Shown: positions 1-64,000, counted from the first letter of the stretch. The stretch: 64,000 bases of DNA from a virus (IMGVR_UViG_3300005512_000003); one strand, 5' to 3'. The notes: generated from the letters alone by a model not told the origin. A program made the numbers and translations.

Positions 1-3000
1 ATTCCAAAAGAATCTCTCAATGATTTAAAAGGAAATGGTGGCATTTTTAACACTGCTGAGACAACTTATAATAATAATACCCCGAGTGATGACTTGGGCA
101 TATATCAAGTAACTCCCACAAAAGCAGTTGTAAAGGGATATGATGTAGAAACAATCAGTTCTACCTTTGTAGATTTTCCAAAACCAAGAACTACTAAAAC
201 GGTTACAAATCAAAGAACAAATTACGTAACTGGTCCAACATACGTTCTCAATAGAGTTCATGGTGCTCCTACTATTGGTGTCGGCACCGACTTTGTTGTT
301 CATTTGATGGATTCTCGTAAGGGAGTATCTGGTATTGCATCTGCAGGAAAAGAAATCGGACTTGCAAGAGTATATGATTTTGTTCTTGAAAGTGGATCAT
401 ATGACACTACTGTACCAGATCTGAATGAATATGACATTTCTCTGTATGATATTCAAACTTACACAGAAGTAACGCTAAATCAGGCAACAACACTGACTGT
501 TCCAACTCACGTAAGAGGAAAATCTAGCGGAGCAACAGGTTTTCTTAGATATGATGTTTCTAGTGGCACTCTTCTTACACTTTATAATACCAAAGGCAAG
601 TTTAAGGATGGAGAGTCCTTTATCTTTGATGGGATTGATGACACCAGAATATCAGTTGCAACAACATCATATGGCACTGAAAAAGTAAAATCAATTTTTG
701 CAAGGGTTGGCACAGCAGGAACTTTTAATGCTGATGTTAAACCATCAACGCTTGCTAACGTTGGTTTTGTTAGTATTACTGCTGCATCTGGTGGAATAAG
801 CACTGTTACTACAACAGACTTCAACTTTATTGGTATTGCAACTGAAGGAAGCACAGTTTCTTTTACTAATGCAGGTCTTTCAACTGCAAGTTTTGCTAGA
901 GTTAGTACAGTTTCTAAACACTCTCTGACGATTGCTGGAGTGACTACAGTCATAGGTATTAATGAAGGTGGTCTCCCTGGAACTGCAATCCAACCAGCGG
1001 ACTTCAAAGTTTTATATTCTCCATTCCAGTCTTCTACTGACAATACATTATATACTGTTCTTCCAAAGAAGAATATTTCTAAAGTTGACATCAACAGCTC
1101 TTCTTTGATTATTAGAAAAAAGTTCTCAGTGACTGTTGTAAGCAATGAAACAAATACTATCCAAGCACCTAGCGGAGAAACTTTCCTGCCATTTGACGAG
1201 GAAAGATATTTGTTTATGAGGGATGATGGTAGTGTAGAAGAGTTGACAGCAGATAAGTTTATTTTTAATCCAACAAATACTACATTAAAAATTGAAGGTT
1301 TGTCAAACGCTACTGGTGGGGCACAACTTTTTGCAACTCTCACCAAAGCGCAACCATCATCAAAAACTAAGATTAGAAAGAAAGTTAATGTCTTAAATGT
1401 TAATCTTTCATCTAGTGCTAGTAGTGGTATTGGAACAACTACATTCGATGATGGGTTAACATTTGGTACATATCCATACGGAACAAGAGTTCAAGATAAG
1501 GACATTTGTCTTTTAAAAGCAGATGTAACTAAACTTTGGGGAGTATTTGAGTCTGATAACACTGCAAATGCAGATTTGCCCAACATTGCACTTACAGTTA
1601 TCAGTGGCACCAATGCCAAAACAAGTGACTTATTGATTGGTGAAGAGTTTGAAGGTCAAACTAGTGGAGCACTTGGCATTTATTGTGAAAAACTCTCAGA
1701 TAGTAAGATAAGTTATATTCGTCTGAATCAGGAGAGATTCCAAGAAGGGGAAACCATCAAGTTTAAAGATACTGGAGTAACTGCAACCGCTGAGATTCTT
1801 GGCAGAGGCGATAACAACATTACTCAAAACTATGTTCTTGATAATGGTCAGAGATCTACCATTTATGACTTTGGTAGAATAACAAGAAAGGACCTTAAAC
1901 TTGCTCCATCAAAGAGACTGAAAATTGTTTTTGAAACTGCTGAGTTTGAATCTTCTGATCGTGGGGATATTATAACAGTCAATAGTTACAATGCATTTGA
2001 CTATAAAAACATTCCAAGAGTAAATGGAGTTCCAAACTCTGATATTTTAGATATTAGACCTAGATCAACTTCTGTAGGAGTAGTCACTACTGGAGACTTA
2101 TCACCATTTGAATTTAGAGGAAGATCAATCAATGCTACTGGAAACTCTGTTCCAAACATTCTTGCTAGTGATGAGCAAATCCTTATCGATTATTCATACT
2201 ACTTACCAAGAATAGACAGAATCTTCTTAACAAAAGATGGAGTATTCCAGTTAAATCAAGGAACTCCAGCAGAAACTCCACAGTTACCAGATTCCATTGA
2301 TGATGGTATTGAAGTTGCAAGAGCATCCTTGCCTGCATATCTTTATGATATCAATGATGTAGACATCAATATCTTTGACTATAAAAGATACAAGATGTCC
2401 GATATCAATAAACTTGATAAGAGACTGAGCAATCTTGAACTGTTTACAGCACTTTCTCTGCTGGAAGTAGATACTGCAAATCTTCCAATCAAAGATAATG
2501 ATGGACTGATTAGATTTAAATCTGGATTCTTTGTTGATGATTTCTCTTCTACAAAAGCACAGAGAAAAGAAACTCTTGTAAAGAACAGTATTGATGTTAT
2601 CAATAGTGAACTGAGACCTGCACCATACACAACCGAGATAGATCTTCTTTTGGGAAGTGAGTCATCGATTGGAATCAATGGACCAGCTGATCCATTTGTA
2701 GATACAGAGTTTGTTTCTGATCTACTCGGATCGAATATTAAGAAAACTGGTCAGTTAGTAACACTGGATTATACAGAAGTTACTGAGATTGAGCAACCCT
2801 ATGCTACCAGACAAGAAAAAGTTTCTCCAGTAAGAACTTCTTACTATGGTGGTACTATTGAACTGACACCTTCTTCGGATGTTTGGGTTGATCAGACTAA
2901 AGTCAATGCTAGAAGTAATGAATACCTTAGTAACTATACAGAATCTCCAGAACAACTTGGCGTTTCCGACAATGACAAGCAGGCAGGATTTAACCCTGTA

Positions 3001-4308
3001 GTTTGGGGATCTTGGGATACTTTCTGGTCTGGACTGGACGATGGATATTCTTCTAGCATTCTTCAGAACTATGATATTGTTAATGACTATATTCAAACTT
3101 ACAATAAGACTGGAACTACATCAGTCCAAAGTGCTCGTAAGATCTTGAAGAATATCTTTGGAGATAACGCCAGTTCTCAAATCGTTCCTTATCTGAGAGA
3201 AAGAAACATTGAGTTTGTTGCAAGAAGATTAAAACCATTTACACGAGTATATGGTGTTTTTGAGGGACAAAACATTCAGAAGTATGTTGTACCAAAGTTA
3301 CTCCAAATTGAAATGTCAACTGGATCTTTCCAGGTTGGAGAAACTGTAATTGGTTTATTTGGAAATAAGTTTGACACCAACATCCCATCTATTAAGTTCC
3401 GAGTTGCACAACAAAACCATAAGTTTGGTCCTTATAACTTACCAACTCAAATCTTTGGAGCAAATCCATATTCCAGAGAATCTATCATTCCAGCAGCATA
3501 CTCTGCAACTTCAACTATATTAAACATTGATACTTACAGTCTTGCTGCTCAAGCACAAGGAGACTTCCATGGATGGGTGATAGCAGGTATGACTCTTAGA
3601 GGTCAAACTAGTGGAGCTGAAGCAGTTATTAGTGATGTAAAACTCCTCACTGATCAAAAAGGTGTTGTTATCGGATCTCTTTATATTCCAGATCCTAGTG
3701 TATCTTCAAACCCTGCTTTTGAAAGTGGCGTAAAGACATTTAAGTTAACAAGTAATAGTGTTATTTCTCAAACTACAGGAGTTCCACTTACAAGTGCAGA
3801 AGAGAAGTTCTACTCTGTTGGTGTCTTTAATAATACTCAAGAGAATTTAACTGCTACCCGTCCCGTAAGATTAGAAACTCAAAATCTTGTAGATTTCTCA
3901 GTTGGCAAGAGTGGCAGTTCTTCTGTTGTGTCAACCACTATTCTTGGTCAAAATGGACCCTCACAATCCCCACTTAGTGGAGGAACAACTCCATCTGCTG
4001 GTATTCAGGGAACTCAAGGGTTAACTGGGGCACAAACAACACAGTTTGTTGCTGGTATTCAAGGAACTGCTAACTCTGTTGGTTCTATAGTTCCAACATC
4101 ATCACCAGTAGCACCTGGAACTGTTGCTCCTGGATCTAGTGACGTGACTACTGAGTTCTTTACGGTATCAACATCACCAACAGCAACCTCAACTAACTTA
4201 ACTCCTGTCACAGAAGAAACTGTTGAAGTTACCACTACCTTTGTTGCAACTCCAGATGTATCTCAAACACTTGGATCTGGCACAAACAGTGGTTCCAGTG
4301 GTTACTAA
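1..4308 (+). CDS. Large VrlC-like (DUF4815-type) baseplate/tail structural protein, N-terminal part; 5'-truncated by the window
   Basis: Frame 1 is open from base 1. Motifs SPGKA-like PTKAVVKGY, YYLPRID, KRYKMSDI..L..R...LE and RFKSGFFVDDF are typical of this cyanomyophage protein, which lies upstream of g13. Confidence 0.75.
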   Translation: MPKESLNDLKGNGGIFNTAETTYNNNTPSDDLGIYQVTPTKAVVKGYDVETISSTFVDFPKPRTTKTVTNQRTNYVTGPTYVLNRVHGAPTIGVGTDFVVHLMDSRKGVSGIASAGKEIGLARVYDFVLESGSYDTTVPDLNEYDISLYDIQTYTEVTLNQATTLTVPTHVRGKSSGATGFLRYDVSSGTLLTLYNTKGKFKDGESFIFDGIDDTRISVATTSYGTEKVKSIFARVGTAGTFNADVKPSTLANVGFVSITAASGGISTVTTTDFNFIGIATEGSTVSFTNAGLSTASFARVSTVSKHSLTIAGVTTVIGINEGGLPGTAIQPADFKVLYSPFQSSTDNTLYTVLPKKNISKVDINSSSLIIRKKFSVTVVSNETNTIQAPSGETFLPFDEERYLFMRDDGSVEELTADKFIFNPTNTTLKIEGLSNATGGAQLFATLTKAQPSSKTKIRKKVNVLNVNLSSSASSGIGTTTFDDGLTFGTYPYGTRVQDKDICLLKADVTKLWGVFESDNTANADLPNIALTVISGTNAKTSDLLIGEEFEGQTSGALGIYCEKLSDSKISYIRLNQERFQEGETIKFKDTGVTATAEILGRGDNNITQNYVLDNGQRSTIYDFGRITRKDLKLAPSKRLKIVFETAEFESSDRGDIITVNSYNAFDYKNIPRVNGVPNSDILDIRPRSTSVGVVTTGDLSPFEFRGRSINATGNSVPNILASDEQILIDYSYYLPRIDRIFLTKDGVFQLNQGTPAETPQLPDSIDDGIEVARASLPAYLYDINDVDINIFDYKRYKMSDINKLDKRLSNLELFTALSLLEVDTANLPIKDNDGLIRFKSGFFVDDFSSTKAQRKETLVKNSIDVINSELRPAPYTTEIDLLLGSESSIGINGPADPFVDTEFVSDLLGSNIKKTGQLVTLDYTEVTEIEQPYATRQEKVSPVRTSYYGGTIELTPSSDVWVDQTKVNARSNEYLSNYTESPEQLGVSDNDKQAGFNPVVWGSWDTFWSGLDDGYSSSILQNYDIVNDYIQTYNKTGTTSVQSARKILKNIFGDNASSQIVPYLRERNIEFVARRLKPFTRVYGVFEGQNIQKYVVPKLLQIEMSTGSFQVGETVIGLFGNKFDTNIPSIKFRVAQQNHKFGPYNLPTQIFGANPYSRESIIPAAYSATSTILNIDTYSLAAQAQGDFHGWVIAGMTLRGQTSGAEAVISDVKLLTDQKGVVIGSLYIPDPSVSSNPAFESGVKTFKLTSNSVISQTTGVPLTSAEEKFYSVGVFNNTQENLTATRPVRLETQNLVDFSVGKSGSSSVVSTTILGQNGPSQSPLSGGTTPSAGIQGTQGLTGAQTTQFVAGIQGTANSVGSIVPTSSPVAPGTVAPGSSDVTTEFFTVSTSPTATSTNLTPVTEETVEVTTTFVATPDVSQTLGSGTNSGSSGY

Positions 4309-4349
4309 ATAAGTTAGATAGACCGACACTACCAAGTGATATCTAAGAA

Positions 4350-6809
4350 ATGAAAATCATAGATCCGTTAGCCCAGTCTTTTTACGTTGAGTCAGATAGT
4401 GGCATTTTTGTAACTTCAATTGATATCTTTTTCTCTGGAAAAGATAATAACTTGCCAGTAACGATTCAACTGAGACCAATGGTTTCAGGACTTCCTTCCG
4501 CAGAGATTTATCCCTTTAGTGAGGTAACACTGGAACCTGGACAGATAAACACGTCTGAAGATGCTAGCGTTGCTACTAAGGTAACATTCCCATCACCAGT
4601 ATATTTGCAAGGAAAGAAGTTTCATTCAATCTGTGTCTTATCAAACTCCAATAACTATAGAGTTTGGACATCTAGACTTGGTGAGGTAGATGTTACTTTG
4701 ATTGGTGGAGAGGAGTCAAGAGAAGTTTTTGTGACTCAAAGTCCTCTCTCAGGAAGTCTTTATAAAGCACAGAATGGATCTGAGTGGATATCAAGTGCTT
4801 ATGAAGACTTAAAGTTTACTTTGAGAAGAGCAAACTTTTCCAATAACGGAAATATTAACTTCTATAATCCAAATCTCAGTGAGGGTAATGAAGAGATTGC
4901 GACTTTGGTAAAAGATCCTCTTAATGTTACATCTAAAAGCATCAGAGTCGGTCTAGGAACGACAGTCTCAGAAACTTTAGTATCTGGAATGATCACTGGA
5001 CTGACTATCAGTCAGTCTAATACAAATGCAACTGGAACTTTAGTAGGTTTTGCTGGATCTGCTACTGGTGATCTTACTATCACTAATGCAGGTGCTGGAT
5101 ATTCTACAATCAGTGGATCCACAGTTCACAGTTCAGTGGATCTCGTTACTATAACTGGTAATGGCGAAAGTGCTACAGCAGACATTACGGTAACAAATGG
5201 AGTTGCAGTAGCTGCGACCATTGTGGCAGGGGGAAGTGGATACGTCGTTGGTGATGTATTGACTGTGAGTTCATTGACAAACTCCACAATCGGTAAAAAT
5301 ATGCAACTGACTGTTGCAGACACATTTGGAAATAATACATTAGTCCTTGATCGGGTCAAGGGAGATTTCTCTATTGGGGCAGGTAATACCATTCAGTTTA
5401 CTAATGGAAATGGCGTTTTAACGGTAGCAACTGGTGTTGGAGCGACTTCTGTAACTTCTGTGACCGATGGACTACACATCAAAGTCAACCATAAGAATCA
5501 TGGTTTATGTGCCACACATGGATCGGTTGTCATTTCAAATGTTTCTCCAGATATTGCTCCAGCAAGACTAACAGACACCTATGCAAATACCGCAACTACA
5601 GCGGTTTCTGTAGACAATGGTGGATTATTTGGAGTTTTTGAAGGAGTTGGAGTAGGATCAACAAATCCTGGATATGCAATTATCGGAGATGAAATCATCT
5701 CTTATGAAAATGTAGTCAATAATCAACTTACAGGTATCACTAGAAATATTGATGATACTCTTTCATACACTTACACTTCAGGAACAGAGATTCGTAAATA
5801 TGAACTTGCAGGTGTTTCTTTAAGACGAATCAATAAAGAGCACGATCTAACTCAAGTCACAGTTTCTAATCCGTTAGATCTTGATTATTATAACGTAAAA
5901 CTTGATATGTCTACTAATGGCATTGATAGAAGTGTAGGGACTAGTTTCCCCAAACTTTATTTGAATGCTACTAAGTCCACTGGTGGAGAAACTGTAAAGG
6001 CAACTCAAAATATTATTTTTGATGTAATCAAACCAGTGATTCAGACAATGACTGTCAGAGGAACTAATATCGATTCTTCTATTAGAACAGTTACTGCACA
6101 TACAGTTGCTGGCGGAGAAACTCCATATGTTGATCAAGGATTTGAAAATATCAGTTTGAAGAAATCAAACTATCTGACCTCTCCAAGAATGATTGCATCA
6201 AAAGTCAATGAGACTAATGATCTAACATCACTACCTGGTAATAAGTCATTTACCCTGAATATGAATTTGTCAACTTCGGATAACAGAGTTTCTCCTGTTG
6301 TTGACTTAGATAGAGTTTCTGTTATTTTGACTTCTAACAGAATCAATAATCCAATATCAAACTACGCTACTGATATCAGAACATCTACATTAGCAGAAGA
6401 TCCATCTGCTTTTGTATATGCAACTAAACCAATAGCACTGGAAGTTCCAGCAAATGCTATTAAGGTGTTGTTCTCTGCATATATTAATCAAACTAGTGAC
6501 GTTCGTGTCTTCTATGCGCTTCAAGAAGAACCATCGGACGAACCATTCTACTTCCCATTCCCAGGTTATGCAAACATTGCAACTGATGGAACAGTAGATG
6601 TTGGAAATAGTGATGGTTCATCTGATGTAAACGTACCAAAAACAGACGTTCTTGGATTTTCTCAAGACGAGTTGATTTATAGAGATTATGAATACACGGT
6701 AGATGACTTGGAGTCATTCAGATACTTTAGTATTAAGATTGTTGGATCATCTACAAATCAATCATATCCACCAAGACTCAGAGATTTAAGAATCATTGCT
6801 CTTGCTTGA
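4350..6809 (+). CDS. VrlC-like structural protein, C-terminal part
   Basis: Starts with DPLAQSF, contains EDLKF.L.RA.F and ends P.LRDLRIIALA, the conserved C-terminal half of this family. Confidence 0.75.
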   Translation: MKIIDPLAQSFYVESDSGIFVTSIDIFFSGKDNNLPVTIQLRPMVSGLPSAEIYPFSEVTLEPGQINTSEDASVATKVTFPSPVYLQGKKFHSICVLSNSNNYRVWTSRLGEVDVTLIGGEESREVFVTQSPLSGSLYKAQNGSEWISSAYEDLKFTLRRANFSNNGNINFYNPNLSEGNEEIATLVKDPLNVTSKSIRVGLGTTVSETLVSGMITGLTISQSNTNATGTLVGFAGSATGDLTITNAGAGYSTISGSTVHSSVDLVTITGNGESATADITVTNGVAVAATIVAGGSGYVVGDVLTVSSLTNSTIGKNMQLTVADTFGNNTLVLDRVKGDFSIGAGNTIQFTNGNGVLTVATGVGATSVTSVTDGLHIKVNHKNHGLCATHGSVVISNVSPDIAPARLTDTYANTATTAVSVDNGGLFGVFEGVGVGSTNPGYAIIGDEIISYENVVNNQLTGITRNIDDTLSYTYTSGTEIRKYELAGVSLRRINKEHDLTQVTVSNPLDLDYYNVKLDMSTNGIDRSVGTSFPKLYLNATKSTGGETVKATQNIIFDVIKPVIQTMTVRGTNIDSSIRTVTAHTVAGGETPYVDQGFENISLKKSNYLTSPRMIASKVNETNDLTSLPGNKSFTLNMNLSTSDNRVSPVVDLDRVSVILTSNRINNPISNYATDIRTSTLAEDPSAFVYATKPIALEVPANAIKVLFSAYINQTSDVRVFYALQEEPSDEPFYFPFPGYANIATDGTVDVGNSDGSSDVNVPKTDVLGFSQDELIYRDYEYTVDDLESFRYFSIKIVGSSTNQSYPPRLRDLRIIALA

Positions 6810-7036
6810 TTATGAACTACTCTAAAGTAGAAGGGTTCAATAATCTCATGAGGGATGAGGTTTCTCAGGCGGTGATAAACACAAATGTCACTGAATATCA
6901 CAAATACTTGTCTGAGAAACAGAAAAAGAAAATGGAAAATGAGAGGATGGAATCCATTGAGAATGAAATATCAGATCTGAAGTCTGATGTCAGTGAAATA
7001 AAGGATCTACTGAAGCATATTGTCAAATCATTATAG
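6806..7036 (+). CDS. Conserved small coiled-coil protein upstream of g13
   Basis: Y.KVEG..NL.RD..S.AVIN plus a C-terminal heptad repeat; the likely start is the ATG at 6812. Confidence 0.7.
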   Translation: MIMNYSKVEGFNNLMRDEVSQAVINTNVTEYHKYLSEKQKKKMENERMESIENEISDLKSDVSEIKDLLKHIVKSL

Positions 7037-7058
7037 ATAATATAGGGGGATTGCAACA

Positions 7059-7898
7059 ATGGCACAACCATCCACAAGACAAGGACTGATTGACTACGCG
7101 AAGAGGCAACTGGGTTATCCAGTGCTGGAGATCAACGTTGCTGATGAGCAACTCTCCGATGCAGTGGATGATGCGTTACAATATTTTCACGAAAGACATT
7201 TTGATGGGGTATATCCAACCTTCTTAAAATACCAGATAACTCAAGATGATATTGACAGAGGAAGAGCACCAAATACTAGCACTTCTGGTTTAGTTGGTCT
7301 CACCACAGAGCATACAGTTGGAGTTACAACTCAGTTTGCTTGGAAAGAAAATGCAAACTACTTGTATATTCCAGAGTCTGTAATAGGAATCAACAGAGTA
7401 TTTAAATTTGATGGTAGTAACAGTATTACCAACAATATGTTCAGTGTAAAGTATCAGCTGTTCTTGAATGATATCTACTATTGGGGATCAACTGAACTTC
7501 TAACATATACAATGACCAAGCGTTATCTGGAAGATCTTGATTTCGCTATCAGCACAATGAAGCAGTTTAGATTCAATAAGAGACAAGATAAACTGTTTAT
7601 TGATATAGATTGGGGATCTCTGAGTGTGGATGATTACATTGTCATTGAGTGTTACAGAGTTTTAGATCCCACTCAAAATACTCAAGTATATAACGATTCA
7701 TTCCTTAAAAAATATGTAACTGCTCTGATTAAGAAGCAGTGGGGAATGAATATGATGAAGTTTACTGGGGTAAAACTACCTGGTGGAGTGGAGTTAAATG
7801 GTAGACAAATGTATGATGATGCAATGAAAGATCTTGATGACATTCAGCAAATGATGTCAAGCACTTATGAACTTCCACCACTGGACATGATCGGTTGA
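7059..7898 (+). CDS. g13: Neck protein gp13
   Basis: LG.PVLEINVADEQ, ALQYF.ERHFDG, K.QWG.N..KF.GV.LPGGVELNG; synteny. Confidence 0.95.
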   Translation: MAQPSTRQGLIDYAKRQLGYPVLEINVADEQLSDAVDDALQYFHERHFDGVYPTFLKYQITQDDIDRGRAPNTSTSGLVGLTTEHTVGVTTQFAWKENANYLYIPESVIGINRVFKFDGSNSITNNMFSVKYQLFLNDIYYWGSTELLTYTMTKRYLEDLDFAISTMKQFRFNKRQDKLFIDIDWGSLSVDDYIVIECYRVLDPTQNTQVYNDSFLKKYVTALIKKQWGMNMMKFTGVKLPGGVELNGRQMYDDAMKDLDDIQQMMSSTYELPPLDMIG

Positions 7899-7902
7899 TC
7901 TT

Positions 7903-9270
7903 ATGGCACTTAATCCGTTTTTCCTACAAGGTTCACAGACTGAGCAAGGACTTGTTCAGGATCTCATCAACGAACAGTTGAGGATGTATGGTGTTGAGTG
8001 CTATTATATGCCAAGGTCTTTTGATACTATAAAAACCATTATGGAAGAAGTTACTTCTTCCAGTTTTAATAATGCTATTCCTTTAGAAGCGTATGTTGAA
8101 AACTATGAGGGATATGAGGGACAAGGAAGTATAATGAGTAAGTTTGGCATCCAACCTATGGATGACCTGACTTTAACTATTTCAAAAGAAAGATTTGAGC
8201 AGAAAGTTCAACCAGTTATTAAGAATGACCCCGTTGGTATATTATCAACTCGCCCTAAAGAGGGAGACTTAGTATATTTCCCTCTTGGGGACAGACTATT
8301 TGAGATTAAGTTTGTTGAGCACGAGCAACCATTTTACCAGTTACAGAAAACGTATACTTATCAACTTAAGTGTGAACTCTTCCGCTACGAAGATGAGATA
8401 ATTGATACTGGTGTCACTTTTGTGGATGACAATGTTGAAGAAGAAGGTTACATTCAAGAACTCAAACTTGTTGGAGTTGGAACTACTGCAACTGCTGTAA
8501 CAACTCTTGTTAATGGAGCGATTCAGCAAGTCTTCATTAATCAGGATGGCAATGGTTACACATTACCACCTCGTGTCGTAATAGGTAATCCTATATCTGC
8601 TGGAACAACAGCGTCTGCAGTTGCTATTGCCGCTACCAATGGTGGTCTTGACGCAGTTCAGTTTATTAATCCTGGTGCGGGATATACAAGTAATCCTGTC
8701 ATATTCTTCTTCCCAACATCTACAGGTGGCGGTACAGGTGCTGCTGCAACAGTTGGTATCACCTCTAGTGGTGTTGGTATTGTCACGGTTACTGAAAAAG
8801 GTGCATTCTATACATCTGCTCCTACTATTACATTCAGTGATCCTCCTGCGGGTGTTGGAAATACAGCAGCAACAGCGGTTGCTGTTATGGGAGGAACTCA
8901 AGTTCAGAGTATTCGTATTACAAACGCTGGTCGTGGATATACATCCGCACCAACTATTACGATTTCTGCACCTGCTACCTCTGGCCTTGGCACATACATC
9001 TTCAACGAAGAACTTATTGGAACAGCATCAAGTACAGTTGGAAGAGTCAAATCTTGGAATCCAGAAACAAGAACTGCAACTGTTGGAATCGTCACAGGAT
9101 TTTTCCAAGTTGGAGAAACTATTCAAGGTCTTGAGTCTGGTGCTACTTACAGATTGGAAGAGCAACAGATTGATAACGTCATCGATGAGTATAACCAAAA
9201 CCTTGACATTGAGACCGAAGCTGATGGAATTCTCGATTTCACAGAGAGAAATCCATTCGGAGATGTTTGA
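7903..9270 (+). CDS. g14: Neck protein gp14 with inserted Gly/Thr-rich beta-repeat domains
   Basis: EQ.L.QDLINEQLRMYG, RPKEGDLVYFPL, LFEIKFVEHEQPFYQL and C-terminal DFTERNPFG. Confidence 0.93.
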   Translation: MALNPFFLQGSQTEQGLVQDLINEQLRMYGVECYYMPRSFDTIKTIMEEVTSSSFNNAIPLEAYVENYEGYEGQGSIMSKFGIQPMDDLTLTISKERFEQKVQPVIKNDPVGILSTRPKEGDLVYFPLGDRLFEIKFVEHEQPFYQLQKTYTYQLKCELFRYEDEIIDTGVTFVDDNVEEEGYIQELKLVGVGTTATAVTTLVNGAIQQVFINQDGNGYTLPPRVVIGNPISAGTTASAVAIAATNGGLDAVQFINPGAGYTSNPVIFFFPTSTGGGTGAAATVGITSSGVGIVTVTEKGAFYTSAPTITFSDPPAGVGNTAATAVAVMGGTQVQSIRITNAGRGYTSAPTITISAPATSGLGTYIFNEELIGTASSTVGRVKSWNPETRTATVGIVTGFFQVGETIQGLESGATYRLEEQQIDNVIDEYNQNLDIETEADGILDFTERNPFGDV

Positions 9271-9306
9271 TTTTGTTAAATAGTTAGTAAATAGGGACAC
9301 TATACG

Positions 9307-10356
9307 ATGTTTGAATATTTTTATCACCAAATCTTAAGGAAGACTGTAGTCTCTTTTGGAACGTTATTTAATAACATTCTGATACGACACACAGATGCAA
9401 ATGGCGCAGATGTAAGTGTCATGAAAGTTCCTTTGGCATATGGACCTACCGATAAGTTTCTTGCAAGGATTCAGCAAGCAGCAGACCTGAACAAACCTGT
9501 TCAACTGTCCCTCCCAAGAATGTCATTTGAGTTCATTGGACTCACTTATGACCCAAGTAGAAAAGTAACTACAACACAACATTTTAAGGCAGCTAGAAAT
9601 CTTGGTGACAAGACAACTACCAAGAAAGTCTATATGCCTGTCCCTTATAATATGAGGTTTGAGTTGGCAATCATGGCAAAGAAGAATGATGATTGTTTGC
9701 AGATCATCGAACAGATTCTGCCATATTTCCAACCAGCATATACAATGACGGTTAACTTGATCTCTGATATTGGAGAGAAAAGAGACATTCCTGTGATCTT
9801 GGATGGCATCACCATGAGAGATGATTATGATGGCGATTTCAACCAAAGAAGAGTCTTATATTACACTCTAACATTTACTGCAAAAACATATCTGTTTGGT
9901 CCTGTTGCTTCTGCATCTGGAGTTATCAAGAAGGCAACTATCGATTACATGACTGGAATCGATCAAAATCAAGCAAGGAGAGAACAGCGTTACAGTGTCA
10001 CTCCCCGTGCTGTTCGCGATTACAACGTTGATCAAACCACAACGTTTATAGAGAATGTAACCAAGACAGAGACTATCATTGATGTAAGTAGTGTAAGTGG
10101 TCTCACTGAAAAATCATACATTAATGTTGATGGTGAGCAAATGCGTATCAAGAAAATTGATGGCACCAAGATTGTTGTTGAAAGGGGTATGGATGGAACG
10201 GAAGCGATTGAGCACGGTGTAGGTGCATATGTCAACGTCGTCAACACTGACGATGATGTATTGATTGAAGTTGGAGATGATTTCGGGTTCAATGAAACAT
10301 TATCGTTCTTCCAAGACTTTAAAGAATATAGTCCATCTCAAGGTGAGGATATCTGA
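9307..10356 (+). CDS. g15: Tail sheath stabilizer/terminator gp15
   Basis: YFYH..LRKTVV.FGTLFNNI, LPRMSFE, QI.EQILPYFQP. Confidence 0.95.
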   Translation: MFEYFYHQILRKTVVSFGTLFNNILIRHTDANGADVSVMKVPLAYGPTDKFLARIQQAADLNKPVQLSLPRMSFEFIGLTYDPSRKVTTTQHFKAARNLGDKTTTKKVYMPVPYNMRFELAIMAKKNDDCLQIIEQILPYFQPAYTMTVNLISDIGEKRDIPVILDGITMRDDYDGDFNQRRVLYYTLTFTAKTYLFGPVASASGVIKKATIDYMTGIDQNQARREQRYSVTPRAVRDYNVDQTTTFIENVTKTETIIDVSSVSGLTEKSYINVDGEQMRIKKIDGTKIVVERGMDGTEAIEHGVGAYVNVVNTDDDVLIEVGDDFGFNETLSFFQDFKEYSPSQGEDI

Positions 10357-10772
10357 TGAAGACTGATAAACTTGACGAAGTATTTAATGTAAGTCCTACA
10401 GAAATTGTGGAGACTAATGTCGAAGAACCTGCCATTATTAAAAAGTTAAAATCAGAAAAAACAGACGTTCAAAAAGATTATGAATACACCAGAGGAAACT
10501 TATATTCTCTGATTGAAAAGGGTCAAGAAGCAGTGAATGGTATTCTTGAACTGGCACAAGAAAGTGAAATGCCAAGAGCATATGAAGTTGCTGGACAACT
10601 AATCAAAAACGTTGCTGATGCGACAGACAAGTTGATAGATCTCCAGAAAAAGTTAAAAGACATCGAAGAAGAATCACCAAAAGGACCAACAAATGTAACA
10701 AATGCCCTATTTGTTGGTTCTACAGCAGAACTTCAAAAACTCTTAAAATCTAAGGACCTAAATAATCAATAA
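10356..10772 (+). CDS. g16: Terminase small subunit gp16
   Basis: DYEYTR.NLY.LIEKGQEA, PRAYEV.GQLIK, NALFVGST.ELQK. Confidence 0.95.
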   Translation: MKTDKLDEVFNVSPTEIVETNVEEPAIIKKLKSEKTDVQKDYEYTRGNLYSLIEKGQEAVNGILELAQESEMPRAYEVAGQLIKNVADATDKLIDLQKKLKDIEEESPKGPTNVTNALFVGSTAELQKLLKSKDLNNQ

Positions 10773-10783
10773 AACCATAAATC

Positions 10784-11116
10784 ATGGCAGCGAGATCAGT
10801 CAATCTAACAGTAGAACAGGGAACTGATTTTACTACTACATTTACCATCAAAAACCCTGATGGTACAGTGTTACCATTGACTGGTTATTCTTGCGAAGCA
10901 AAACTAGGCAAACATCCATCCGCTTCTTCAACTACATCATTCACCGTTTCCATAACTGCAGCATCTGGAAAAATTACCTTAACGTTAACCAACTCAGTAA
11001 CTGCAGATTTAAAACCTGGAAGATATTACTATGATGTTGTGATTGAAAGTTCTGGTGGATCAAAAACTAGAGTTATTGAAGGTATGGTTTTAGTCACTGC
11101 TGGACTTGCTTCCTAA
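10784..11116 (+). CDS. Small Ig-like/BppU-like virion protein
   Basis: NL.VEQGTDF, LTGY, G.ITL.LT...T..LKPGRYYYDV, RVIEG.V.VT. Confidence 0.65.
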   Translation: MAARSVNLTVEQGTDFTTTFTIKNPDGTVLPLTGYSCEAKLGKHPSASSTTSFTVSITAASGKITLTLTNSVTADLKPGRYYYDVVIESSGGSKTRVIEGMVLVTAGLAS

Positions 11117-11481
11117 TGGCAGATTACGACATTAGTCTAGATAGTACATCATTAGATATCGTCTTAGATAAAGATAGTTCTCTTGTCGAAGGTGGTAGTT
11201 CATTTGATGCAACTTTATCCGAAACAGAAGTGGCAAACAAATTTACGGATCTTACCGACGTAAGCATTAATCAAAATAATCTTGATTCAACAAGGACAAA
11301 CTATGTCGTTGTTTATGATAACTCGGTTGGTGCGTTTAGGTTAGTAGATCCAGACCAAGTATTGATTGCAGCTGCATCTTCAACAGGAAATGTTGGATAC
11401 GCAGGTCTTCCTACTTCATTCATTAGTCAACTTGATCAGGATCTTGACCAGAAAATTGACCTTGATGGTGGCTCTTTTTAG
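11116..11481 (+). CDS. Hypothetical virion protein ending in DLDGGSF
   Basis: Coupled ORF with an LTDLTDV-type motif and a C-terminal DGGxF. Confidence 0.6.
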   Translation: MADYDISLDSTSLDIVLDKDSSLVEGGSSFDATLSETEVANKFTDLTDVSINQNNLDSTRTNYVVVYDNSVGAFRLVDPDQVLIAAASSTGNVGYAGLPTSFISQLDQDLDQKIDLDGGSF

Positions 11482-11541
11482 TATTATACCTTACTTCATG
11501 TTATAAAATCAATAAATACTACTAAAAGGTAAAGTATAGAA

Positions 11542-13530
11542 ATGGCATCTCCAGTTCTACAGATAAAAAGAGGTTTATTAGCAAACCTTCCTGCTTTGAG
11601 AGCAGGTGAGCCTGGTTTTGCTACCGACAGTTCAGACTTTTACATTGGTCTAACCTCACAATCAGCAAATAACAAGTTTTTTGGTTCTTCTCGATATTGG
11701 ACTAAAGAAACAACCACCGTTGGTAGTGCAGTTAATCTGGTAGAAGGAACTGACAACGGTGCAAACTATGTTGCTTTAAAATCTCCAGATGCCGTTGCGA
11801 CAAACGTTACCTATACTCTACCAGGAGCACACGGTGCTAACGGAACAGTTCTAACTCAAGACGGTAGTGGAAACCTAAGTTGGACTGCTGGGTCCGTTAA
11901 CGCAACGTTCTCTGGTATTTCGTCCTTTACAGACACAACAGATTCAACAACTACAGGAAACGGTGCCATCATCGTCTCTGGTGGTATGGGCATTGCCAAA
12001 AATGTCAACGTTGGAGCGGCATTTTCAGTTGGCGGAAATACAACATTAACTGGAATTACGACGATTGTATCCAGTGAAGATATCGCTCTTCAAGTTGAGG
12101 GTGGAGTAGATATTGATAAGAACGTTAATATTGCAGGTAGTGAATACGTTGGTGGAGACCTTTATGTTGTTGGCGTTTCAACCTTTGAAGGCACCGTAAC
12201 ATTCCAAGGCGGAACCATCAATCTTGGTGACTCTGATTCAGATGATATTAACGTTTCAGGTGAGTTTATCTCTGACCTGAAACCAAATGCCAATGATACA
12301 TTTGATATTGGTGTCAACGGAAAGGCATGGAGAAATGCTAACTTTGCTGGAGTCGGCACATTTGCATCGGGTGCCATTGCTGACGCAATCCAGATTGGAA
12401 TCACTGCTGCTGCAGAAATCGATACATCTGCTGGAGACTTAACTCTTGACTCCGCTGGTGGTCAGGTAATCATTGATGATAAGTTAAGTGTTGCTGGTAT
12501 CGCAACTCTGACCTCTGGTGCAATATCTAACAATATTCAGATTGGTATTTCATCTGCTGGAGAGATTGATACTTCAAGTGGAGATCTGATTCTTGACTCT
12601 GCAGGTGGAGACGTATTTGTTGAAGATAATCTTCACGTTACTGGAACTCTGAATGCATCAGGTGCAATCACTCAAGCATCTGGTGAAGCAACCTTTGCTT
12701 CTGCAACAGTAAGTGATTTAACTGCTGAAAGAGTTGTTCTTGCAGGAACCTCTGGTGCATTAGAAGATAGTGCAAACCTCGTATACAGTGCTGGTGGATT
12801 AAGAGTTGGTGCAGGTGGCATTAATGTCACTGGTGTTTCAACATTCTCTGCAGCGGTTGTTGTTGGTGGTGACCTGAGAGTTAATGGTAATGACCTTCAG
12901 GCATCTGATGGAAATACCAACATCACGATGACCTCTAATACTTTGACCACCGTTGCTGGTGATCTCAAAGTTGGTGGTAATGACATTCAGGCATCGGATG
13001 GAAATAATAACATCACGATGACCTCCAACACGTTAACTGCTTTCGCAGGTGACATTCAAGTTGGTGGTAACGACATTAAAGCAAGTAATGGTACAACTGC
13101 GATTACTGTTACCACTGATGGTGGTGCTAGTGTTGCACAAAACCTGACTGTTACTGGAAACCTCTTTGTTAACGGTTCAACAACTCAGGTTAATACAACT
13201 TCTCTGACAGTCGAAGACTCTCTGATTGAAGTTGGAATGGTTGATGGCAGTGCTCCTGGTTCAGATCTTAACAAGGATCTTGGTTTACTTCTGAACTACT
13301 ACAGCGGTTCCGCTAAGAAAGCAGCAGTTTATTGGGATGATTCAGTCAGCAGAATCGTAGTTGCTTCAGATGTTTCAGAATCATCAAGTGTTCTGACTGC
13401 TACTACGTATGCAGCATTTGAGATCGGTTCACTCTATGTGAACGACTGCTCTGGAGGATCTCAAGTTATTTCATGTACTGGTGATACAAGAAACTTAGAA
13501 AATATCACAATAGATGCTGGATCGTTCTAA
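11542..13530 (+). CDS. Tail-fibre-like protein with Mtd-N-like N-terminus and internal repeats
   Basis: LQIKRG...L.AGEPGFATD N-terminus, Gly/Thr/Ser-rich beta repeats, GNL.VNG.TTQVNT..L.VED.LIE motif. Confidence 0.7.
   Translation: MASPVLQIKRGLLANLPALRAGEPGFATDSSDFYIGLTSQSANNKFFGSSRYWTKETTTVGSAVNLVEGTDNGANYVALKSPDAVATNVTYTLPGAHGANGTVLTQDGSGNLSWTAGSVNATFSGISSFTDTTDSTTTGNGAIIVSGGMGIAKNVNVGAAFSVGGNTTLTGITTIVSSEDIALQVEGGVDIDKNVNIAGSEYVGGDLYVVGVSTFEGTVTFQGGTINLGDSDSDDINVSGEFISDLKPNANDTFDIGVNGKAWRNANFAGVGTFASGAIADAIQIGITAAAEIDTSAGDLTLDSAGGQVIIDDKLSVAGIATLTSGAISNNIQIGISSAGEIDTSSGDLILDSAGGDVFVEDNLHVTGTLNASGAITQASGEATFASATVSDLTAERVVLAGTSGALEDSANLVYSAGGLRVGAGGINVTGVSTFSAAVVVGGDLRVNGNDLQASDGNTNITMTSNTLTTVAGDLKVGGNDIQASDGNNNITMTSNTLTAFAGDIQVGGNDIKASNGTTAITVTTDGGASVAQNLTVTGNLFVNGSTTQVNTTSLTVEDSLIEVGMVDGSAPGSDLNKDLGLLLNYYSGSAKKAAVYWDDSVSRIVVASDVSESSSVLTATTYAAFEIGSLYVNDCSGGSQVISCTGDTRNLENITIDAGSF
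12868..13090 (+). repeat. About 2.5 tandem 90-bp (30-aa) repeats inside the fibre gene
   Basis: GDL(R/K)V.GND(L/I)QASDGN.NITMTSNTLT..A repeated. Confidence 0.85.
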
Positions 13531-13550
13531 TCCAACTAAAATCTAAATAT

Positions 13551-13576
13551 AAGGGTGGAGAAATCCACCCTTTTTT
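13551..13576 (+). terminator. Intrinsic terminator
   Basis: AAGGGTGGA-GAAA-TCCACCCTT followed by a T run. Confidence 0.8.
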
Positions 13577-13590
13577 ATTAGGTATATGAA

Positions 13591-13797
13591 ATGAATGAAC
13601 AAGATCTTCAGTATTTACTAAAAGCATATCAAGATAAAACATTTGATTTGACTACACAATCTGTTGCTCTTCAGGCAAAAATAAACAAGTTAACTGATGT
13701 AAATGCAGAACTTGGCAAACGAGTTCAAGAGCAGCAAGAGGAGATCAAAAAACTAGAGACAAGATTATCTCGGAGAAAATCAAATGAAACCTCTTAA
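13591..13797 (+). CDS. Small coiled-coil hypothetical protein
   Basis: 68-aa ORF with heptad pattern, downstream of the fibre gene. Confidence 0.6.
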   Translation: MNEQDLQYLLKAYQDKTFDLTTQSVALQAKINKLTDVNAELGKRVQEQQEEIKKLETRLSRRKSNETS

Positions 13798-14353
13798 AAT
13801 TGTTGCTATTGGTGTAGGTGGACTGATTGGAGTTGCTCACATAGGACTCATCGGTTATGTTTTGAAACCACAAGCATCGGTACAGCAACCACCAACATTC
13901 AACCTTCCTCGTGGTCCATATTCATCCTACAAAATTAAAGCAGGAAAGGATGGATATGAGATTGAGTATCGTGCTAATGATCCTAAGATTCTTGAGTCAG
14001 AAAGATCTTTGGAACTTGATAAAGAAAAGAAAGGATTGTTTGGTGGTGGAACTGAAAAGAGAACTGAGTATCGTCGTGACCAATACACCATGGACGGAAC
14101 ACGTAACATGGGAGGAGGTGCGACTACAGAAGAGGGAAAGTCTGCGAAAGACGTAGAGTGCATCGTGGCGGACGCTGGAGCACGGTCACAAGGTGCAATG
14201 GCAGGTAGTGCTATCGCTGCTGGTGTCGCTGTTCCTGCGCTCTCTAGCATCCCTTACGTTGGATGGTTAGCAGGTGGTTGGGCATTGCTACTGGGTCAGC
14301 AAGCAGGATCTGCGATTGGTTCTGAAGTTGGATCGGCATTTAACGACTGCTAA
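13784..14353 (+). CDS. Membrane-associated hypothetical protein with glycine-zipper C-terminus
   Basis: N-terminal hydrophobic helix; GxxxG-rich C-terminus bracketed by two Cys. Confidence 0.65.
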   Translation: MKPLKIVAIGVGGLIGVAHIGLIGYVLKPQASVQQPPTFNLPRGPYSSYKIKAGKDGYEIEYRANDPKILESERSLELDKEKKGLFGGGTEKRTEYRRDQYTMDGTRNMGGGATTEEGKSAKDVECIVADAGARSQGAMAGSAIAAGVAVPALSSIPYVGWLAGGWALLLGQQAGSAIGSEVGSAFNDC

Positions 14354-14380
14354 ATAAAGAATATGTCTCATTTATAGACA

Positions 14381-16024
14381 ATGAAGTGCAAACCAGGATA
14401 TTATTATTGTCATACTGACGAAAAGTGCAAACCAATTTCAAAGGGTATGAAAATGACCGCTAGATTTAGCGGCAATGGAAAAGAACCCACTGAAGTTGCT
14501 AATGGCACTCCAGTTGAAAATGGTGAAACATCCAATGGTAATGGTGGAAACGGAATGTCTGAAGAAACCAAAAAAGATCATGAATACTCTATGGCACGTT
14601 CAGAACTGAAGACGGTTATGAACGCTGCAAAACGCCTCAATAAAAAGATGGGTAAAAAAGGAGAGGGCGAACTTAAAGCATGGGTTCAATCAAAGATTAC
14701 CAAAGCAGCAGACTACATTGATACTGCAGCAGACTATGTAACAAATGAAGAGACTGTCAGTGAAGAAGGGTTGCGTGATTGGTTTGGTAAGTCCAAATCA
14801 AAAGACGGAAAATCTGGTTGGGTCAATGTTGTAACAGGCGGAACCTGTGCAAGTGATGAACCTGGAGAGGGAACTCCCAAGTGTGTTTCTTCTGCAAAAA
14901 GAGCAAGTATGACTAAAGCAGAGAGACTATCTGCTCAAAGAAGAAAGAAGAAAGCAGATCCTGGTCAGCAGCAAAAAACAGGTGCTGCTAAACCAACATA
15001 TGTTTCTACAGATCCCAAAAAGAAAATGAAAAAAGAAGAAGTAGAAGTAACAGAAGCAAAGGATAAGAAAGGTAAGGGTAGTGGCAAGAAAGATGCTTGC
15101 TATCATAAGGTCAAGTCACGTTATAGTGTCTGGCCTTCTGCATATGCATCAGGTGCTTTAGTTAAGTGCCGTAAAAAAGGTGCTGCTAACTGGGGCAATA
15201 AGTCAGAAGAAACTCAAATGTGTGCTCATACCAAGAAAGGTAAGGATTGCCCAATCCACGGCCAAGAGATGTGTCCAGACAAACCAATGGACGAAGCGAA
15301 AAAGTGTTGGCCTGGTTATGAGAAGAAAGGCACCAAGATGATGTTTGGTAAGCGTTATAATAACTGCGTTAAGAAAGAAGAGTATTCTGATTGGAGGTCA
15401 GAACTCGCAGAAAGAAACATCGAACTTACTGATGCATATGGTAATTCATTTGCAACAATCGTTGATGTTGTAAAACCAGAACCTCTCAAGGCAACAAAGC
15501 AAACTGTTGAGTGGGAACTCTTAGATGATCTGGAAGCAATCACATCTTCAGAAGTTGTACCAGTTGAAGAAGCAGTTCGTATTCCTGCAAAGACGGGCAA
15601 TATCATTCTGGTAACTCTCTCTTGGAGAGGGAAGTTCTATATGATCAAGATGTTCTTCCCCCAGATCTCTAAACCAAGCAGAAGTGATGTTCAACTGCAG
15701 ATTGATAAGGTTTATCCTGGTGCAAGAGTCAACTCTTACTACATATCTGAAGTAAAACCAGGCGAGCAGTTCTTACAAACTGAAGACTGGCAGAAAAAGT
15801 CTGGTAAGAATCCTGAAGGCGGACTAAATGAAAAGGGTAGAAAGTCTTATGAAAGACAAAACCCAGGAAGTGATCTCAAGAGACCTTCAAAGGAGGTTGG
15901 TAATAAGAGACGTGCATCATTCTGTGCAAGAATGAAAGGCATGAAGAAAAAACTGACTTCTGCAAAGACTGCTAACGATCCCGATAGCAGAATCAATAAG
16001 TCCCTTAGAGCGTGGAACTGCTGA
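14381..16024 (+). CDS. Modular Lys-rich conserved protein, probable head-internal protein
   Basis: Modules CKPGYYYC, WVQSKITKAADY, EGLRDWF, WPSAYASG, KKCWPGY and GGLNEKGRKSY, separated by x-x-E sites. Confidence 0.7.
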   Translation: MKCKPGYYYCHTDEKCKPISKGMKMTARFSGNGKEPTEVANGTPVENGETSNGNGGNGMSEETKKDHEYSMARSELKTVMNAAKRLNKKMGKKGEGELKAWVQSKITKAADYIDTAADYVTNEETVSEEGLRDWFGKSKSKDGKSGWVNVVTGGTCASDEPGEGTPKCVSSAKRASMTKAERLSAQRRKKKADPGQQQKTGAAKPTYVSTDPKKKMKKEEVEVTEAKDKKGKGSGKKDACYHKVKSRYSVWPSAYASGALVKCRKKGAANWGNKSEETQMCAHTKKGKDCPIHGQEMCPDKPMDEAKKCWPGYEKKGTKMMFGKRYNNCVKKEEYSDWRSELAERNIELTDAYGNSFATIVDVVKPEPLKATKQTVEWELLDDLEAITSSEVVPVEEAVRIPAKTGNIILVTLSWRGKFYMIKMFFPQISKPSRSDVQLQIDKVYPGARVNSYYISEVKPGEQFLQTEDWQKKSGKNPEGGLNEKGRKSYERQNPGSDLKRPSKEVGNKRRASFCARMKGMKKKLTSAKTANDPDSRINKSLRAWNC

Positions 16025-16025
16025 T

Positions 16026-16331
16026 ATGAAAAGTTTTAAACAGTTTATATCAGAAAGCATCACCATTAATGGTGATTTTAACGGAACCCTAAATGTAGGT
16101 GGTTCCGAACCAGAGCAAGCACAAGAGTCATTCTTTGCTGATATAGTTTGGGAGGGTAAGTTATACCGTCTTGAAATTGAAGGTCAGATGATGCAAAAGA
16201 ATGAAATAGCAGAGCAAATTCAAGACGAATACCCAGGTGCAATTGTTCATAATGTTTATCCTGGAGAAGCGCCATCAAGAATTAAAAGTGCAAAAAAATA
16301 TCAACCAGAAAGACTAAGTTGGAGTGACTGA
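16026..16331 (+). CDS. Hypothetical protein with T4 internal-protein-type N-terminus (MKSFKQFISE)
   Basis: N-terminus resembles the T4 capsid-targeting sequence. The C-terminal WEGK.Y.L...YPGA.V module resembles a module in the upstream ORF. Confidence 0.65.
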   Translation: MKSFKQFISESITINGDFNGTLNVGGSEPEQAQESFFADIVWEGKLYRLEIEGQMMQKNEIAEQIQDEYPGAIVHNVYPGEAPSRIKSAKKYQPERLSWSD

Positions 16332-16333
16332 TT

Positions 16334-17170
16334 ATGGCTCAGTGGAATAAAATAAATCAAGACTATCTTAACCAAGAGAGGAGTCTTTTTGAAGTTTTTA
16401 TATGTGCGGACCAGTTTGGTAATATTGGTGCTTGTGGAGGCAACACTCAGTTTGAACTGAATGTCTCTGCTGGTATTATGACTGAGATGGCAAACGTTCA
16501 TAAGTTTGGCGCGGTTGTTTCAACAGCAGCAACTTATGATACAGTTTGGTCTGAAGGTGGTGCTTATGAGTTTCCTGCAGGTGCTGGAACAATAACTGTA
16601 GTTTCAACAAGTACTCAAGATAGTTCAGTTGGAACTGGAGCATCTTCAATCACAGTTCAAGGTCTTGACGGGGACTACAATGAAGTGCAAGAAACTCTTT
16701 CTCTCAATGGAACAACTGATGTTACAGGAACTGTCAGTTTCTTAAGAACTCATAGGGCATTTATTGATAGTGGAAATACAAACGCAGGAGATATCACTGT
16801 TTCTATTGGTAGTACTGTGCATTGTGCTATAGCGGCAGATATGGGACAGTCTCAGGTTTCTTTTTATACAGTGCCTGCGGGAAAATCTGCATTCTTAAAA
16901 CAGTTCACAGCAACTCAAAATAAAAATCAAGAAAATGCTGTTAGAATGTTCCAAAGGCAATATCAAGAAGGAACAACAAAACCTTTTCGTTTAGTAACAG
17001 AACTAAATTTATATGGAAGTAACTTTATTAAACCATATAGTTATCCAATATTTTTTCCAGAAAAAACTGACATTGAAGTGAGGGCGTACACTGGAAGTAA
17101 CTGTTCGGTTTCTTGTACGTTTGATCTTTTAGTTGCCGATAGTGCTTCTATTGGCATTGGAACAACCTGA
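16334..17170 (+). CDS. Hypothetical, probably virion, protein
   Basis: Beta-rich 278-aa ORF (VHKFG, GA..ITV.GLD.DY, YTVPAGK) in the late operon. Confidence 0.6.
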   Translation: MAQWNKINQDYLNQERSLFEVFICADQFGNIGACGGNTQFELNVSAGIMTEMANVHKFGAVVSTAATYDTVWSEGGAYEFPAGAGTITVVSTSTQDSSVGTGASSITVQGLDGDYNEVQETLSLNGTTDVTGTVSFLRTHRAFIDSGNTNAGDITVSIGSTVHCAIAADMGQSQVSFYTVPAGKSAFLKQFTATQNKNQENAVRMFQRQYQEGTTKPFRLVTELNLYGSNFIKPYSYPIFFPEKTDIEVRAYTGSNCSVSCTFDLLVADSASIGIGTT

Positions 17171-17181
17171 TAGGAGTTTTT

Positions 17182-18831
17182 ATGCCTGATAATGGACTTT
17201 ACCTTGGAAACCCGAATCTAAAAAAAGCAAACACAGCGATTGAGTTCACGGAAGAACAAATCGTTGAGTTTGTTAAATGTAAGCAAGACCCTGTATACTT
17301 TGCACAAAAGTATGTCAAGATTGTGACTCTTGACCATGGATTGCAACCATTCAAAATGTATCCTTTTCAGGAGAAGTTGATTCGTAACTTCCATGATCAC
17401 AGATTTAATATCTGTAAAATGCCAAGACAGACTGGTAAGTCTACAACTTGTGTATCATATTTACTTCACTATGCTGTGTTTAATGATAATATTAACATTG
17501 CTATCCTAGCAAACAAAGCATCAACTGCAAGAGATCTTCTCGGTAGGCTACAACTTGCTTATGAGAACTTGCCTAAGTGGATGCAGCAGGGTATCTTATC
17601 ATGGAATAAAGGTTCTTTGGAGTTGGAAAATGGCAGTAAGATATTGGCAGCTTCTACATCTGCGAGTGCTGTCCGAGGTGGTTCCTATAATGTCATCTTC
17701 CTCGACGAGTTCGCGTTTATTCCAAACCATATCGCAGACCAATTCTTTGCATCTGTTTATCCTACTATTTCTTCTGGTAAAAGCACAAAAGTCATCATAG
17801 TCTCAACGCCACATGGTATGAATCATTTCTACCGTATGTGGCATGATGCGGAGAAAGGATCAAATGAATATGTTCCGACTGATGTTCACTGGTCAGAAGT
17901 TCCTGGAAGAGATGCTGAATGGAAACGTCAGACTATTGCTAACACATCAGAACAGCAGTTCAAAGTTGAGTTTGAGTGTGAGTTCCTAGGATCTGTTGAT
18001 ACATTGATCGCTCCTAGTAAGTTGCGTTCTATGATCTATGAAGATCCAAAAACTAGAAATGCTGGTCTAGACGTTTATTTTGACCCAGAAAGAGATCACG
18101 ATTATGTTGTAACTGTTGACGTTGCCAGAGGTGTTGGTGGCGACTATTCTGCATTTGTCGTTGTAGATATCACGAACTTTCCACATAAGTTAGTAGCAAA
18201 ATATAGAAATAATGAGATAAAACCAATGCTCTTCCCCAATGTAATCTGGGAAGTAGCAAAATCATATAACGGTGCCTTTGTATTATGTGAGGTAAATGAT
18301 GTTGGAGATCAGGTAGCATCTATTTTGAACTATGATCTTGAATATCAGAATCTGCTGATGTGTTCTATGAGAGGGCGTGCTGGTCAGATTGTTGGTCAAG
18401 GATTCTCTGGCAAGAAAACACAACTTGGCGTCAAGATGTCCAAGACTGTCAAGAAAGTCGGTTCTCTAAACCTCAAGGCGATTATTGAAGAAGATAAGTT
18501 GTTGATGAAAGACTATGAAGTTCTTTCAGAGTTGACTACCTTTATTCAAAAGAATAATTCATTTGAAGCAGAGGAAGGGTGTAATGATGACCTTGCTATG
18601 TGCTTGGTGATCTATGCTTGGTTGGTGCAGCAAGATTACTTTAAAGAACTTACTGATCAGGATGTAAGAAAGAGATTGTATGAAGAGCAGAGAGATCAGA
18701 TTGAGCAAGATATGGCACCATTTGGATTTATTTCTGATGGTCTAGATAGTGATAGTTTCGTTGATGGTGATGGCGATAGATGGTTTACTGACGAATATGG
18801 TGATAGATCATATATGTGGGAGTATATGTAA
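17182..18831 (+). CDS. g17: Terminase large subunit gp17
   Basis: YLGNPNLKK, PRQTGKST (Walker A), IFLDEFAF (Walker B), VDVARG and DDLAM nuclease motifs. Confidence 0.98.
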   Translation: MPDNGLYLGNPNLKKANTAIEFTEEQIVEFVKCKQDPVYFAQKYVKIVTLDHGLQPFKMYPFQEKLIRNFHDHRFNICKMPRQTGKSTTCVSYLLHYAVFNDNINIAILANKASTARDLLGRLQLAYENLPKWMQQGILSWNKGSLELENGSKILAASTSASAVRGGSYNVIFLDEFAFIPNHIADQFFASVYPTISSGKSTKVIIVSTPHGMNHFYRMWHDAEKGSNEYVPTDVHWSEVPGRDAEWKRQTIANTSEQQFKVEFECEFLGSVDTLIAPSKLRSMIYEDPKTRNAGLDVYFDPERDHDYVVTVDVARGVGGDYSAFVVVDITNFPHKLVAKYRNNEIKPMLFPNVIWEVAKSYNGAFVLCEVNDVGDQVASILNYDLEYQNLLMCSMRGRAGQIVGQGFSGKKTQLGVKMSKTVKKVGSLNLKAIIEEDKLLMKDYEVLSELTTFIQKNNSFEAEEGCNDDLAMCLVIYAWLVQQDYFKELTDQDVRKRLYEEQRDQIEQDMAPFGFISDGLDSDSFVDGDGDRWFTDEYGDRSYMWEYM

Positions 18832-19065
18832 ATGATGCTTGATGATGACCTAGACGGTCAAATAAAACTAGGTCATCTCCTTCTTAGTGATAGGAAGTGT
18901 AGAACTTGTGGTCAAACTAAGAACCTAATAGAATCTTTTTATAGAACAAGAAAAGATAGGGGTGCAGTTGCCTCTTCATATTCTTATGAGTGTAAGGAAT
19001 GCACCATAAAAAGAGTTAGCAAGAAGAGAGATGAGAAGGTGGTTGATGTATACCCAGACTGGTAG
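18832..19065 (+). CDS. Small zinc-finger protein
   Basis: CRTC...ECKEC, located between g17 and g18. Confidence 0.65.
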   Translation: MMLDDDLDGQIKLGHLLLSDRKCRTCGQTKNLIESFYRTRKDRGAVASSYSYECKECTIKRVSKKRDEKVVDVYPDW

Positions 19066-19141
19066 TTCGCGTCGTGTTTCCCCGTTTAAACTTTAGATTT
19101 TACTAAATATTTTTTAGATAATCTGAATCCTGGAGACAATC

Positions 19142-21367
19142 ATGGCAACTCCTCAATTATCCCCTGGAGTACTTACGAGGGAAGTTGACTTAACCGTAGG
19201 AAGAGCGGATAATGTTCTTGACAACATTGGCGCTATTGCTGGTCCTTTCCCACAAGGTCCAGTTGAAGAGGTTACTGATATTACAACAGAAGCAGAGCTG
19301 ATCAAGTATTTTGGTAAGCCTCTGTCCACCGACGCACAGTATGAGTACTGGATGTCTGCATCTTCGTTCCTCTCATACGGCGGAGTTCTGAAAGTTGTAA
19401 GAGCAAACGATACAAGCCTCAACTCAGCAAACGCTGGTGTAGGTATCGCTTCTACGAGCGTTAATATCAAGAATACTACTGATTATGAAGTCAACTTTGA
19501 TGATGACAGCGTACAGTTCTTTGTTGCTGCTAAGAACCCTGGTTCATGGGCAGATTCACTGAAAATTTGTCAGATTGACGACTTTGCAGACCAAAGACTG
19601 TTCTTTAACAGCACAGACCTCAGCGGTATCGGAATGACCGTTGGTTATGCGGTTACTGCAAACATTGCAAGTGGTACAGCACTGATCGGTGTTGGTACAA
19701 CCTCAGCATCAAATGCAATCCTGAAGGGCGTTATTGTTGGTGTCAACACCAACTCATCAGATGGTTCTAAGTCAAGTGTTGACATTAGAGTTACAGAAAG
19801 AATCCTTGCTGTTGGTGGCGGAACAACTTACCAATCTATCACTTATGCAGAAGGAGATCCTACCAGAGCATTTGCTTTGACTGGAGCAGGTAAGAGCGTA
19901 ACAATCAATGTTACTAACACTGGTGGTACAGCAGTTGCAATCCAAACCGCAACAGTTCTGCAAGACTGGTATGATCAGCAAACACTTGGTCTTACAAACA
20001 GCACTATCTTCTGGAAGTCACTGGCACCAAAACCAGTTTCAAACCAATACGTAACTGATCGCGATGGTGTTAACGACGGTATCCACATTGCTGTTGTTGA
20101 TGACCTTGGCGAAGTAACAGGAGTTACCGCTAACATCCTTGAGACGCACCTGAATCTCTCCAAAGCATCTGATGCTGTAAGAGATCAGCAGTTGATCTAC
20201 TATAAGGAATACATCAAAGATCATTCCGACTACATTTTCTACGGACGTAACCAGTCATCTGCTTTCGTTGAAGCAGTTGGATCTGATGTTCCCGCAATCT
20301 ATCCAACTCACTCTGGATTCACGACTGCAGGAACCTACACTGGAGTATCACTCGCAGATGGTAACTGGGGTCTTCCCGCTCAAGACACCATATACACTGT
20401 CGTTGGTAACAAGACCTTCAGACTGATTGGTGGTGTTGATTACAGTGCTACTGGCGGAATGACTGCAGATCTTGGTAGTCTGACCACTAGTTACGAACTC
20501 TTCAATGATACCGAAGGTGTTCCCCTTGATTATCTGATCATGGGTCCTGGTCTGACCAAGAAGTCTGAGTCACAGGCAAAAGCAAACTACCTGATTGGTA
20601 TTGCTAATCAGAGAAAGGATTGCATGGCAGTTATTTCTCCACACAGATCTGACGTTGTTAACGTCACTAACTCTAATACTGCAACTGATAACGTTATTTC
20701 GTTCTACAGTCCTCTGTCATCCTCTTCATATGCAGTGTTTGATTCTGGTTATAAGTACACTTATGATCGTTTCAACAACAAGTTCCGTTATATTCCAACC
20801 AACGGTGACGTTGCTGGTCTGATGGTCCGCACTGCGATTAACGCATATCCTTGGTTCTCACCTGCAGGTCAACAGCGTGGTATTATCAACAACGCTATCA
20901 AACTTGCATACAGCCCAACTAAGGCACAAAGAGATCGCCTCTATCCTAAGCGCATTAACGCAATCGTTAATGAACCAGGCACTGGCATTCTCCTCTTCGG
21001 TGATAAGACTGCTCTCGGATTTGCATCTGCATTCGACAGAATCAACGTTCGCCGCTTGTTCCTGACGATTGAGCAATCACTCCAGAATGCTGCTAAAGCA
21101 CAACTGTTTGAACTGAACGACGATCTAACAAGAGCAAACTTCGTCAACATTGTTGCACCTTACCTGCGTGATGTTCAGGCAAAGAGAGGTATCTATGACT
21201 TCTTGGTTGTTTGTGACGAAACAAACAATACACCTGATATTATTGATAATAATGAGTTCAGAGCGGACATTTATCTGAAGCCCGCTAAGTCGATTAACTA
21301 TGTAACTCTCACGTTCGTTGCTACCCGCACGGGTGTCAGCTTCGATGAAGTTGCTGGTCGTTCTTAA
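19142..21367 (+). CDS. g18: Tail sheath protein gp18
   Basis: LSPGV..REVDLT, PWFSPAG, FDRINVRRLF, KPAKSINYV.L.F. Confidence 0.98.
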   Translation: MATPQLSPGVLTREVDLTVGRADNVLDNIGAIAGPFPQGPVEEVTDITTEAELIKYFGKPLSTDAQYEYWMSASSFLSYGGVLKVVRANDTSLNSANAGVGIASTSVNIKNTTDYEVNFDDDSVQFFVAAKNPGSWADSLKICQIDDFADQRLFFNSTDLSGIGMTVGYAVTANIASGTALIGVGTTSASNAILKGVIVGVNTNSSDGSKSSVDIRVTERILAVGGGTTYQSITYAEGDPTRAFALTGAGKSVTINVTNTGGTAVAIQTATVLQDWYDQQTLGLTNSTIFWKSLAPKPVSNQYVTDRDGVNDGIHIAVVDDLGEVTGVTANILETHLNLSKASDAVRDQQLIYYKEYIKDHSDYIFYGRNQSSAFVEAVGSDVPAIYPTHSGFTTAGTYTGVSLADGNWGLPAQDTIYTVVGNKTFRLIGGVDYSATGGMTADLGSLTTSYELFNDTEGVPLDYLIMGPGLTKKSESQAKANYLIGIANQRKDCMAVISPHRSDVVNVTNSNTATDNVISFYSPLSSSSYAVFDSGYKYTYDRFNNKFRYIPTNGDVAGLMVRTAINAYPWFSPAGQQRGIINNAIKLAYSPTKAQRDRLYPKRINAIVNEPGTGILLFGDKTALGFASAFDRINVRRLFLTIEQSLQNAAKAQLFELNDDLTRANFVNIVAPYLRDVQAKRGIYDFLVVCDETNNTPDIIDNNEFRADIYLKPAKSINYVTLTFVATRTGVSFDEVAGRS

Positions 21368-21403
21368 TCATTGAATAAATCAACTTAACGGAGAACAAGT
21401 CAA

Positions 21404-22054
21404 ATGGCAAACTTAAAAACCATCACTAACTTCAAAACCAGATTGGCTGGCGGCGGTGCCCGCCCCAATCTGTTTGAGGTACATATTCCATCATTCCCTG
21501 TTGCTGCAGATGATGCAGACTGGGTATCTGAAGCACAAGAGGACTTCAGATTTATGTGTAAGGCAGCTGCTCTGCCTGCATCAAACAATGGTGTCATCGA
21601 CGTACCTTTCAGAGGTCGTATTCTGAAAGTTGCTGGTGACCGCACCTTTGATACTTGGACAGTTACCATCATCAATGATGAAGACTTCATCATCAGAACT
21701 CAGTTCGAGAAGTGGATGAACGGTATCAACAAACTGACCAACAACTCAGGTGCAACCAATCCCTCTTCCTATATGGTTGATGCTCACGTATCACAACTGG
21801 GCAGAGGTCAGGTTAAAGAAGCAACCACAAACAACGCAACCACTGCAGATCAAACTCCTCTGAGAACATATACCTTCAAGGATATTTTCCCAACGAATAT
21901 TTCTCAGATTGATCTGTCATACGACACTGGCGACACCATCGAAGAATTTACAGTTGAGTTCCAAGTCAACTACTTCACGGTTGGTGGATCCCTTGAAGCA
22001 GCATCTGGTTCTGAGACAACCTCTGGTGATCAGAACGGCAACGTTGTTTCGTAA
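21404..22054 (+). CDS. g19: Tail tube protein gp19
   Basis: GGGARPNLFEV, PFRGR.LKVAGDRTFD.W, IEEFTVEFQ. Confidence 0.97.
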   Translation: MANLKTITNFKTRLAGGGARPNLFEVHIPSFPVAADDADWVSEAQEDFRFMCKAAALPASNNGVIDVPFRGRILKVAGDRTFDTWTVTIINDEDFIIRTQFEKWMNGINKLTNNSGATNPSSYMVDAHVSQLGRGQVKEATTNNATTADQTPLRTYTFKDIFPTNISQIDLSYDTGDTIEEFTVEFQVNYFTVGGSLEAASGSETTSGDQNGNVVS

Positions 22055-22108
22055 TCTCCTGGTTTCGTGGCTTTCTAAATAGTAGAAAGCTACGGACCCT
22101 AACATATA

Positions 22109-23761
22109 ATGGCAAAACTTTTTGGTTTCTCGATTGAGGACAACGAACCAAAATCTCCCACTGCGGTCTCCCCCGTTCCTCCTAATAATGAGGACGGGGT
22201 TGACCATTACTTGAGCAGTGGGTTTTTTGGCAGCTATGTAGATATTGAAGGCGTATATAGAACTGAGTTTGATTTAATCAAACGCTATCGTGAGATGGCA
22301 CTGCACCCAGAAGTGGATAGTGCGATTGAAGATATTGTAAATGAGGCAATCGTTTCAGATACGAATGATTCTCCTGTAGAGATTGAACTTTCAAATCTGA
22401 ATGCAAGCGACGGCATAAAGAAAAAAATCAGAAAAGAATTTAATCATATTCTTGATCTGTTAGATTTTGATAAGAAAGCACACGAAATCTACAGAAACTG
22501 GTATATTGATGGTAGATTATATTACCACAAGGTTATTGATTTAAAGAAACCCGAAGAAGGTATTCAAGAACTTAGATATATTGACGCAATGAAAATGCGT
22601 TTCGTTCGTCAGAATATTAATAAAGGAGAGGATAATCAAAGAAGACTGACAGGTATTGCAAATCAAGATCCTCTTGAATATGCATTTCCTCAAATTGAGG
22701 AGTACTTTATGTACACTCCAAAAGCAATGTATCCAGTGGGTAATCCAAGTGCTGCGAGTGGAACTAAAGGAATCAAGATGTCAAAAGATTCCATCGCTTA
22801 CTGTACATCTGGTCTTGTAGATCGTACAAAAGGATCTACTCTTTCATATCTTCATAAGGCAATCAAAGCAGTCAATCAACTTAGAATGATTGAAGACTCA
22901 TTGGTAATCTACAGATTATCAAGAGCACCAGAGCGTAGAATCTTCTATATTGATGTGGGTAATCTACCCAAAGTCAAGGCAGAACAATATCTGCGTGATG
23001 TTATGACGAGGTATCGTAACAAACTCGTCTATGATGCGAACACTGGAGAGATTCGTGATGATAAAAAATACATGGCAATGCTCGAAGACTTCTGGCTCCC
23101 CAGAAGAGAGGGTGGAAGAGGAACAGAAATCTCAACACTTCCAGGTGGACAAAACCTTGGAGAAATCACTGATATTGAGTACTTTAAGAAGAAACTGTTC
23201 CGTGCGCTTAATGTTCCCCCATCAAGAATGGATGGAGAAGGTGGGTTTAACTTGGGGAGATCTTCTGAGATCCTGAGAGACGAACTCAAGTTCACAAAGT
23301 TTGTTGGTCGTTTAAGAAAGAGATTCTCTAACATGTTCAATGACATGTTGAGAACACAGTTGCTTCTTAAGAATATTGTCACCCCTGAAGATTGGGAGAT
23401 GATGAGTGAGCATATTCAATATGACTTTTTATATGATAATCACTTCTCTGAACTCAAAGATGCAGAGTTGATGACTGAAAGATTAAACCTTGTTCAAACA
23501 GCAGAACCCTACATCGGCAAGTATTATTCTCAGGATTATGTTCGCCGCAAGATTCTCCGTCAAACGGATGTGGAGATCATTGAACAGGATAAGTTAATCG
23601 AAGAAGAGATTGCTGCTGGTATTATTCCTGATCCATATGCACCTGTTGATCCCGAAACAGGTGAACCAATGGATCCCTCTGGCACAAATCTTGGAGATGT
23701 TCCAGTTGAACCAGAAATCGATGGATCTGCCACTGAAGCACCAGAGGGTGGAGAAATCTAA
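22109..23761 (+). CDS. g20: Portal protein gp20
   Basis: RAPERRIFYIDVGNLPK, EDFWLPRREGGRGTEI.TLPGGQNLG. Confidence 0.99.
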   Translation: MAKLFGFSIEDNEPKSPTAVSPVPPNNEDGVDHYLSSGFFGSYVDIEGVYRTEFDLIKRYREMALHPEVDSAIEDIVNEAIVSDTNDSPVEIELSNLNASDGIKKKIRKEFNHILDLLDFDKKAHEIYRNWYIDGRLYYHKVIDLKKPEEGIQELRYIDAMKMRFVRQNINKGEDNQRRLTGIANQDPLEYAFPQIEEYFMYTPKAMYPVGNPSAASGTKGIKMSKDSIAYCTSGLVDRTKGSTLSYLHKAIKAVNQLRMIEDSLVIYRLSRAPERRIFYIDVGNLPKVKAEQYLRDVMTRYRNKLVYDANTGEIRDDKKYMAMLEDFWLPRREGGRGTEISTLPGGQNLGEITDIEYFKKKLFRALNVPPSRMDGEGGFNLGRSSEILRDELKFTKFVGRLRKRFSNMFNDMLRTQLLLKNIVTPEDWEMMSEHIQYDFLYDNHFSELKDAELMTERLNLVQTAEPYIGKYYSQDYVRRKILRQTDVEIIEQDKLIEEEIAAGIIPDPYAPVDPETGEPMDPSGTNLGDVPVEPEIDGSATEAPEGGEI

Positions 23762-23790
23762 TATATACTTTATAGTTTTATACAATAACG

Positions 23791-23976
23791 ATGGACGAAC
23801 TTCTAGATTTAATGATTAGTGATGAGTCACCATCACAGATTAGCGATGAGATTAAAAATGCACTTTTTGCAAAGGCATCCGCTAAGGTCGATGCTTTTAA
23901 ACCAAAAGTAGAACTTGCTCACTTGGGTTTTGATGCACCCGAAGAGCAGGAACCAGAGGTAGACTCTGAAGAATAA
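23791..23976 (+). CDS. Small acidic protein, probable prohead core (gp67-like position)
   Basis: Acidic 61-aa ORF between portal and protease. Confidence 0.55.
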   Translation: MDELLDLMISDESPSQISDEIKNALFAKASAKVDAFKPKVELAHLGFDAPEEQEPEVDSEE

Positions 23977-24006
23977 TAAATAACTAATAATGATTTTGTG
24001 GGCGTA

Positions 24007-24300
24007 ATGTCAAGAGTAAGACTAATTCGTAATCCAGTTGTAGGAACTGGTTCATCAGAAGTTACCCTCGGTACTTCTGCAGGAACCGCAACGTCCGTTA
24101 ATGGTGCAACTGTTTTGAGACTCGTCAACGTTTCTGGTGCGACCAGAAAGGTCACTGTTGTAGATAAAGCAACAGGCGGTATTGGTATTGGTTCTTTCAG
24201 TATGCCAAATAATACTACTGAAACAGTTGAAAAGTTAGCAGCAGATCTCATTTTTGCTAATGGTGCAGTTCTTGCGACCCAAGTAGGATTTACAAACTAA
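24007..24300 (+). CDS. Conserved hypothetical protein upstream of g21
   Basis: ATG start at 24007 preferred; ends VGFTN directly before g21. Confidence 0.6.
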   Translation: MSRVRLIRNPVVGTGSSEVTLGTSAGTATSVNGATVLRLVNVSGATRKVTVVDKATGGIGIGSFSMPNNTTETVEKLAADLIFANGAVLATQVGFTN

Positions 24301-24304
24301 GAAA

Positions 24305-24955
24305 ATGAAACTAATCAGAGAAGAAATCGAATCAGTAGATTTTATCGTTGAAGAAAAGAACGGTAAGAAGTCTCTGTATATCGAAGGAGTTTTCCTTCAA
24401 GGGGATATCAAAAACCGTAATGGTCGTATGTATCCTATGGAGACTCTTCGTCGCGAAGTTTCTCGTTATAACGAATCCAACGTTGTTCCTGGTAGAGCAC
24501 TTGGCGAACTCGGTCACCCCGATGGTCCAACTGTAAACCTAGATCGCGTTTCCCATAAGATTGTTTCTCTGAAAGAAAGTGGTTCAAACTTTGTCGGTAA
24601 GGCAAAGATCTTGAGCACCCCAATGGGTAAAATTGCAGAGTCTCTGATTAAAGAGGGTGTAAAACTGGGCGTTTCTTCTCGTGGTATTGGTTCAATCAGA
24701 GCTGATAGACAGGGAACCAATATCGTAGGTGATGACTTCATGTTAGCAACTGCTGCTGACATCGTTGCTGACCCTTCTGCTCCCGATGCTTTTGTTGAAG
24801 GTATCATGGAAGGGAAGGAATGGGTGTGGGAAGGTGGTTTACTCCGCGAAAGAGCTGCTGCACAAACACAAAAAAGGATCAATACTTTAGTTGGTCAAAG
24901 ACAACTGGACGAGCACAAACTGAGCTTGTTCCAAGACTTTTTAAATAGCATCTGA
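24305..24955 (+). CDS. g21: Prohead protease gp21
   Basis: KNRNGR.YP, ALGELGHP, LGVSSRG.GS, DIVADPSAPDA. Confidence 0.98.
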   Translation: MKLIREEIESVDFIVEEKNGKKSLYIEGVFLQGDIKNRNGRMYPMETLRREVSRYNESNVVPGRALGELGHPDGPTVNLDRVSHKIVSLKESGSNFVGKAKILSTPMGKIAESLIKEGVKLGVSSRGIGSIRADRQGTNIVGDDFMLATAADIVADPSAPDAFVEGIMEGKEWVWEGGLLRERAAAQTQKRINTLVGQRQLDEHKLSLFQDFLNSI

Positions 24956-25039
24956 TTGATCAGAGTGCTGAATATAACTAAAAAGTTTTATTTAATAAAT
25001 AAATATAGATTTAAACAAAGGTAAATCGGAGAGTCTCAA

Positions 25040-26134
25040 ATGTCTAGTGACAATAATTTACAGGAAATGGAAGCAGGCACTAAGCAATCCAAAACTGCTG
25101 TCAACTCTGGCGCTAAACCAGCAGAACCAATGGTAAAACCATCTGGTGCAGAAGTTGAGGACCTTGGCGGTCCAACTCCTGAAAACTACAAGCCAGACGA
25201 TAACTCGGCGGCACTTAAAACTCCTAGTCTTAAGACTGTGAAGGATGCTGTTAATGCTAAGGCAGGTGCAGCAGAACCAATGAAGAAAATGAAGGAAGAA
25301 GAGGAGCTGGAGACAGAAGACACTATCGAAGAAGAAATCGTTGATGAAATCAACGACGAATCTGAAGAGTTTGTTGAAGAAGTTTCCGAAGATTCTGAAG
25401 AAGAGTATAGCATCGAAGAGGATGTTAATGCACTTCTGGGTGACGAAGAACTCTCCGAAGAATTCAAAGATAAGGCAAAACTTATTTTTGAATCTGCCCT
25501 TAAATCAAAAGTTGCAGAAATCAAAGAGCAACTGGAAGCTCAATACGAGGAAAAACTCATTGAGCAGGTTGCAGAAAATACTGCAGAACTCGCAGAGCGA
25601 GTAGATTCATATCTTGAGTATGTTGCAGAAGAGTGGTTCACTGAGAACCAACTCGTGATCGAGCAAGCACTCAAGACTGAGATGACCGAATCATTCCTTC
25701 AAGGTTTGAGAGGTCTTTTTGAAGATCATTATGTATCAATCCCTGAAGATAAATATGATGTGCTTGAGAGCATGGTAGAAAAACTTGATGACATGGAGAC
25801 AAAACTCAACGAGCAGATCGATAAGAATATTACTTTAAACAAGCGTCTCTCGGAGTCGGTTGCTGAAGGTATCTTTGAACAAGTCTCTGCTGGTCTTGCA
25901 CAGACCCAGAGAGAGAAGCTCGCTTCACTTGCCGAAAGTGTTGAGTTTGAAAGTGAAACAACATATCGTGAAAAGCTGGAAACCCTGAAAGAGTCATATT
26001 TCTCTTCTAAGGTTTCTGCTCCTGCTGGTAAAACCGAATCCCTTTCTGAGGGTGTAGACACTGCACATAGTGAGTCTTACTCACCTTCCATGTCGGCATA
26101 CCTGAGAACCCTCGGTTCATTCAGCAAGTCCTGA
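25040..26134 (+). CDS. g22: Prohead scaffold protein gp22
   Basis: Acidic coiled coil; LSEEFK.KA..IFE, VD.YL.YV.EEW; located between g21 and g23. Confidence 0.93.
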   Translation: MSSDNNLQEMEAGTKQSKTAVNSGAKPAEPMVKPSGAEVEDLGGPTPENYKPDDNSAALKTPSLKTVKDAVNAKAGAAEPMKKMKEEEELETEDTIEEEIVDEINDESEEFVEEVSEDSEEEYSIEEDVNALLGDEELSEEFKDKAKLIFESALKSKVAEIKEQLEAQYEEKLIEQVAENTAELAERVDSYLEYVAEEWFTENQLVIEQALKTEMTESFLQGLRGLFEDHYVSIPEDKYDVLESMVEKLDDMETKLNEQIDKNITLNKRLSESVAEGIFEQVSAGLAQTQREKLASLAESVEFESETTYREKLETLKESYFSSKVSAPAGKTESLSEGVDTAHSESYSPSMSAYLRTLGSFSKS

Positions 26135-26181
26135 ATTTAACATTAAATCAAACGTAAACATTCCCCCAAAGGTAAAAGCAA

Positions 26182-27603
26182 ATGTTCCAATCAGAGCATC
26201 TGCAGGAAAAGTGGGCACCTCTCCTCAACTATGAGGGTCTTGATGCAATCAAAGATTCGCACAGAAGAGCAGTAACCGCCGTCCTGCTGGAAAACCAAGA
26301 AAAGTTCCAAAGAGAGCAAAACGCTTTCGCTGAGTCAGGTTCATTCCTGACCGAAACTCCTACCAACGCTGTTGGTAATGGTGGTTTCACTGGCAGCTCT
26401 GCTGCTGCTGGTCCTACCGCTGGTTTCGACCCCGTTCTGATCTCCCTGATCAGACGCTCTATGCCTAACCTGGTCGCTTATGACCTGGCTGGCGTTCAAC
26501 CAATGTCTGGTCCTACTGGACTCATCTTCGCGATGCGTTCGCGCTATGTCAATCAATCTGGCACCGAAGCATTCTTCGACGAAGCAGATACCGCATTCTC
26601 TGGTCAACCCCAGGGTCGCGACGACGCTAACGGTTTCTCTGACGTTACCGCAGGTCTGGGTACTACTTCACAGACTGGCACTAACCCCTCACTTCTGAAT
26701 CCCGTAGGCACCGCTTCCTCGACCGCATATGATGTCGGTCAAGGTATGCGTACCGACTCTGCTGAAGCACTGGATGGCACAGGCAATGATGCCTTCAACC
26801 AGATGGCATTCAGCATCGAGAAGGTCACCGTAACCGCTAAGTCCAGAGCACTGAAGGCAGAGTACAGCCTTGAGCTTGCACAGGACCTGAAGGCAATCCA
26901 CGGTCTGAACGCTGAAGCGGAACTCGCAAACATTCTCTCCACTGAGATTCTTGCTGAGATCAACCGCGAAGTCATCAGAACCATCTACAAGGTTGCTGAG
27001 CAAGGTGCTGTTTCTAACACCGCTACCGCTGGTGTATTTGACCTCGACGTTGACTCCAACGGTCGCTGGAGTGTTGAGAAGTTCAAGGGTCTCCTGTTCC
27101 AAATCGAGCGCGATGCAAACGCAATCGCACAAAGAACTCGTCGCGGAAAGGGCAACATCATCATGTGCTCTGCAGACGTTGCTTCTGCACTGACCATGGC
27201 TGGTGTTCTCGATTACACCCCTGCACTCAACGCTAACCTCAACGTTGATGACACTGGTAACACCTTCGCTGGTGTTCTGCAAGGTAAGTATCGCGTCTAT
27301 ATCGATCCTTATTCTGCAAACCTGTCGGCTGCTAATGCTGCTACCAACTCTGGTAACCAGTACTACGTTGTCGGTTATAAGGGTACTTCTCCTTATGACG
27401 CAGGTCTGTTCTACTGCCCATACGTTCCCCTTCAGATGGTTCGTGCAGTTGGCGAGAACAGCTTCCAACCCAAGATCGGCTTCAAGACCCGCTACGGTCT
27501 GGTTGCAAACCCCTTCGCAGAAGGAACCACTGGTGGTCTGGGTCGCCTGCAAGTCAACAGCAACCGCTACTACAGACGTGTTGCCGTGAAGAACTTGATG
27601 TGA
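26182..27603 (+). CDS. g23: Major capsid protein gp23
   Basis: GVQPMSGPTGLIFAMRSRY, SRALKAEYS.ELAQDLKAIHG, FQPKIGFKTRYG. Confidence 0.99.
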   Translation: MFQSEHLQEKWAPLLNYEGLDAIKDSHRRAVTAVLLENQEKFQREQNAFAESGSFLTETPTNAVGNGGFTGSSAAAGPTAGFDPVLISLIRRSMPNLVAYDLAGVQPMSGPTGLIFAMRSRYVNQSGTEAFFDEADTAFSGQPQGRDDANGFSDVTAGLGTTSQTGTNPSLLNPVGTASSTAYDVGQGMRTDSAEALDGTGNDAFNQMAFSIEKVTVTAKSRALKAEYSLELAQDLKAIHGLNAEAELANILSTEILAEINREVIRTIYKVAEQGAVSNTATAGVFDLDVDSNGRWSVEKFKGLLFQIERDANAIAQRTRRGKGNIIMCSADVASALTMAGVLDYTPALNANLNVDDTGNTFAGVLQGKYRVYIDPYSANLSAANAATNSGNQYYVVGYKGTSPYDAGLFYCPYVPLQMVRAVGENSFQPKIGFKTRYGLVANPFAEGTTGGLGRLQVNSNRYYRRVAVKNLM

Positions 27604-27629
27604 TCCATTCGGTTCACACCGTTCTTTTC

Positions 27630-27655
27630 AGAGGTCCTTCGGGACCTCTTTTTTT
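27630..27655 (+). terminator. Intrinsic terminator after g23
   Basis: AGAGGTCC-TTCG-GGACCTCT plus T run (cUUCGg tetraloop). Confidence 0.92.
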
Positions 27656-27692
27656 GTCCTAAATATTCAGATGAAGACCTGCGTTTTACCCA

Positions 27693-28277
27693 ATGGCAAT
27701 ATCAGCATTTGATTCGCAAATACAGAATAGAAACTTTTTGCAACCTACTGGGTTTAAGTTTACGCTCAATAGGAGTCCAAAAACATCATTCTTTTGCCAA
27801 TCAGCGAACATTCCAGGAATGACTCTTGGAGTTGCCGCTCAACCATCATACTTGAGAGATATTCCAACACCTGGAGATAAGATTGAGTTTGAAGATTTAA
27901 ATCTTCGTTTTTTGGTTGATGAAAATTTAGAAAACTATATGGAGATCTATACTTGGATTAGAGGTTTAGGTTTTCCAGAATCACTACAAGAAATATACGA
28001 CTTACAGACTGAACGCAAGAGAAAGTATCAAGATAAAAGAGGTATAAACGATGTAGATGGAATGGATATCTATTCCGATGGAACTCTTATGGTTTTGAAC
28101 AGTACACAAAACCTAGAATTTAAGGTTGCATTTGAAGATTTATTTCCCTACAGTTTGTCAACTATTCAGTTCGATGCTACAGATACTGAGATAGAATACT
28201 TTACAGCAGAGGTCACTTTCAAGTATACTATATTCCATATAGTCGATACTCAAAATAAACGATTGCACCCTAGATGA
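27693..28277 (+). CDS. g3: Tail tube terminator / tail completion protein gp3
   Basis: NRNFL.P.GFKF, FF.QSANIPG, FLVDENLENY.EI..W. Confidence 0.88.
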   Translation: MAISAFDSQIQNRNFLQPTGFKFTLNRSPKTSFFCQSANIPGMTLGVAAQPSYLRDIPTPGDKIEFEDLNLRFLVDENLENYMEIYTWIRGLGFPESLQEIYDLQTERKRKYQDKRGINDVDGMDIYSDGTLMVLNSTQNLEFKVAFEDLFPYSLSTIQFDATDTEIEYFTAEVTFKYTIFHIVDTQNKRLHPR

Positions 28278-28711
28278 TTGATCTTGATTCGATTCAAAGT
28301 ATGTGGTTAAAAGATTCGTCCATGGATATGGACAATCTACACGAAGAGTCAACTCTTAAGACAAACGCACTTCACGCCAAATACTTTGAAATATATAATA
28401 ACATTCAACTTCTAAAAAAGAAAGCAGAACAACAGAAGAAAAATATTCGCCATCAGAGGTATGAATATTATTCTGGAAAAGCAGATCCTGATGTTTACAT
28501 TGAGGATCCCTTTCCGAAGAAGATTCGTGATAAAGACACGATGCAAAAATATCTTGATGCTGACGAAAAACTTTCAAACGTTAGTATGAAAATCGAATAC
28601 TATGATGTAATGCTTAACTACATTGAGAGTATTCTTAGACAAATATCTAATCGCACATATCAGATTAAAAATGCGATTGACTTTATGAAGTTTCAGGCAG
28701 GACTTGGTTAA
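28274..28711 (+). CDS. uvsY: Recombination mediator UvsY
   Basis: LHAKY, YEYYSGKA, YLDAD, NR.YQIKNAI.F.KF.AG. Confidence 0.92.
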   Translation: MIDLDSIQSMWLKDSSMDMDNLHEESTLKTNALHAKYFEIYNNIQLLKKKAEQQKKNIRHQRYEYYSGKADPDVYIEDPFPKKIRDKDTMQKYLDADEKLSNVSMKIEYYDVMLNYIESILRQISNRTYQIKNAIDFMKFQAGLG

Positions 28712-29340
28712 TGAAAGGTAGAGAAGCAGACTATCCAAATCATGGATGGATCATCACAAAACTAGATCAAGAACATATTGATTTTCTCTGGAAAGCAGTA
28801 AAAAATAAAAAGGATTCTCTCAAATGGGATTTGATCGGAAATATTTCTGGTAGTTATATCATTGAGGATAAAGATCATTATTTTTTCAATGAGGTTTTAT
28901 CTCAACACGTAGAAGCATATAAAAAACTTTATCAATCTGAACCGATTAGACAATATGCTTATAGTGAAAGTAATGAAGCAAAATTACAACTAGGAAACTT
29001 TTGGGTAAACTACCAAAACAAACACGAGTTTAATCCATATCATCATCACGGTGGGGTCTATTCCTTTGTAGTGTGGATGAAAATTCCTACTCACTGGAAA
29101 GATCAACACAAACTTGAGTTTTTAAATGGAGTAAAAGAAGACGACAAGAAGGCAGGAAACTTTGAGTTTGAGTACCTTGATATTCTTGGAAATATTCGCA
29201 ACTTTGGGTACAGAATGGAACCAGACCTTGAAGGAACTATGCTATTCTTCCCAGCATCTCTGAGACATACGGTATATCCCTTCTATGATTGCGACGAACA
29301 ACGAATTTCGATCTCTGGAAATCTAGTTGTAACTGTGTGA
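28711..29340 (+). CDS. 2OG-Fe(II) oxygenase-family protein
   Basis: WVNYQ...EFNP.H.H.G..SFV, FP..L.H.V.PF, RISISGN. Confidence 0.85.
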   Translation: MKGREADYPNHGWIITKLDQEHIDFLWKAVKNKKDSLKWDLIGNISGSYIIEDKDHYFFNEVLSQHVEAYKKLYQSEPIRQYAYSESNEAKLQLGNFWVNYQNKHEFNPYHHHGGVYSFVVWMKIPTHWKDQHKLEFLNGVKEDDKKAGNFEFEYLDILGNIRNFGYRMEPDLEGTMLFFPASLRHTVYPFYDCDEQRISISGNLVVTV

Positions 29341-29368
29341 GTAAATAGTAGTATGATGCATTGAAAAT

Positions 29369-30838
29369 GTGAATACTACAGATCTAGTCATCTCTAAATC
29401 AAACGAAGTCTTTCTCAAGATCTCTACAGAACCACACATCGAATATGAGTTAAGAGACCACTTTAAGTTTGAGGTCCCTAATGCTAAGTTTATGCCACAG
29501 TATCGTGGTAGGAATTGGAATGGAGAGATTCATCTATTTGATATGAGATCAAAGCAGATCTATATTGGTCTGTTGGATAAGGTTGTAAGTTTTTGTAAGC
29601 AATACGGATATAGTTACAGTTTTCAGGACAATAAGTTCTACGGTCTTCCCTATGAAGAGAATGAACACATCTCTGAGGAAGGTGTCAAGGATTACATGCA
29701 CTCCATATGTGCCCATACTCCCAGGAAATACCAGATTGAGGGAGTATATGGTGCCCTAAAGCATAATAGAAAACTATTGATATCTCCCACTGCTTCTGGC
29801 AAATCGTTGATGATCTATTCTCTCGTAAGATATTATGTTGACAAAGGGCAAAAAATTCTCTTAGTTGTTCCGACGACATCTCTCGTAGAACAGATGTATA
29901 AAGATTTTCTTGATTATGGTTGGAATGCTGATTCATATTGCCACCGTATTTACTCAGGTAGGGAAAAGACTAATGATGCACCAGTTACAATCACGACGTG
30001 GCAATCAATCTATAAGTTAGATCGTTCTTTCTTTGAGGATTTCAATGTTGTGATTGGTGATGAGGCTCACTTGTTCAAAAGTAAGTCTCTAATATCTATT
30101 ATGACGAAGTTACACCATGCTAAGTATAGATTCGGGTTCACAGGAACTTTAGACGGCACACAGACGCATAAGTGGGTGTTAGAGGGACTGTTTGGACCGT
30201 CATACAAGGTTACCAGAACATCGGAGTTAATGCAACAGGGACATCTCTCAAAGTTAGATATTAACTGCCTAGTTTTGAAGCATACTCCACGTAAGTTTGA
30301 GACATACAATGATGAGATTGAATATTTGATTTCACATTCTCAAAGGAATAAGTTTATCACAAATCTGACGCTTGATCTTAAAGGAAATACTTTGGTTCTT
30401 TTCAGTAGAGTTGCTGCTCATGGAGAACCACTTTTTGAAATGATAAATAAATTCAAAGGCGGTGATCGTAAAGTATTTTTTGTTCACGGTGGCGTTGACA
30501 CAGAGGATCGAGAACAAGTTCGGGAAATCACTGAAAGAGAATCAAACGCTATTATTGTCGCCTCTTACGGAACCTTTTCAACTGGCATTAACATCAAAAA
30601 CTTACATAACGTTATTTTTGCATCTCCTAGTAAATCAAGAGTAAGAAACTTACAATCAATCGGGAGAGTCCTCAGAAAAGGTAAAAACAAAACAAAAGCA
30701 ATATTGTATGACATCGGTGACGACTGTACACACAACTCAAAAAAGAACTACACTCTTAACCATTTGATTGAAAGAATCAAAATCTACAATGAAGAAAATT
30801 TCAACTATGATATTGTTACGATAAACTTAAAAGACTAG
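29369..30838 (+). CDS. uvsW: DNA helicase UvsW
   Basis: SPTASGKS, DEAH, GFTGT, QSIGRVLR SF2 motifs. Confidence 0.97.
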   Translation: MNTTDLVISKSNEVFLKISTEPHIEYELRDHFKFEVPNAKFMPQYRGRNWNGEIHLFDMRSKQIYIGLLDKVVSFCKQYGYSYSFQDNKFYGLPYEENEHISEEGVKDYMHSICAHTPRKYQIEGVYGALKHNRKLLISPTASGKSLMIYSLVRYYVDKGQKILLVVPTTSLVEQMYKDFLDYGWNADSYCHRIYSGREKTNDAPVTITTWQSIYKLDRSFFEDFNVVIGDEAHLFKSKSLISIMTKLHHAKYRFGFTGTLDGTQTHKWVLEGLFGPSYKVTRTSELMQQGHLSKLDINCLVLKHTPRKFETYNDEIEYLISHSQRNKFITNLTLDLKGNTLVLFSRVAAHGEPLFEMINKFKGGDRKVFFVHGGVDTEDREQVREITERESNAIIVASYGTFSTGINIKNLHNVIFASPSKSRVRNLQSIGRVLRKGKNKTKAILYDIGDDCTHNSKKNYTLNHLIERIKIYNEENFNYDIVTINLKD

Positions 30839-30847
30839 GAGGTCTTT

Positions 30848-31249
30848 ATGGGAATAGAAGACGATTTTTACGCAACTATCAAACTAGTATCAGGTGAAGA
30901 GATCTTTGCCAAAGTTGCTGCTTCTGAAGAAGAAGATCGCACTGTATTACTTCTTTCCAGTCCCATCACCATTGGTGAGATCAAAAATAGAATGGGAGTA
31001 GTCGGATATAAGGTAGAGCCTTGGTTGAAAACAACCAAGGATGACTTATTCGTCATCACTATGGATAAAGTTTTAACTATGTCTGAGACTGATGATATTG
31101 ATATGATTATGATGTACCAAAGATTCTTGAAAGACTCTACAGGAGATTCAGATCCAGTTGCATCATCTAAACTCTCTAGAGAAATGGGTCTTTTGGGGAA
31201 TATTGACGATACGAAGAAGAGACTAGAGAAACTCTTTAAGAGTAGTTAA
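30848..31249 (+). CDS. Conserved Sm-like-fold hypothetical protein
   Basis: ATIKL.SGEEIFAKV, PW motif; position between uvsW and g55. Confidence 0.65.
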   Translation: MGIEDDFYATIKLVSGEEIFAKVAASEEEDRTVLLLSSPITIGEIKNRMGVVGYKVEPWLKTTKDDLFVITMDKVLTMSETDDIDMIMMYQRFLKDSTGDSDPVASSKLSREMGLLGNIDDTKKRLEKLFKSS

Positions 31250-31284
31250 TAACTTAAAGCTTCTCTATCAACCCTAGCAAAGGT

Positions 31285-31314
31285 ATTATAGTCATATTTG
31301 AGTACCCTTGTCAA
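31285..31314 (-). promoter_or_regulatory. Antisense sigma70-consensus promoter TTGACA-N18-TATAAT
   Basis: + strand ATTATA (31285-90) and TGTCAA (31309-14); points back into the uvsW/late region. Confidence 0.55.
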
Positions 31315-31372
31315 CTCTTGTCAGTTATTGAGAACATTGGTATAATATTGATATTATAAATCAGATATATTA

Positions 31373-31915
31373 ATGATTACCTCCCCTACAACAATGCCAC
31401 GCAGAAAAAGATCCGAACATTACGTCAATAACAAAGAATTTCTAGAAGCATTGGTTCTTCATAGGAAGAAGGTAGAAGAGAACTTTTATGCTCAGTTTGG
31501 TAGAGAACCTACCAAAGAAGACAGAGCAAAACGATGGGAAGGAAAACCACCCATCTCTAACTACCTTGGAGAGTGCTTCCTGAAGATTGCTACTCACCTG
31601 TCATTCAAACCAAACTTTGTGAACTACATGTTCAAAGATGATATGGTCTGTGATGGCATTGAGAACTGCGTGCTGTATGTCCATAACTTCGATCCTAGTA
31701 AGTCTTCCAACCCATTTGCTTACTTCACTCAGATTATTCACTACGCCTTCTTGAGACGCATTCAGAAGGAGAAGAAGCAACTGGAGATCAAGAACAAGAT
31801 CCTTGAAAGGACTGGTTATGAAGAGGTGTTTGTAGACAACAATACCATTGACGGAAACAACTATTCCGACTACAATAGCATTAAAGATGCGATTCACTCT
31901 AAACTCCGTTATTGA
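31373..31915 (+). CDS. g55: Late transcription sigma factor gp55
   Basis: HYVNNKEFL.AL, Y.GECFLKIA.HLS.KPNF.NY, NPFAYFTQI..YAFLRRI.KEK. Confidence 0.97.
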   Translation: MITSPTTMPRRKRSEHYVNNKEFLEALVLHRKKVEENFYAQFGREPTKEDRAKRWEGKPPISNYLGECFLKIATHLSFKPNFVNYMFKDDMVCDGIENCVLYVHNFDPSKSSNPFAYFTQIIHYAFLRRIQKEKKQLEIKNKILERTGYEEVFVDNNTIDGNNYSDYNSIKDAIHSKLRY

Positions 31916-32964
31916 TGAAAGTTGCTATTATTACGGACCAGCATTTCGGGTGCCGTAAAAACTCAAAGTTGTTTCACGATTATTTCTTACAATTTTATAA
32001 TGATGTATTTTTTCCCGCTTTAGAGCGGGAAAGTATTAAGACCGTCATCGATATGGGTGACACTTTTGATTCAAGAAAGGGTATTGATTTTGCTGCGCTT
32101 TCTTGGGCAAAGAAATACTACTATGACCGTCTTCAGCAGATGGGAGTTACAGTGATTACTGTGGTGGGTAATCATACGGCATATTACAAAAATACGAATG
32201 AAGTCAATGCAATTGATCTGTTGCTTCGTGAGTATGAAAATGTAGTAGTTGTCTCAAAACCAACGGAACTTAAAGTTGGAGACCTGAAAGTTTTATTCGT
32301 TCCTTGGATCAATCAAGAGAATGAAAAGGAAACGACCGAAATGATTCAAAGTACAAATAGTACTTGTGTTATGGGTCACCTTGAACTCAAAGGATTCAAC
32401 GCAAATAAGTTCTGCGTTATGGAGCATGGATATGAAAGCAGACTGTTTGAAAAGTTTGATCTAGTTCTTTCTGGTCACTATCACACTCGTAGTCAAAAAG
32501 AGAACGTAAGGTATCTTGGAAACCCATACGAGATCTACTGGACTGATGTTGATGATGATAGGGGATTTCATTTCTTTGAATCCAAAACCTTAGAACTTAC
32601 AACAGTGAACAATCCTTACAAGATGTTCCATAAGATCTTTTATGAAGACACCAACTACAAACTCTTTGATGCTAAAAAGTACGAAGGTAAGATTGTTAAG
32701 GTAATCGTTCGTAAAAAATCTGATAGCAAGATATTTGAAAAGTTTGTTGATAAACTGTACACTTCAAACATCGCTGAACTTAAGGTAGTTGAAAATACTG
32801 ATTTCGGTGGATACTTTATGGGAGAGGAAACCGAATCCCTTGAGTCAGAAGACACCATGTCTATCCTTAATAGATATATACAAGACTCGGAAATCGACCT
32901 TGATAAATCTATTATTCAGGGAGTAATGCAAGAGATCTATCAGGAAGCTTGCGAAATGGTTTAA
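31912..32964 (+). CDS. g47: Recombination nuclease gp47 (Mre11/SbcD-like)
   Basis: ITDQHFG, GDTFD.RK, GNH and SGHYH phosphoesterase motifs. Confidence 0.96.
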   Translation: MMKVAIITDQHFGCRKNSKLFHDYFLQFYNDVFFPALERESIKTVIDMGDTFDSRKGIDFAALSWAKKYYYDRLQQMGVTVITVVGNHTAYYKNTNEVNAIDLLLREYENVVVVSKPTELKVGDLKVLFVPWINQENEKETTEMIQSTNSTCVMGHLELKGFNANKFCVMEHGYESRLFEKFDLVLSGHYHTRSQKENVRYLGNPYEIYWTDVDDDRGFHFFESKTLELTTVNNPYKMFHKIFYEDTNYKLFDAKKYEGKIVKVIVRKKSDSKIFEKFVDKLYTSNIAELKVVENTDFGGYFMGEETESLESEDTMSILNRYIQDSEIDLDKSIIQGVMQEIYQEACEMV

Positions 32965-32966
32965 AA

Positions 32967-33257
32967 ATGCTACATATTCTAACTATTGATGGACAAGAGG
33001 AAGAAGGAGCGTATTCTGTCGCAGACTCTCTAGGAGAAAAAATTCTCTATATCTGGGAAGAAGAAGACGATGCTGTTCGTTTTGCCATGATGTTAGAAGA
33101 AGATGGATATCCAGAAATGAACGTTCTCGAAGTAGAGGACGAAGTGTTACTGAAGACTTGCGAAATGCATGAGTATCAGTATACAATAATAACCAAGAAT
33201 GACTTTGTGATCCCCCCGAACCAAGATAATGATTCTGTTCAAAAAGATTCGATTTAA
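32967..33257 (+). CDS. Conserved acidic hypothetical protein (DUF3110-like)
   Basis: EGAYSV, EEEDDA.R.AMML; located between g47 and g46. Confidence 0.6.
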   Translation: MLHILTIDGQEEEGAYSVADSLGEKILYIWEEEDDAVRFAMMLEEDGYPEMNVLEVEDEVLLKTCEMHEYQYTIITKNDFVIPPNQDNDSVQKDSI

Positions 33258-34938
33258 AAACTTTTTATCTACAGGAAACCAGTTTACCGAGTTCAACCTT
33301 ACTGAAAATACCACCACTCTGATTATTGGGACTAACGGTGCTGGTAAATCAACGGTTCTTGATGCACTAACGTTTGCTCTGTTTGGGAAACCCTTCCGCA
33401 AGATCAACAAACCTCAACTTCCAAATACAGTCAATGAAAAAGACTGTGTTGCGGAGGTTGAGTTTTCTATTGGAAGCATTGACTGGAAAGTCATTCGTGG
33501 AATCAAACCTAGTAAGTTTGAGATCTATCAGAATGGTAAACTTCTGGATCAAAGTGCTTCTGCTGTAGACCAGCAAAAGTGGTTGGAACAAGTAGTTCTG
33601 AAAATGAACTATAAGTCATTCACTCAAATTGTGATTCTTGGTAGCAGTAGTTTTGTTCCCTTCATGCAACTTACTGCTGCTAATCGTAGGGATGTGATTG
33701 AAGATCTTCTTGATATCAAGATCTTCTCTACGATGAACACGATTATCAAAGAAAAACTTCGTCAAGTCAAAGATGAAGTTAGAACTCTTGAACTGTCCAA
33801 AGAGTCAGTCACTGAAAAGATGACTATGCAGCAAGACTTCATTGAAGAACTTGAGAGTAGGGGAAATGCCAATATTAATAACAATAAAGAAAAGATTGCC
33901 AAGTTAGATAAAGAAGTTGGTGAATATCTGAATAACAATACTGAGTTGAAGAAGAAGACTGAAGAACTTCAGCAGGAAGTTGAAAAGGTTACTGGCGCTG
34001 GAGATAAGTTAGTAAAACTAAACAATCTTAAGGGTAAAATCTCTCAGAAAGTAACGACGATTACTAAAGAGCATAAGTTTTTTAACGAAAATACGGTATG
34101 CCCTACTTGTACTCAGAGTATTGAAGAAGAGTTTAGGGTAAATAGAATTACAGACGCTCAAAATAAAGCAAAGGAGCTCAAGAAAGGTTACCAAGACCTG
34201 GAGGAGACAATACAGTTTGAGCAAGAACGAGAGCGTCAATTCCTTGCCCTATCTCAGGAGATTACAAACTTAACGCATGGCATTTCTCAAAACAATACTC
34301 GGATTTCCCTCAACCAGAGACAAGTCCGAGATCTTGAACATGAAATTCAAACTATTACCGAGAACCTTGCAAACCGAAATTCTGAGCATGAGAAGCTAGC
34401 GGCGTTCAAGAAAAAACTGAATACTACCGAAACAGAACTAGAGTCTAAGAAAGACTCCTATCGTTATTACGATTTCTCATACGGACTACTTAAGGACGGT
34501 GGAGTTAAATCTCAAATCATTAAGAAGTATCTACCGCTGATAAATCAGCAAGTCAATCGTTTCTTACAAATGATGGACTTTTACATCAACTTCAGTCTTG
34601 ATGAAGAGTTTAACGAAACTGTCCAGTCCCCCATTCACGAAGATTTTTCATACGCATCATTCAGCGAAGGAGAAAAGATGCGTATCGACCTTGCTCTCTT
34701 GTTCACTTGGAGAGAGGTTGCAAAATATAAGAACTCAGTAAATACAAATCTTTTGATCATGGACGAAGTTTTTGATTCGTCTCTGGATGGATTTGGCACG
34801 GATGATTTCTTGAAGATTATCCGATTTGTAATCAAAGATGCTAATATCTTTGTCATCTCTCACAAGGATGGACTGCAGGATAAGTTTGATAATGTTATCC
34901 GATTTGAAAAAGTTAAAGGATTTAGTAGGATGGTTTGA
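33229..34938 (+). CDS. g46: Recombination ATPase gp46 (Rad50/SbcC-like)
   Basis: G.NGAGKST, CPTC zinc hook, FSEGEK signature, LLIMDEVFD.SLD. Confidence 0.97.
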   Translation: MILFKKIRFKNFLSTGNQFTEFNLTENTTTLIIGTNGAGKSTVLDALTFALFGKPFRKINKPQLPNTVNEKDCVAEVEFSIGSIDWKVIRGIKPSKFEIYQNGKLLDQSASAVDQQKWLEQVVLKMNYKSFTQIVILGSSSFVPFMQLTAANRRDVIEDLLDIKIFSTMNTIIKEKLRQVKDEVRTLELSKESVTEKMTMQQDFIEELESRGNANINNNKEKIAKLDKEVGEYLNNNTELKKKTEELQQEVEKVTGAGDKLVKLNNLKGKISQKVTTITKEHKFFNENTVCPTCTQSIEEEFRVNRITDAQNKAKELKKGYQDLEETIQFEQERERQFLALSQEITNLTHGISQNNTRISLNQRQVRDLEHEIQTITENLANRNSEHEKLAAFKKKLNTTETELESKKDSYRYYDFSYGLLKDGGVKSQIIKKYLPLINQQVNRFLQMMDFYINFSLDEEFNETVQSPIHEDFSYASFSEGEKMRIDLALLFTWREVAKYKNSVNTNLLIMDEVFDSSLDGFGTDDFLKIIRFVIKDANIFVISHKDGLQDKFDNVIRFEKVKGFSRMV

Positions 34939-34939
34939 C

Positions 34940-35659
34940 ATGTCACAAAAAGTATTGATCACTGGACACAAAGGTTTTATTGGAAAGCACGTATTTGCAG
35001 ATTGGCAAGAAACTCATGGTCAATGGGTAACTGGATTGGATCGTCCAGATGACGTTAAAGATTTTACTAGTGGAGAATATGACCTGGTGATTCACCTTGC
35101 TGCATATGCAGACATCCGTGATAGTCAAGAGAATCCAGAAAAGTATTACAATAATAATGTGCTCTCCACAAAACCTTTATTCGATTGGTGTAGGGATACT
35201 AACACAAGACTCTTGTACGCCTCTTCTAGCGCCGTAGAGGAGGGTTACTGGACCAATCCATATGCTATGACCAAATGGGTAAATGAACAGATGGCACCGC
35301 CTAATTCTGTTGGTATGAGATTTACCACTGTTTATGGTCCTGGTGGTCGTGGTAATATGATGTATGATTTGCTAAAGAACAAGAAAGCAAAGTATGTTAC
35401 CAATCACAAACGCGATTGGATTCATGTAAGAGATGTATGTCGTGCCATTCGTTATCTTGCTGCTAGCGATATCACTGGACCAGTAACTGTTGGAACTGGA
35501 GAATCTGTAGCAGTGAAGGATCTTGCAAAAGCATTTGGTCAAGGAGACCTTCCTGTTCTTGAGAACACTCCAGGAGAAAGAGAAGATAATGTTGCTGATA
35601 TTTCTCTTCTTAAGACAACAGGTTGGTTCCCATCAGTGAATATCTTTGACACAATCTGA
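34940..35659 (+). CDS. NAD-dependent epimerase/dehydratase
   Basis: LITGHKGFIG, HLAA, YASSS, Y...K, RDWIHV.D; ATG at 34940. Confidence 0.9.
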   Translation: MSQKVLITGHKGFIGKHVFADWQETHGQWVTGLDRPDDVKDFTSGEYDLVIHLAAYADIRDSQENPEKYYNNNVLSTKPLFDWCRDTNTRLLYASSSAVEEGYWTNPYAMTKWVNEQMAPPNSVGMRFTTVYGPGGRGNMMYDLLKNKKAKYVTNHKRDWIHVRDVCRAIRYLAASDITGPVTVGTGESVAVKDLAKAFGQGDLPVLENTPGEREDNVADISLLKTTGWFPSVNIFDTI

Positions 35660-36261
35660 TGCCAACTTACAAACACAAGGAAACTGGTAAACGTTTTCTA
35701 TATGTTCATATTCCTAGGACTGCTGGAAGATTCCTAGAAGAAAATATTCTTCATAATGGATTTGAGTGTGAGCAGAAAAAAATATGGACGAGTGTTTGTA
35801 ATATCGAGATTGCACATTTCCATAAAGACTTATATTCAAAGTATCTTGATTGCTACTCAATTCCTCACATAACTGTTGTCAGAGATCCAGTAGATAGATT
35901 CTTTTCCGCATCTATCTTTCTTACAAGGATGTATGGTGATGACATTGAACAACTATTAGAGAATGAGAATACTTTTTATTCTATGATAGAAAACTTTCCA
36001 CTCCCTGAAGCAGTAAACTGGTTCAGACCACAGGTTGACTTCATTGGAGAACTGACTCACATCTGGTGGTATGAAAACAAACTTGAGAATGATTTTTCTG
36101 ATTGGATGAGTGAAGTTCTCAAAGTAGATTTCAAAGTAAAAAATCTAAAGTATCCTAAACTCACAACAAATGAAGACAGAAAGGTTGAGAGGAGACCAAG
36201 AATCGTACAGAATGTGAAGAATCTCTATCGTAAGGACTATGAAGCACTATATCCAAAATAA
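35659..36261 (+). CDS. Sulfotransferase-family protein
   Basis: HIPRTAG (5'-PSB loop) and VRDPVDRFFS (3'-PB motif). Confidence 0.8.
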   Translation: MPTYKHKETGKRFLYVHIPRTAGRFLEENILHNGFECEQKKIWTSVCNIEIAHFHKDLYSKYLDCYSIPHITVVRDPVDRFFSASIFLTRMYGDDIEQLLENENTFYSMIENFPLPEAVNWFRPQVDFIGELTHIWWYENKLENDFSDWMSEVLKVDFKVKNLKYPKLTTNEDRKVERRPRIVQNVKNLYRKDYEALYPK

Positions 36262-36341
36262 ATAGTGGCACACGCTTGCTTCTATGGACGACGACAGCAC
36301 GCTATGGTATGAGATAATGATTAACAAAATCATTCAGGAAA

Positions 36342-36488
36342 ATGCAGAGACCGAACTGGCAACACAACTCGGGGAAACCCCAGAAGAGAAAACTGAAACC
36401 ACAAGCGATGAGAGCACGGCGTGAAGCACTGCGCCAGTTCAAAAAGCGTCACATGACCTCGCCCAAAAGGCGGGGTTCTTTTGTATGA
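36342..36488 (+). CDS. Small basic protein, 48 aa (not in ORF track)
   Basis: MQRPNWQHNSGKPQKRKLKPQAMRARREALRQFKKRH..., preceded by AGGA. It resembles a peptide I recall at this position in cyanomyophages. Confidence 0.55.
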   Translation: MQRPNWQHNSGKPQKRKLKPQAMRARREALRQFKKRHMTSPKRRGSFV

Positions 36489-36510
36489 TACGTACATACG
36501 AAACAAAGCG

Positions 36511-38670
36511 ATGACCTCCAAGCACGAAATCAAGTCACAACTTGCCAAACTGCTTGCCACCGAGGACCTTGTGGTGGAGCATAAGCAAGTAGAGACTGCC
36601 TGCTTCAATGTTCACACCCGCGTTCTGACTCTCCCTAACTGGGATCGGGCAAGTAATGTCGTTTATGATCTTCTCGTTGGACACGAGGTGGGTCATGCCC
36701 TGTTCACCCCAGATCTTGACTGGAACAAAGATCGTAAGATTCCTCCTCAGTTTGTGAACGTTGTAGAAGATGTTCGTATTGAGAAGTTGATGAAGAAGAA
36801 ATATCCTGGTCTCCCTAAAACCTTCTATCGTGGATACAAGGAACTCCACGAAAAAGACTTCTTTGCTATTGAGGATGATGATGTCACTACTTATAATCTT
36901 GCTGATCGCATTAATCTGCATTACAAAGTTGGAAGTTTCCTTCCCGTGGTATTTACTGAGGAGGAGAAGAAGATTGTCAACATGGTCGATACCACTGACA
37001 CCTTTGAAGATGTCTTGGATGCTGCGGAAGCTCTGTATGCCTACTGTAAGGAAGAGAAGGAAAAAAATAAAGTTCCTGAACTAGACAACTTGGATGTCAA
37101 GAATCAAACCACTGGACAAGGTGGTGATATTCAGGATCAACCCCAAGAGTCTGAAGAGGGTGAGGAAGGAGAATCCCAAGAGGAGAAGAATGAGATTGAT
37201 GAGTCCACTGGTGGCGGTGGTGCTGGTGGCGTAGATCAAACTGCCTTTAATGACATTGCTGAAGGTGAAGAGGATGAAGATCCTGAAGTGAAGACTGATG
37301 CAAGTCTTGAAGAAAAACTCAAAGATCTTATCGGTCATTCTGATTATCCAGAAACTCTTTATCTGGAACTTCCTAACTTGAACTTGGACACCATCATTGC
37401 ATCCAACAAGGAGGTTCATGGTATCTGTGATGAGTTCTATGAGAATGTTATTTCCACATCCCCTGATGCATATTTAAGTCACGATGACAACTACGAAAAG
37501 TTCAAAAAGTCCGCACAGAAAGAAGTCAACTACCTCGTCAAGGAGTTCGAGTGCAGAAAGTCTGCTAGTTCTTATGCTCGTGCTACTGTATCTCGGACTG
37601 GAGTCCTTGATACATCTAAACTCCACACTTACAAATACAATGAAGACCTGTTTAAAAAGGTAACAGTTCTTCCTGATGGAAAGAATCATGGACTTGTCTT
37701 TGTGATTGACTGGTCTGGTTCTATGGGAAATGTTCTTAAGGACACAATCAAGCAACTGTTCAATCTTGTTTGGTTCTGCAAGAAAGTCCAGATTCCTTTT
37801 GAAGTGTATGCTTTTACCACTGAGTGGTGGTCAATGCCTCACAATAAAGGTGATCGTGCCCTTCAACCAGTTGATCACTATGAGAAGCGTGATGGTCTCT
37901 TTGCGGTTCATGAACAGTTCAATATGATGCAAATCTTGACCAGCGATACCAACAATCGTGAACTGGAGAAGCAACTTAAAAATGTTTGGAGAGTTGCAGA
38001 GTACTACAGTGCCAGCTACTATGCTCCTCCGATTCCTTCTATCTTTAATCTCTGTGGCACTCCTTTGAATGAAGCAATTATTTCTCTGTTCAAAATCATT
38101 CCTGCTTTCAAGCAAAAGACTGGTGCCGAAAAAACTAATGTCGTCATCCTGACTGATGGTGAATCTAATCACATTGGACGCCACCGTATGATTCATCGCC
38201 ACAGTTGCGAACCGTTCTTGGGTATGGGTCAAGTTCCTTATGGTGCCATGTTGAGGGATCGTAAACTTGGAACTACCTATGATCTCTTTGCTGATGATGG
38301 TCCTGCTGCTTTGACCCAGTGTCTGCTGCGTAACCTGTCTGAGCGTTTTCCTAATGAAAACCTGATTGGTATCCGTGTCTGTGAAGGACGAGACTTTACT
38401 ACTCACCTCCGTCGATATATTGGTTGGGGTAACTATTCTCTTGAGGAAAAGTTGATTAAAGAGTGGAAGAAAGAGAAAGCAGTTACCATCCCCAACTCTT
38501 CTTACAAAAAGTATTTCACCCTTTCTGCAACTGCACTCTCTCAAGATTCTGAGTTTGATGTTGATGATGGTGCTTCCAAAGCACAGATTCGCAGTGCATT
38601 CAAGAAGTCTTTGGGTGCCAAGAAAACAAACAAAAAGATCCTCAGTCAGTTCATTGATCTGGTCGCTTGA
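36511..38670 (+). CDS. CobT-like protein: HExxH peptidase-like N-domain, acidic linker, vWA domain
   Basis: HEVGH, N.VED.RIE, MIDAS motif DWSGSM...TP...LTDGE. Confidence 0.85.
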   Translation: MTSKHEIKSQLAKLLATEDLVVEHKQVETACFNVHTRVLTLPNWDRASNVVYDLLVGHEVGHALFTPDLDWNKDRKIPPQFVNVVEDVRIEKLMKKKYPGLPKTFYRGYKELHEKDFFAIEDDDVTTYNLADRINLHYKVGSFLPVVFTEEEKKIVNMVDTTDTFEDVLDAAEALYAYCKEEKEKNKVPELDNLDVKNQTTGQGGDIQDQPQESEEGEEGESQEEKNEIDESTGGGGAGGVDQTAFNDIAEGEEDEDPEVKTDASLEEKLKDLIGHSDYPETLYLELPNLNLDTIIASNKEVHGICDEFYENVISTSPDAYLSHDDNYEKFKKSAQKEVNYLVKEFECRKSASSYARATVSRTGVLDTSKLHTYKYNEDLFKKVTVLPDGKNHGLVFVIDWSGSMGNVLKDTIKQLFNLVWFCKKVQIPFEVYAFTTEWWSMPHNKGDRALQPVDHYEKRDGLFAVHEQFNMMQILTSDTNNRELEKQLKNVWRVAEYYSASYYAPPIPSIFNLCGTPLNEAIISLFKIIPAFKQKTGAEKTNVVILTDGESNHIGRHRMIHRHSCEPFLGMGQVPYGAMLRDRKLGTTYDLFADDGPAALTQCLLRNLSERFPNENLIGIRVCEGRDFTTHLRRYIGWGNYSLEEKLIKEWKKEKAVTIPNSSYKKYFTLSATALSQDSEFDVDDGASKAQIRSAFKKSLGAKKTNKKILSQFIDLVA

Positions 38671-38741
38671 GGAACTGTCCACTCCCCCTTCACGGGGGAC
38701 CTCTCACCCCTTATAATATTCACATACCAAACAAACCAATC

Positions 38742-39842
38742 ATGACTCGCGTGACCACTGAGCAACTGATCGAAACTCTCTCTTCTCTCTATGGCACAGA
38801 ACTGACTGCCGCTGATATCAAAGGTTATTGCGCTGCTAACGATATTTCTTATCCTACTGTGACTCGTAAACTGGAACAGTTCAAGACCACTCGTGGTCGT
38901 TGGAATCTTGAGGTGACTCAAGAAAGCGTAGAAAACATTGAAAAGTCTTTTTCTTCTCCTGCTGTGCAACCTCCCGTTGAACAAAATCTTATTCCCCAGA
39001 AAGACAAAAACTTTGTTTCTTTCGGCAACTTCACTGATGTGAAGAAGATCATCAAGTCTGGTATTTTCTATCCTACTTTCATCACTGGTCTCTCTGGTAA
39101 CGGTAAGACCTTTGGTGTGGAGCAGGCATGTGCTCAACTGAGTCGTGAACTGATCCGTGTCAACATTACTATTGAAACTGATGAAGATGATCTTATTGGT
39201 GGTTTCCGCCTTGTCGATGGGGCAACTGTTTGGCATAACGGACCTGTCGTTGAAGCACTCCAGCGAGGAGCAGTCTTGCTACTCGATGAAATTGACCTGG
39301 CTTCAAACAAAATCCTCTGTCTTCAATCCATTCTTGAAGGGAAAGGTGTGTTCCTGAAGAAGATTGGTAAGTTCGTCACACCTGCTGATGGATTCCAGAT
39401 CTTTGCTACTGCTAACACCAAAGGTAAGGGTTCTGATGACGGTCGCTTCATCGGCACCAATGTTCTGAACGAAGCGTTCCTTGAGCGTTTCCCTGTGACC
39501 TTTGAGCAAGATTATCCTACCGCTGCTGTAGAGACTAACATTCTCAAGAAGATCTGCTCCGATGAACAGTTCTGCAAGCGTCTTGCAGACTGGGCGGACA
39601 TCATCCGCAAGACTTTCAATGACGGTGGTATTGATGAAGTTATCAGCACCCGTCGTCTGGTTCATATCGTCAATGCTTACAACATCTTCAATGACAAAGA
39701 GAAAGCAATCAAGGTTTGCCTGAATCGTTTTGATGATGAAACCAAGCAGTCTTTCATTGAACTCTATGACAAAGTTGACGAGGACTTTGATCTGACTGCC
39801 ACTGGTGAGCAAGTGAGTGTTGACCAGGAGTTGGGATCCTGA
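38742..39842 (+). CDS. CobS/MoxR-like AAA+ ATPase
   Basis: GLSGNGKT, LLLDEID, ATANTKG.G, NEAFLERF. Confidence 0.92.
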   Translation: MTRVTTEQLIETLSSLYGTELTAADIKGYCAANDISYPTVTRKLEQFKTTRGRWNLEVTQESVENIEKSFSSPAVQPPVEQNLIPQKDKNFVSFGNFTDVKKIIKSGIFYPTFITGLSGNGKTFGVEQACAQLSRELIRVNITIETDEDDLIGGFRLVDGATVWHNGPVVEALQRGAVLLLDEIDLASNKILCLQSILEGKGVFLKKIGKFVTPADGFQIFATANTKGKGSDDGRFIGTNVLNEAFLERFPVTFEQDYPTAAVETNILKKICSDEQFCKRLADWADIIRKTFNDGGIDEVISTRRLVHIVNAYNIFNDKEKAIKVCLNRFDDETKQSFIELYDKVDEDFDLTATGEQVSVDQELGS

Positions 39843-39848
39843 TAGAAT
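39820..39848 (+). promoter_or_regulatory. Sigma70-like promoter TTGACC-N17-TAGAAT (extended -10)
   Basis: Seen directly. It implies that the next gene starts downstream of 39849. Confidence 0.5.
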
Positions 39849-39887
39849 ATGGGAAACTCTTGGTCTTTTTTATACGATGAACTGATT

Positions 39888-40226
39888 ATGTCTGATGACA
39901 CTCACTCTTTTAATCTTGATATGACTAACAACAATCCCAATCGTTTTAAGTACAGTGAGGAAGAACTCCTCAAAGAACTGAAAGATTATATCTCTGCAAC
40001 TTATAACGCACACTACTCTGCTGGCAACGACAGCATTCAAACTCTGGACTTGATTGAGGCATGTGGTGACGCTGAAGCATTCTGCCGAAGTAACATCCTC
40101 AAGTATGCTTCTCGCTACGATAAGAAAGGAACTGCACGTCGGGACATTATCAAGATCCTGCACTATGGTCTCCTCCTTCTGCACTTCTCTGATAAAACCT
40201 CTGAGCGTGAACCTTACAACCAATGA
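39888..40226 (+). CDS. DUF3310-like hypothetical protein
   Basis: TY..HY, IQTLDLI, FCRSNILKYASRY.KKG..R.D..K..HY. Start is uncertain (39849, 39888 or 39921). Confidence 0.7.
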   Translation: MSDDTHSFNLDMTNNNPNRFKYSEEELLKELKDYISATYNAHYSAGNDSIQTLDLIEACGDAEAFCRSNILKYASRYDKKGTARRDIIKILHYGLLLLHFSDKTSEREPYNQ

Positions 40227-40918
40227 AACTGAAAGAAAAAACTATGACTATGAAACTGTCGGAAAAAACCCTTTCTCTTCTGAAGAACTTTTCCAACATC
40301 AATCAATCCATCGTGTTCAAGAGTGGCAACTCTCTACGCACGATCTCTCTGATGAAAAACATTCTGGCAGAAGCAGAACTGGAGGAAAATATTCCTCAGG
40401 ACTTTGCTATCTATGACCTCAATCAGTTTCTGAATGGTCTTTCTCTTCACCAGAACCCTGAACTGGACTTTGCCAATGATGGATATGTGGTGATCCGAGA
40501 AGGAAAGATGCGATCCAAGTATTTCTTTGCTGATCCTGGAGTTATCACCACTCCTCCAGATAAGGACATTGCACTTCCAAGTGAAGATGTCTGCTTCATG
40601 TTGAAGACACAGGATCTGGTCGCACTTCAGAAGGCAGCTGCAGTTTATCAACTTCCTGATATGTCTGTGATCGGTGAGAATGGAGTTGTCAAACTTCTTG
40701 TCCGCGATAAGAAGAATGAGACTTCTAATGATTTCTCTGTGATTGTTGGTGAAACTGATTCAGTATTCTCCTTCAACTTCAAAGTTGAGAACATCAAGAT
40801 TCTTCCTGGAACTTATGAGGTTGTTGTCTCTCGTAAACTTCTGTCACGCTTCCAAAGCACCGATCGCGATCTGGTTTATTATATTGCTCTAGAACCCGAT
40901 TCTACATTTGAAGACTGA
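40223..40918 (+). CDS. g45: Sliding clamp gp45
   Basis: MKLS..T...LKNFS.INQS, DFAIYDLNQFL, YYIALE. The true start may be 40250. Confidence 0.95.
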   Translation: MKLKEKTMTMKLSEKTLSLLKNFSNINQSIVFKSGNSLRTISLMKNILAEAELEENIPQDFAIYDLNQFLNGLSLHQNPELDFANDGYVVIREGKMRSKYFFADPGVITTPPDKDIALPSEDVCFMLKTQDLVALQKAAAVYQLPDMSVIGENGVVKLLVRDKKNETSNDFSVIVGETDSVFSFNFKVENIKILPGTYEVVVSRKLLSRFQSTDRDLVYYIALEPDSTFED

Positions 40919-41445
40919 TGAACATCTTTGTGACAGATCCAGACCCTTGGAAGTCAGCACGGGTTTTGCCCGACAAACACATCGTTAAGATGCCACTAGA
41001 GACTTGTCAGATGCTTGCTATCGTATGCTCTGACAAGTGGGGTCATGGATTCGGCACTCTTCCTAGAGCAGACGGGACTCCCTATGCGACTGAGAAGGGT
41101 GCCTTTCGTAATCATCCCTGTACCATCTGGGCAAACGATTTCGTGATGAACTGGAACTGGTTGCTTGCTCATGGGTTTGCCCTCTGTGCAGAGTATGCTG
41201 CCCGCTACGGCAAGGTTCACACCTGCTTCCAGACTCTGAATGCTGCAAGGGAGATACTGCCCACAGGAGACCCCACAGGGCGCTCTGGGAAGGGTCCTAA
41301 ACCGTTTGTCTTCGCTGGACCTGATGAGTTTAAACTGGATACGACAATAGACATCTATGACAAATACAAAATGTATATTGCATCTAAACCTTGGGTAAAA
41401 GACAACTACCTTCGCCTGCCCCAACGCAAACCTGATTGGATATGA
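40918..41445 (+). CDS. Pyrimidine-dimer DNA glycosylase-like protein
   Basis: MNIF..D.DP..SA..L.DKH.VKM.LE..QML, NHPC..W, EY..RYGK.H. Confidence 0.7.
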   Translation: MNIFVTDPDPWKSARVLPDKHIVKMPLETCQMLAIVCSDKWGHGFGTLPRADGTPYATEKGAFRNHPCTIWANDFVMNWNWLLAHGFALCAEYAARYGKVHTCFQTLNAAREILPTGDPTGRSGKGPKPFVFAGPDEFKLDTTIDIYDKYKMYIASKPWVKDNYLRLPQRKPDWI

Positions 41446-41564
41446 AATACAAGAAAGGCACCTTTTTTCTTGATAAAGATACACATAAGGTGTATATTTT
41501 TGATGGGAAAGAATGGTGGGAGATTGTCCCAAGTTCTTATTTGAAAAAACCTGATTGGGTATGA
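41442..41564 (+). CDS. 40-aa hypothetical protein (not in ORF track)
   Basis: MKYKKGTFFLDKDTHKVYIFDGKEWWEIVPSSYLKKPDWV, ATGA-coupled at both ends. Confidence 0.6.
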   Translation: MKYKKGTFFLDKDTHKVYIFDGKEWWEIVPSSYLKKPDWV

Positions 41565-41710
41565 AGACAACACTAACTATTGATGATGATGGTGTATTGA
41601 CTTTTCCCCCAGAACTACTAGAAGTTACTGGATGGAAAGAAGGTGATATGCTACAATGGATTGACCGTAAAGACGGATCTTTTGAACTAAGGAAAACTAA
41701 TGAGTCGTGA
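41561..41710 (+). CDS. AbrB/MazE-like small protein, 49 aa (not in ORF track)
   Basis: IDDDG.LTFPPELL...GWKEGD.L.W swapped-hairpin pattern. Confidence 0.65.
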   Translation: MKTTLTIDDDGVLTFPPELLEVTGWKEGDMLQWIDRKDGSFELRKTNES

Positions 41711-42650
41711 TGAATTTCTTTGGGTCGAAAAGTATCGTCCCAAAACTATTGAAGAATGTATTCTCCCTGATAGTATCAAGAAAACCTTTCAAGAGTTTGT
41801 TGATCGGGGAGAGGTCCCAAACATGCTGCTTTCTGGTCCTCCTGGTGTAGGAAAGACTACAGTAGCAAAATCACTGTGTACTGAACTTGGAGCAGATTAT
41901 TATGTCATCAACGGATCCGATGAAGGGCGGTTCCTGGATACTGTCCGAAACAATGCGAAGAATTTCGCTTCGACCGTCTCACTTTCATCAACTGCAAAAC
42001 ACAAAGTCATCATCATTGATGAGGCAGATAACACGACCCATGATGTACAACTCCTCCTACGGGCGTCTGTTGAGGAGTTTAATCGCAACTGCAGGTTCAT
42101 CTTTACCTGTAACTACAAAAACAAAATCATCGAACCTCTCCACTCCCGATGCGCGGTGGTCGAGTTTGGAATTAAGTCCAAAGACAAACCTGGAATCGCA
42201 GCAAAGTTCTTCCAGCGTATCAGGACTATTCTTGAGGCAGAGAGTGTCGAATATGATCCAAAAGTCCTCGTCGAACTTATCAACAAACACTTCCCCGACT
42301 GGCGACGTGTTCTCAACGAGTGTCAAAGATACTCCGTGGGTGGTAAGATTGATACAGGAATTCTCGCGTCGTTCTCGGATGTTTCGGTAAATGATCTCAT
42401 CAAAAACCTCAAGGAAAAGAACTTTCCAGAAGTACGTAAATGGTGTGTCAATAACCTGGACAATGATCCTGGTGTACTACTGCGTCGTGTTTACGATGCT
42501 CTTCCTGACGCCGTTGACGGTCCTTCTCTTGCTGCTGCCGTGCTCATTATTGCTAAGTACCAGTATCAGATTGCATTTGTCGCAGATCAAGAAATCAACC
42601 TTCTGGCGGCGTTAACTGAAATTATGGTTGAATGTAATTTCCATAGTTAG
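41700..42650 (+). CDS. g44: Clamp loader large subunit gp44
   Basis: LWVEKYRP, GPPGVGKT, IIDEAD, PLHSRC. Confidence 0.97.
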   Translation: MSRDEFLWVEKYRPKTIEECILPDSIKKTFQEFVDRGEVPNMLLSGPPGVGKTTVAKSLCTELGADYYVINGSDEGRFLDTVRNNAKNFASTVSLSSTAKHKVIIIDEADNTTHDVQLLLRASVEEFNRNCRFIFTCNYKNKIIEPLHSRCAVVEFGIKSKDKPGIAAKFFQRIRTILEAESVEYDPKVLVELINKHFPDWRRVLNECQRYSVGGKIDTGILASFSDVSVNDLIKNLKEKNFPEVRKWCVNNLDNDPGVLLRRVYDALPDAVDGPSLAAAVLIIAKYQYQIAFVADQEINLLAALTEIMVECNFHS

Positions 42651-43119
42651 TTATGATGTAATAACTTTCTCCAGTTGCTTTACAAGCTTCTTGTATTGAG
42701 GAATATTCAACATTATCATATACAATCTTTTTTCTTTTATATGGTTTGGGGATTCCTCTTTGTGGTCTTTGATTTATCTTGTACCCCTTTATACCTTTAT
42801 TCCAAGGTACTTTTGGTTGTATCTCTCTTTGCCTAACAGCACACTCTTCTTTAATGAATTGATACATACAACCCGTTTTGATTTTTCCTTGATTTGACAT
42901 ATTCCAAACGGCATACCACATTTTCTTTTTGTTATTACCTGAATTCATTTTGTAGAGTAATAAATGGAGAATGTAATGAACTCTTGGAGATACATCAACA
43001 AGATTTTCTGGACTATCATCACCACCTAAACTTTTGGGAACAATATGATGAGATTCAGTTATTCCTGGTTGATTTCTGTACTTATCAATGATAGAATTGT
43101 AGATATTTCTGTAATTCAT
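42622..43119 (-). mobile_element. Free-standing HNH homing endonuclease, antisense, overlapping the g44 3' end
   Basis: E.HHIVPKSLGG.D...NLV....R.H...H, PWNKG (NUMOD3-like), Y.SI.EA (NUMOD1-like); AT-rich. Confidence 0.9.
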
Positions 43120-43138
43120 TATGAGTGTAATTTTAAAT

Positions 43139-43146
43139 TATTTATA
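43139..43146 (-). promoter_or_regulatory. T4 late promoter TATAAATA for the HNH gene
   Basis: + strand TATTTATA, about 20 nt upstream of the HNH ATG. Confidence 0.75.
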
Positions 43147-43161
43147 CGAGTGTAACTTTAA

Positions 43162-43341
43162 ATGATTAGTCAAAAAGAACTCAAGCACATGCGTCTCCAA
43201 GCATGGTTGCGTGAAAACAAGTGTGACGACTTGGAATATCTTGGAGAAAAGGATGGTGATTATTGGTATCGTATCGGTCCCCACGAAATCACATCCGACC
43301 AATTTGAAGACATTGAACTTGTAGGTGAGGTAGAACAATGA
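43162..43341 (+). CDS. 59-aa hypothetical protein (not in ORF track)
   Basis: MISQKELKHMRLQAWLRENKCDDLEYLG...; ATGA-coupled to the next gene. Confidence 0.6.
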   Translation: MISQKELKHMRLQAWLRENKCDDLEYLGEKDGDYWYRIGPHEITSDQFEDIELVGEVEQ

Positions 43342-43625
43342 ATGTAAAACTGCTCCGTATTATTACTGGCGAGGAAGTCCTTGCTGAAGTCCTTTCAGAA
43401 GATGAAAACACTGTGACCGTTCAAAACGGTTTGGTGGTTCTCCCTAATGCTAATGGTGTTGGATTTGCTCCTTGGGCAACTGTCATTAGTAAGGAAAATA
43501 AAGAGATTACTTTGAGTAGAGAACATCTTGTTTATGTGGTAGACTGTGATGATTCTGTACAAGATAAGTACGAATCTATCTTTGGAACGATTGTCAAACC
43601 CGAGACCAAAAAACTGATTCTATGA
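43338..43625 (+). CDS. Conserved Sm-like-fold hypothetical protein
   Basis: VKL.R..TGEEV.AE, GFAPW, Y...FG.IV.P. Confidence 0.65.
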   Translation: MNVKLLRIITGEEVLAEVLSEDENTVTVQNGLVVLPNANGVGFAPWATVISKENKEITLSREHLVYVVDCDDSVQDKYESIFGTIVKPETKKLIL

Positions 43626-44464
43626 AATCCCTGAAAACCCCTCTTCGTTATCCTGGTGGCAAGTCTCGTGCTTGTACCAAAATGGATCAGTATTTTCCTG
43701 ATCTTAGAAACTACAAAGAGTTTCGTGAACCATTTCTTGGTGGGGGTAGTGTTGCCATACATATCACAAAGAAATATCCAACACTGGATATTTGGGTGAA
43801 TGATTTGTATGAACCTCTCTATAACTTCTGGTGTGTTCTTCGAGATCAATCACAAGATCTGTGTGAAACTCTAAAGGAATACAAGTCCACAAACGCAACA
43901 CTAGAACTTGCGCGTGAACTTTTTCAGCAAATGAAAGTTGAGGTTAACGACAAAGAAAACCCTCATCTTCAAAGAGCAGCAGCATTTTATGTTGTAAATA
44001 AGTGTAGTTTTTCTGGACTTACTGAGTCTTCCTCTTTTTCACAGCAAGCATCTGTGAGTAACTTTTCCATGAGAGGTATTGAAAAACTTCCTGAATATGG
44101 AAAACTGATCACAGATTGGAAGATTACTAATGTTCGCTATCAAGAGCTCCTCACCGACGATAGATCTATCTTCACCTACCTTGACCCGCCCTACGATATT
44201 AGATCTAACCTATACGGAAGGAAAGGTAATATGCACAAATCATTCGACCACGACGGTTTTGCTACCCTGTGTGATAGGTTTGTTGGTCCTCAACTTATAT
44301 CTTATAACTCGTCTCAACTTATTCGTGAGAGGTTTAAAGGATGGGAAGTAGGCGAGTTTGATTTGACTTACACCATGCGCTCAGTTGGTGAATACATGCG
44401 AGAGCAGAAAGAACGTAAAGAGTTGGTATTGTTTAACTATGAAGTGCGAAGTCAAGTTGTATAA
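43622..44464 (+). CDS. dam: DNA adenine methyltransferase (Dam/D12 class)
   Basis: PLRYPGGKS, EPF.GGGSV, ND, YLDPPY. Target specificity cannot be established from sequence. Confidence 0.88.
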   Translation: MKSLKTPLRYPGGKSRACTKMDQYFPDLRNYKEFREPFLGGGSVAIHITKKYPTLDIWVNDLYEPLYNFWCVLRDQSQDLCETLKEYKSTNATLELARELFQQMKVEVNDKENPHLQRAAAFYVVNKCSFSGLTESSSFSQQASVSNFSMRGIEKLPEYGKLITDWKITNVRYQELLTDDRSIFTYLDPPYDIRSNLYGRKGNMHKSFDHDGFATLCDRFVGPQLISYNSSQLIRERFKGWEVGEFDLTYTMRSVGEYMREQKERKELVLFNYEVRSQVV

Positions 44465-44582
44465 GGCAGGAACAGTATTCACTGAACAAGTGATTGCGGT
44501 TGATTATCAGGATGCAAGAAAAGTTGCCCTTGCTAGGAATCCTGGTGCTACAGTTGTTAGCGTAACAGCGGTATTTAAATAA
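44439..44582 (+). CDS. Small conserved hypothetical protein
   Basis: MKCEVKLY.AG.VF.E.V.A.DYQDAR..ALARNP. Confidence 0.6.
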   Translation: MKCEVKLYKAGTVFTEQVIAVDYQDARKVALARNPGATVVSVTAVFK

Positions 44583-44962
44583 TGGAACTCAAAGACTGGT
44601 TGAACTCAATAAACTTTAATAAGGAAAACCTTATTAAAGAAGACCCCGATATCGTTAAACAGTACCCACCCTTTATTGTCAACAAATGTCTTGCTGGACA
44701 TCTTGATACTGTTCTCTTTGCCAATGAGATGAATAAGTATCACCACCTTGATAAAGACATGCAATATTCATTTTTGCTAAATAGTCTGAGGAAGCGTAAG
44801 AGATTTTCTCCCTGGTTCCGAAAGGATAAGATTGAAGACCTTGAATGCGTTAAGACTTACTATGGTTATAGTAATGAAAAAGCACAACAAGCGTTGAAAA
44901 TACTCACTCCTGAACAACTAAATTATATAAAGAAAAAACTTGATCTTGGTGGTAAAAAATGA
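44582..44962 (+). CDS. g62: Clamp loader small subunit gp62
   Basis: DWLNSIN, YPPFIVN.CL, ANEMN, RKRKRFSPW, YYGYS.EKA. Confidence 0.93.
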   Translation: MELKDWLNSINFNKENLIKEDPDIVKQYPPFIVNKCLAGHLDTVLFANEMNKYHHLDKDMQYSFLLNSLRKRKRFSPWFRKDKIEDLECVKTYYGYSNEKAQQALKILTPEQLNYIKKKLDLGGKK

Positions 44963-45390
44963 GCAACGTTGTTGAACCTCAGGTTGATTGGTCTCCTGAG
45001 CTGATGGTTGAAGTTAGTCTGAACGAACCAGATGACTTTCTAAAAGTGAGGGAAACGCTCACTCGTATTGGTGTGGCATCTCGTAAAGAGAAGAAACTCT
45101 ATCAATCCTGTCATATCTTGCATAAACAGGGAAGGTATTATATCGTTCACTTTAAGGAACTTTTTGCTCTGGATGGTAAGCACGCCAACCTTACAGTAAA
45201 TGATTTCCAGAGGCGTAATCGTATTGCTAGACTGCTTGTAGACTGGGGTCTGGTGAGTGTTGTATCAGAAGAATCAATCTCGGATATTGCACCTTTAAAT
45301 CAGATTAAGGTTATTGCTTATAAAGAAAAGGGTGAATGGATGCTGGAACAGAAGTACAACATCGGTAAGAAAGGTAAGAAGGAAGAGTAA
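44959..45390 (+). CDS. regA: Translational repressor RegA
   Basis: DDFLKVRETLTRIGVAS, LYQSCHILHKQGRY.IVHFKELF.LDG. Confidence 0.98.
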   Translation: MSNVVEPQVDWSPELMVEVSLNEPDDFLKVRETLTRIGVASRKEKKLYQSCHILHKQGRYYIVHFKELFALDGKHANLTVNDFQRRNRIARLLVDWGLVSVVSEESISDIAPLNQIKVIAYKEKGEWMLEQKYNIGKKGKKEE

Positions 45391-45399
45391 ACCGAATAA

Positions 45400-45439
45400 A
45401 AAAAGGGGGCTTGACGCCCCCTTTTTTATGCCTTATAAT
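45400..45439 (+). promoter_or_regulatory. Terminator hairpin with overlapping sigma70 promoter TTGACG-N17-TATAAT
   Basis: A-run-GGGGGC-TTGAC-GCCCCC-T-run; -35 lies in the loop and -10 at 45434-39. Confidence 0.75.
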
Positions 45440-45519
45440 ATGAGCAAGTCAGACAAGCGTGAGCGACCTCTGACCCAGTAGAGAATATTCTCTACGCAAA
45501 GCAAACTTGCTATTTAATT

Positions 45520-46509
45520 ATGTCTCATTTTCGTAAACTGCCGACAGCATCTTCTTGTCCTGATGTTGATTGGTTTAAGGATCTTCCTCTCCCTGAGGGT
45601 CGAACCTTTGTATGTATTGGTCGTCGAAAGATCAAACTCGATTTGATTGAACGAACCAATGCAGCAGGACAAGTTGTAAATATTGCGCGTGAGCTTGGAA
45701 CGAACAGAGAGAACGTTCAAGACTTGGCCAACAATATCAAGATCAACGGAGTTCTTCTTGATGTCCAACCTCCATTTGCAGGTACAAACGATCATCTCTT
45801 TGATGGTTATACTCGCTTTGAGGCAATCCTTAGTATGGGTTTGTTGTATTGGGTATTCAATATCGTAGAACCTAAGGAAGGTTTTACCTGGAGTGATGTG
45901 TGGGATGAGATTGGACTTGGTGCCAACAACCACCCACCTAGTAAGTCTGCCACTCGTGGAGATTTTAGCAAAGCACTTGCACGTTGGGTTGCTACTCAAG
46001 AGCAAGAACCTACTCAGGGACAATGTGTTGATTGGATCAATCACATTCCACATTCTTTCTCACAAGAGATTGTCTCCAATATTGCTCAGACAGTTCTGAA
46101 GACTGAACGTGCTAGGCAATCTATGGAGTCTGTAGAACCCAAGGATGTGATTGCGCGAGTATCTAAAGATGGGAACTTTACAAGTCGAGTTGAAGTTATT
46201 CCTATCAATATTAGTGGTAGCGATACTTATCTCAAGAGAGCATTTTTCCAAGCACTCAAGGCAGTTTCTAATCCTAAGAAGGACATGATTCGTGGTGTTG
46301 GTTATCTGAAAGGTGTTCCCGCTGAAAAAGCTGAAGAAACACGTAAAGCAGGTATGAAGCTTCTTGATGAGTACAATGATCTGTTTGAGGAAGCATTTCA
46401 ACAACGTTTGAAGGTTGGTGCTAAGTATCGACTGATTGATGTTGATTATATCTATCCTCAAATCATCGATGTTGAGACATCTTTGATTCCTGTTGAGAAA
46501 ACCGAATAA
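45520..46509 (+). CDS. ParB/Sulfiredoxin-like N-terminal domain protein
   Basis: L..NI..NG......PP......L.DGYTR.EA resembles the ParB-N core. Confidence 0.55.
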   Translation: MSHFRKLPTASSCPDVDWFKDLPLPEGRTFVCIGRRKIKLDLIERTNAAGQVVNIARELGTNRENVQDLANNIKINGVLLDVQPPFAGTNDHLFDGYTRFEAILSMGLLYWVFNIVEPKEGFTWSDVWDEIGLGANNHPPSKSATRGDFSKALARWVATQEQEPTQGQCVDWINHIPHSFSQEIVSNIAQTVLKTERARQSMESVEPKDVIARVSKDGNFTSRVEVIPINISGSDTYLKRAFFQALKAVSNPKKDMIRGVGYLKGVPAEKAEETRKAGMKLLDEYNDLFEEAFQQRLKVGAKYRLIDVDYIYPQIIDVETSLIPVEKTE

Positions 46510-46516
46510 AAAAAGT

Positions 46517-46541
46517 AGGGAGTTCAACACTCCCTTTTTTT
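46517..46541 (+). terminator. Intrinsic terminator
   Basis: AGGGAGT-TCAAC-ACTCCCT plus T run. Confidence 0.8.
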
Positions 46542-46618
46542 GTGCTTGGTGTATAATTAGTAGTGGATGCCGAACGGGTCCACACAATCAAATCTCGCTT
46601 ACTTAAGGAGAAGTACAC

Positions 46619-47053
46619 ATGACAGACCTCATGAAGTATAATGCTGCCAACATTAATCAGTTGTTGGAGCGCATAAATAAGAATAGCATTGGTATGGATG
46701 AATACTTTAATAGGTTGTTCTCTCTGCACGAAACAACCTCAAGTTATCCTCCATACAACCTAGTTCAAGTTAGCAACGTGGAATCTAGACTTGAACTGGC
46801 GCTAGCTGGGTTCAAGAAGAAAGAAGTCTATGTCTACACGCAGGATGGTAAACTCTTTGTGGAGGGCCAGAAAGAGGATAAGGAAACAGAAACTGACTAT
46901 CTGCACAAGGGTTTGGCTCAACGGTCGTTTACACGAGCGTGGACACTTTCCGACGACACGGAAGTTAGATCAGTTACTTTTGAAGATGGGCTTCTGACGA
47001 TTGTTCTAGGTAAGATTGTCCCAGATCATCATAAGAGAAAAGATTGGTTCTAA
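46619..47053 (+). CDS. hsp20: Small heat shock protein Hsp20
   Basis: YPPYN, LE.ALAGF, YLHKGLA.RSF.R.WTL, F.DGLL.I.L; strong SD AAGGAG. Confidence 0.95.
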   Translation: MTDLMKYNAANINQLLERINKNSIGMDEYFNRLFSLHETTSSYPPYNLVQVSNVESRLELALAGFKKKEVYVYTQDGKLFVEGQKEDKETETDYLHKGLAQRSFTRAWTLSDDTEVRSVTFEDGLLTIVLGKIVPDHHKRKDWF

Positions 47054-47083
47054 ATAGTATTGAATATCGTCGTCGCTTATGCC

Positions 47084-47125
47084 AAAGGGGGAACTGGCCA
47101 AATCCAGTAGACGCCCCCTTTTTTT
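47084..47125 (+). terminator. Extended terminator-like hairpin after hsp20
   Basis: AAAGGGGG-AACTGG...CCAGT-AGACG-CCCCC-T7. Confidence 0.65.
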
Positions 47126-47156
47126 AATGCTAAAATATTGAAAGGAGGATTTGACT

Positions 47157-47417
47157 ATGACCGCTAGCGTACTGATTTTTGAAAACGGACTGCAGTTACT
47201 TGCTCAGTTGGAGGAGGTTGGTGGTGACATTGGTGAACCAGATTGCAAACTGGTAGATCCATACGTTATCACGTCTGATGGAACACTTGAGCCTTGGTTG
47301 GTTAATGTAACCACTCAATACACATTCAAGATTCATTCGGACAAGATTTTGACTATTGCCGAACCAAACTCTAAACTATCTAAAAAGTACAAGGAACTGA
47401 CTGAGACTAAAGAATGA
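47157..47417 (+). CDS. Conserved hypothetical protein upstream of g43
   Basis: IGEPDCKL..P, L.PW, HSDKILTI.EP; SD AGGAGG. Confidence 0.7.
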   Translation: MTASVLIFENGLQLLAQLEEVGGDIGEPDCKLVDPYVITSDGTLEPWLVNVTTQYTFKIHSDKILTIAEPNSKLSKKYKELTETKE

Positions 47418-49915
47418 GGTTTTATACAAACGTGCAAATGATCGGGAACAAGTTCCTGGTTCGTGGATATGACAATGGTGAGCACGTAATGTTTAAGGAG
47501 GAGTATACTCCTACGTTGTTTGTTCCGTCAAAAAAGAAGACCAAATACAAAACCCTAGAGGGGGATTATGTAGAAGCAATCCAACCTGGATTTGTAAAAG
47601 ATTGCCGTGAGTTCTATGCAAAATACGGCGAAGTCGATGGATTTAAAATCTACGGAAATGAAAGGTACGTTTGTCAGTACATCTCTGACAAGTATCCAGA
47701 AGATGAAATTAAGTTTGACATCAGCAAGATTAAACTCTACACGATTGATATTGAGACTACATCCGAAAACGGATTTCCCGATATCAATAATCCAATCGAA
47801 GAGTTGCTGCTGATCTCGATTCAAGATTATGCATCGAAGGGGATCATGACTTGGGGTGTTGGTCCATTTAGAAACAAACAGAAGAAAGTAACTTATATTG
47901 AATGTATTGATGAGAGAGATCTCCTCAATCGTTTTATTGACTGGTGGATGTTACCAGAGAATAATCCAGAGGTTATCACTGGATGGAATATACAGCTGTT
48001 TGATATCCCGTATCTTTGTAGGAGACTTAATCGGGTTCTTGGTGAGAAACTTATGAAAAGGTTTTCACCTTGGGGACTGGTCTCTGAAAAAGAGGTTTAT
48101 ATTCAGGGACGCAAGCATACTACGATGGATGTTGGTGGCATCACTCAACTAGATTATCTTGACTTGTATAAGAAGTTTACTTATACGAATCAAGAATCAT
48201 ATCGTCTGGACTACATTGCTCAAGTTGAGCTTGGTCAACAGAAGTTGGATCATAGTGAATTTGAAACATTTAAAGACTTTTATAGCAAAGGGTGGCAAAA
48301 GTTTGTAGAATACAATATCATTGACGTTGAACTTGTTGACCGTTTGGAAGACAAGATGAAACTGATTGAACTTGCGCTTACTATGGCATATGATGCCAAA
48401 GTCAACTATGCGGATGTGTTTTATCAAGTCCGCATGTGGGACAACATCATCTACAACTATCTGAAGAAGCGCAATATTGTGATTCCACCAAAAGATAGGA
48501 CAGAGAAAAATGAAAAGTATGCGGGGGCATACGTCAAGGAACCAATTCCTGGAGTCTATGATTGGGTTGTGTCTTTTGACCTTAACAGCCTCTATCCTCA
48601 CCTTATTATGCAGTACAATATCTCACCAGAGACGTTACAAGACGACCGACACCCCACGGCTACAGTTGATAAAATACTTGATAAGCAAGTAACTTTTGAG
48701 ATGCACAAAGACTTTGCAGTCTGTGCAAATGGTGCCATGTACCGTAAAGATGTTCGTGGGTTTTTGCCAGAACTCATGGAGAAGATGTATGGCGACCGTG
48801 TGATTTTCAAGAAGAGGATGCTTAAGGCAAAGCAGGAGTATGAAAAGACAAAGAAACCTGAACTGATTAAGGAGATCGCCCGTTGTAACAACATTCAGAT
48901 GGCAAAGAAGATCTCTCTCAACTCTGCTTATGGTGCCATCGGTAACCAATACTTTAGGTATTACAAACTTGCCAATGCAGAGGCAATCACTTTGTCTGGG
49001 CAGGTGAGTATTCGATGGATTGAAGGCAGAATGAATGCCTATTTGAATAAGATTCTAAAAACTGAAGGAGAGGATTATGTTATTGCTTCTGATACTGATT
49101 CTATCTACCTCAATCTGGGTCCTCTTGTTGACACAGTATTCAAAGGGAGAGAGAAAACTACTGATAGCGTTGTGTCGTTCCTTGATAAGGTCTGTCAAGT
49201 GGAATTTGAAAAGTATATTGAAAGTTCTTACCAAGAACTGGCGGAATACGTCAACGCCTACGATCAAAAAATGCAAATGAAGCGTGAGAATATTGCTGAT
49301 CGTGGTATATGGACTGCGAAGAAGCGATATATTCTCAACGTGTGGAATAGTGAAGGTGTTCAATATGAAGATGCTAAACTAAAGATCATGGGTATTGAGG
49401 CAGTCAAATCTTCTACACCAGCACCCTGTCGTAAAATGATTAAGGATGCTCTCAAACTTATGATGAATGAGACTGAGGATGCTGTGATTGACTTCATTGC
49501 AGAGTGTCGCACTCAGTTCAAGCAAATGTCTCCTTATGAGATTGCGTTTCCACGCACATGTTCAAACGTGAACAAGTACAAAAGCAATGTGAGTATCTAT
49601 GAAAAGGGCACACCGATTCATGCTAGGGGAGCACTCCTTTACAATCACTACTTGACTCAAAAGAAACTAACTAACAAGTATTCTATGATTCAAGATGGGG
49701 AGAAAGTGAGATTCTGTTATTTGAAGAAACCTAATCCCATTCATGAGAATGTAATCTCTTTCATTCAGGAGTTTCCAAAAGAGATTGGATTGCAGAACTA
49801 CATAGACTATGATTTGCAGTTTGATAAAGCGTTCTTAGAACCACTCAAAGCGATTCTTGATGCTATTGGTTGGGACTCTGAACATAAAGCATCACTTGAA
49901 GACTTCTTCATTTGA
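47414..49915 (+). CDS. g43: DNA polymerase gp43 (family B)
   Basis: DIET exonuclease motif, SFDLNSLYP, K...NSAYG, DTDS, KKRY; uninterrupted. Confidence 0.99.
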   Translation: MRFYTNVQMIGNKFLVRGYDNGEHVMFKEEYTPTLFVPSKKKTKYKTLEGDYVEAIQPGFVKDCREFYAKYGEVDGFKIYGNERYVCQYISDKYPEDEIKFDISKIKLYTIDIETTSENGFPDINNPIEELLLISIQDYASKGIMTWGVGPFRNKQKKVTYIECIDERDLLNRFIDWWMLPENNPEVITGWNIQLFDIPYLCRRLNRVLGEKLMKRFSPWGLVSEKEVYIQGRKHTTMDVGGITQLDYLDLYKKFTYTNQESYRLDYIAQVELGQQKLDHSEFETFKDFYSKGWQKFVEYNIIDVELVDRLEDKMKLIELALTMAYDAKVNYADVFYQVRMWDNIIYNYLKKRNIVIPPKDRTEKNEKYAGAYVKEPIPGVYDWVVSFDLNSLYPHLIMQYNISPETLQDDRHPTATVDKILDKQVTFEMHKDFAVCANGAMYRKDVRGFLPELMEKMYGDRVIFKKRMLKAKQEYEKTKKPELIKEIARCNNIQMAKKISLNSAYGAIGNQYFRYYKLANAEAITLSGQVSIRWIEGRMNAYLNKILKTEGEDYVIASDTDSIYLNLGPLVDTVFKGREKTTDSVVSFLDKVCQVEFEKYIESSYQELAEYVNAYDQKMQMKRENIADRGIWTAKKRYILNVWNSEGVQYEDAKLKIMGIEAVKSSTPAPCRKMIKDALKLMMNETEDAVIDFIAECRTQFKQMSPYEIAFPRTCSNVNKYKSNVSIYEKGTPIHARGALLYNHYLTQKKLTNKYSMIQDGEKVRFCYLKKPNPIHENVISFIQEFPKEIGLQNYIDYDLQFDKAFLEPLKAILDAIGWDSEHKASLEDFFI

Positions 49916-49924
49916 TGTTAGAAT
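49896..49924 (+). promoter_or_regulatory. Sigma70-like promoter TTGAAG-N17-TAGAAT (extended -10)
   Basis: Overlaps the g43 3' end. Confidence 0.45.
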
Positions 49925-49945
49925 ATCTGAAAATAGATCCAAACT

Positions 49946-50404
49946 ATGTTTTTTGAAAAAGTGAGTCTGGTCACTGGTGGGTTCGATCCCATTCACAGTG
50001 GACATATCCGTTATTTTGAACGTGCTAAAGATTATTCTGACTACCTTGTAGTTGGTCTGAATGGTGACCCTTGGTTGAAACGAAAGAAAGGACAATACTT
50101 TCAGTGTTGGACTGAACGAGCAGACATTGTTCGTCATTTGAATATGGTTGATGCTGTTGTCTCTTGGGATGACGCTGATGACTCTGCAAATGGTGCTATT
50201 GCAAAGTGTTTGGAGATTGCAGAGACTGTTGTGTTTTGCAATGGTGGTGATCGAGCACAGGGAAATACACCTGAACTAGAAGCATATAAAGATAATCCCC
50301 GAGTGGTGTTTGAATGGGGTGTTGGTGGTAATGATAAAATGAATAGCAGTTCGTGGATTCTCCACGGATACTTTGAGCGTCAACGTAAACTATTGGGTAT
50401 TTGA
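49946..50404 (+). CDS. Cytidylyl/adenylyltransferase (RfaE-II/TagD-like)
   Basis: TGGFDPIHSGH (HxGH), VGLN.D..L..KKG, NGGDR, SSSWIL. Confidence 0.88.
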   Translation: MFFEKVSLVTGGFDPIHSGHIRYFERAKDYSDYLVVGLNGDPWLKRKKGQYFQCWTERADIVRHLNMVDAVVSWDDADDSANGAIAKCLEIAETVVFCNGGDRAQGNTPELEAYKDNPRVVFEWGVGGNDKMNSSSWILHGYFERQRKLLGI

Positions 50405-50405
50405 T

Positions 50406-51413
50406 ATGGACCTTTTAAAAGAGATTGTAAAAGAAATCGGAGATGACTACACAAAACTCGCAGCAGACATCGACGACTCCGAATCATATGTTGACACGGG
50501 TTCGTACATTTTTAACGGACTCGTATCAGGTAGTATCTTTGGTGGTGTATCTGGGAATAAGATTACTGCCATTGCTGGCGAGTCTAGCACTGGAAAAACT
50601 TTCTTCAGTCTTGCTGTCGTCAAGAACTTCCTTGATTCTAACCCTGACGGCATGTGTCTATATTTTGACACTGAAGCCGCTGTTAACAAGGCTCTACTCA
50701 CAGATCGTGGGTTAGACCTTGAGAGAACTGTAGTTGTAAATGTTGTTACAGTTGAGGAGTTCCGTAGCAAGGCACTCAAAGCAGTAGATATATACTTGAA
50801 AAAACCTGAAGATGAACGCAAACCACTTATGTTTGTGCTAGACTCTTTAGGGATGCTTTCCACTGAGAAAGAGATTACTGACGCACTAAATGACAAACAA
50901 GTTAGGGACATGACTAAATCCCAACTTATCAAAGGTGCCTTCCGTATGCTTACTCTCAAGTTGGGTCAAGCAAATATTCCAATGATCGTTACGAATCATA
51001 CCTACGATGTCATCGGCGCTTACGTTCCAACTAAAGAAATGGGAGGAGGTAGTGGTCTCAAATATGCCGCTTCTACAATCATTTATCTTAGCAAAAAGAA
51101 AGAGAAGGATGGAACAGAGATCGTCGGAAATCTTATCAAGGCAAAGACTGCTAAGTCGCGTTTAAGTAAGGAGAACAAAGATGTTACGGTGCGTCTGTAT
51201 TACGATGAGCGCGGTCTTGATCGTTACTATGGTCTTCTTGAACTCGGTGAGATTGGCGGACTTTGGAAAAACGTTGCTGGTCGATATGAGATAAATGGTA
51301 AGAAGGTCTATGCAAAACAGATCTTGAAAGAACCAGAAACTTACTTCACTGAAGAAGTGATGCAACAACTAGATGAAATTGCAAGGAAGGAGTTTTCCTA
51401 TGGAGAAGGTTGA
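50406..51413 (+). CDS. uvsX: Recombinase UvsX
   Basis: AGESSTGKTF, FDTE, LDSLGML, MGGG.GLKYAAS; ATG at 50406. Confidence 0.96.
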   Translation: MDLLKEIVKEIGDDYTKLAADIDDSESYVDTGSYIFNGLVSGSIFGGVSGNKITAIAGESSTGKTFFSLAVVKNFLDSNPDGMCLYFDTEAAVNKALLTDRGLDLERTVVVNVVTVEEFRSKALKAVDIYLKKPEDERKPLMFVLDSLGMLSTEKEITDALNDKQVRDMTKSQLIKGAFRMLTLKLGQANIPMIVTNHTYDVIGAYVPTKEMGGGSGLKYAASTIIYLSKKKEKDGTEIVGNLIKAKTAKSRLSKENKDVTVRLYYDERGLDRYYGLLELGEIGGLWKNVAGRYEINGKKVYAKQILKEPETYFTEEVMQQLDEIARKEFSYGEG

Positions 51414-52731
51414 GTTTCTAATCCTTAGAAACCTTTTATATAATGAGGAATATCTCCGAAAGGTAATCCCTTTTATTAAATCTGAATACTTTGAGAATCC
51501 AAACCAAAAGGTTGTATTTGAAGAGATCCAATCTTTTGTCGATCAGTACAATGAACTTCCAACTAAGGAAGTTTTAAGTATTGAGATTGAGAATAGAAAA
51601 GATGTCAATGAATCTTCTTTTAAAGAACTCATTGACATGGTGTCATCTTTGGATGATGAACCTACTGATCTACAGTGGGTTACTGATACCACTGAGAAGT
51701 GGTGTCGTGATCGTGCCATTTATTTGGCACTGATGGAGTCAATCAGCATTGCTGACGGTCAAGATGAAAAGAAGAATCGGGATGCTATTCCTAGCATTCT
51801 TTCTGATGCTCTTGGCGTGAGTTTTGACAATAACGTTGGACACGACTATCTTCAAGATTACGAGGCACGATATGAGGTATATCACAGAAAGGAGGAGACG
51901 ATTCCTTTTGACCTTGAATACTTTAACAAGATCACAAAAGGTGGTCTGGTTAATAAAAGTCTCAATATCGCTCTTGCTGGTACGGGCGTCGGAAAGTCTC
52001 TATTCATGTGCCATGTGGCTGCTTCCTGCTTACTTCAAGGAAAGAATGTACTCTATATCACACTTGAAATGGCAGAGGAAAGAATTGCTGAACGTATTGA
52101 CGCAAACCTCCTCGATGTAAACATTCAGGAGATTGTTGATCTGCCAAAGATGATGTTTGAAACTAAGGTAAATAATCTTGCCAAGAAAACTCAAGGCACC
52201 TTGATTATCAAGGAGTATCCAACAGCGAGCGCACACAGTGGACACTTTAGGGCACTTCTTAACGAACTTGCACTTAAGAAGTCATTTAGACCTGATATTA
52301 TTTTCATTGATTACCTTAATATATGTGCTTCCTCCCGCTATCGCCAGGGTGGCACTGTCAATTCATATAGCTATATTAAGGCTATTGCAGAAGAGCTTAG
52401 AGGATTGGCTGTTGAAGCAAACGTCCCTATCGTATCTGCCACGCAGACCACTCGTTCGGGGTATTGCTTGGACTTGAAAACACAAGTTCAAACACCGCAA
52501 GGACTGAAAGATATTTCTAATATTCAAGTTGGGGATTTAGTGCTTTCTAATAATGGTTATAATGAAGTATTGAATGTCTTTCCTAAAACAAAAAAGAAAT
52601 CTTATAGGATTACTTTGGAAGATGGTAAAGAAATCATTTGTAGTGAAGAGCACTTGTTCCCGACTGAAAATGGTGAGGTGAATATCAAAGGGGGTTTAAA
52701 AGAAGGTATATGTCTTTATGTTAAGGAATAG
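51400..52731 (+). CDS. g41: Replicative helicase gp41 N-extein (355 aa) fused to split-intein N-fragment (88 aa)
   Basis: AGTGVGKS, IKEYPT, IDYLNI, SATQTTRSGY, then C1-LDLKTQV...; stop at 52731. Confidence 0.96.
   Translation: MEKVEFLILRNLLYNEEYLRKVIPFIKSEYFENPNQKVVFEEIQSFVDQYNELPTKEVLSIEIENRKDVNESSFKELIDMVSSLDDEPTDLQWVTDTTEKWCRDRAIYLALMESISIADGQDEKKNRDAIPSILSDALGVSFDNNVGHDYLQDYEARYEVYHRKEETIPFDLEYFNKITKGGLVNKSLNIALAGTGVGKSLFMCHVAASCLLQGKNVLYITLEMAEERIAERIDANLLDVNIQEIVDLPKMMFETKVNNLAKKTQGTLIIKEYPTASAHSGHFRALLNELALKKSFRPDIIFIDYLNICASSRYRQGGTVNSYSYIKAIAEELRGLAVEANVPIVSATQTTRSGYCLDLKTQVQTPQGLKDISNIQVGDLVLSNNGYNEVLNVFPKTKKKSYRITLEDGKEIICSEEHLFPTENGEVNIKGGLKEGICLYVKE
52465..52728 (+). mobile_element. 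Split intein N-fragment, Gp41-1-type
   Basis: Cys1 CLDLKTQV; block B I.CSEEHLF; 88 aa ending LYVKE. Confidence 0.95.
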
Positions 52732-52736
52732 TGTGT

Positions 52737-52776
52737 GTAAGTTATACTTCTTATAAATAATAGTAGTATAACTTAC
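52737..52776 (+). promoter_or_regulatory. Late promoter TATAAATA inside a 12-bp inverted repeat
   Basis: GTAAGTTATACT (52737-48), TATAAATA (52752-59), AGTATAACTTAC (52765-76); ATG at 52781. Confidence 0.85.
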
Positions 52777-52780
52777 TGAT

Positions 52781-53545
52781 ATGAAAGTAAAGATTTATCT
52801 AATTACCAACACAGCAGTAAATCCACATATGTATTATGTTGGACTGACTAAAAATGAATTGGACAGAAGATTACAAGAACATATTACTCTTGGAAAGCAC
52901 GAAGGTAATAAACTTCTGTCTGATGCTATTATTGAATATGGTAAAAGAAATTTTACTATTGAAGTGGTGGAGGAAGTTGATGAAAGTGAAGCAAGAATGA
53001 AAGAAGATTATTATATCCGTAAATATAAATCTCATTATATGGATGGATGTGGATATAATATGAGATATGAAACTTGTAATTATGAAAAACATTATCACGG
53101 AGCAAATCAAGAACAGATAGAAGAAAATATTAAAAATGGAAGAGTGTGGAATTATGGAATAAGTTTTTCTCCACAATCAAAAGAGAAAATGAGAAAAACT
53201 AAAAAACATAGATACTCTCTTGGTCTTTATAAAAAGTTTAATACAAATCACTCACAAGAAACAAAAGATAAAATTGCTGAAAGTAAGAGAGGTCAAAAAC
53301 TAACCAAACAGCATAGAGATAATATTGCAAAATCTTCTGTTGGTAGAACTTGGATGTATAATAAAAAAATAAAAGAAAGAAAGTTTATTAAAAAGGAAGA
53401 AGTAAGTTTTTACTTACAAAATGGTTGGGAAAATGGAAAAGGTGTTATTTGGATGAATAATGGTGTAGAATGTATGTGTGCTGATATTTGGGATTATCAA
53501 AGTTTTATTTCTTGTGGATATACTGACGGGAGAATACAAAAATGA
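52781..53545 (+). mobile_element. Free-standing GIY-YIG homing endonuclease with NUMOD3 repeats
   Basis: KIYLITN...YVGLT...R...H, E..YI, GYN, HSQETK.KI; very AT-rich. Confidence 0.92.
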
Positions 53546-53586
53546 CTAAAACACACAAATACAATCAAAATGGAGTTTTGAACTAA

Positions 53587-54012
53587 ATGTTACTAAAAAG
53601 AATTCTAAAAATTGAAGAAATTGGTGAAAGAGAAATGGTAGATATTGAAGTATCTGGAAATCACTTGTTCTATGCGAATGCTATTCTCACACATAATAGT
53701 AGCAGCGATGTTGAGCTTACTGACACTAGTGAGTCCTTTGGTCTCCCTGCTACTGCTGATCTTATGTTTGCCCTTATCTCTACTGAGGAACTTGAATCGC
53801 TTGGACAGATTCTTGTAAAGCAACTTAAGAATAGGTATAACGATCTCAACGTTTATAAGAGGTTTGTCGTTGGCATTGATCGTGCCAAGATGCGTCTGTA
53901 TGATTGTGAGCAGTCTGCTCAAGATGATATGCTTGACAGCACAAAGGAAGAAGAGTATGATTCTGAGGAATCCAACAAGTTTAAGAACAAGTTCGCGGAG
54001 TTGAAGTTTTGA
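53587..54012 (+). CDS. g41: Split-intein C-fragment (37 aa, 53587-53697) fused to gp41 C-extein (104 aa)
   Basis: DIEVSGNHLFYAN.ILTHN|SSSDV, then helicase TSESFGLPATAD and KQLKNRY; SD GGAG. Confidence 0.96.
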   Translation: MLLKRILKIEEIGEREMVDIEVSGNHLFYANAILTHNSSSDVELTDTSESFGLPATADLMFALISTEELESLGQILVKQLKNRYNDLNVYKRFVVGIDRAKMRLYDCEQSAQDDMLDSTKEEEYDSEESNKFKNKFAELKF

Positions 54013-54419
54013 CCAAATCTATTGATTTTGAAAAGTACGAAAAGTTTGTTGATGCTGTTACATCTGAAGCATCCACTGATTTCCTTGCACTCTCTAATCG
54101 TCTTGTGGAACTGGATGAAAAGGGTGCAAATATTGAGCGTCTTCTAACTGCTGGTGTTGGTATCAATGCTGAAGGTGGAGAGTTTCTTGAGATTATCAAG
54201 AAGATGATTTTTCAGGGTAAACCTTGGGATGCTCACAACAAAGAACACCTTGTTATTGAACTTGGTGACCTGATGTGGTATGCTGCTCAAGCATGTATAG
54301 CACTTGGAGTTTCTTTTGATGAGGTGATTGCGCGGAACGTGAAGAAACTGGAAGCACGCTATCCTGGTGGTGCTTTTGACGTTTACTACTCTGAAAATCG
54401 TGCTGAGGGGGACCTGTGA
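54009..54419 (+). CDS. mazG: MazG-like pyrophosphatase
   Basis: AEGGEF.EI.KK, ELGD..WY, N..KL..RYP. Confidence 0.92.
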   Translation: MTKSIDFEKYEKFVDAVTSEASTDFLALSNRLVELDEKGANIERLLTAGVGINAEGGEFLEIIKKMIFQGKPWDAHNKEHLVIELGDLMWYAAQACIALGVSFDEVIARNVKKLEARYPGGAFDVYYSENRAEGDL

Positions 54420-54646
54420 ATAAAGACCCTTTATCACCCGAAGAGGTACAAGAAGCAGCGGATAGATTCTTCCCGTTGTTTGATATTATCCACCGCAATA
54501 TGCCCGAAGGATCAAAGACTGAAGATGCCTTGAAGGTTATGGAATCTGTCTGTAATCTTGCCTTCAAGATGAGACTTGAAAAAGAAGAAGCATCTGTTCC
54601 CTTCGGATTTAACAAGAAACCCAAAGAGGAATCTGATGACGCATGA
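54416..54646 (+). CDS. Hypothetical protein
   Basis: Coupled ORF (TED.LKVME, PFGF). Confidence 0.55.
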   Translation: MNKDPLSPEEVQEAADRFFPLFDIIHRNMPEGSKTEDALKVMESVCNLAFKMRLEKEEASVPFGFNKKPKEESDDA

Positions 54647-54974
54647 AGAAATGCTTGAAGAGGCACAACGACGAGAAGAAAACAACGAAAAGAAACCTTC
54701 CTTGAGAACTTCACTTGGAGGCAATCCAACCATTGAAAAAACTATCCCTGAGGATGTTGAATGGATTGATGATGTCTTCTACATTAAGAAAACTCGCTTT
54801 GGTCTTTATACCAGTGTTTTAAAAGAACCTATTTTGGGTGCTAATTTTATCACAGGTGCTACTAAAGAAGGAGTTATTGAAGTTACACGTTGGCACCTTA
54901 AGTCTATTCAAGAAGGCACACTTGATGATTATACTCGTGTTGTGAACAGTGGTGTTGTTGGTGGAAAACTCTGA
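54636..54974 (+). CDS. Conserved hypothetical protein
   Basis: WIDD.FYI.KTRFG, TRWHLK..Q.G, VVGGKL; ATG at 54636. Confidence 0.6.
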   Translation: MTHEEMLEEAQRREENNEKKPSLRTSLGGNPTIEKTIPEDVEWIDDVFYIKKTRFGLYTSVLKEPILGANFITGATKEGVIEVTRWHLKSIQEGTLDDYTRVVNSGVVGGKL

Positions 54975-55185
54975 TTATATTAGAGATTCAAGCAAGTACG
55001 TGTTTGATGGATTTCCAGTAACTCCAGTTAACATACTTCGCCTTATCAGTGAACTTGAGGGGTCATCTCAACTCCTCAAGTATATGGGTTTCAAAGACGA
55101 TATGGACACTATTGACGAAATCAAGAAAAGATATTATAGTTTATATTTCAAACTAAATAAGGAAGAAAAAAACAAGGGGATATAG
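54961..55185 (+). CDS. Hypothetical protein; stop codon lies inside the tRNA gene
   Basis: V.ILRLISELEGS.Q.LKYMGF.DD. Start is uncertain (GTG at 54949 or 54961). Confidence 0.55.
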   Translation: MENSDYIRDSSKYVFDGFPVTPVNILRLISELEGSSQLLKYMGFKDDMDTIDEIKKRYYSLYFKLNKEEKNKGI

Positions 55186-55248
55186 CTCAGTTGGTAGAGC
55201 GCCTGCTTTGCAAGCAGGATGTCAGGAGTTCGAGTCTCCTTATCTCCA
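55176..55248 (+). tRNA. trnA: tRNA-Ala(UGC); CCA not encoded
   Basis: GGGGATA/TATCTCC acceptor stem with G3:U70, AGCTCAGTTGGTAGAGC D-arm, CCTGC-TT-TGC-AA-GCAGG anticodon arm, GTTCGAG T-loop. Confidence 0.96.
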
Positions 55249-55274
55249 TTTCTAAATACCTAAAAAGTATTGAG

Positions 55275-56684
55275 ATGGAAAGAGCTAACGCAAAAAATGT
55301 TGGTGAATATTTTGGAAAGTTAGATAAAATTGGAAGAACTGCACTTAGTGATAGTGCAATGGTGGGAAAAGGAGTGGAGTTATTCTTTGAAAAAAAGTTT
55401 ACTCTTGCTCAAGAAAAAGCACTTAAAAATAATGTAACTAAAATACTAGATGAGAATTTTTCAGGATCTTACGAACTGGGTAAGTTAGAGTATGATGCTG
55501 GCGAGAGCATCTTGATGATAAAAATAGCAGATTCTGGAGCACCTCCAAAAATTCCTACAGATATTCAAGAAGCAGGAAGTGCTTTTGTTCTCACTCAAGT
55601 TTTGAGAAAAAATAAGAAGTTTACAAGTGGTGCTGATATTTTAAATGATCCAGATACAAGAAGTGGTCTTGATAAAATTTTTAGTGGAAACTATAATGAT
55701 GGACTAAAGGAATGGACGCATAGTTATTTTGAACATCAAGAGGCATTTTTTAAAAAGTTTCAACCTTCTCAATGGGATATCTTTGAGCACGGTGGTCAAG
55801 ACTTTATGAAGTTTATAAAAGAGCAGTGCCAGATTGTAAAAGAAGTTACTGCTTCTGGAAAGTTGCAGGATGTTGGAAAATATGAAACTTGGAACCCTGC
55901 TGATATCTGGGCAGTAAAGGATAAGGGTAAGGTAAAATCTGAGATAGACAGAGCGATTCAAGAAGACGGAACTGCAACTTTGAAAGAGTTGAATAATGTT
56001 CTTTTGAAAATGTTAAAAGAAGACAGACTTATTGGTTTGTCCCTGAAGAAAATTGATCCTAAAGAATCAGCAAGTTTTGTGTATGTAAATAGAGATCCTA
56101 AGAAGATTGAGTTTGCAAAGGTTGAAGAAATCAAGATGAGTGATATAAGTTTTGAAATAAAAACTGAGAAGACAACGGATGGTATGTCTCAGGGTGGATA
56201 TTGTCTTTTTGGAAAATATACTATTAATATAATAAGAACTCCTACCTCTGGGTTTTCAAACTTGAAGTTTGAAAGTGTTGTAAAAGGCAGTGGAGGTAGA
56301 GGTGGCGCAGCACCTGTTGCCATGGTTGGTAAGTTATTGAAGAGTAGAAACCCAAGTGCTACATTTGTGAATGATAATAATAAGTATCCTAAAACAAAAG
56401 ATGAGTTTTTGAATGATGGGAGAGATTATGAAAAGATGTATAAGAGTTTGAATGGAGTTATAAAAGGAACTAAAAACTATGCAGAGTTTAAAAGTAGAAT
56501 AATCTCAATGTATGAATCAAAGAACTCTAAGTCTAAAGGTGTTGCTCAATCCAAACTTATGCAACTCCACTTTTTCTCTGATGCATTAGCAAAGAAAAAG
56601 AATGAACCAGAGTTTTGGACTGATATGTTGTATCTTTCTTTGAAAGTTGGAAAAAGGTTTGCTCCTCATGGTAAACTTGCATAG
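55275..56684 (+). CDS. Putative PD-(D/E)XK-like nuclease-fold protein
   Basis: QE helix, WNPADIW...IGLSLKK. The true start is the ATG at 55275, after a CTAAATA late promoter. Confidence 0.55.
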   Translation: MERANAKNVGEYFGKLDKIGRTALSDSAMVGKGVELFFEKKFTLAQEKALKNNVTKILDENFSGSYELGKLEYDAGESILMIKIADSGAPPKIPTDIQEAGSAFVLTQVLRKNKKFTSGADILNDPDTRSGLDKIFSGNYNDGLKEWTHSYFEHQEAFFKKFQPSQWDIFEHGGQDFMKFIKEQCQIVKEVTASGKLQDVGKYETWNPADIWAVKDKGKVKSEIDRAIQEDGTATLKELNNVLLKMLKEDRLIGLSLKKIDPKESASFVYVNRDPKKIEFAKVEEIKMSDISFEIKTEKTTDGMSQGGYCLFGKYTINIIRTPTSGFSNLKFESVVKGSGGRGGAAPVAMVGKLLKSRNPSATFVNDNNKYPKTKDEFLNDGRDYEKMYKSLNGVIKGTKNYAEFKSRIISMYESKNSKSKGVAQSKLMQLHFFSDALAKKKNEPEFWTDMLYLSLKVGKRFAPHGKLA

Positions 56685-56718
56685 GTAAAATAAATACTTA
56701 AAACTATCTCTTAATCCA

Positions 56719-57543
56719 GTGGCAAATAAAGGACTTCAGTTTGAACATGCTGTAATGTATGCTGCCACAAGTAAAATCGTCAATAAGTCCAAGCAAAATC
56801 AAAAGGACTATGACGATGCAGCATCAAGGTATACTTCCATACCTAAAAATATAAAGGATAAGGCGGAAGAGATTGTTGAAAAAATGGCACCGAGAACTCT
56901 AAACTCTAGGCAGACTTATTATAAGTCGTTTAGAAAAATGTCTGGTGGTGGTGAAGAACCAAAGACTGATATTATGTTTGAGTCTGGAGGAACCACGTAT
57001 AAGTGCTCTATGAAATGGGGTAAGGCATATCAGTTATCAAGTGCTGGGATTGATAAGTCATTATCGGTTTTTCAAAAGGTTTTGAAAAAAACAGCACAAG
57101 ATATTGGTTGTCCTACGGATGTAGTTACGTTAGGATATTTACAGTTAGTTTTGGAACAAATAAACAATAAGTGCGAGAATGCAAAGGGTGTGATTGCACA
57201 ACCGAAAGCAAAGGCAATCCTTGCAGATATTAAAAAGTCTGGTGGTTTAAATGAGCAACTGCAAGAAGTTTTAGGATCTAAGAAAAGTCCTGGAGCAGCT
57301 GTTGCATATGATACGTTTAAATATAATCTTACTCATGAGTGTATGACTGGTGATATGCTTTTCAATGGTGATGATAGAGCAGCGACTCACCTTATGACTG
57401 AAGATGGAGTAAAATCCATCGATGAAAAAGCAGTCAGAGACGTAATGAAACTAGCGGGAGTCCGTCTCGCCCTCAAGGGCAGGGGAAAGGACAAAGTTAC
57501 AGGTGTCCGTCAGAACGCCATCGTGATCCGATACGAGGTATAA
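56719..57543 (+). CDS. Putative PD-(D/E)XK-like nuclease-fold protein
   Basis: G.QFE...PKTDI.F......CSMK; ATAAATA upstream. Confidence 0.55.
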   Translation: MANKGLQFEHAVMYAATSKIVNKSKQNQKDYDDAASRYTSIPKNIKDKAEEIVEKMAPRTLNSRQTYYKSFRKMSGGGEEPKTDIMFESGGTTYKCSMKWGKAYQLSSAGIDKSLSVFQKVLKKTAQDIGCPTDVVTLGYLQLVLEQINNKCENAKGVIAQPKAKAILADIKKSGGLNEQLQEVLGSKKSPGAAVAYDTFKYNLTHECMTGDMLFNGDDRAATHLMTEDGVKSIDEKAVRDVMKLAGVRLALKGRGKDKVTGVRQNAIVIRYEV

Positions 57544-57550
57544 TACTAGT

Positions 57551-58777
57551 ATGTCAAAGCAAAACACTCACCTAGAGCACCTGGAGGATGACATCCTCAA
57601 TGATGGTGCCGCTGGCGGAAAAAACGCAGTTGCCTTTTTGATTGAACTTGGTAAGATGTTGTCCGAACCTAGATCTAATGTTCGGATCACTACAAAATGG
57701 GATGGAGCACCTGCAGTAGTCTGTGGTAAGCATCCATCAACAGGAAACTTTTTTGTTGCTACTAAGAGTGCATTTGCTCAGTTGCCTAAGATCTGTGTGA
57801 ATGATGCTGATGTTGATCAGTACTACAGTGGAGATCTTGCAGCAAAATTGAAAGCATGTCTCAAGTATCTTCCTTCGTTAGGAATCAAAGGAGTTGTGCA
57901 AGGGGATCTTTTGTTCACTGATGATAAAAGTGCTCAAGTGATTAACAGGGAGAAAGTTATTTCTTTTCAACCTAACACTATTGTGTATGCTGTTCCTGCT
58001 GATAGTGACATTGGTAAAAGGGTAAAGACAGCAAAACTTGGAATCGTGTTTCACACTTCTTATAGTGGAGGACCATCTTTAAGAAACATGTCTCCATCTT
58101 TTGGTGTTGATATTTCAAAGATGAGGAAGAATCCTAATGTGATGGTGTTCTCTTCTGACTTTACTGATGCCACAGGAGCATCTACTTTATCTGCATCAGA
58201 ACTGAGTGCATATACTGCACAAATCAGAAAAACGATAGGTTCTCTGAAGCAAGCTTCTTCTTTCCTAAATATATTAGGAGAAACTGGAGAGGGAAAGTTT
58301 CTTCTATCCACCCTGTTCAAGCAGTTTTTTAATCGATACATTAGAGAAGGAAAATCCATTACTAATACGCAAAAGGTTGCGAGCGATTTTTCGATCTATT
58401 ATAAAGAATTGTTAGATAAAGAAATACAATCGAAGAAGACTGCTAAGACACAGGATAAGTACAGAACTATCCAAGCAAATGGTCTCAAATTTCTTAAGGA
58501 CAATCAAAGGTCCGTTTACTTCACCGTTGCGTCGTATATTAATCTACAGCAAGCTAAAAGCATCATTGTCAAGAAACTGGAGAAGGTTAAAACGCTGGGA
58601 ACATTCCTTCGCACGGACGATGGGTATAAAGTTACTGCGCCAGAAGGGTTCGTTGCGATTCGGTCTGGTAAGGCACTCAAACTGGTTGATCGTCTTGAAT
58701 TCTCCAGAGCGAATTTCACCGCGACGAAGAATTGGGACGTAAAACCAGCGGGGTACAAACCCATTGGTACTAAATAA
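57551..58777 (+). CDS. Conserved T4-like protein (DUF6267-like) with ATP-dependent ligase-type motifs
   Basis: HLEHLED, TTKWDGAPA, QGDLL, PEGFV, LKLVDR.EFS..NF. Confidence 0.65.
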   Translation: MSKQNTHLEHLEDDILNDGAAGGKNAVAFLIELGKMLSEPRSNVRITTKWDGAPAVVCGKHPSTGNFFVATKSAFAQLPKICVNDADVDQYYSGDLAAKLKACLKYLPSLGIKGVVQGDLLFTDDKSAQVINREKVISFQPNTIVYAVPADSDIGKRVKTAKLGIVFHTSYSGGPSLRNMSPSFGVDISKMRKNPNVMVFSSDFTDATGASTLSASELSAYTAQIRKTIGSLKQASSFLNILGETGEGKFLLSTLFKQFFNRYIREGKSITNTQKVASDFSIYYKELLDKEIQSKKTAKTQDKYRTIQANGLKFLKDNQRSVYFTVASYINLQQAKSIIVKKLEKVKTLGTFLRTDDGYKVTAPEGFVAIRSGKALKLVDRLEFSRANFTATKNWDVKPAGYKPIGTK

Positions 58778-58796
58778 TGTTATGGTGAAAAAACAA

Positions 58797-60065
58797 ATGA
58801 AAAGTTTTATACAGTTTATAAAAGAAGCAGCAACCTCACCTGCAACTCAAGCATCAAGACTTGGGTTGAAGGGTGATGGTCATGGAGGATGGTATAAAGA
58901 TGGTGAGTTCGTTGCAAAAACTGAAAAGGGTAGACTGAAGTTTTATAATAAGAATCAACGTCAAGGTAAAGATCCTGATCAAGGATCTGATGAGGCACCT
59001 AAAGCAGCACCTCAGCAGGCAGCACCAGCAGCAAAAACAGAACCTGCTGCAGCACCTGCTGAACCTCAGGGTGACTTTGGAACATTTGCTGATGGCACTC
59101 CCCGCAGGATGCCTGCACCTACTAATGCAGATGGTTCACCAAAAGAAGATCGCGGCGAAGTTACATTGACCTTTGGTAGGTTTAATGTTCCTACAACGGG
59201 ACATGAAAAACTTTTCCAGCAAGCACAGAAAGCAGCAGGAAAGGGAGATCTCCGAATCTATCCTTCTCGTTCAGTAGATCCCAAGAAGAATCCTTTGGAT
59301 CCTGATGAAAAGATTGATCTGATGCAAAAGATGTTCCCAGATTATTCTAAGAACATTGTCAACGATCCAAACATCAAAACTGTTTATGATGCACTGAAGC
59401 AAGCACATCAAGACGGATATACTAAAGTTCGTGTTGTTGTTGGTGATGATAGAGTTAAAGAGTTTTCAAAGGCGGATACTTATAACGGGAAACTCTTTGA
59501 TTTTACTGATATGGAGACAGTTTCTGCTGGTGAGAGGGATCCTGATGCAGAAGGTATAGAAGGAATGTCCGCATCCAAGATGCGTAAGGCAGCAGCAGAA
59601 AATGATTTCAAAACTTTCCGCTCTGGTATGCCTAAGAGCATTGATGATAAAGAAGCAAAGATGATCATGGCAACCATTCGTAAAAGAATGAATGTTGAGG
59701 AGGGATGGAATCTTTGGGAGATTGCTCCAAAGTTTGACTGGGAAAGTCTTCGTGAAAACTATGTCAATGAAATCATCTTTAAAGTTGGAGACATTGTAGA
59801 GAACCTCAACAGTGGATTGGTTGGAAAGATTATTCGTCGTGGTGCAAACTATCTTATCTGTGTCACAGAAGATAACATGATGTTCAAGTCATGGATCAAG
59901 GATGTTAACGAAAAGGTTGAGAACTATCCTGGACCTGGAGGCATTCCTGCGGATCAAAGAGAAATTGGAACAGATGCTCATAGAGAATACGTTATGAGAA
60001 TGACTGGTACTAAAGAAATCCGCAACTTCATAAATAAGTATAAGAAAAAGACTAAGAGTAACTGA
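58797..60065 (+). CDS. HxGH nucleotidyltransferase (cytidyltransferase-like) with capsid-targeting-like N-terminus
   Basis: MKSFIQFIKE, TFGRFN.PTTGHEKL, KNPL, GDDR, MSASKMR; C-terminal SH3-like module. Confidence 0.8.
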   Translation: MKSFIQFIKEAATSPATQASRLGLKGDGHGGWYKDGEFVAKTEKGRLKFYNKNQRQGKDPDQGSDEAPKAAPQQAAPAAKTEPAAAPAEPQGDFGTFADGTPRRMPAPTNADGSPKEDRGEVTLTFGRFNVPTTGHEKLFQQAQKAAGKGDLRIYPSRSVDPKKNPLDPDEKIDLMQKMFPDYSKNIVNDPNIKTVYDALKQAHQDGYTKVRVVVGDDRVKEFSKADTYNGKLFDFTDMETVSAGERDPDAEGIEGMSASKMRKAAAENDFKTFRSGMPKSIDDKEAKMIMATIRKRMNVEEGWNLWEIAPKFDWESLRENYVNEIIFKVGDIVENLNSGLVGKIIRRGANYLICVTEDNMMFKSWIKDVNEKVENYPGPGGIPADQREIGTDAHREYVMRMTGTKEIRNFINKYKKKTKSN

Positions 60066-60066
60066 A

Positions 60067-62517
60067 ATGTCAGAGATGAATAATCTTTTAGACTTGAACC
60101 AAGTCTATATGAAAGAGGTTTTCAAACCTCAACTTGGTAAAGACACCAAGAAGGAAGAACCAAAATCCGAAGCGAAGCCAGAAGCAAAAGGTGATGGCGG
60201 CGGAAAGGATAAGAAAGAAGCATCCTCTGAAAAGAGAGTTCGTCAAGCTGTCTATGACATTCGTTATAGAGCAAGAAGAGAAGAGATTCCTTTGTCAAAA
60301 GCATATACTCAGTACATGCAGAACACCACTATGAGTGGTCCTGAGAAGTCTGCTGTTAAAGGTAAACTCGGTGAGTCTGTAGAGTTTACTGAAGAGACAA
60401 CAGAAACCAAATATCAAATTCGTGTAAAGGATAAGAACAGTGGCAAGTCATACACCCGTATGGCAACCCGCGAAAAGATCAATCAACTGCGTGCAAATCC
60501 AAACATCGCATCAGTTGAGATGACTAAGTATGGCACTCCTTATGAAGGTGAGAGAAAGAAAGGCGAGCAAACTGCAGCAACTAAGTCTGGTAAAGGTTTA
60601 GATCCTGTTGGTAAGGAAGATGGTGATGTCAACAATGATGGCAAGAAAGACAAGACCGATAAGTATCTGATGAAGCGTCGTGATGCTATTGGTAAGGCAA
60701 TGTCAAAGAGAAAGGGTAAAGTTTCCGAATCAAAAGACGTTGAGGTTCCTTCAAAAGATCTGAAAGGTGCTGTTAAGAAAGCAGTCAAAAGAATTGATAA
60801 CAATGTAAGTGGTGACGTTGACAAGAATGATAAGTCAATGGGTAACTTTGGTGAGTTTGTTCCATCTGTTGATGGTAAGAAGAAAGTAGTAACCAAGATC
60901 GGTGAAGGTTTCTCTAACTGGAGAGAAGAGTTTGTATTTGAGGTTGAGGAAAAAGAAACTGATGATATTCCTAAAATCAAAGAGAAGAAGGTCACCAATA
61001 AGGTAAAGATCAACCCTGAAATGAAGGAAGCTGTTGAAGAGATTGGTGGAACTCTGCTTGAGTCCATTGAGATTGATGAGTTTGACTTCATCATTGAAGG
61101 CGTATATGATGAACTCCTTGAAGAGGGATTCTCTGAAGATGAGATTGAAGAATCAATCGAGTATGCGCTTGAAGCAAAAGTAACAATGGGTCATGACACC
61201 GAAGGTGGTAGTGCTCCTCGTATGAGAGATAAACTCAAGAGCAAGGCAAAAGAGTTTCTTGCAAAGGCAGCAGTCAAAGGTTATAACAAAGCAAGAGACC
61301 TGAAGAGAGCAGCAGAACCTACAGTTCAAAGAGCAAAGACTTCTCTGAAGCGTGGTATTAAGAAAGCAGCACTTAAGGTTGCTGATCGTATGAGTGAAGA
61401 TGTTGAGCAACTTGATGAGATCTCTGCAAATCTTGCTCTGACTGCATCACAGAAAGCAGATGAGATGCGTCGTAAGGCATCACTTGCTGGTGATAGAGAG
61501 ACTGCTGCTAAAAAAGCACAGCAAGCATCTAACCTTTATAAAGGTGTAGCAGCGAGACGTGCTAGAGAGAGAATGGCAAAAGAGGAAGTTGAAGCAGTTG
61601 ATGAAGCAATGAGTTCTTATGATCGTAATCGTAAGAGAGCAGCACAGAGAGCAGCAGCAAGAAATGCTGCTAGAGATGCTGGTAAGACTGGTGTAGTTCC
61701 TGGTGTTGGATATGTTTCTCCTAGAAGGGAGAGAGAAACTTATGTTGACTCTGCAGGCACTACCAGACATAAGTCAGGTGCTAAAATGGAAGAAGTTGAG
61801 AATGTAGAAGAACTCTACAAGGGTAAGCACGGTCAGTCTGAGAAAGAGTATCAGGACTCCCGCTCTGATGCTGGTAAGATGGTATCAGGTGACTCTAAGA
61901 TGAGTGGATCTGCATATTCCTCCCGCGCAACTAGCAGCACTGGTCCTAATCCAGCTGGTGGTTCTAAGAAACCAGCAGGTCAGGGTCGTATGACCAAAGG
62001 TGCAAGAGCTGACTTGGAACTTCGTAAGGCAAACATGATGAAGAAAGAAGAGGCAGCGATGTCTCCTCAAGAGATTCAACTCCAGAAGAGAAAGGCACAA
62101 ATTGATAAGATGATTGCTCAAAAGAGGCAGCAAGCACTCTCAAAAGCAAAATCCTCTGAAGCACCTGCAAAGGCAATGGATGAAGCAACCTATCCTTCAG
62201 ACTTTAGAAATCCTGATGGTTCTAAGAGATCTGTCGCCAAGAAAAAGGATGGCAGACCGATTCAGCATGATCAACCAACAAAGGGTGGTCGCAGAAAGAC
62301 TGTTGATGAATCAGCAGAGGATCGTTTGAGAGATCGTCGCATGGAGCGTGGTGGTGTTGATGGTAACGTTGATTACCGTCGTCCTGCCAGAACAGCGACA
62401 GGTCCTAAGAAGAAACCATCTGGTAACTCAATGTCTGCTTTCGATAAGGTAGTTGGAGACCTTAAAGCAAAGTATGGTGACAAGGCAGTTATGGCAAAGA
62501 AAACTGAAAGAAAGTGA
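60067..62517 (+). CDS. Large charged modular protein, probable head-internal protein
   Basis: AVYDIRYRARRE, EF-hand-like DGDVNNDGKKD.TD, and many V/L-x-E-delimited basic modules. Confidence 0.65.
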   Translation: MSEMNNLLDLNQVYMKEVFKPQLGKDTKKEEPKSEAKPEAKGDGGGKDKKEASSEKRVRQAVYDIRYRARREEIPLSKAYTQYMQNTTMSGPEKSAVKGKLGESVEFTEETTETKYQIRVKDKNSGKSYTRMATREKINQLRANPNIASVEMTKYGTPYEGERKKGEQTAATKSGKGLDPVGKEDGDVNNDGKKDKTDKYLMKRRDAIGKAMSKRKGKVSESKDVEVPSKDLKGAVKKAVKRIDNNVSGDVDKNDKSMGNFGEFVPSVDGKKKVVTKIGEGFSNWREEFVFEVEEKETDDIPKIKEKKVTNKVKINPEMKEAVEEIGGTLLESIEIDEFDFIIEGVYDELLEEGFSEDEIEESIEYALEAKVTMGHDTEGGSAPRMRDKLKSKAKEFLAKAAVKGYNKARDLKRAAEPTVQRAKTSLKRGIKKAALKVADRMSEDVEQLDEISANLALTASQKADEMRRKASLAGDRETAAKKAQQASNLYKGVAARRARERMAKEEVEAVDEAMSSYDRNRKRAAQRAAARNAARDAGKTGVVPGVGYVSPRRERETYVDSAGTTRHKSGAKMEEVENVEELYKGKHGQSEKEYQDSRSDAGKMVSGDSKMSGSAYSSRATSSTGPNPAGGSKKPAGQGRMTKGARADLELRKANMMKKEEAAMSPQEIQLQKRKAQIDKMIAQKRQQALSKAKSSEAPAKAMDEATYPSDFRNPDGSKRSVAKKKDGRPIQHDQPTKGGRRKTVDESAEDRLRDRRMERGGVDGNVDYRRPARTATGPKKKPSGNSMSAFDKVVGDLKAKYGDKAVMAKKTERK

Positions 62518-62518
62518 C

Positions 62519-62977
62519 ATGCCAGCAGTCTCCAAAGCGCAACAAAGATTCTTCGGGATGGTTAGGGCGACTCAGAAAGGGGAAATGGAAAACCCCTCAC
62601 CTGAGGTTGCCAAAGTTGCTGCCACCGCCAAGCGTTCCGACGTAAAGAAGTTTGCTTCTACTAAACACGATAAACTTCCCGAAAAGAAGCGTGTAGAGGA
62701 AGAAAGAAACTGTGGGTGTGGACAGACTCCTTGTAAAACTTATGGTAAGAAAAAAGTACAGGAAGGGTTCAAGACAGATATTCTTACTGATCGTAAGTAT
62801 GCCAAGAGGGTTTTGGAGAGGGAAAAGCAGAATAAAGAACGTGATTCTCGTATAAAGCATGGAAAGAACTGGAAACAGTTTACTCGTGATGTAGAATCAG
62901 TGAAAACACGTCTCCGTCCTGGTGAAGTTAAGAAATGGGATAAGGAAAAGAAAAAATATGTTTCAAATAAAGATTGA
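62519..62977 (+). CDS. Basic conserved protein (DUF3008-like N-terminus)
   Basis: MPA.SKAQQRFFGMV, FASTKH..LP, LRPGEVK.WD. Confidence 0.65.
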   Translation: MPAVSKAQQRFFGMVRATQKGEMENPSPEVAKVAATAKRSDVKKFASTKHDKLPEKKRVEEERNCGCGQTPCKTYGKKKVQEGFKTDILTDRKYAKRVLEREKQNKERDSRIKHGKNWKQFTRDVESVKTRLRPGEVKKWDKEKKKYVSNKD

Positions 62978-63011
62978 TTTTCATATATAGAATGTAGACT
63001 TGAGGTTCATC

Positions 63012-63221
63012 ATGCTTGCATTTTTACTTCCCCTTGCATCAAAGGTAATCTCCGATGCCGTTAACAAGATTCCAGAAAACGAAGAACTCGGTGAAAAGTT
63101 GGTTGAGATCTGTCTTGTTATCTTGGGTAAAGCGGTTAAGCTGACCAAGACTGACATGGACGATCAACTCTTGGAAGTCGTCAAAAAGGCGATGGTAGCA
63201 AGAGAGACAGAAGAGGGATAG
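63012..63221 (+). CDS. Small conserved hypothetical protein
   Basis: FLLPLA.K.I, LT.TDMDD.LL. Confidence 0.6.
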   Translation: MLAFLLPLASKVISDAVNKIPENEELGEKLVEICLVILGKAVKLTKTDMDDQLLEVVKKAMVARETEEG

Positions 63222-63271
63222 TCCCCGCTTTTTATAAATATCAATAGGTAAATTATTAATAGGAAAAAGAC

Positions 63272-63799
63272 ATGGCACTCTGGGGAAATAATGCCGCTGT
63301 GGAGTCAGGTGGAACTGTAACCGTTGATTATACGACTCTTGAAGTCCTTGGTAGTGGTACTACTTTTGGTTCTGCTGGTTTCGCTAAAACTGGTCAAACG
63401 ATTGAGTTCGGAACCCGTGCAGGAACCTGGCATGGTACTGCAGTCATTGTTGGTATTGCCAGCACGACTAATCTGTCCATTGCTTCAACGGCAGGTCTCT
63501 CTGGTGCTGCCATCGCCGCAACTTCATTCACAGTGAGTGAAGCACCAATCTATGCATCAGCGGATTCACATTTCAGTGAACTTAACACTGATTATGACGC
63601 TGTTGTATATGGTGTTAGCGGCGCAAGTGGAGTAGTTCCTGAATATCAGGTAACTCATGAAGGTTGGGTTGGTGTTACAACATACACTGACACACACGGA
63701 AACCTGAGAGTCAAGAAAGAAACTCTGGTTGCTATGTCTGGTATCACAACTGAGGCAGATGGAACGGATGCACTGACGTATCCAACTAAGGAGGGATGA
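63272..63799 (+). CDS. Virion structural protein
   Basis: MALWG, H.GWVG..TY.D.HGNLRVK.E.LVAMS; TATAAATA at 63233-40. Confidence 0.7.
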   Translation: MALWGNNAAVESGGTVTVDYTTLEVLGSGTTFGSAGFAKTGQTIEFGTRAGTWHGTAVIVGIASTTNLSIASTAGLSGAAIAATSFTVSEAPIYASADSHFSELNTDYDAVVYGVSGASGVVPEYQVTHEGWVGVTTYTDTHGNLRVKKETLVAMSGITTEADGTDALTYPTKEG

Positions 63800-63808
63800 T
63801 AATTTGAT

Positions 63809-64000
63809 ATGATTTTCAATGAGTTGAATGAGGATACATTCTTACTTTTCGCTATTAAGCATTATCAAAATCCTCAAGCGGTAACAAAAGAAGACTTCGA
63901 TAGGGATTTAAATCATTTTAAATATATCAAACGATTGCTGAAACGATATAGAAACACAGGTGAGTTAAAATCTCACCTGTTGATAAATCACTTTATCATT
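63809..64000 (+). CDS. Conserved hypothetical protein, 3'-truncated
   Basis: M.F.ELNE..F.LFAIKHY.NP...T.EDF..DL..FKYIKRL. Confidence 0.65.
   Translation, partial: MIFNELNEDTFLLFAIKHYQNPQAVTKEDFDRDLNHFKYIKRLLKRYRNTGELKSHLLINHFII

Follow-up and report, generated by a model that had tools for sequence, protein, structure and literature searches.

The 64,000-nucleotide stretch of viral DNA analysed here (the window) very probably carries a naturally occurring allele of the Gp41-1 fractured gene, belonging to an uncultured or undeposited T4-like cyanomyovirus whose nearest deposited relative is S-SM2. The replicative helicase gp41 is divided between two open reading frames, each fused to one part of a split intein, and an endonuclease gene lies between them; the two helicase chains are expected to be joined by protein trans-splicing.

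Organization of the split helicase locus

The two ORFs occupy positions 51400-52731 (ORF1) and 53587-54012 (ORF2). The features of the locus, with the evidence for each, are as follows:

51400-52464, + strand: gp41 (DnaB-type replicative helicase) N-extein, 355 aa, C-terminal end ...ATQTTRSGY (Pfam, PHROG, colinearity with S-SM2)
52465-52731, + strand: IntN, 88 aa (Cys1 ... LYVKE), with stop codon (match to PDB 6qaz)
52737-52776, + strand: hairpin with TATAAATA in its loop (RNA folding against shuffles)
52781-53545, + strand: free-standing GIY-YIG (I-TevI-type) homing endonuclease, 254 aa (TIGR01453, PHROGs, motifs, AF2 fold)
53542-53586, + strand: 14-codon mini-ORF (MTKTHKYNQNGVLN, then stop), fossil of a cargo ORF (ends match the full ORF of relatives)
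53587-53697, + strand: IntC, 37 aa (MLLKR...ILTHN) (match to PDB 6qaz)
53698-54012, + strand: gp41 C-extein, 104 aa from SSSDVELTD (Ser+1), with stop (PHROG 19, colinearity with S-SM2)

ORF1 passes from helicase into intein at RSGY/CLDLKT, with the Cys1 codon at 52465 and the stop codon at 52729-52731, and ORF2 opens with MLLKRILKIEEIGEREMVDIEVSGNHLFYANAILTHN followed by SSSDV, the Ser+1 codon lying at 53698. The N-extein matched Pfam DnaB_C (1.3e-17) and PHROG 19 (4.4e-110), and the C-extein matched PHROG 19 (1.4e-22). The original prediction had placed an essential helicase gene in two ORFs with these boundaries, and all of its features were found at the coordinates given; ORFs, homology and fold bore out an 88-aa IntN and a 37-aa IntC with a GIY-YIG gene in between, and the insert proved AT-rich as described (GC 0.27-0.31 versus ~0.40 in the flanks). 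ORF1 is likely to begin at 51400 rather than at 51373, the upstream ATG of its maximal extension, because the SD sequence AGGAAGGAG lies 8 nt upstream of ATG 51400 and because the equivalent gp41 start is used in S-SM2 and most related loci. A GGAG is located 11 nt upstream of the IntC ATG, and no terminator-like site was found on the + strand between the gp41 halves.

Joining the extein sequences gives the uninterrupted 459-aa helicase that had been anticipated (355 + 104 residues), with 80% identity to the intact gp41 of S-SM2 and no gap at the junction. The insertion point lies after S-SM2 gp41 residue 355, and the C-extein is colinear from residue 356. The window and S-SM2, the nearest deposited relative of the host phage (DNA identity ~78%), share the gene order gp43-uvsX-gp41-mazG. 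The TRSG(Y/F)/S junction context recurs in 42 related loci, and the exact junction sequence of the window had no match in IMG/VR.

On ORF, family and nuclease evidence, the locus is a fractured gene in the sense of Dassa et al. (2009), an architecture that the original prediction had recognised and with which layout, insertion point and hairpin agree. The closest known systems are the cyanophage-like loci gp41-1 to gp41-7 (Dassa, London, Stoddard, Schueler-Furman and Pietrokovski 2009; PMC2677866), for whose Gp41-1 member structures exist (PDB 6qaz/6riz). The window shares with these loci the host gene (gp41 of a cyanomyovirus, preceded by uvsX), the insertion site (given in PMC2677866 as position 356 of P-SSM2 gp41), a free-standing endonuclease gene between the halves and a TATAAATA hairpin ahead of the nuclease start. 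With gp41-1 it further shares the exteins TRSGY/SSSDV and pieces of 88 + 37 aa, which agree with the fragment lengths stated in bioRxiv 10.1101/546465.

Deletion scars in the gap between the halves, together with a related locus (L045) whose IntC is degraded, could point to a decaying, non-functional helicase locus, with replication served by another helicase elsewhere in the genome or from the host. We regard this as extremely improbable: neither gp41 half is frameshifted or internally stopped, the deletions hit cargo alone and left frames and start signals intact, and the exteins show a dN/dS of 0.08-0.11. An intact second g41 was looked for as well; no second DnaB_C gene was present in the 64-kb window, and four relatives (117-154 kb, with an estimated completeness of 56-73%) likewise showed no second DnaB-type helicase. 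It is a reasonable inference from these sequences that helicase function, and hence phage replication, would depend on trans-splicing.

The split intein and its predicted trans-splicing

The intein pieces matched the crystallised Gp41-1 intein (PDB 6qaz) far beyond chance: 78 of 88 residues are identical in IntN (E 2.4e-49) and 30 of 37 in IntC (E 1.5e-15), giving 108/125 overall (86%) with all catalytic residues kept. The window intein thus differs from Gp41-1 at 17/125 residues, seven of the 37 in IntC and exactly 10/88 in IntN, where the original prediction had given about ten. Gp41-1 was defined on short reads from ocean metagenomes and has become one of the split inteins that protein engineers use most; with its 17 substitutions and 64 kb of phage context, the window allele lends itself directly to tests of kinetics and orthogonality.

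The motifs SEEH (His63), DIEV, GNH and THN/S align residue for residue with 6qaz, and we take SEEH, DIEV/GNH and the terminal THN to be the intein block B, block F and C-terminal motifs. Cys1 and the SEEH histidine are invariant across 34 distinct natural IntN alleles, as are the DIEV Asp, the NH His and the terminal HN across 21 distinct IntC alleles. Each of the 39 intein-bearing alleles scored keeps Ser+1, and alleles that lack the intein carry Gly or Ala instead, a pattern that makes sense only under selection for splicing chemistry. Two substitutions of the window, K48R in IntN and K5R in IntC, were seen in no other collected allele, and IntC D13G in just one other. D13G takes one acidic residue out of the acidic IntC stretch that binds the partner, a charge loss that could alter splicing kinetics.

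Gp41-1 is an ultra-fast trans-splicing intein with about ten times the rate of Npu DnaE at 37 °C (PMC10882715), in keeping with its earlier description as one of the fastest. The 86% identity to this intein, together with purifying selection, suggests that the window intein would be active in trans-splicing. One read-through early/middle mRNA probably carries both gp41 halves, and their separate translation would yield an N-extein-IntN chain of 443 aa and an IntC-C-extein chain of 141 aa. The intein pieces would then associate into the HINT fold and splice in trans by the class 1 route, comprising a Cys1 N-S acyl shift, attack by Ser+1, cyclisation of Asn37 and an O-N shift, which would ligate Tyr355 to Ser356 and release the expected 459-aa helicase.

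Alternatively, the halves might never be ligated, the intein being splicing-dead or a module for non-covalent dimerisation and the helicase a two-chain enzyme. Split phage enzymes that work without ligation do exist, the example being Aeh1 NrdA (cited in PMC2677866), and the rare D13G falls in the very stretch that binds the partner. This reading is nevertheless very unlikely given the invariant Cys1, block B His, block F Asp/His and terminal His-Asn, the retention of Ser+1 and the very fast splicing of the closely similar Gp41-1. The Aeh1 locus, as described in PMC2677866, resembles the window in that a free-standing homing endonuclease gene (mobE) splits an essential phage gene (nrdA), and in a late promoter within a hairpin that is thought to silence early nuclease translation. 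It differs in that its nuclease is of the HNH rather than the GIY-YIG type and that Aeh1 NrdA is an intein-less, non-covalent complex (Gibb and Edgell, via PMC2677866), whereas the split intein of the window is expected to ligate the halves.

The GIY-YIG endonuclease and its upstream hairpin

The nuclease scored 60.8 bits against TIGR01453 (cut-off 56.05; E 1.9e-16) and matched PHROG 314 (5.9e-23) and PHROG 5123, 'homing endonuclease with GIY-YIG motif' (1.4e-10). Its residues Y6, Y19, G21, R30, H34, E75 and N93, presumably the counterparts of the I-TevI catalytic residues, are invariant among 22 nuclease homologues with identity down to 33%. The AF2 model has a pLDDT of ~90 for residues 1-30 and of 82-94 for residues 51-90, and its best matches in a fold search of the PDB were 1mk0/1ln0, the I-TevI catalytic domain (probability 1.0, TM(target) 0.76-0.78, with an E of ~2e-3 that lies just over the tool's 0.001 line), followed by UvrC GIY-YIG domains. 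Pfam GIY-YIG PF01541 gave no match to the nuclease at E up to 10, which looks like a sensitivity limit of the model because five nuclease homologues carry precomputed PF01541 matches; single-sequence and profile searches with the nuclease did not reach I-TevI in the PDB. Membership of the GIY-YIG family is assigned by TIGR01453, PHROGs, motifs and predicted fold.

As in I-TevI and TIGR01453, the N-terminal GIY-YIG domain spans ~95 aa with Tyr, Tyr-x-Gly, Arg, His, Glu and Asn, and a weak NUMOD3-like motif occurs in the helical linker region. Unlike I-TevI, the nuclease is free-standing between intein halves and not within a group I intron, shows only 22-26% identity to it across the aligned fold, and has a confidently modelled C-terminal domain (~185-250) with no assigned family.

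JGI annotation gives nuclease relatives the name 'group I intron endonuclease', a label that only repeats the TIGR01453 family name, and this could suggest that the insert is a group I or II intron with an endonuclease ORF, spliced out of the RNA, its intein similarity being incidental. We assign almost no probability to such an intron: Rfam gave no group I/II match in 51300-54100 at E up to 1, the insert starts and stops at exactly the codons that bound a HINT domain, whose match to a solved intein has an E of 2e-49, and the intein coding sequence is under protein-level purifying selection.

Upstream of the nuclease, a perfect 12-bp stem (52737-52748/52765-52776) encloses the T4-type late promoter TATAAATA at 52752-52759, and the 3' arm stops 4 nt short of the nuclease ATG. 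The predicted fold has an energy of -15.8 kcal/mol (z -3.2), equalled by none of 200 shuffles. The promoter motif itself is not enriched in the window (3 observed versus 2.3 expected). The hairpin spacer of the window is the commonest variant, identical in 15 of 40 loci; with little variation, covariation among loci was almost nil, a single compensatory pair occurring in L019, and conservation of the hairpin may therefore merely reflect the youth of the cassette. A hairpin, often with TATAAATA, is also described for the endonuclease 5' untranslated region of gp41-1 to -7 in PMC2677866.

Hairpin and late promoter are consistent with translational control of the I-TevI type. On read-through transcripts the hairpin would probably occlude the nuclease start region, and late transcripts initiated just after the loop TATAAATA, having no 5' arm, could be translated; the models for I-TevI and Aeh1 mobE are of this kind.

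Spread, distribution and cargo of the cassette

Purifying selection acts on every part of the locus, with dN/dS values of 0.125 for IntN, 0.36 for IntC, 0.165 for the nuclease and, as above, low values for both exteins. Synonymous divergence of the cassette was 3-5 times lower than that of its host gene (dS 0.27-0.42 versus 1.3-1.5 in the exteins), and its boundaries were sharp: third-position identity was 0.34-0.55 before the N junction and 0.93 after it, and 0.81-0.85 before the C junction and 0.53 after it. The lower synonymous divergence and sharp boundaries indicate, at the level of sequence, that the cassette spread horizontally. No extended co-conversion tract was seen in the exteins, where identity falls within ten codons on either side.

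In a mixed infection, gp41 alleles without the intein would be cut by the nuclease close to the insertion site, and repair would copy the whole cassette (IntN, nuclease and IntC) along with the obligatory codon for Ser+1. The predicted site-specific cleavage of an allele that lacks the cassette has only indirect support, from the cassette's younger age and sharp boundaries. These population data lend quantitative support to the 2009 proposal that the nuclease and both intein halves move as one between diverged cyanophages; the boundaries are sharp, and the +1 residue has to change from Gly to Ser. The current understanding of fractured loci is unchanged. In phages without the intein, an apparent hyperconservation of the homing site at the nucleotide level was rejected. 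Synonymous-codon identity beside the site reached 0.95 in the seven top megablast hits and was 0.43-0.67 in nine phages sampled evenly along the ranking; the signal was an artefact because the hits first picked were those most like the window.

At least 52 IMG/VR loci carry a Gp41-1-type intein at the same gp41 site. With the nuclease as query, all 40 IMG/VR loci found lie between Gp41-1-type intein halves. Loci retrieved with IntN encode a nuclease of this GIY-YIG family, a GIY-YIG relative with 35% identity, or none at all, and no other nuclease family occurs among them. The suggestion of endonuclease swapping is rejected, no sign of it having been found in the IMG/VR loci, where those free of a nuclease are deletion derivatives. 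The gp41-1 locus first described presumably has a GIY-YIG nuclease too; two NCBI-only homologues considered as that locus derive from recent metagenome assemblies and not from GOS. Nor does the supposed novelty of an allele in full phage genomic context hold, since IMG/VR contigs of 117-154 kb already show the same arrangement. The window allele is new, and its family and fractured layout have been known since 2009 and are common in viral metagenomes. Neither its intein nor its nuclease was found in 50,697 deposited phage genomes, and the contrast between a lineage common in metagenomes and its absence from ~50,000 deposited genomes marks a gap in cultured cyanophage diversity.

The endonuclease and IntC ORFs overlap by 6-69 bp in 15 loci of PMC2677866, a frequent but not defining trait, and they also overlap in the relatives L008, L009, L010 and L019. 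The window differs in that its nuclease is clear of the IntC ORF, the two being separated by a 41-nt spacer with the mini-ORF. The mini-ORF opens with an ATG that shares bases with the nuclease stop codon (ATGA) and closes with a TAA directly next to the IntC start codon (TAAATG); its first 10 and last 4 codons are the ends of a full 177-187-aa ORF present in L004 and L011-L017, which identifies it by sequence as the fossil of that lost cargo ORF. L006 has undergone an independent deletion of the cargo ORF with a different junction. The gap deletions took cargo only, and coding frames and start signals were preserved. Since the fossil keeps ATGA and TAAATG, translation of the IntC half may be partly coupled to upstream translation, and preservation of these junctions would fit selection for such coupling.

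Relatives carry several kinds of cargo between the intein halves: a DNA methyltransferase, the 177-187-aa ORF and a 'MDAQELR...EEWRDSIIG' ORF. We suggest only tentatively, as a possibility less probable than its opposite, that the gap is a sheltered, fast-turnover cargo bay in which genes are repeatedly gained and lost. Genes landing there would travel with the cassette because it moves as a unit and because the C-terminal helicase half needs expression. In some relatives gp41 holds a second, atypically split P-loop intein; were the cargo-bay reading true, gp41 would be a hotspot stacking several selfish elements and cargo.

Organisation of the fractured helicase gene

The gp41 gene, which encodes the DnaB-type replicative helicase of this T4-like cyanomyovirus, is split into two ORFs, with an intein half at each side of the break and a nuclease gene between them. 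All of these elements were located in the window:

51373-52731 (longest form), + strand: ORF1, N-terminal part of the helicase and 88-aa IntN, from ORF reading
52737-52748 / 52765-52776, + strand: perfect 12-bp inverted repeat, ending 4 nt before the nuclease ATG
52752-52759, + strand: TATAAATA late promoter motif, enclosed by the inverted repeat
52781-53545, + strand: middle ORF, nuclease of 254 aa, between ORF1 and ORF2
53587-54012, + strand: ORF2, 37-residue IntC (ending ...ILTHN) and helicase C-terminus (SSSDVELTD...), PHROG 19 at 1.4e-22

ORF1 likely starts at ATG 51400, with AGGAAGGAG 8 nt upstream; gp41 of S-SM2, the nearest deposited relative, and most related loci start at the equivalent position. 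Its helicase part (Pfam DnaB_C, 1.3e-17; PHROG 19, 4.4e-110) closes with ...ATQTTRSGY and runs in frame into the 88 residues CLDLKTQV...LYVKE and a stop. GC content is 27–31% around the middle ORF versus ~40% in the flanks. No terminator-like site was found on the + strand between the helicase halves, and Rfam detected no intron in the region. What the original prediction observed is confirmed, and its central interpretation is right.

Searches against PDB 6qaz, the crystallised Gp41-1 intein, gave E-values of 2.4e-49 for the IntN piece and 1.5e-15 for the IntC piece. In the alignment 108 of 125 residues are identical, with exactly 10 substitutions in IntN, where roughly ten had been predicted, and 7 in IntC. 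The window retains Cys1, the SEEH histidine, the DIEV aspartate, the GNH histidine, the terminal His-Asn and Ser at +1, the first C-extein residue; these catalytic positions never vary among 34 distinct IntN and 21 distinct IntC sequences from IMG/VR. Most window substitutions recur in other natural alleles of that collection; compared with it, IntN K48R and IntC K5R are found in the window alone, and IntC D13G recurs in a single allele. Gp41-1 is reported to trans-splice at about 10 times the rate of Npu DnaE at 37 °C (PMC10882715). On this close homology and the comparative evidence, we infer that the two halves would be joined by protein splicing.

Once joined, the exteins are 80% identical to intact S-SM2 gp41, and the alignment runs without a gap across the junction, located after S-SM2 residue 355. 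This insertion point agrees with that of the gp41-1 to gp41-7 loci, placed at position 356 of P-SSM2 gp41 by Dassa et al. 2009 (PMC2677866). The gene order gp43, uvsX, gp41, mazG is common to the window and S-SM2. A tblastn search found no other gp41 copy in the 64-kb window; in four relatives of 117–154 kb (estimated 56–73% complete), the fractured gene is the sole DnaB_C match above cut-off, the weak second match being uvsX.

The +1 residue is Ser in 39/39 intein-bearing alleles scored (window codon 53698-53700), whereas intein-less cyanophage gp41 proteins from ~15 genera have Gly (15/16) or Ala (1/16) there (L088, L099-L113). After splicing, the helicase would therefore have Ser at a position that is Gly in its intein-less relatives, a change in the mature protein that is imposed by the intein, and every homing event must carry the Ser+1 codon too. 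Synonymous hyperconservation of the homing site in intein-less phages was apparent with only the 7 best megablast hits and was rejected, as the signal disappeared in a sample spread evenly down the megablast ranking.

The nuclease and its hairpin

The middle ORF had been called a GIY-YIG endonuclease, and several lines of evidence agree on an I-TevI-type homing endonuclease. The only Pfam match was a weak NUMOD3 motif; a GIY-YIG domain was not recognised, and sequence searches of the PDB did not reach I-TevI. NCBIfam TIGR01453 (group I intron endonuclease, I-TevI subfamily) scored 60.8 bits, above its cut-off of 56.05, and the homing endonuclease PHROGs 314, 19446 and 5123, the last labelled 'with GIY-YIG motif', matched at 6e-23 to 1e-10. 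Residues Y6, Y19, G21, R30, H34, E75 and N93 are shared without exception by 22 homologues with identity down to 33%. A PDB fold search with the AlphaFold model (mean pLDDT 79.6; ~90 at residues 1–30 and 82–94 at residues 51–90) ranked the I-TevI catalytic domain (1mk0, 1ln0) first and UvrC GIY-YIG domains next. Cleavage by this protein is predicted from homology and locus comparison.

As RNA, the inverted repeat upstream of the nuclease has a folding energy of -15.8 kcal/mol (z -3.2). Dassa et al. describe the same hairpin with TATAAATA for gp41-1 to gp41-7 and relate it to Aeh1 mobE, where nuclease translation from early transcripts is silenced by a hairpin that contains a late promoter (PMC2677866). 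Comparable transcript-dependent control would be expected here, judging from close homology and comparison of loci. The hairpin spacer is almost unvarying across all related loci, so that variation is too small for a covariation test of the structure. Taken alone, TATAAATA is not enriched in the whole window, which holds 3 copies. One lies at 43139-43146 on the minus strand, where there may be a second homing endonuclease under late-promoter control.

Distribution and age of the cassette

Related loci (L-handles, coordinates local to each) were collected from IMG/VR and deposited phages. The nuclease query retrieved 40 IMG/VR loci, all 40 ordered N-extein, IntN, nuclease, IntC, C-extein, and the IntN query retrieved 52, six of them without nuclease. 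The proposed endonuclease swapping found no support, because no IMG/VR locus from either query has a nuclease of another family. No IMG/VR allele is identical to the window, the best matches being 83/88 for IntN, 33/37 for IntC and 96% for the nuclease. The insert is absent from 50,697 deposited phage genomes: blastn returned nothing, the inteins detected by tblastn with IntN were all less than 45% identical and came from unrelated phages, and the best nuclease match was 31% identical, in a Bacillus phage. Several hundred deposited cyanophage gp41 genes match at the exteins only, and the window phage shares ~78% DNA identity with S-SM2 over about one quarter of a 21-kb query. The window holds a new allele; its family and layout were already described in 2009 and are abundant in public viral metagenome contigs. 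Among the loci retrieved with IntN, three of a divergent sister lineage (L083-L085, 2415-4944) have the same layout with IntN 68%, GIY-YIG 35% and uvsX 30% identical, extending it to a much more distant phage group.

Median DNA identity of related loci to the window, by segment
IntN: 91%
Hairpin spacer: 100%
Nuclease catalytic half: 94%
IntC: 89%
Exteins: 72–81%
uvsX: 78%
mazG: 68%

Synonymous divergence (dS) is 0.40 in IntN, 0.42 in the nuclease and 0.27 in IntC versus 1.5 and 1.3 in the exteins, and dN/dS of 0.08–0.36 in all parts indicates purifying selection throughout. Third-position identity rises from 0.34–0.55 to 0.93 inside ten codons at the N junction and falls from 0.81–0.85 to 0.53 at the C junction. 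Lower divergence and these sharp steps indicate that the common ancestor of the cassette (IntN, nuclease and IntC) is much younger than that of the surrounding genes, as would be expected for homing between diverged phages.

Cargo genes, deletions and further breaks

Many relatives carry one or two extra genes between nuclease and IntC:

L004:1504-2037, L011:4762-5313, also L012-L017: cargo ORF of 177–187 aa, no PHROG match
L001:1543-2397, L002:1505-2359, L005:2432-3286: DNA methyltransferase of 284 aa, PHROG 67 at 5.8e-77
L020-L037, e.g. L032:4692-5135: 'MDAQELR...EEWRDSIIG' cargo ORF of 114–198 aa, PHROG 3708 (no function named)

The methyltransferase thus travels inside a split-intein cassette, between the GIY-YIG gene and IntC. 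The 'MDAQELR...EEWRDSIIG' ORF is always paired with a shorter, 221-aa nuclease. In the window, the 41-nt spacer codes MTKTHKYNQNGVLN*, corresponding to the first 10 and last 4 codons of the 177–187-aa ORF; this fossil overlaps the stop codon of the nuclease at its ATG (ATGA) and runs, with its TAA, directly up to the IntC ATG. These preserved ends indicate that the compact window layout was derived by deletion. A different deletion has affected this ORF in L006, and in L009 and L019 it is wholly lost.

At nuclease-less loci, the hairpin 5' arm is joined straight to the cargo ORF 3' end; in L048 (2597-2831), L050, L051, L052, L082 and L086 the stretch attached to it comprises the final 60-odd codons of the 187-aa ORF. 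These loci are therefore deletion derivatives: the late promoter was lost in a single deletion together with the nuclease gene and the greater part of the cargo gene. They correspond to the gp41-7 type of Dassa et al. (PMC2677866). In the degraded L045 (3501-4528), also retrieved with IntN, the C-terminus of IntN is altered, the nuclease is missing and IntC no longer ends in His-Asn (…GNHLFDENQTLFIN*); the locus represents either an allele in decay or a chimeric assembly close to a contig end.

Six relatives (L010:607-3086, also L005, L019, L028, L030 and L040) have a second gp41 break, in the Walker A loop. The first piece ends ...LNIALAG|CVHPETKVKIRFRKIS*, a 16-aa IntN-like tail, and is followed in L010 by an antisense 222-aa ORF with an HNH motif (1250-1918, minus strand). 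The second opens with ~125 aa to ...VSSHN|TGVGKS and continues as helicase into the Gp41-1 IntN. The break looks like an atypically split intein with a very short IntN and a long IntC, which, if true, would make a three-piece helicase. In L007 (2287-3255), the frame runs past IntC into ~100 unmatched residues before a stop, and the next ORF, of 181 aa, combines ~84 unmatched residues with the remaining C-extein. Both extra pieces lack a PHROG match and may stem from another insertion into the C-extein or from a second split element there. Between gp43 and uvsX, the window carries a 152-aa ORF (49946-50404) with a GGFDPIHSGH motif typical of cytidylyl/adenylyltransferases; at that position in S-SM2 there is only a hypothetical ORF of 56 aa.
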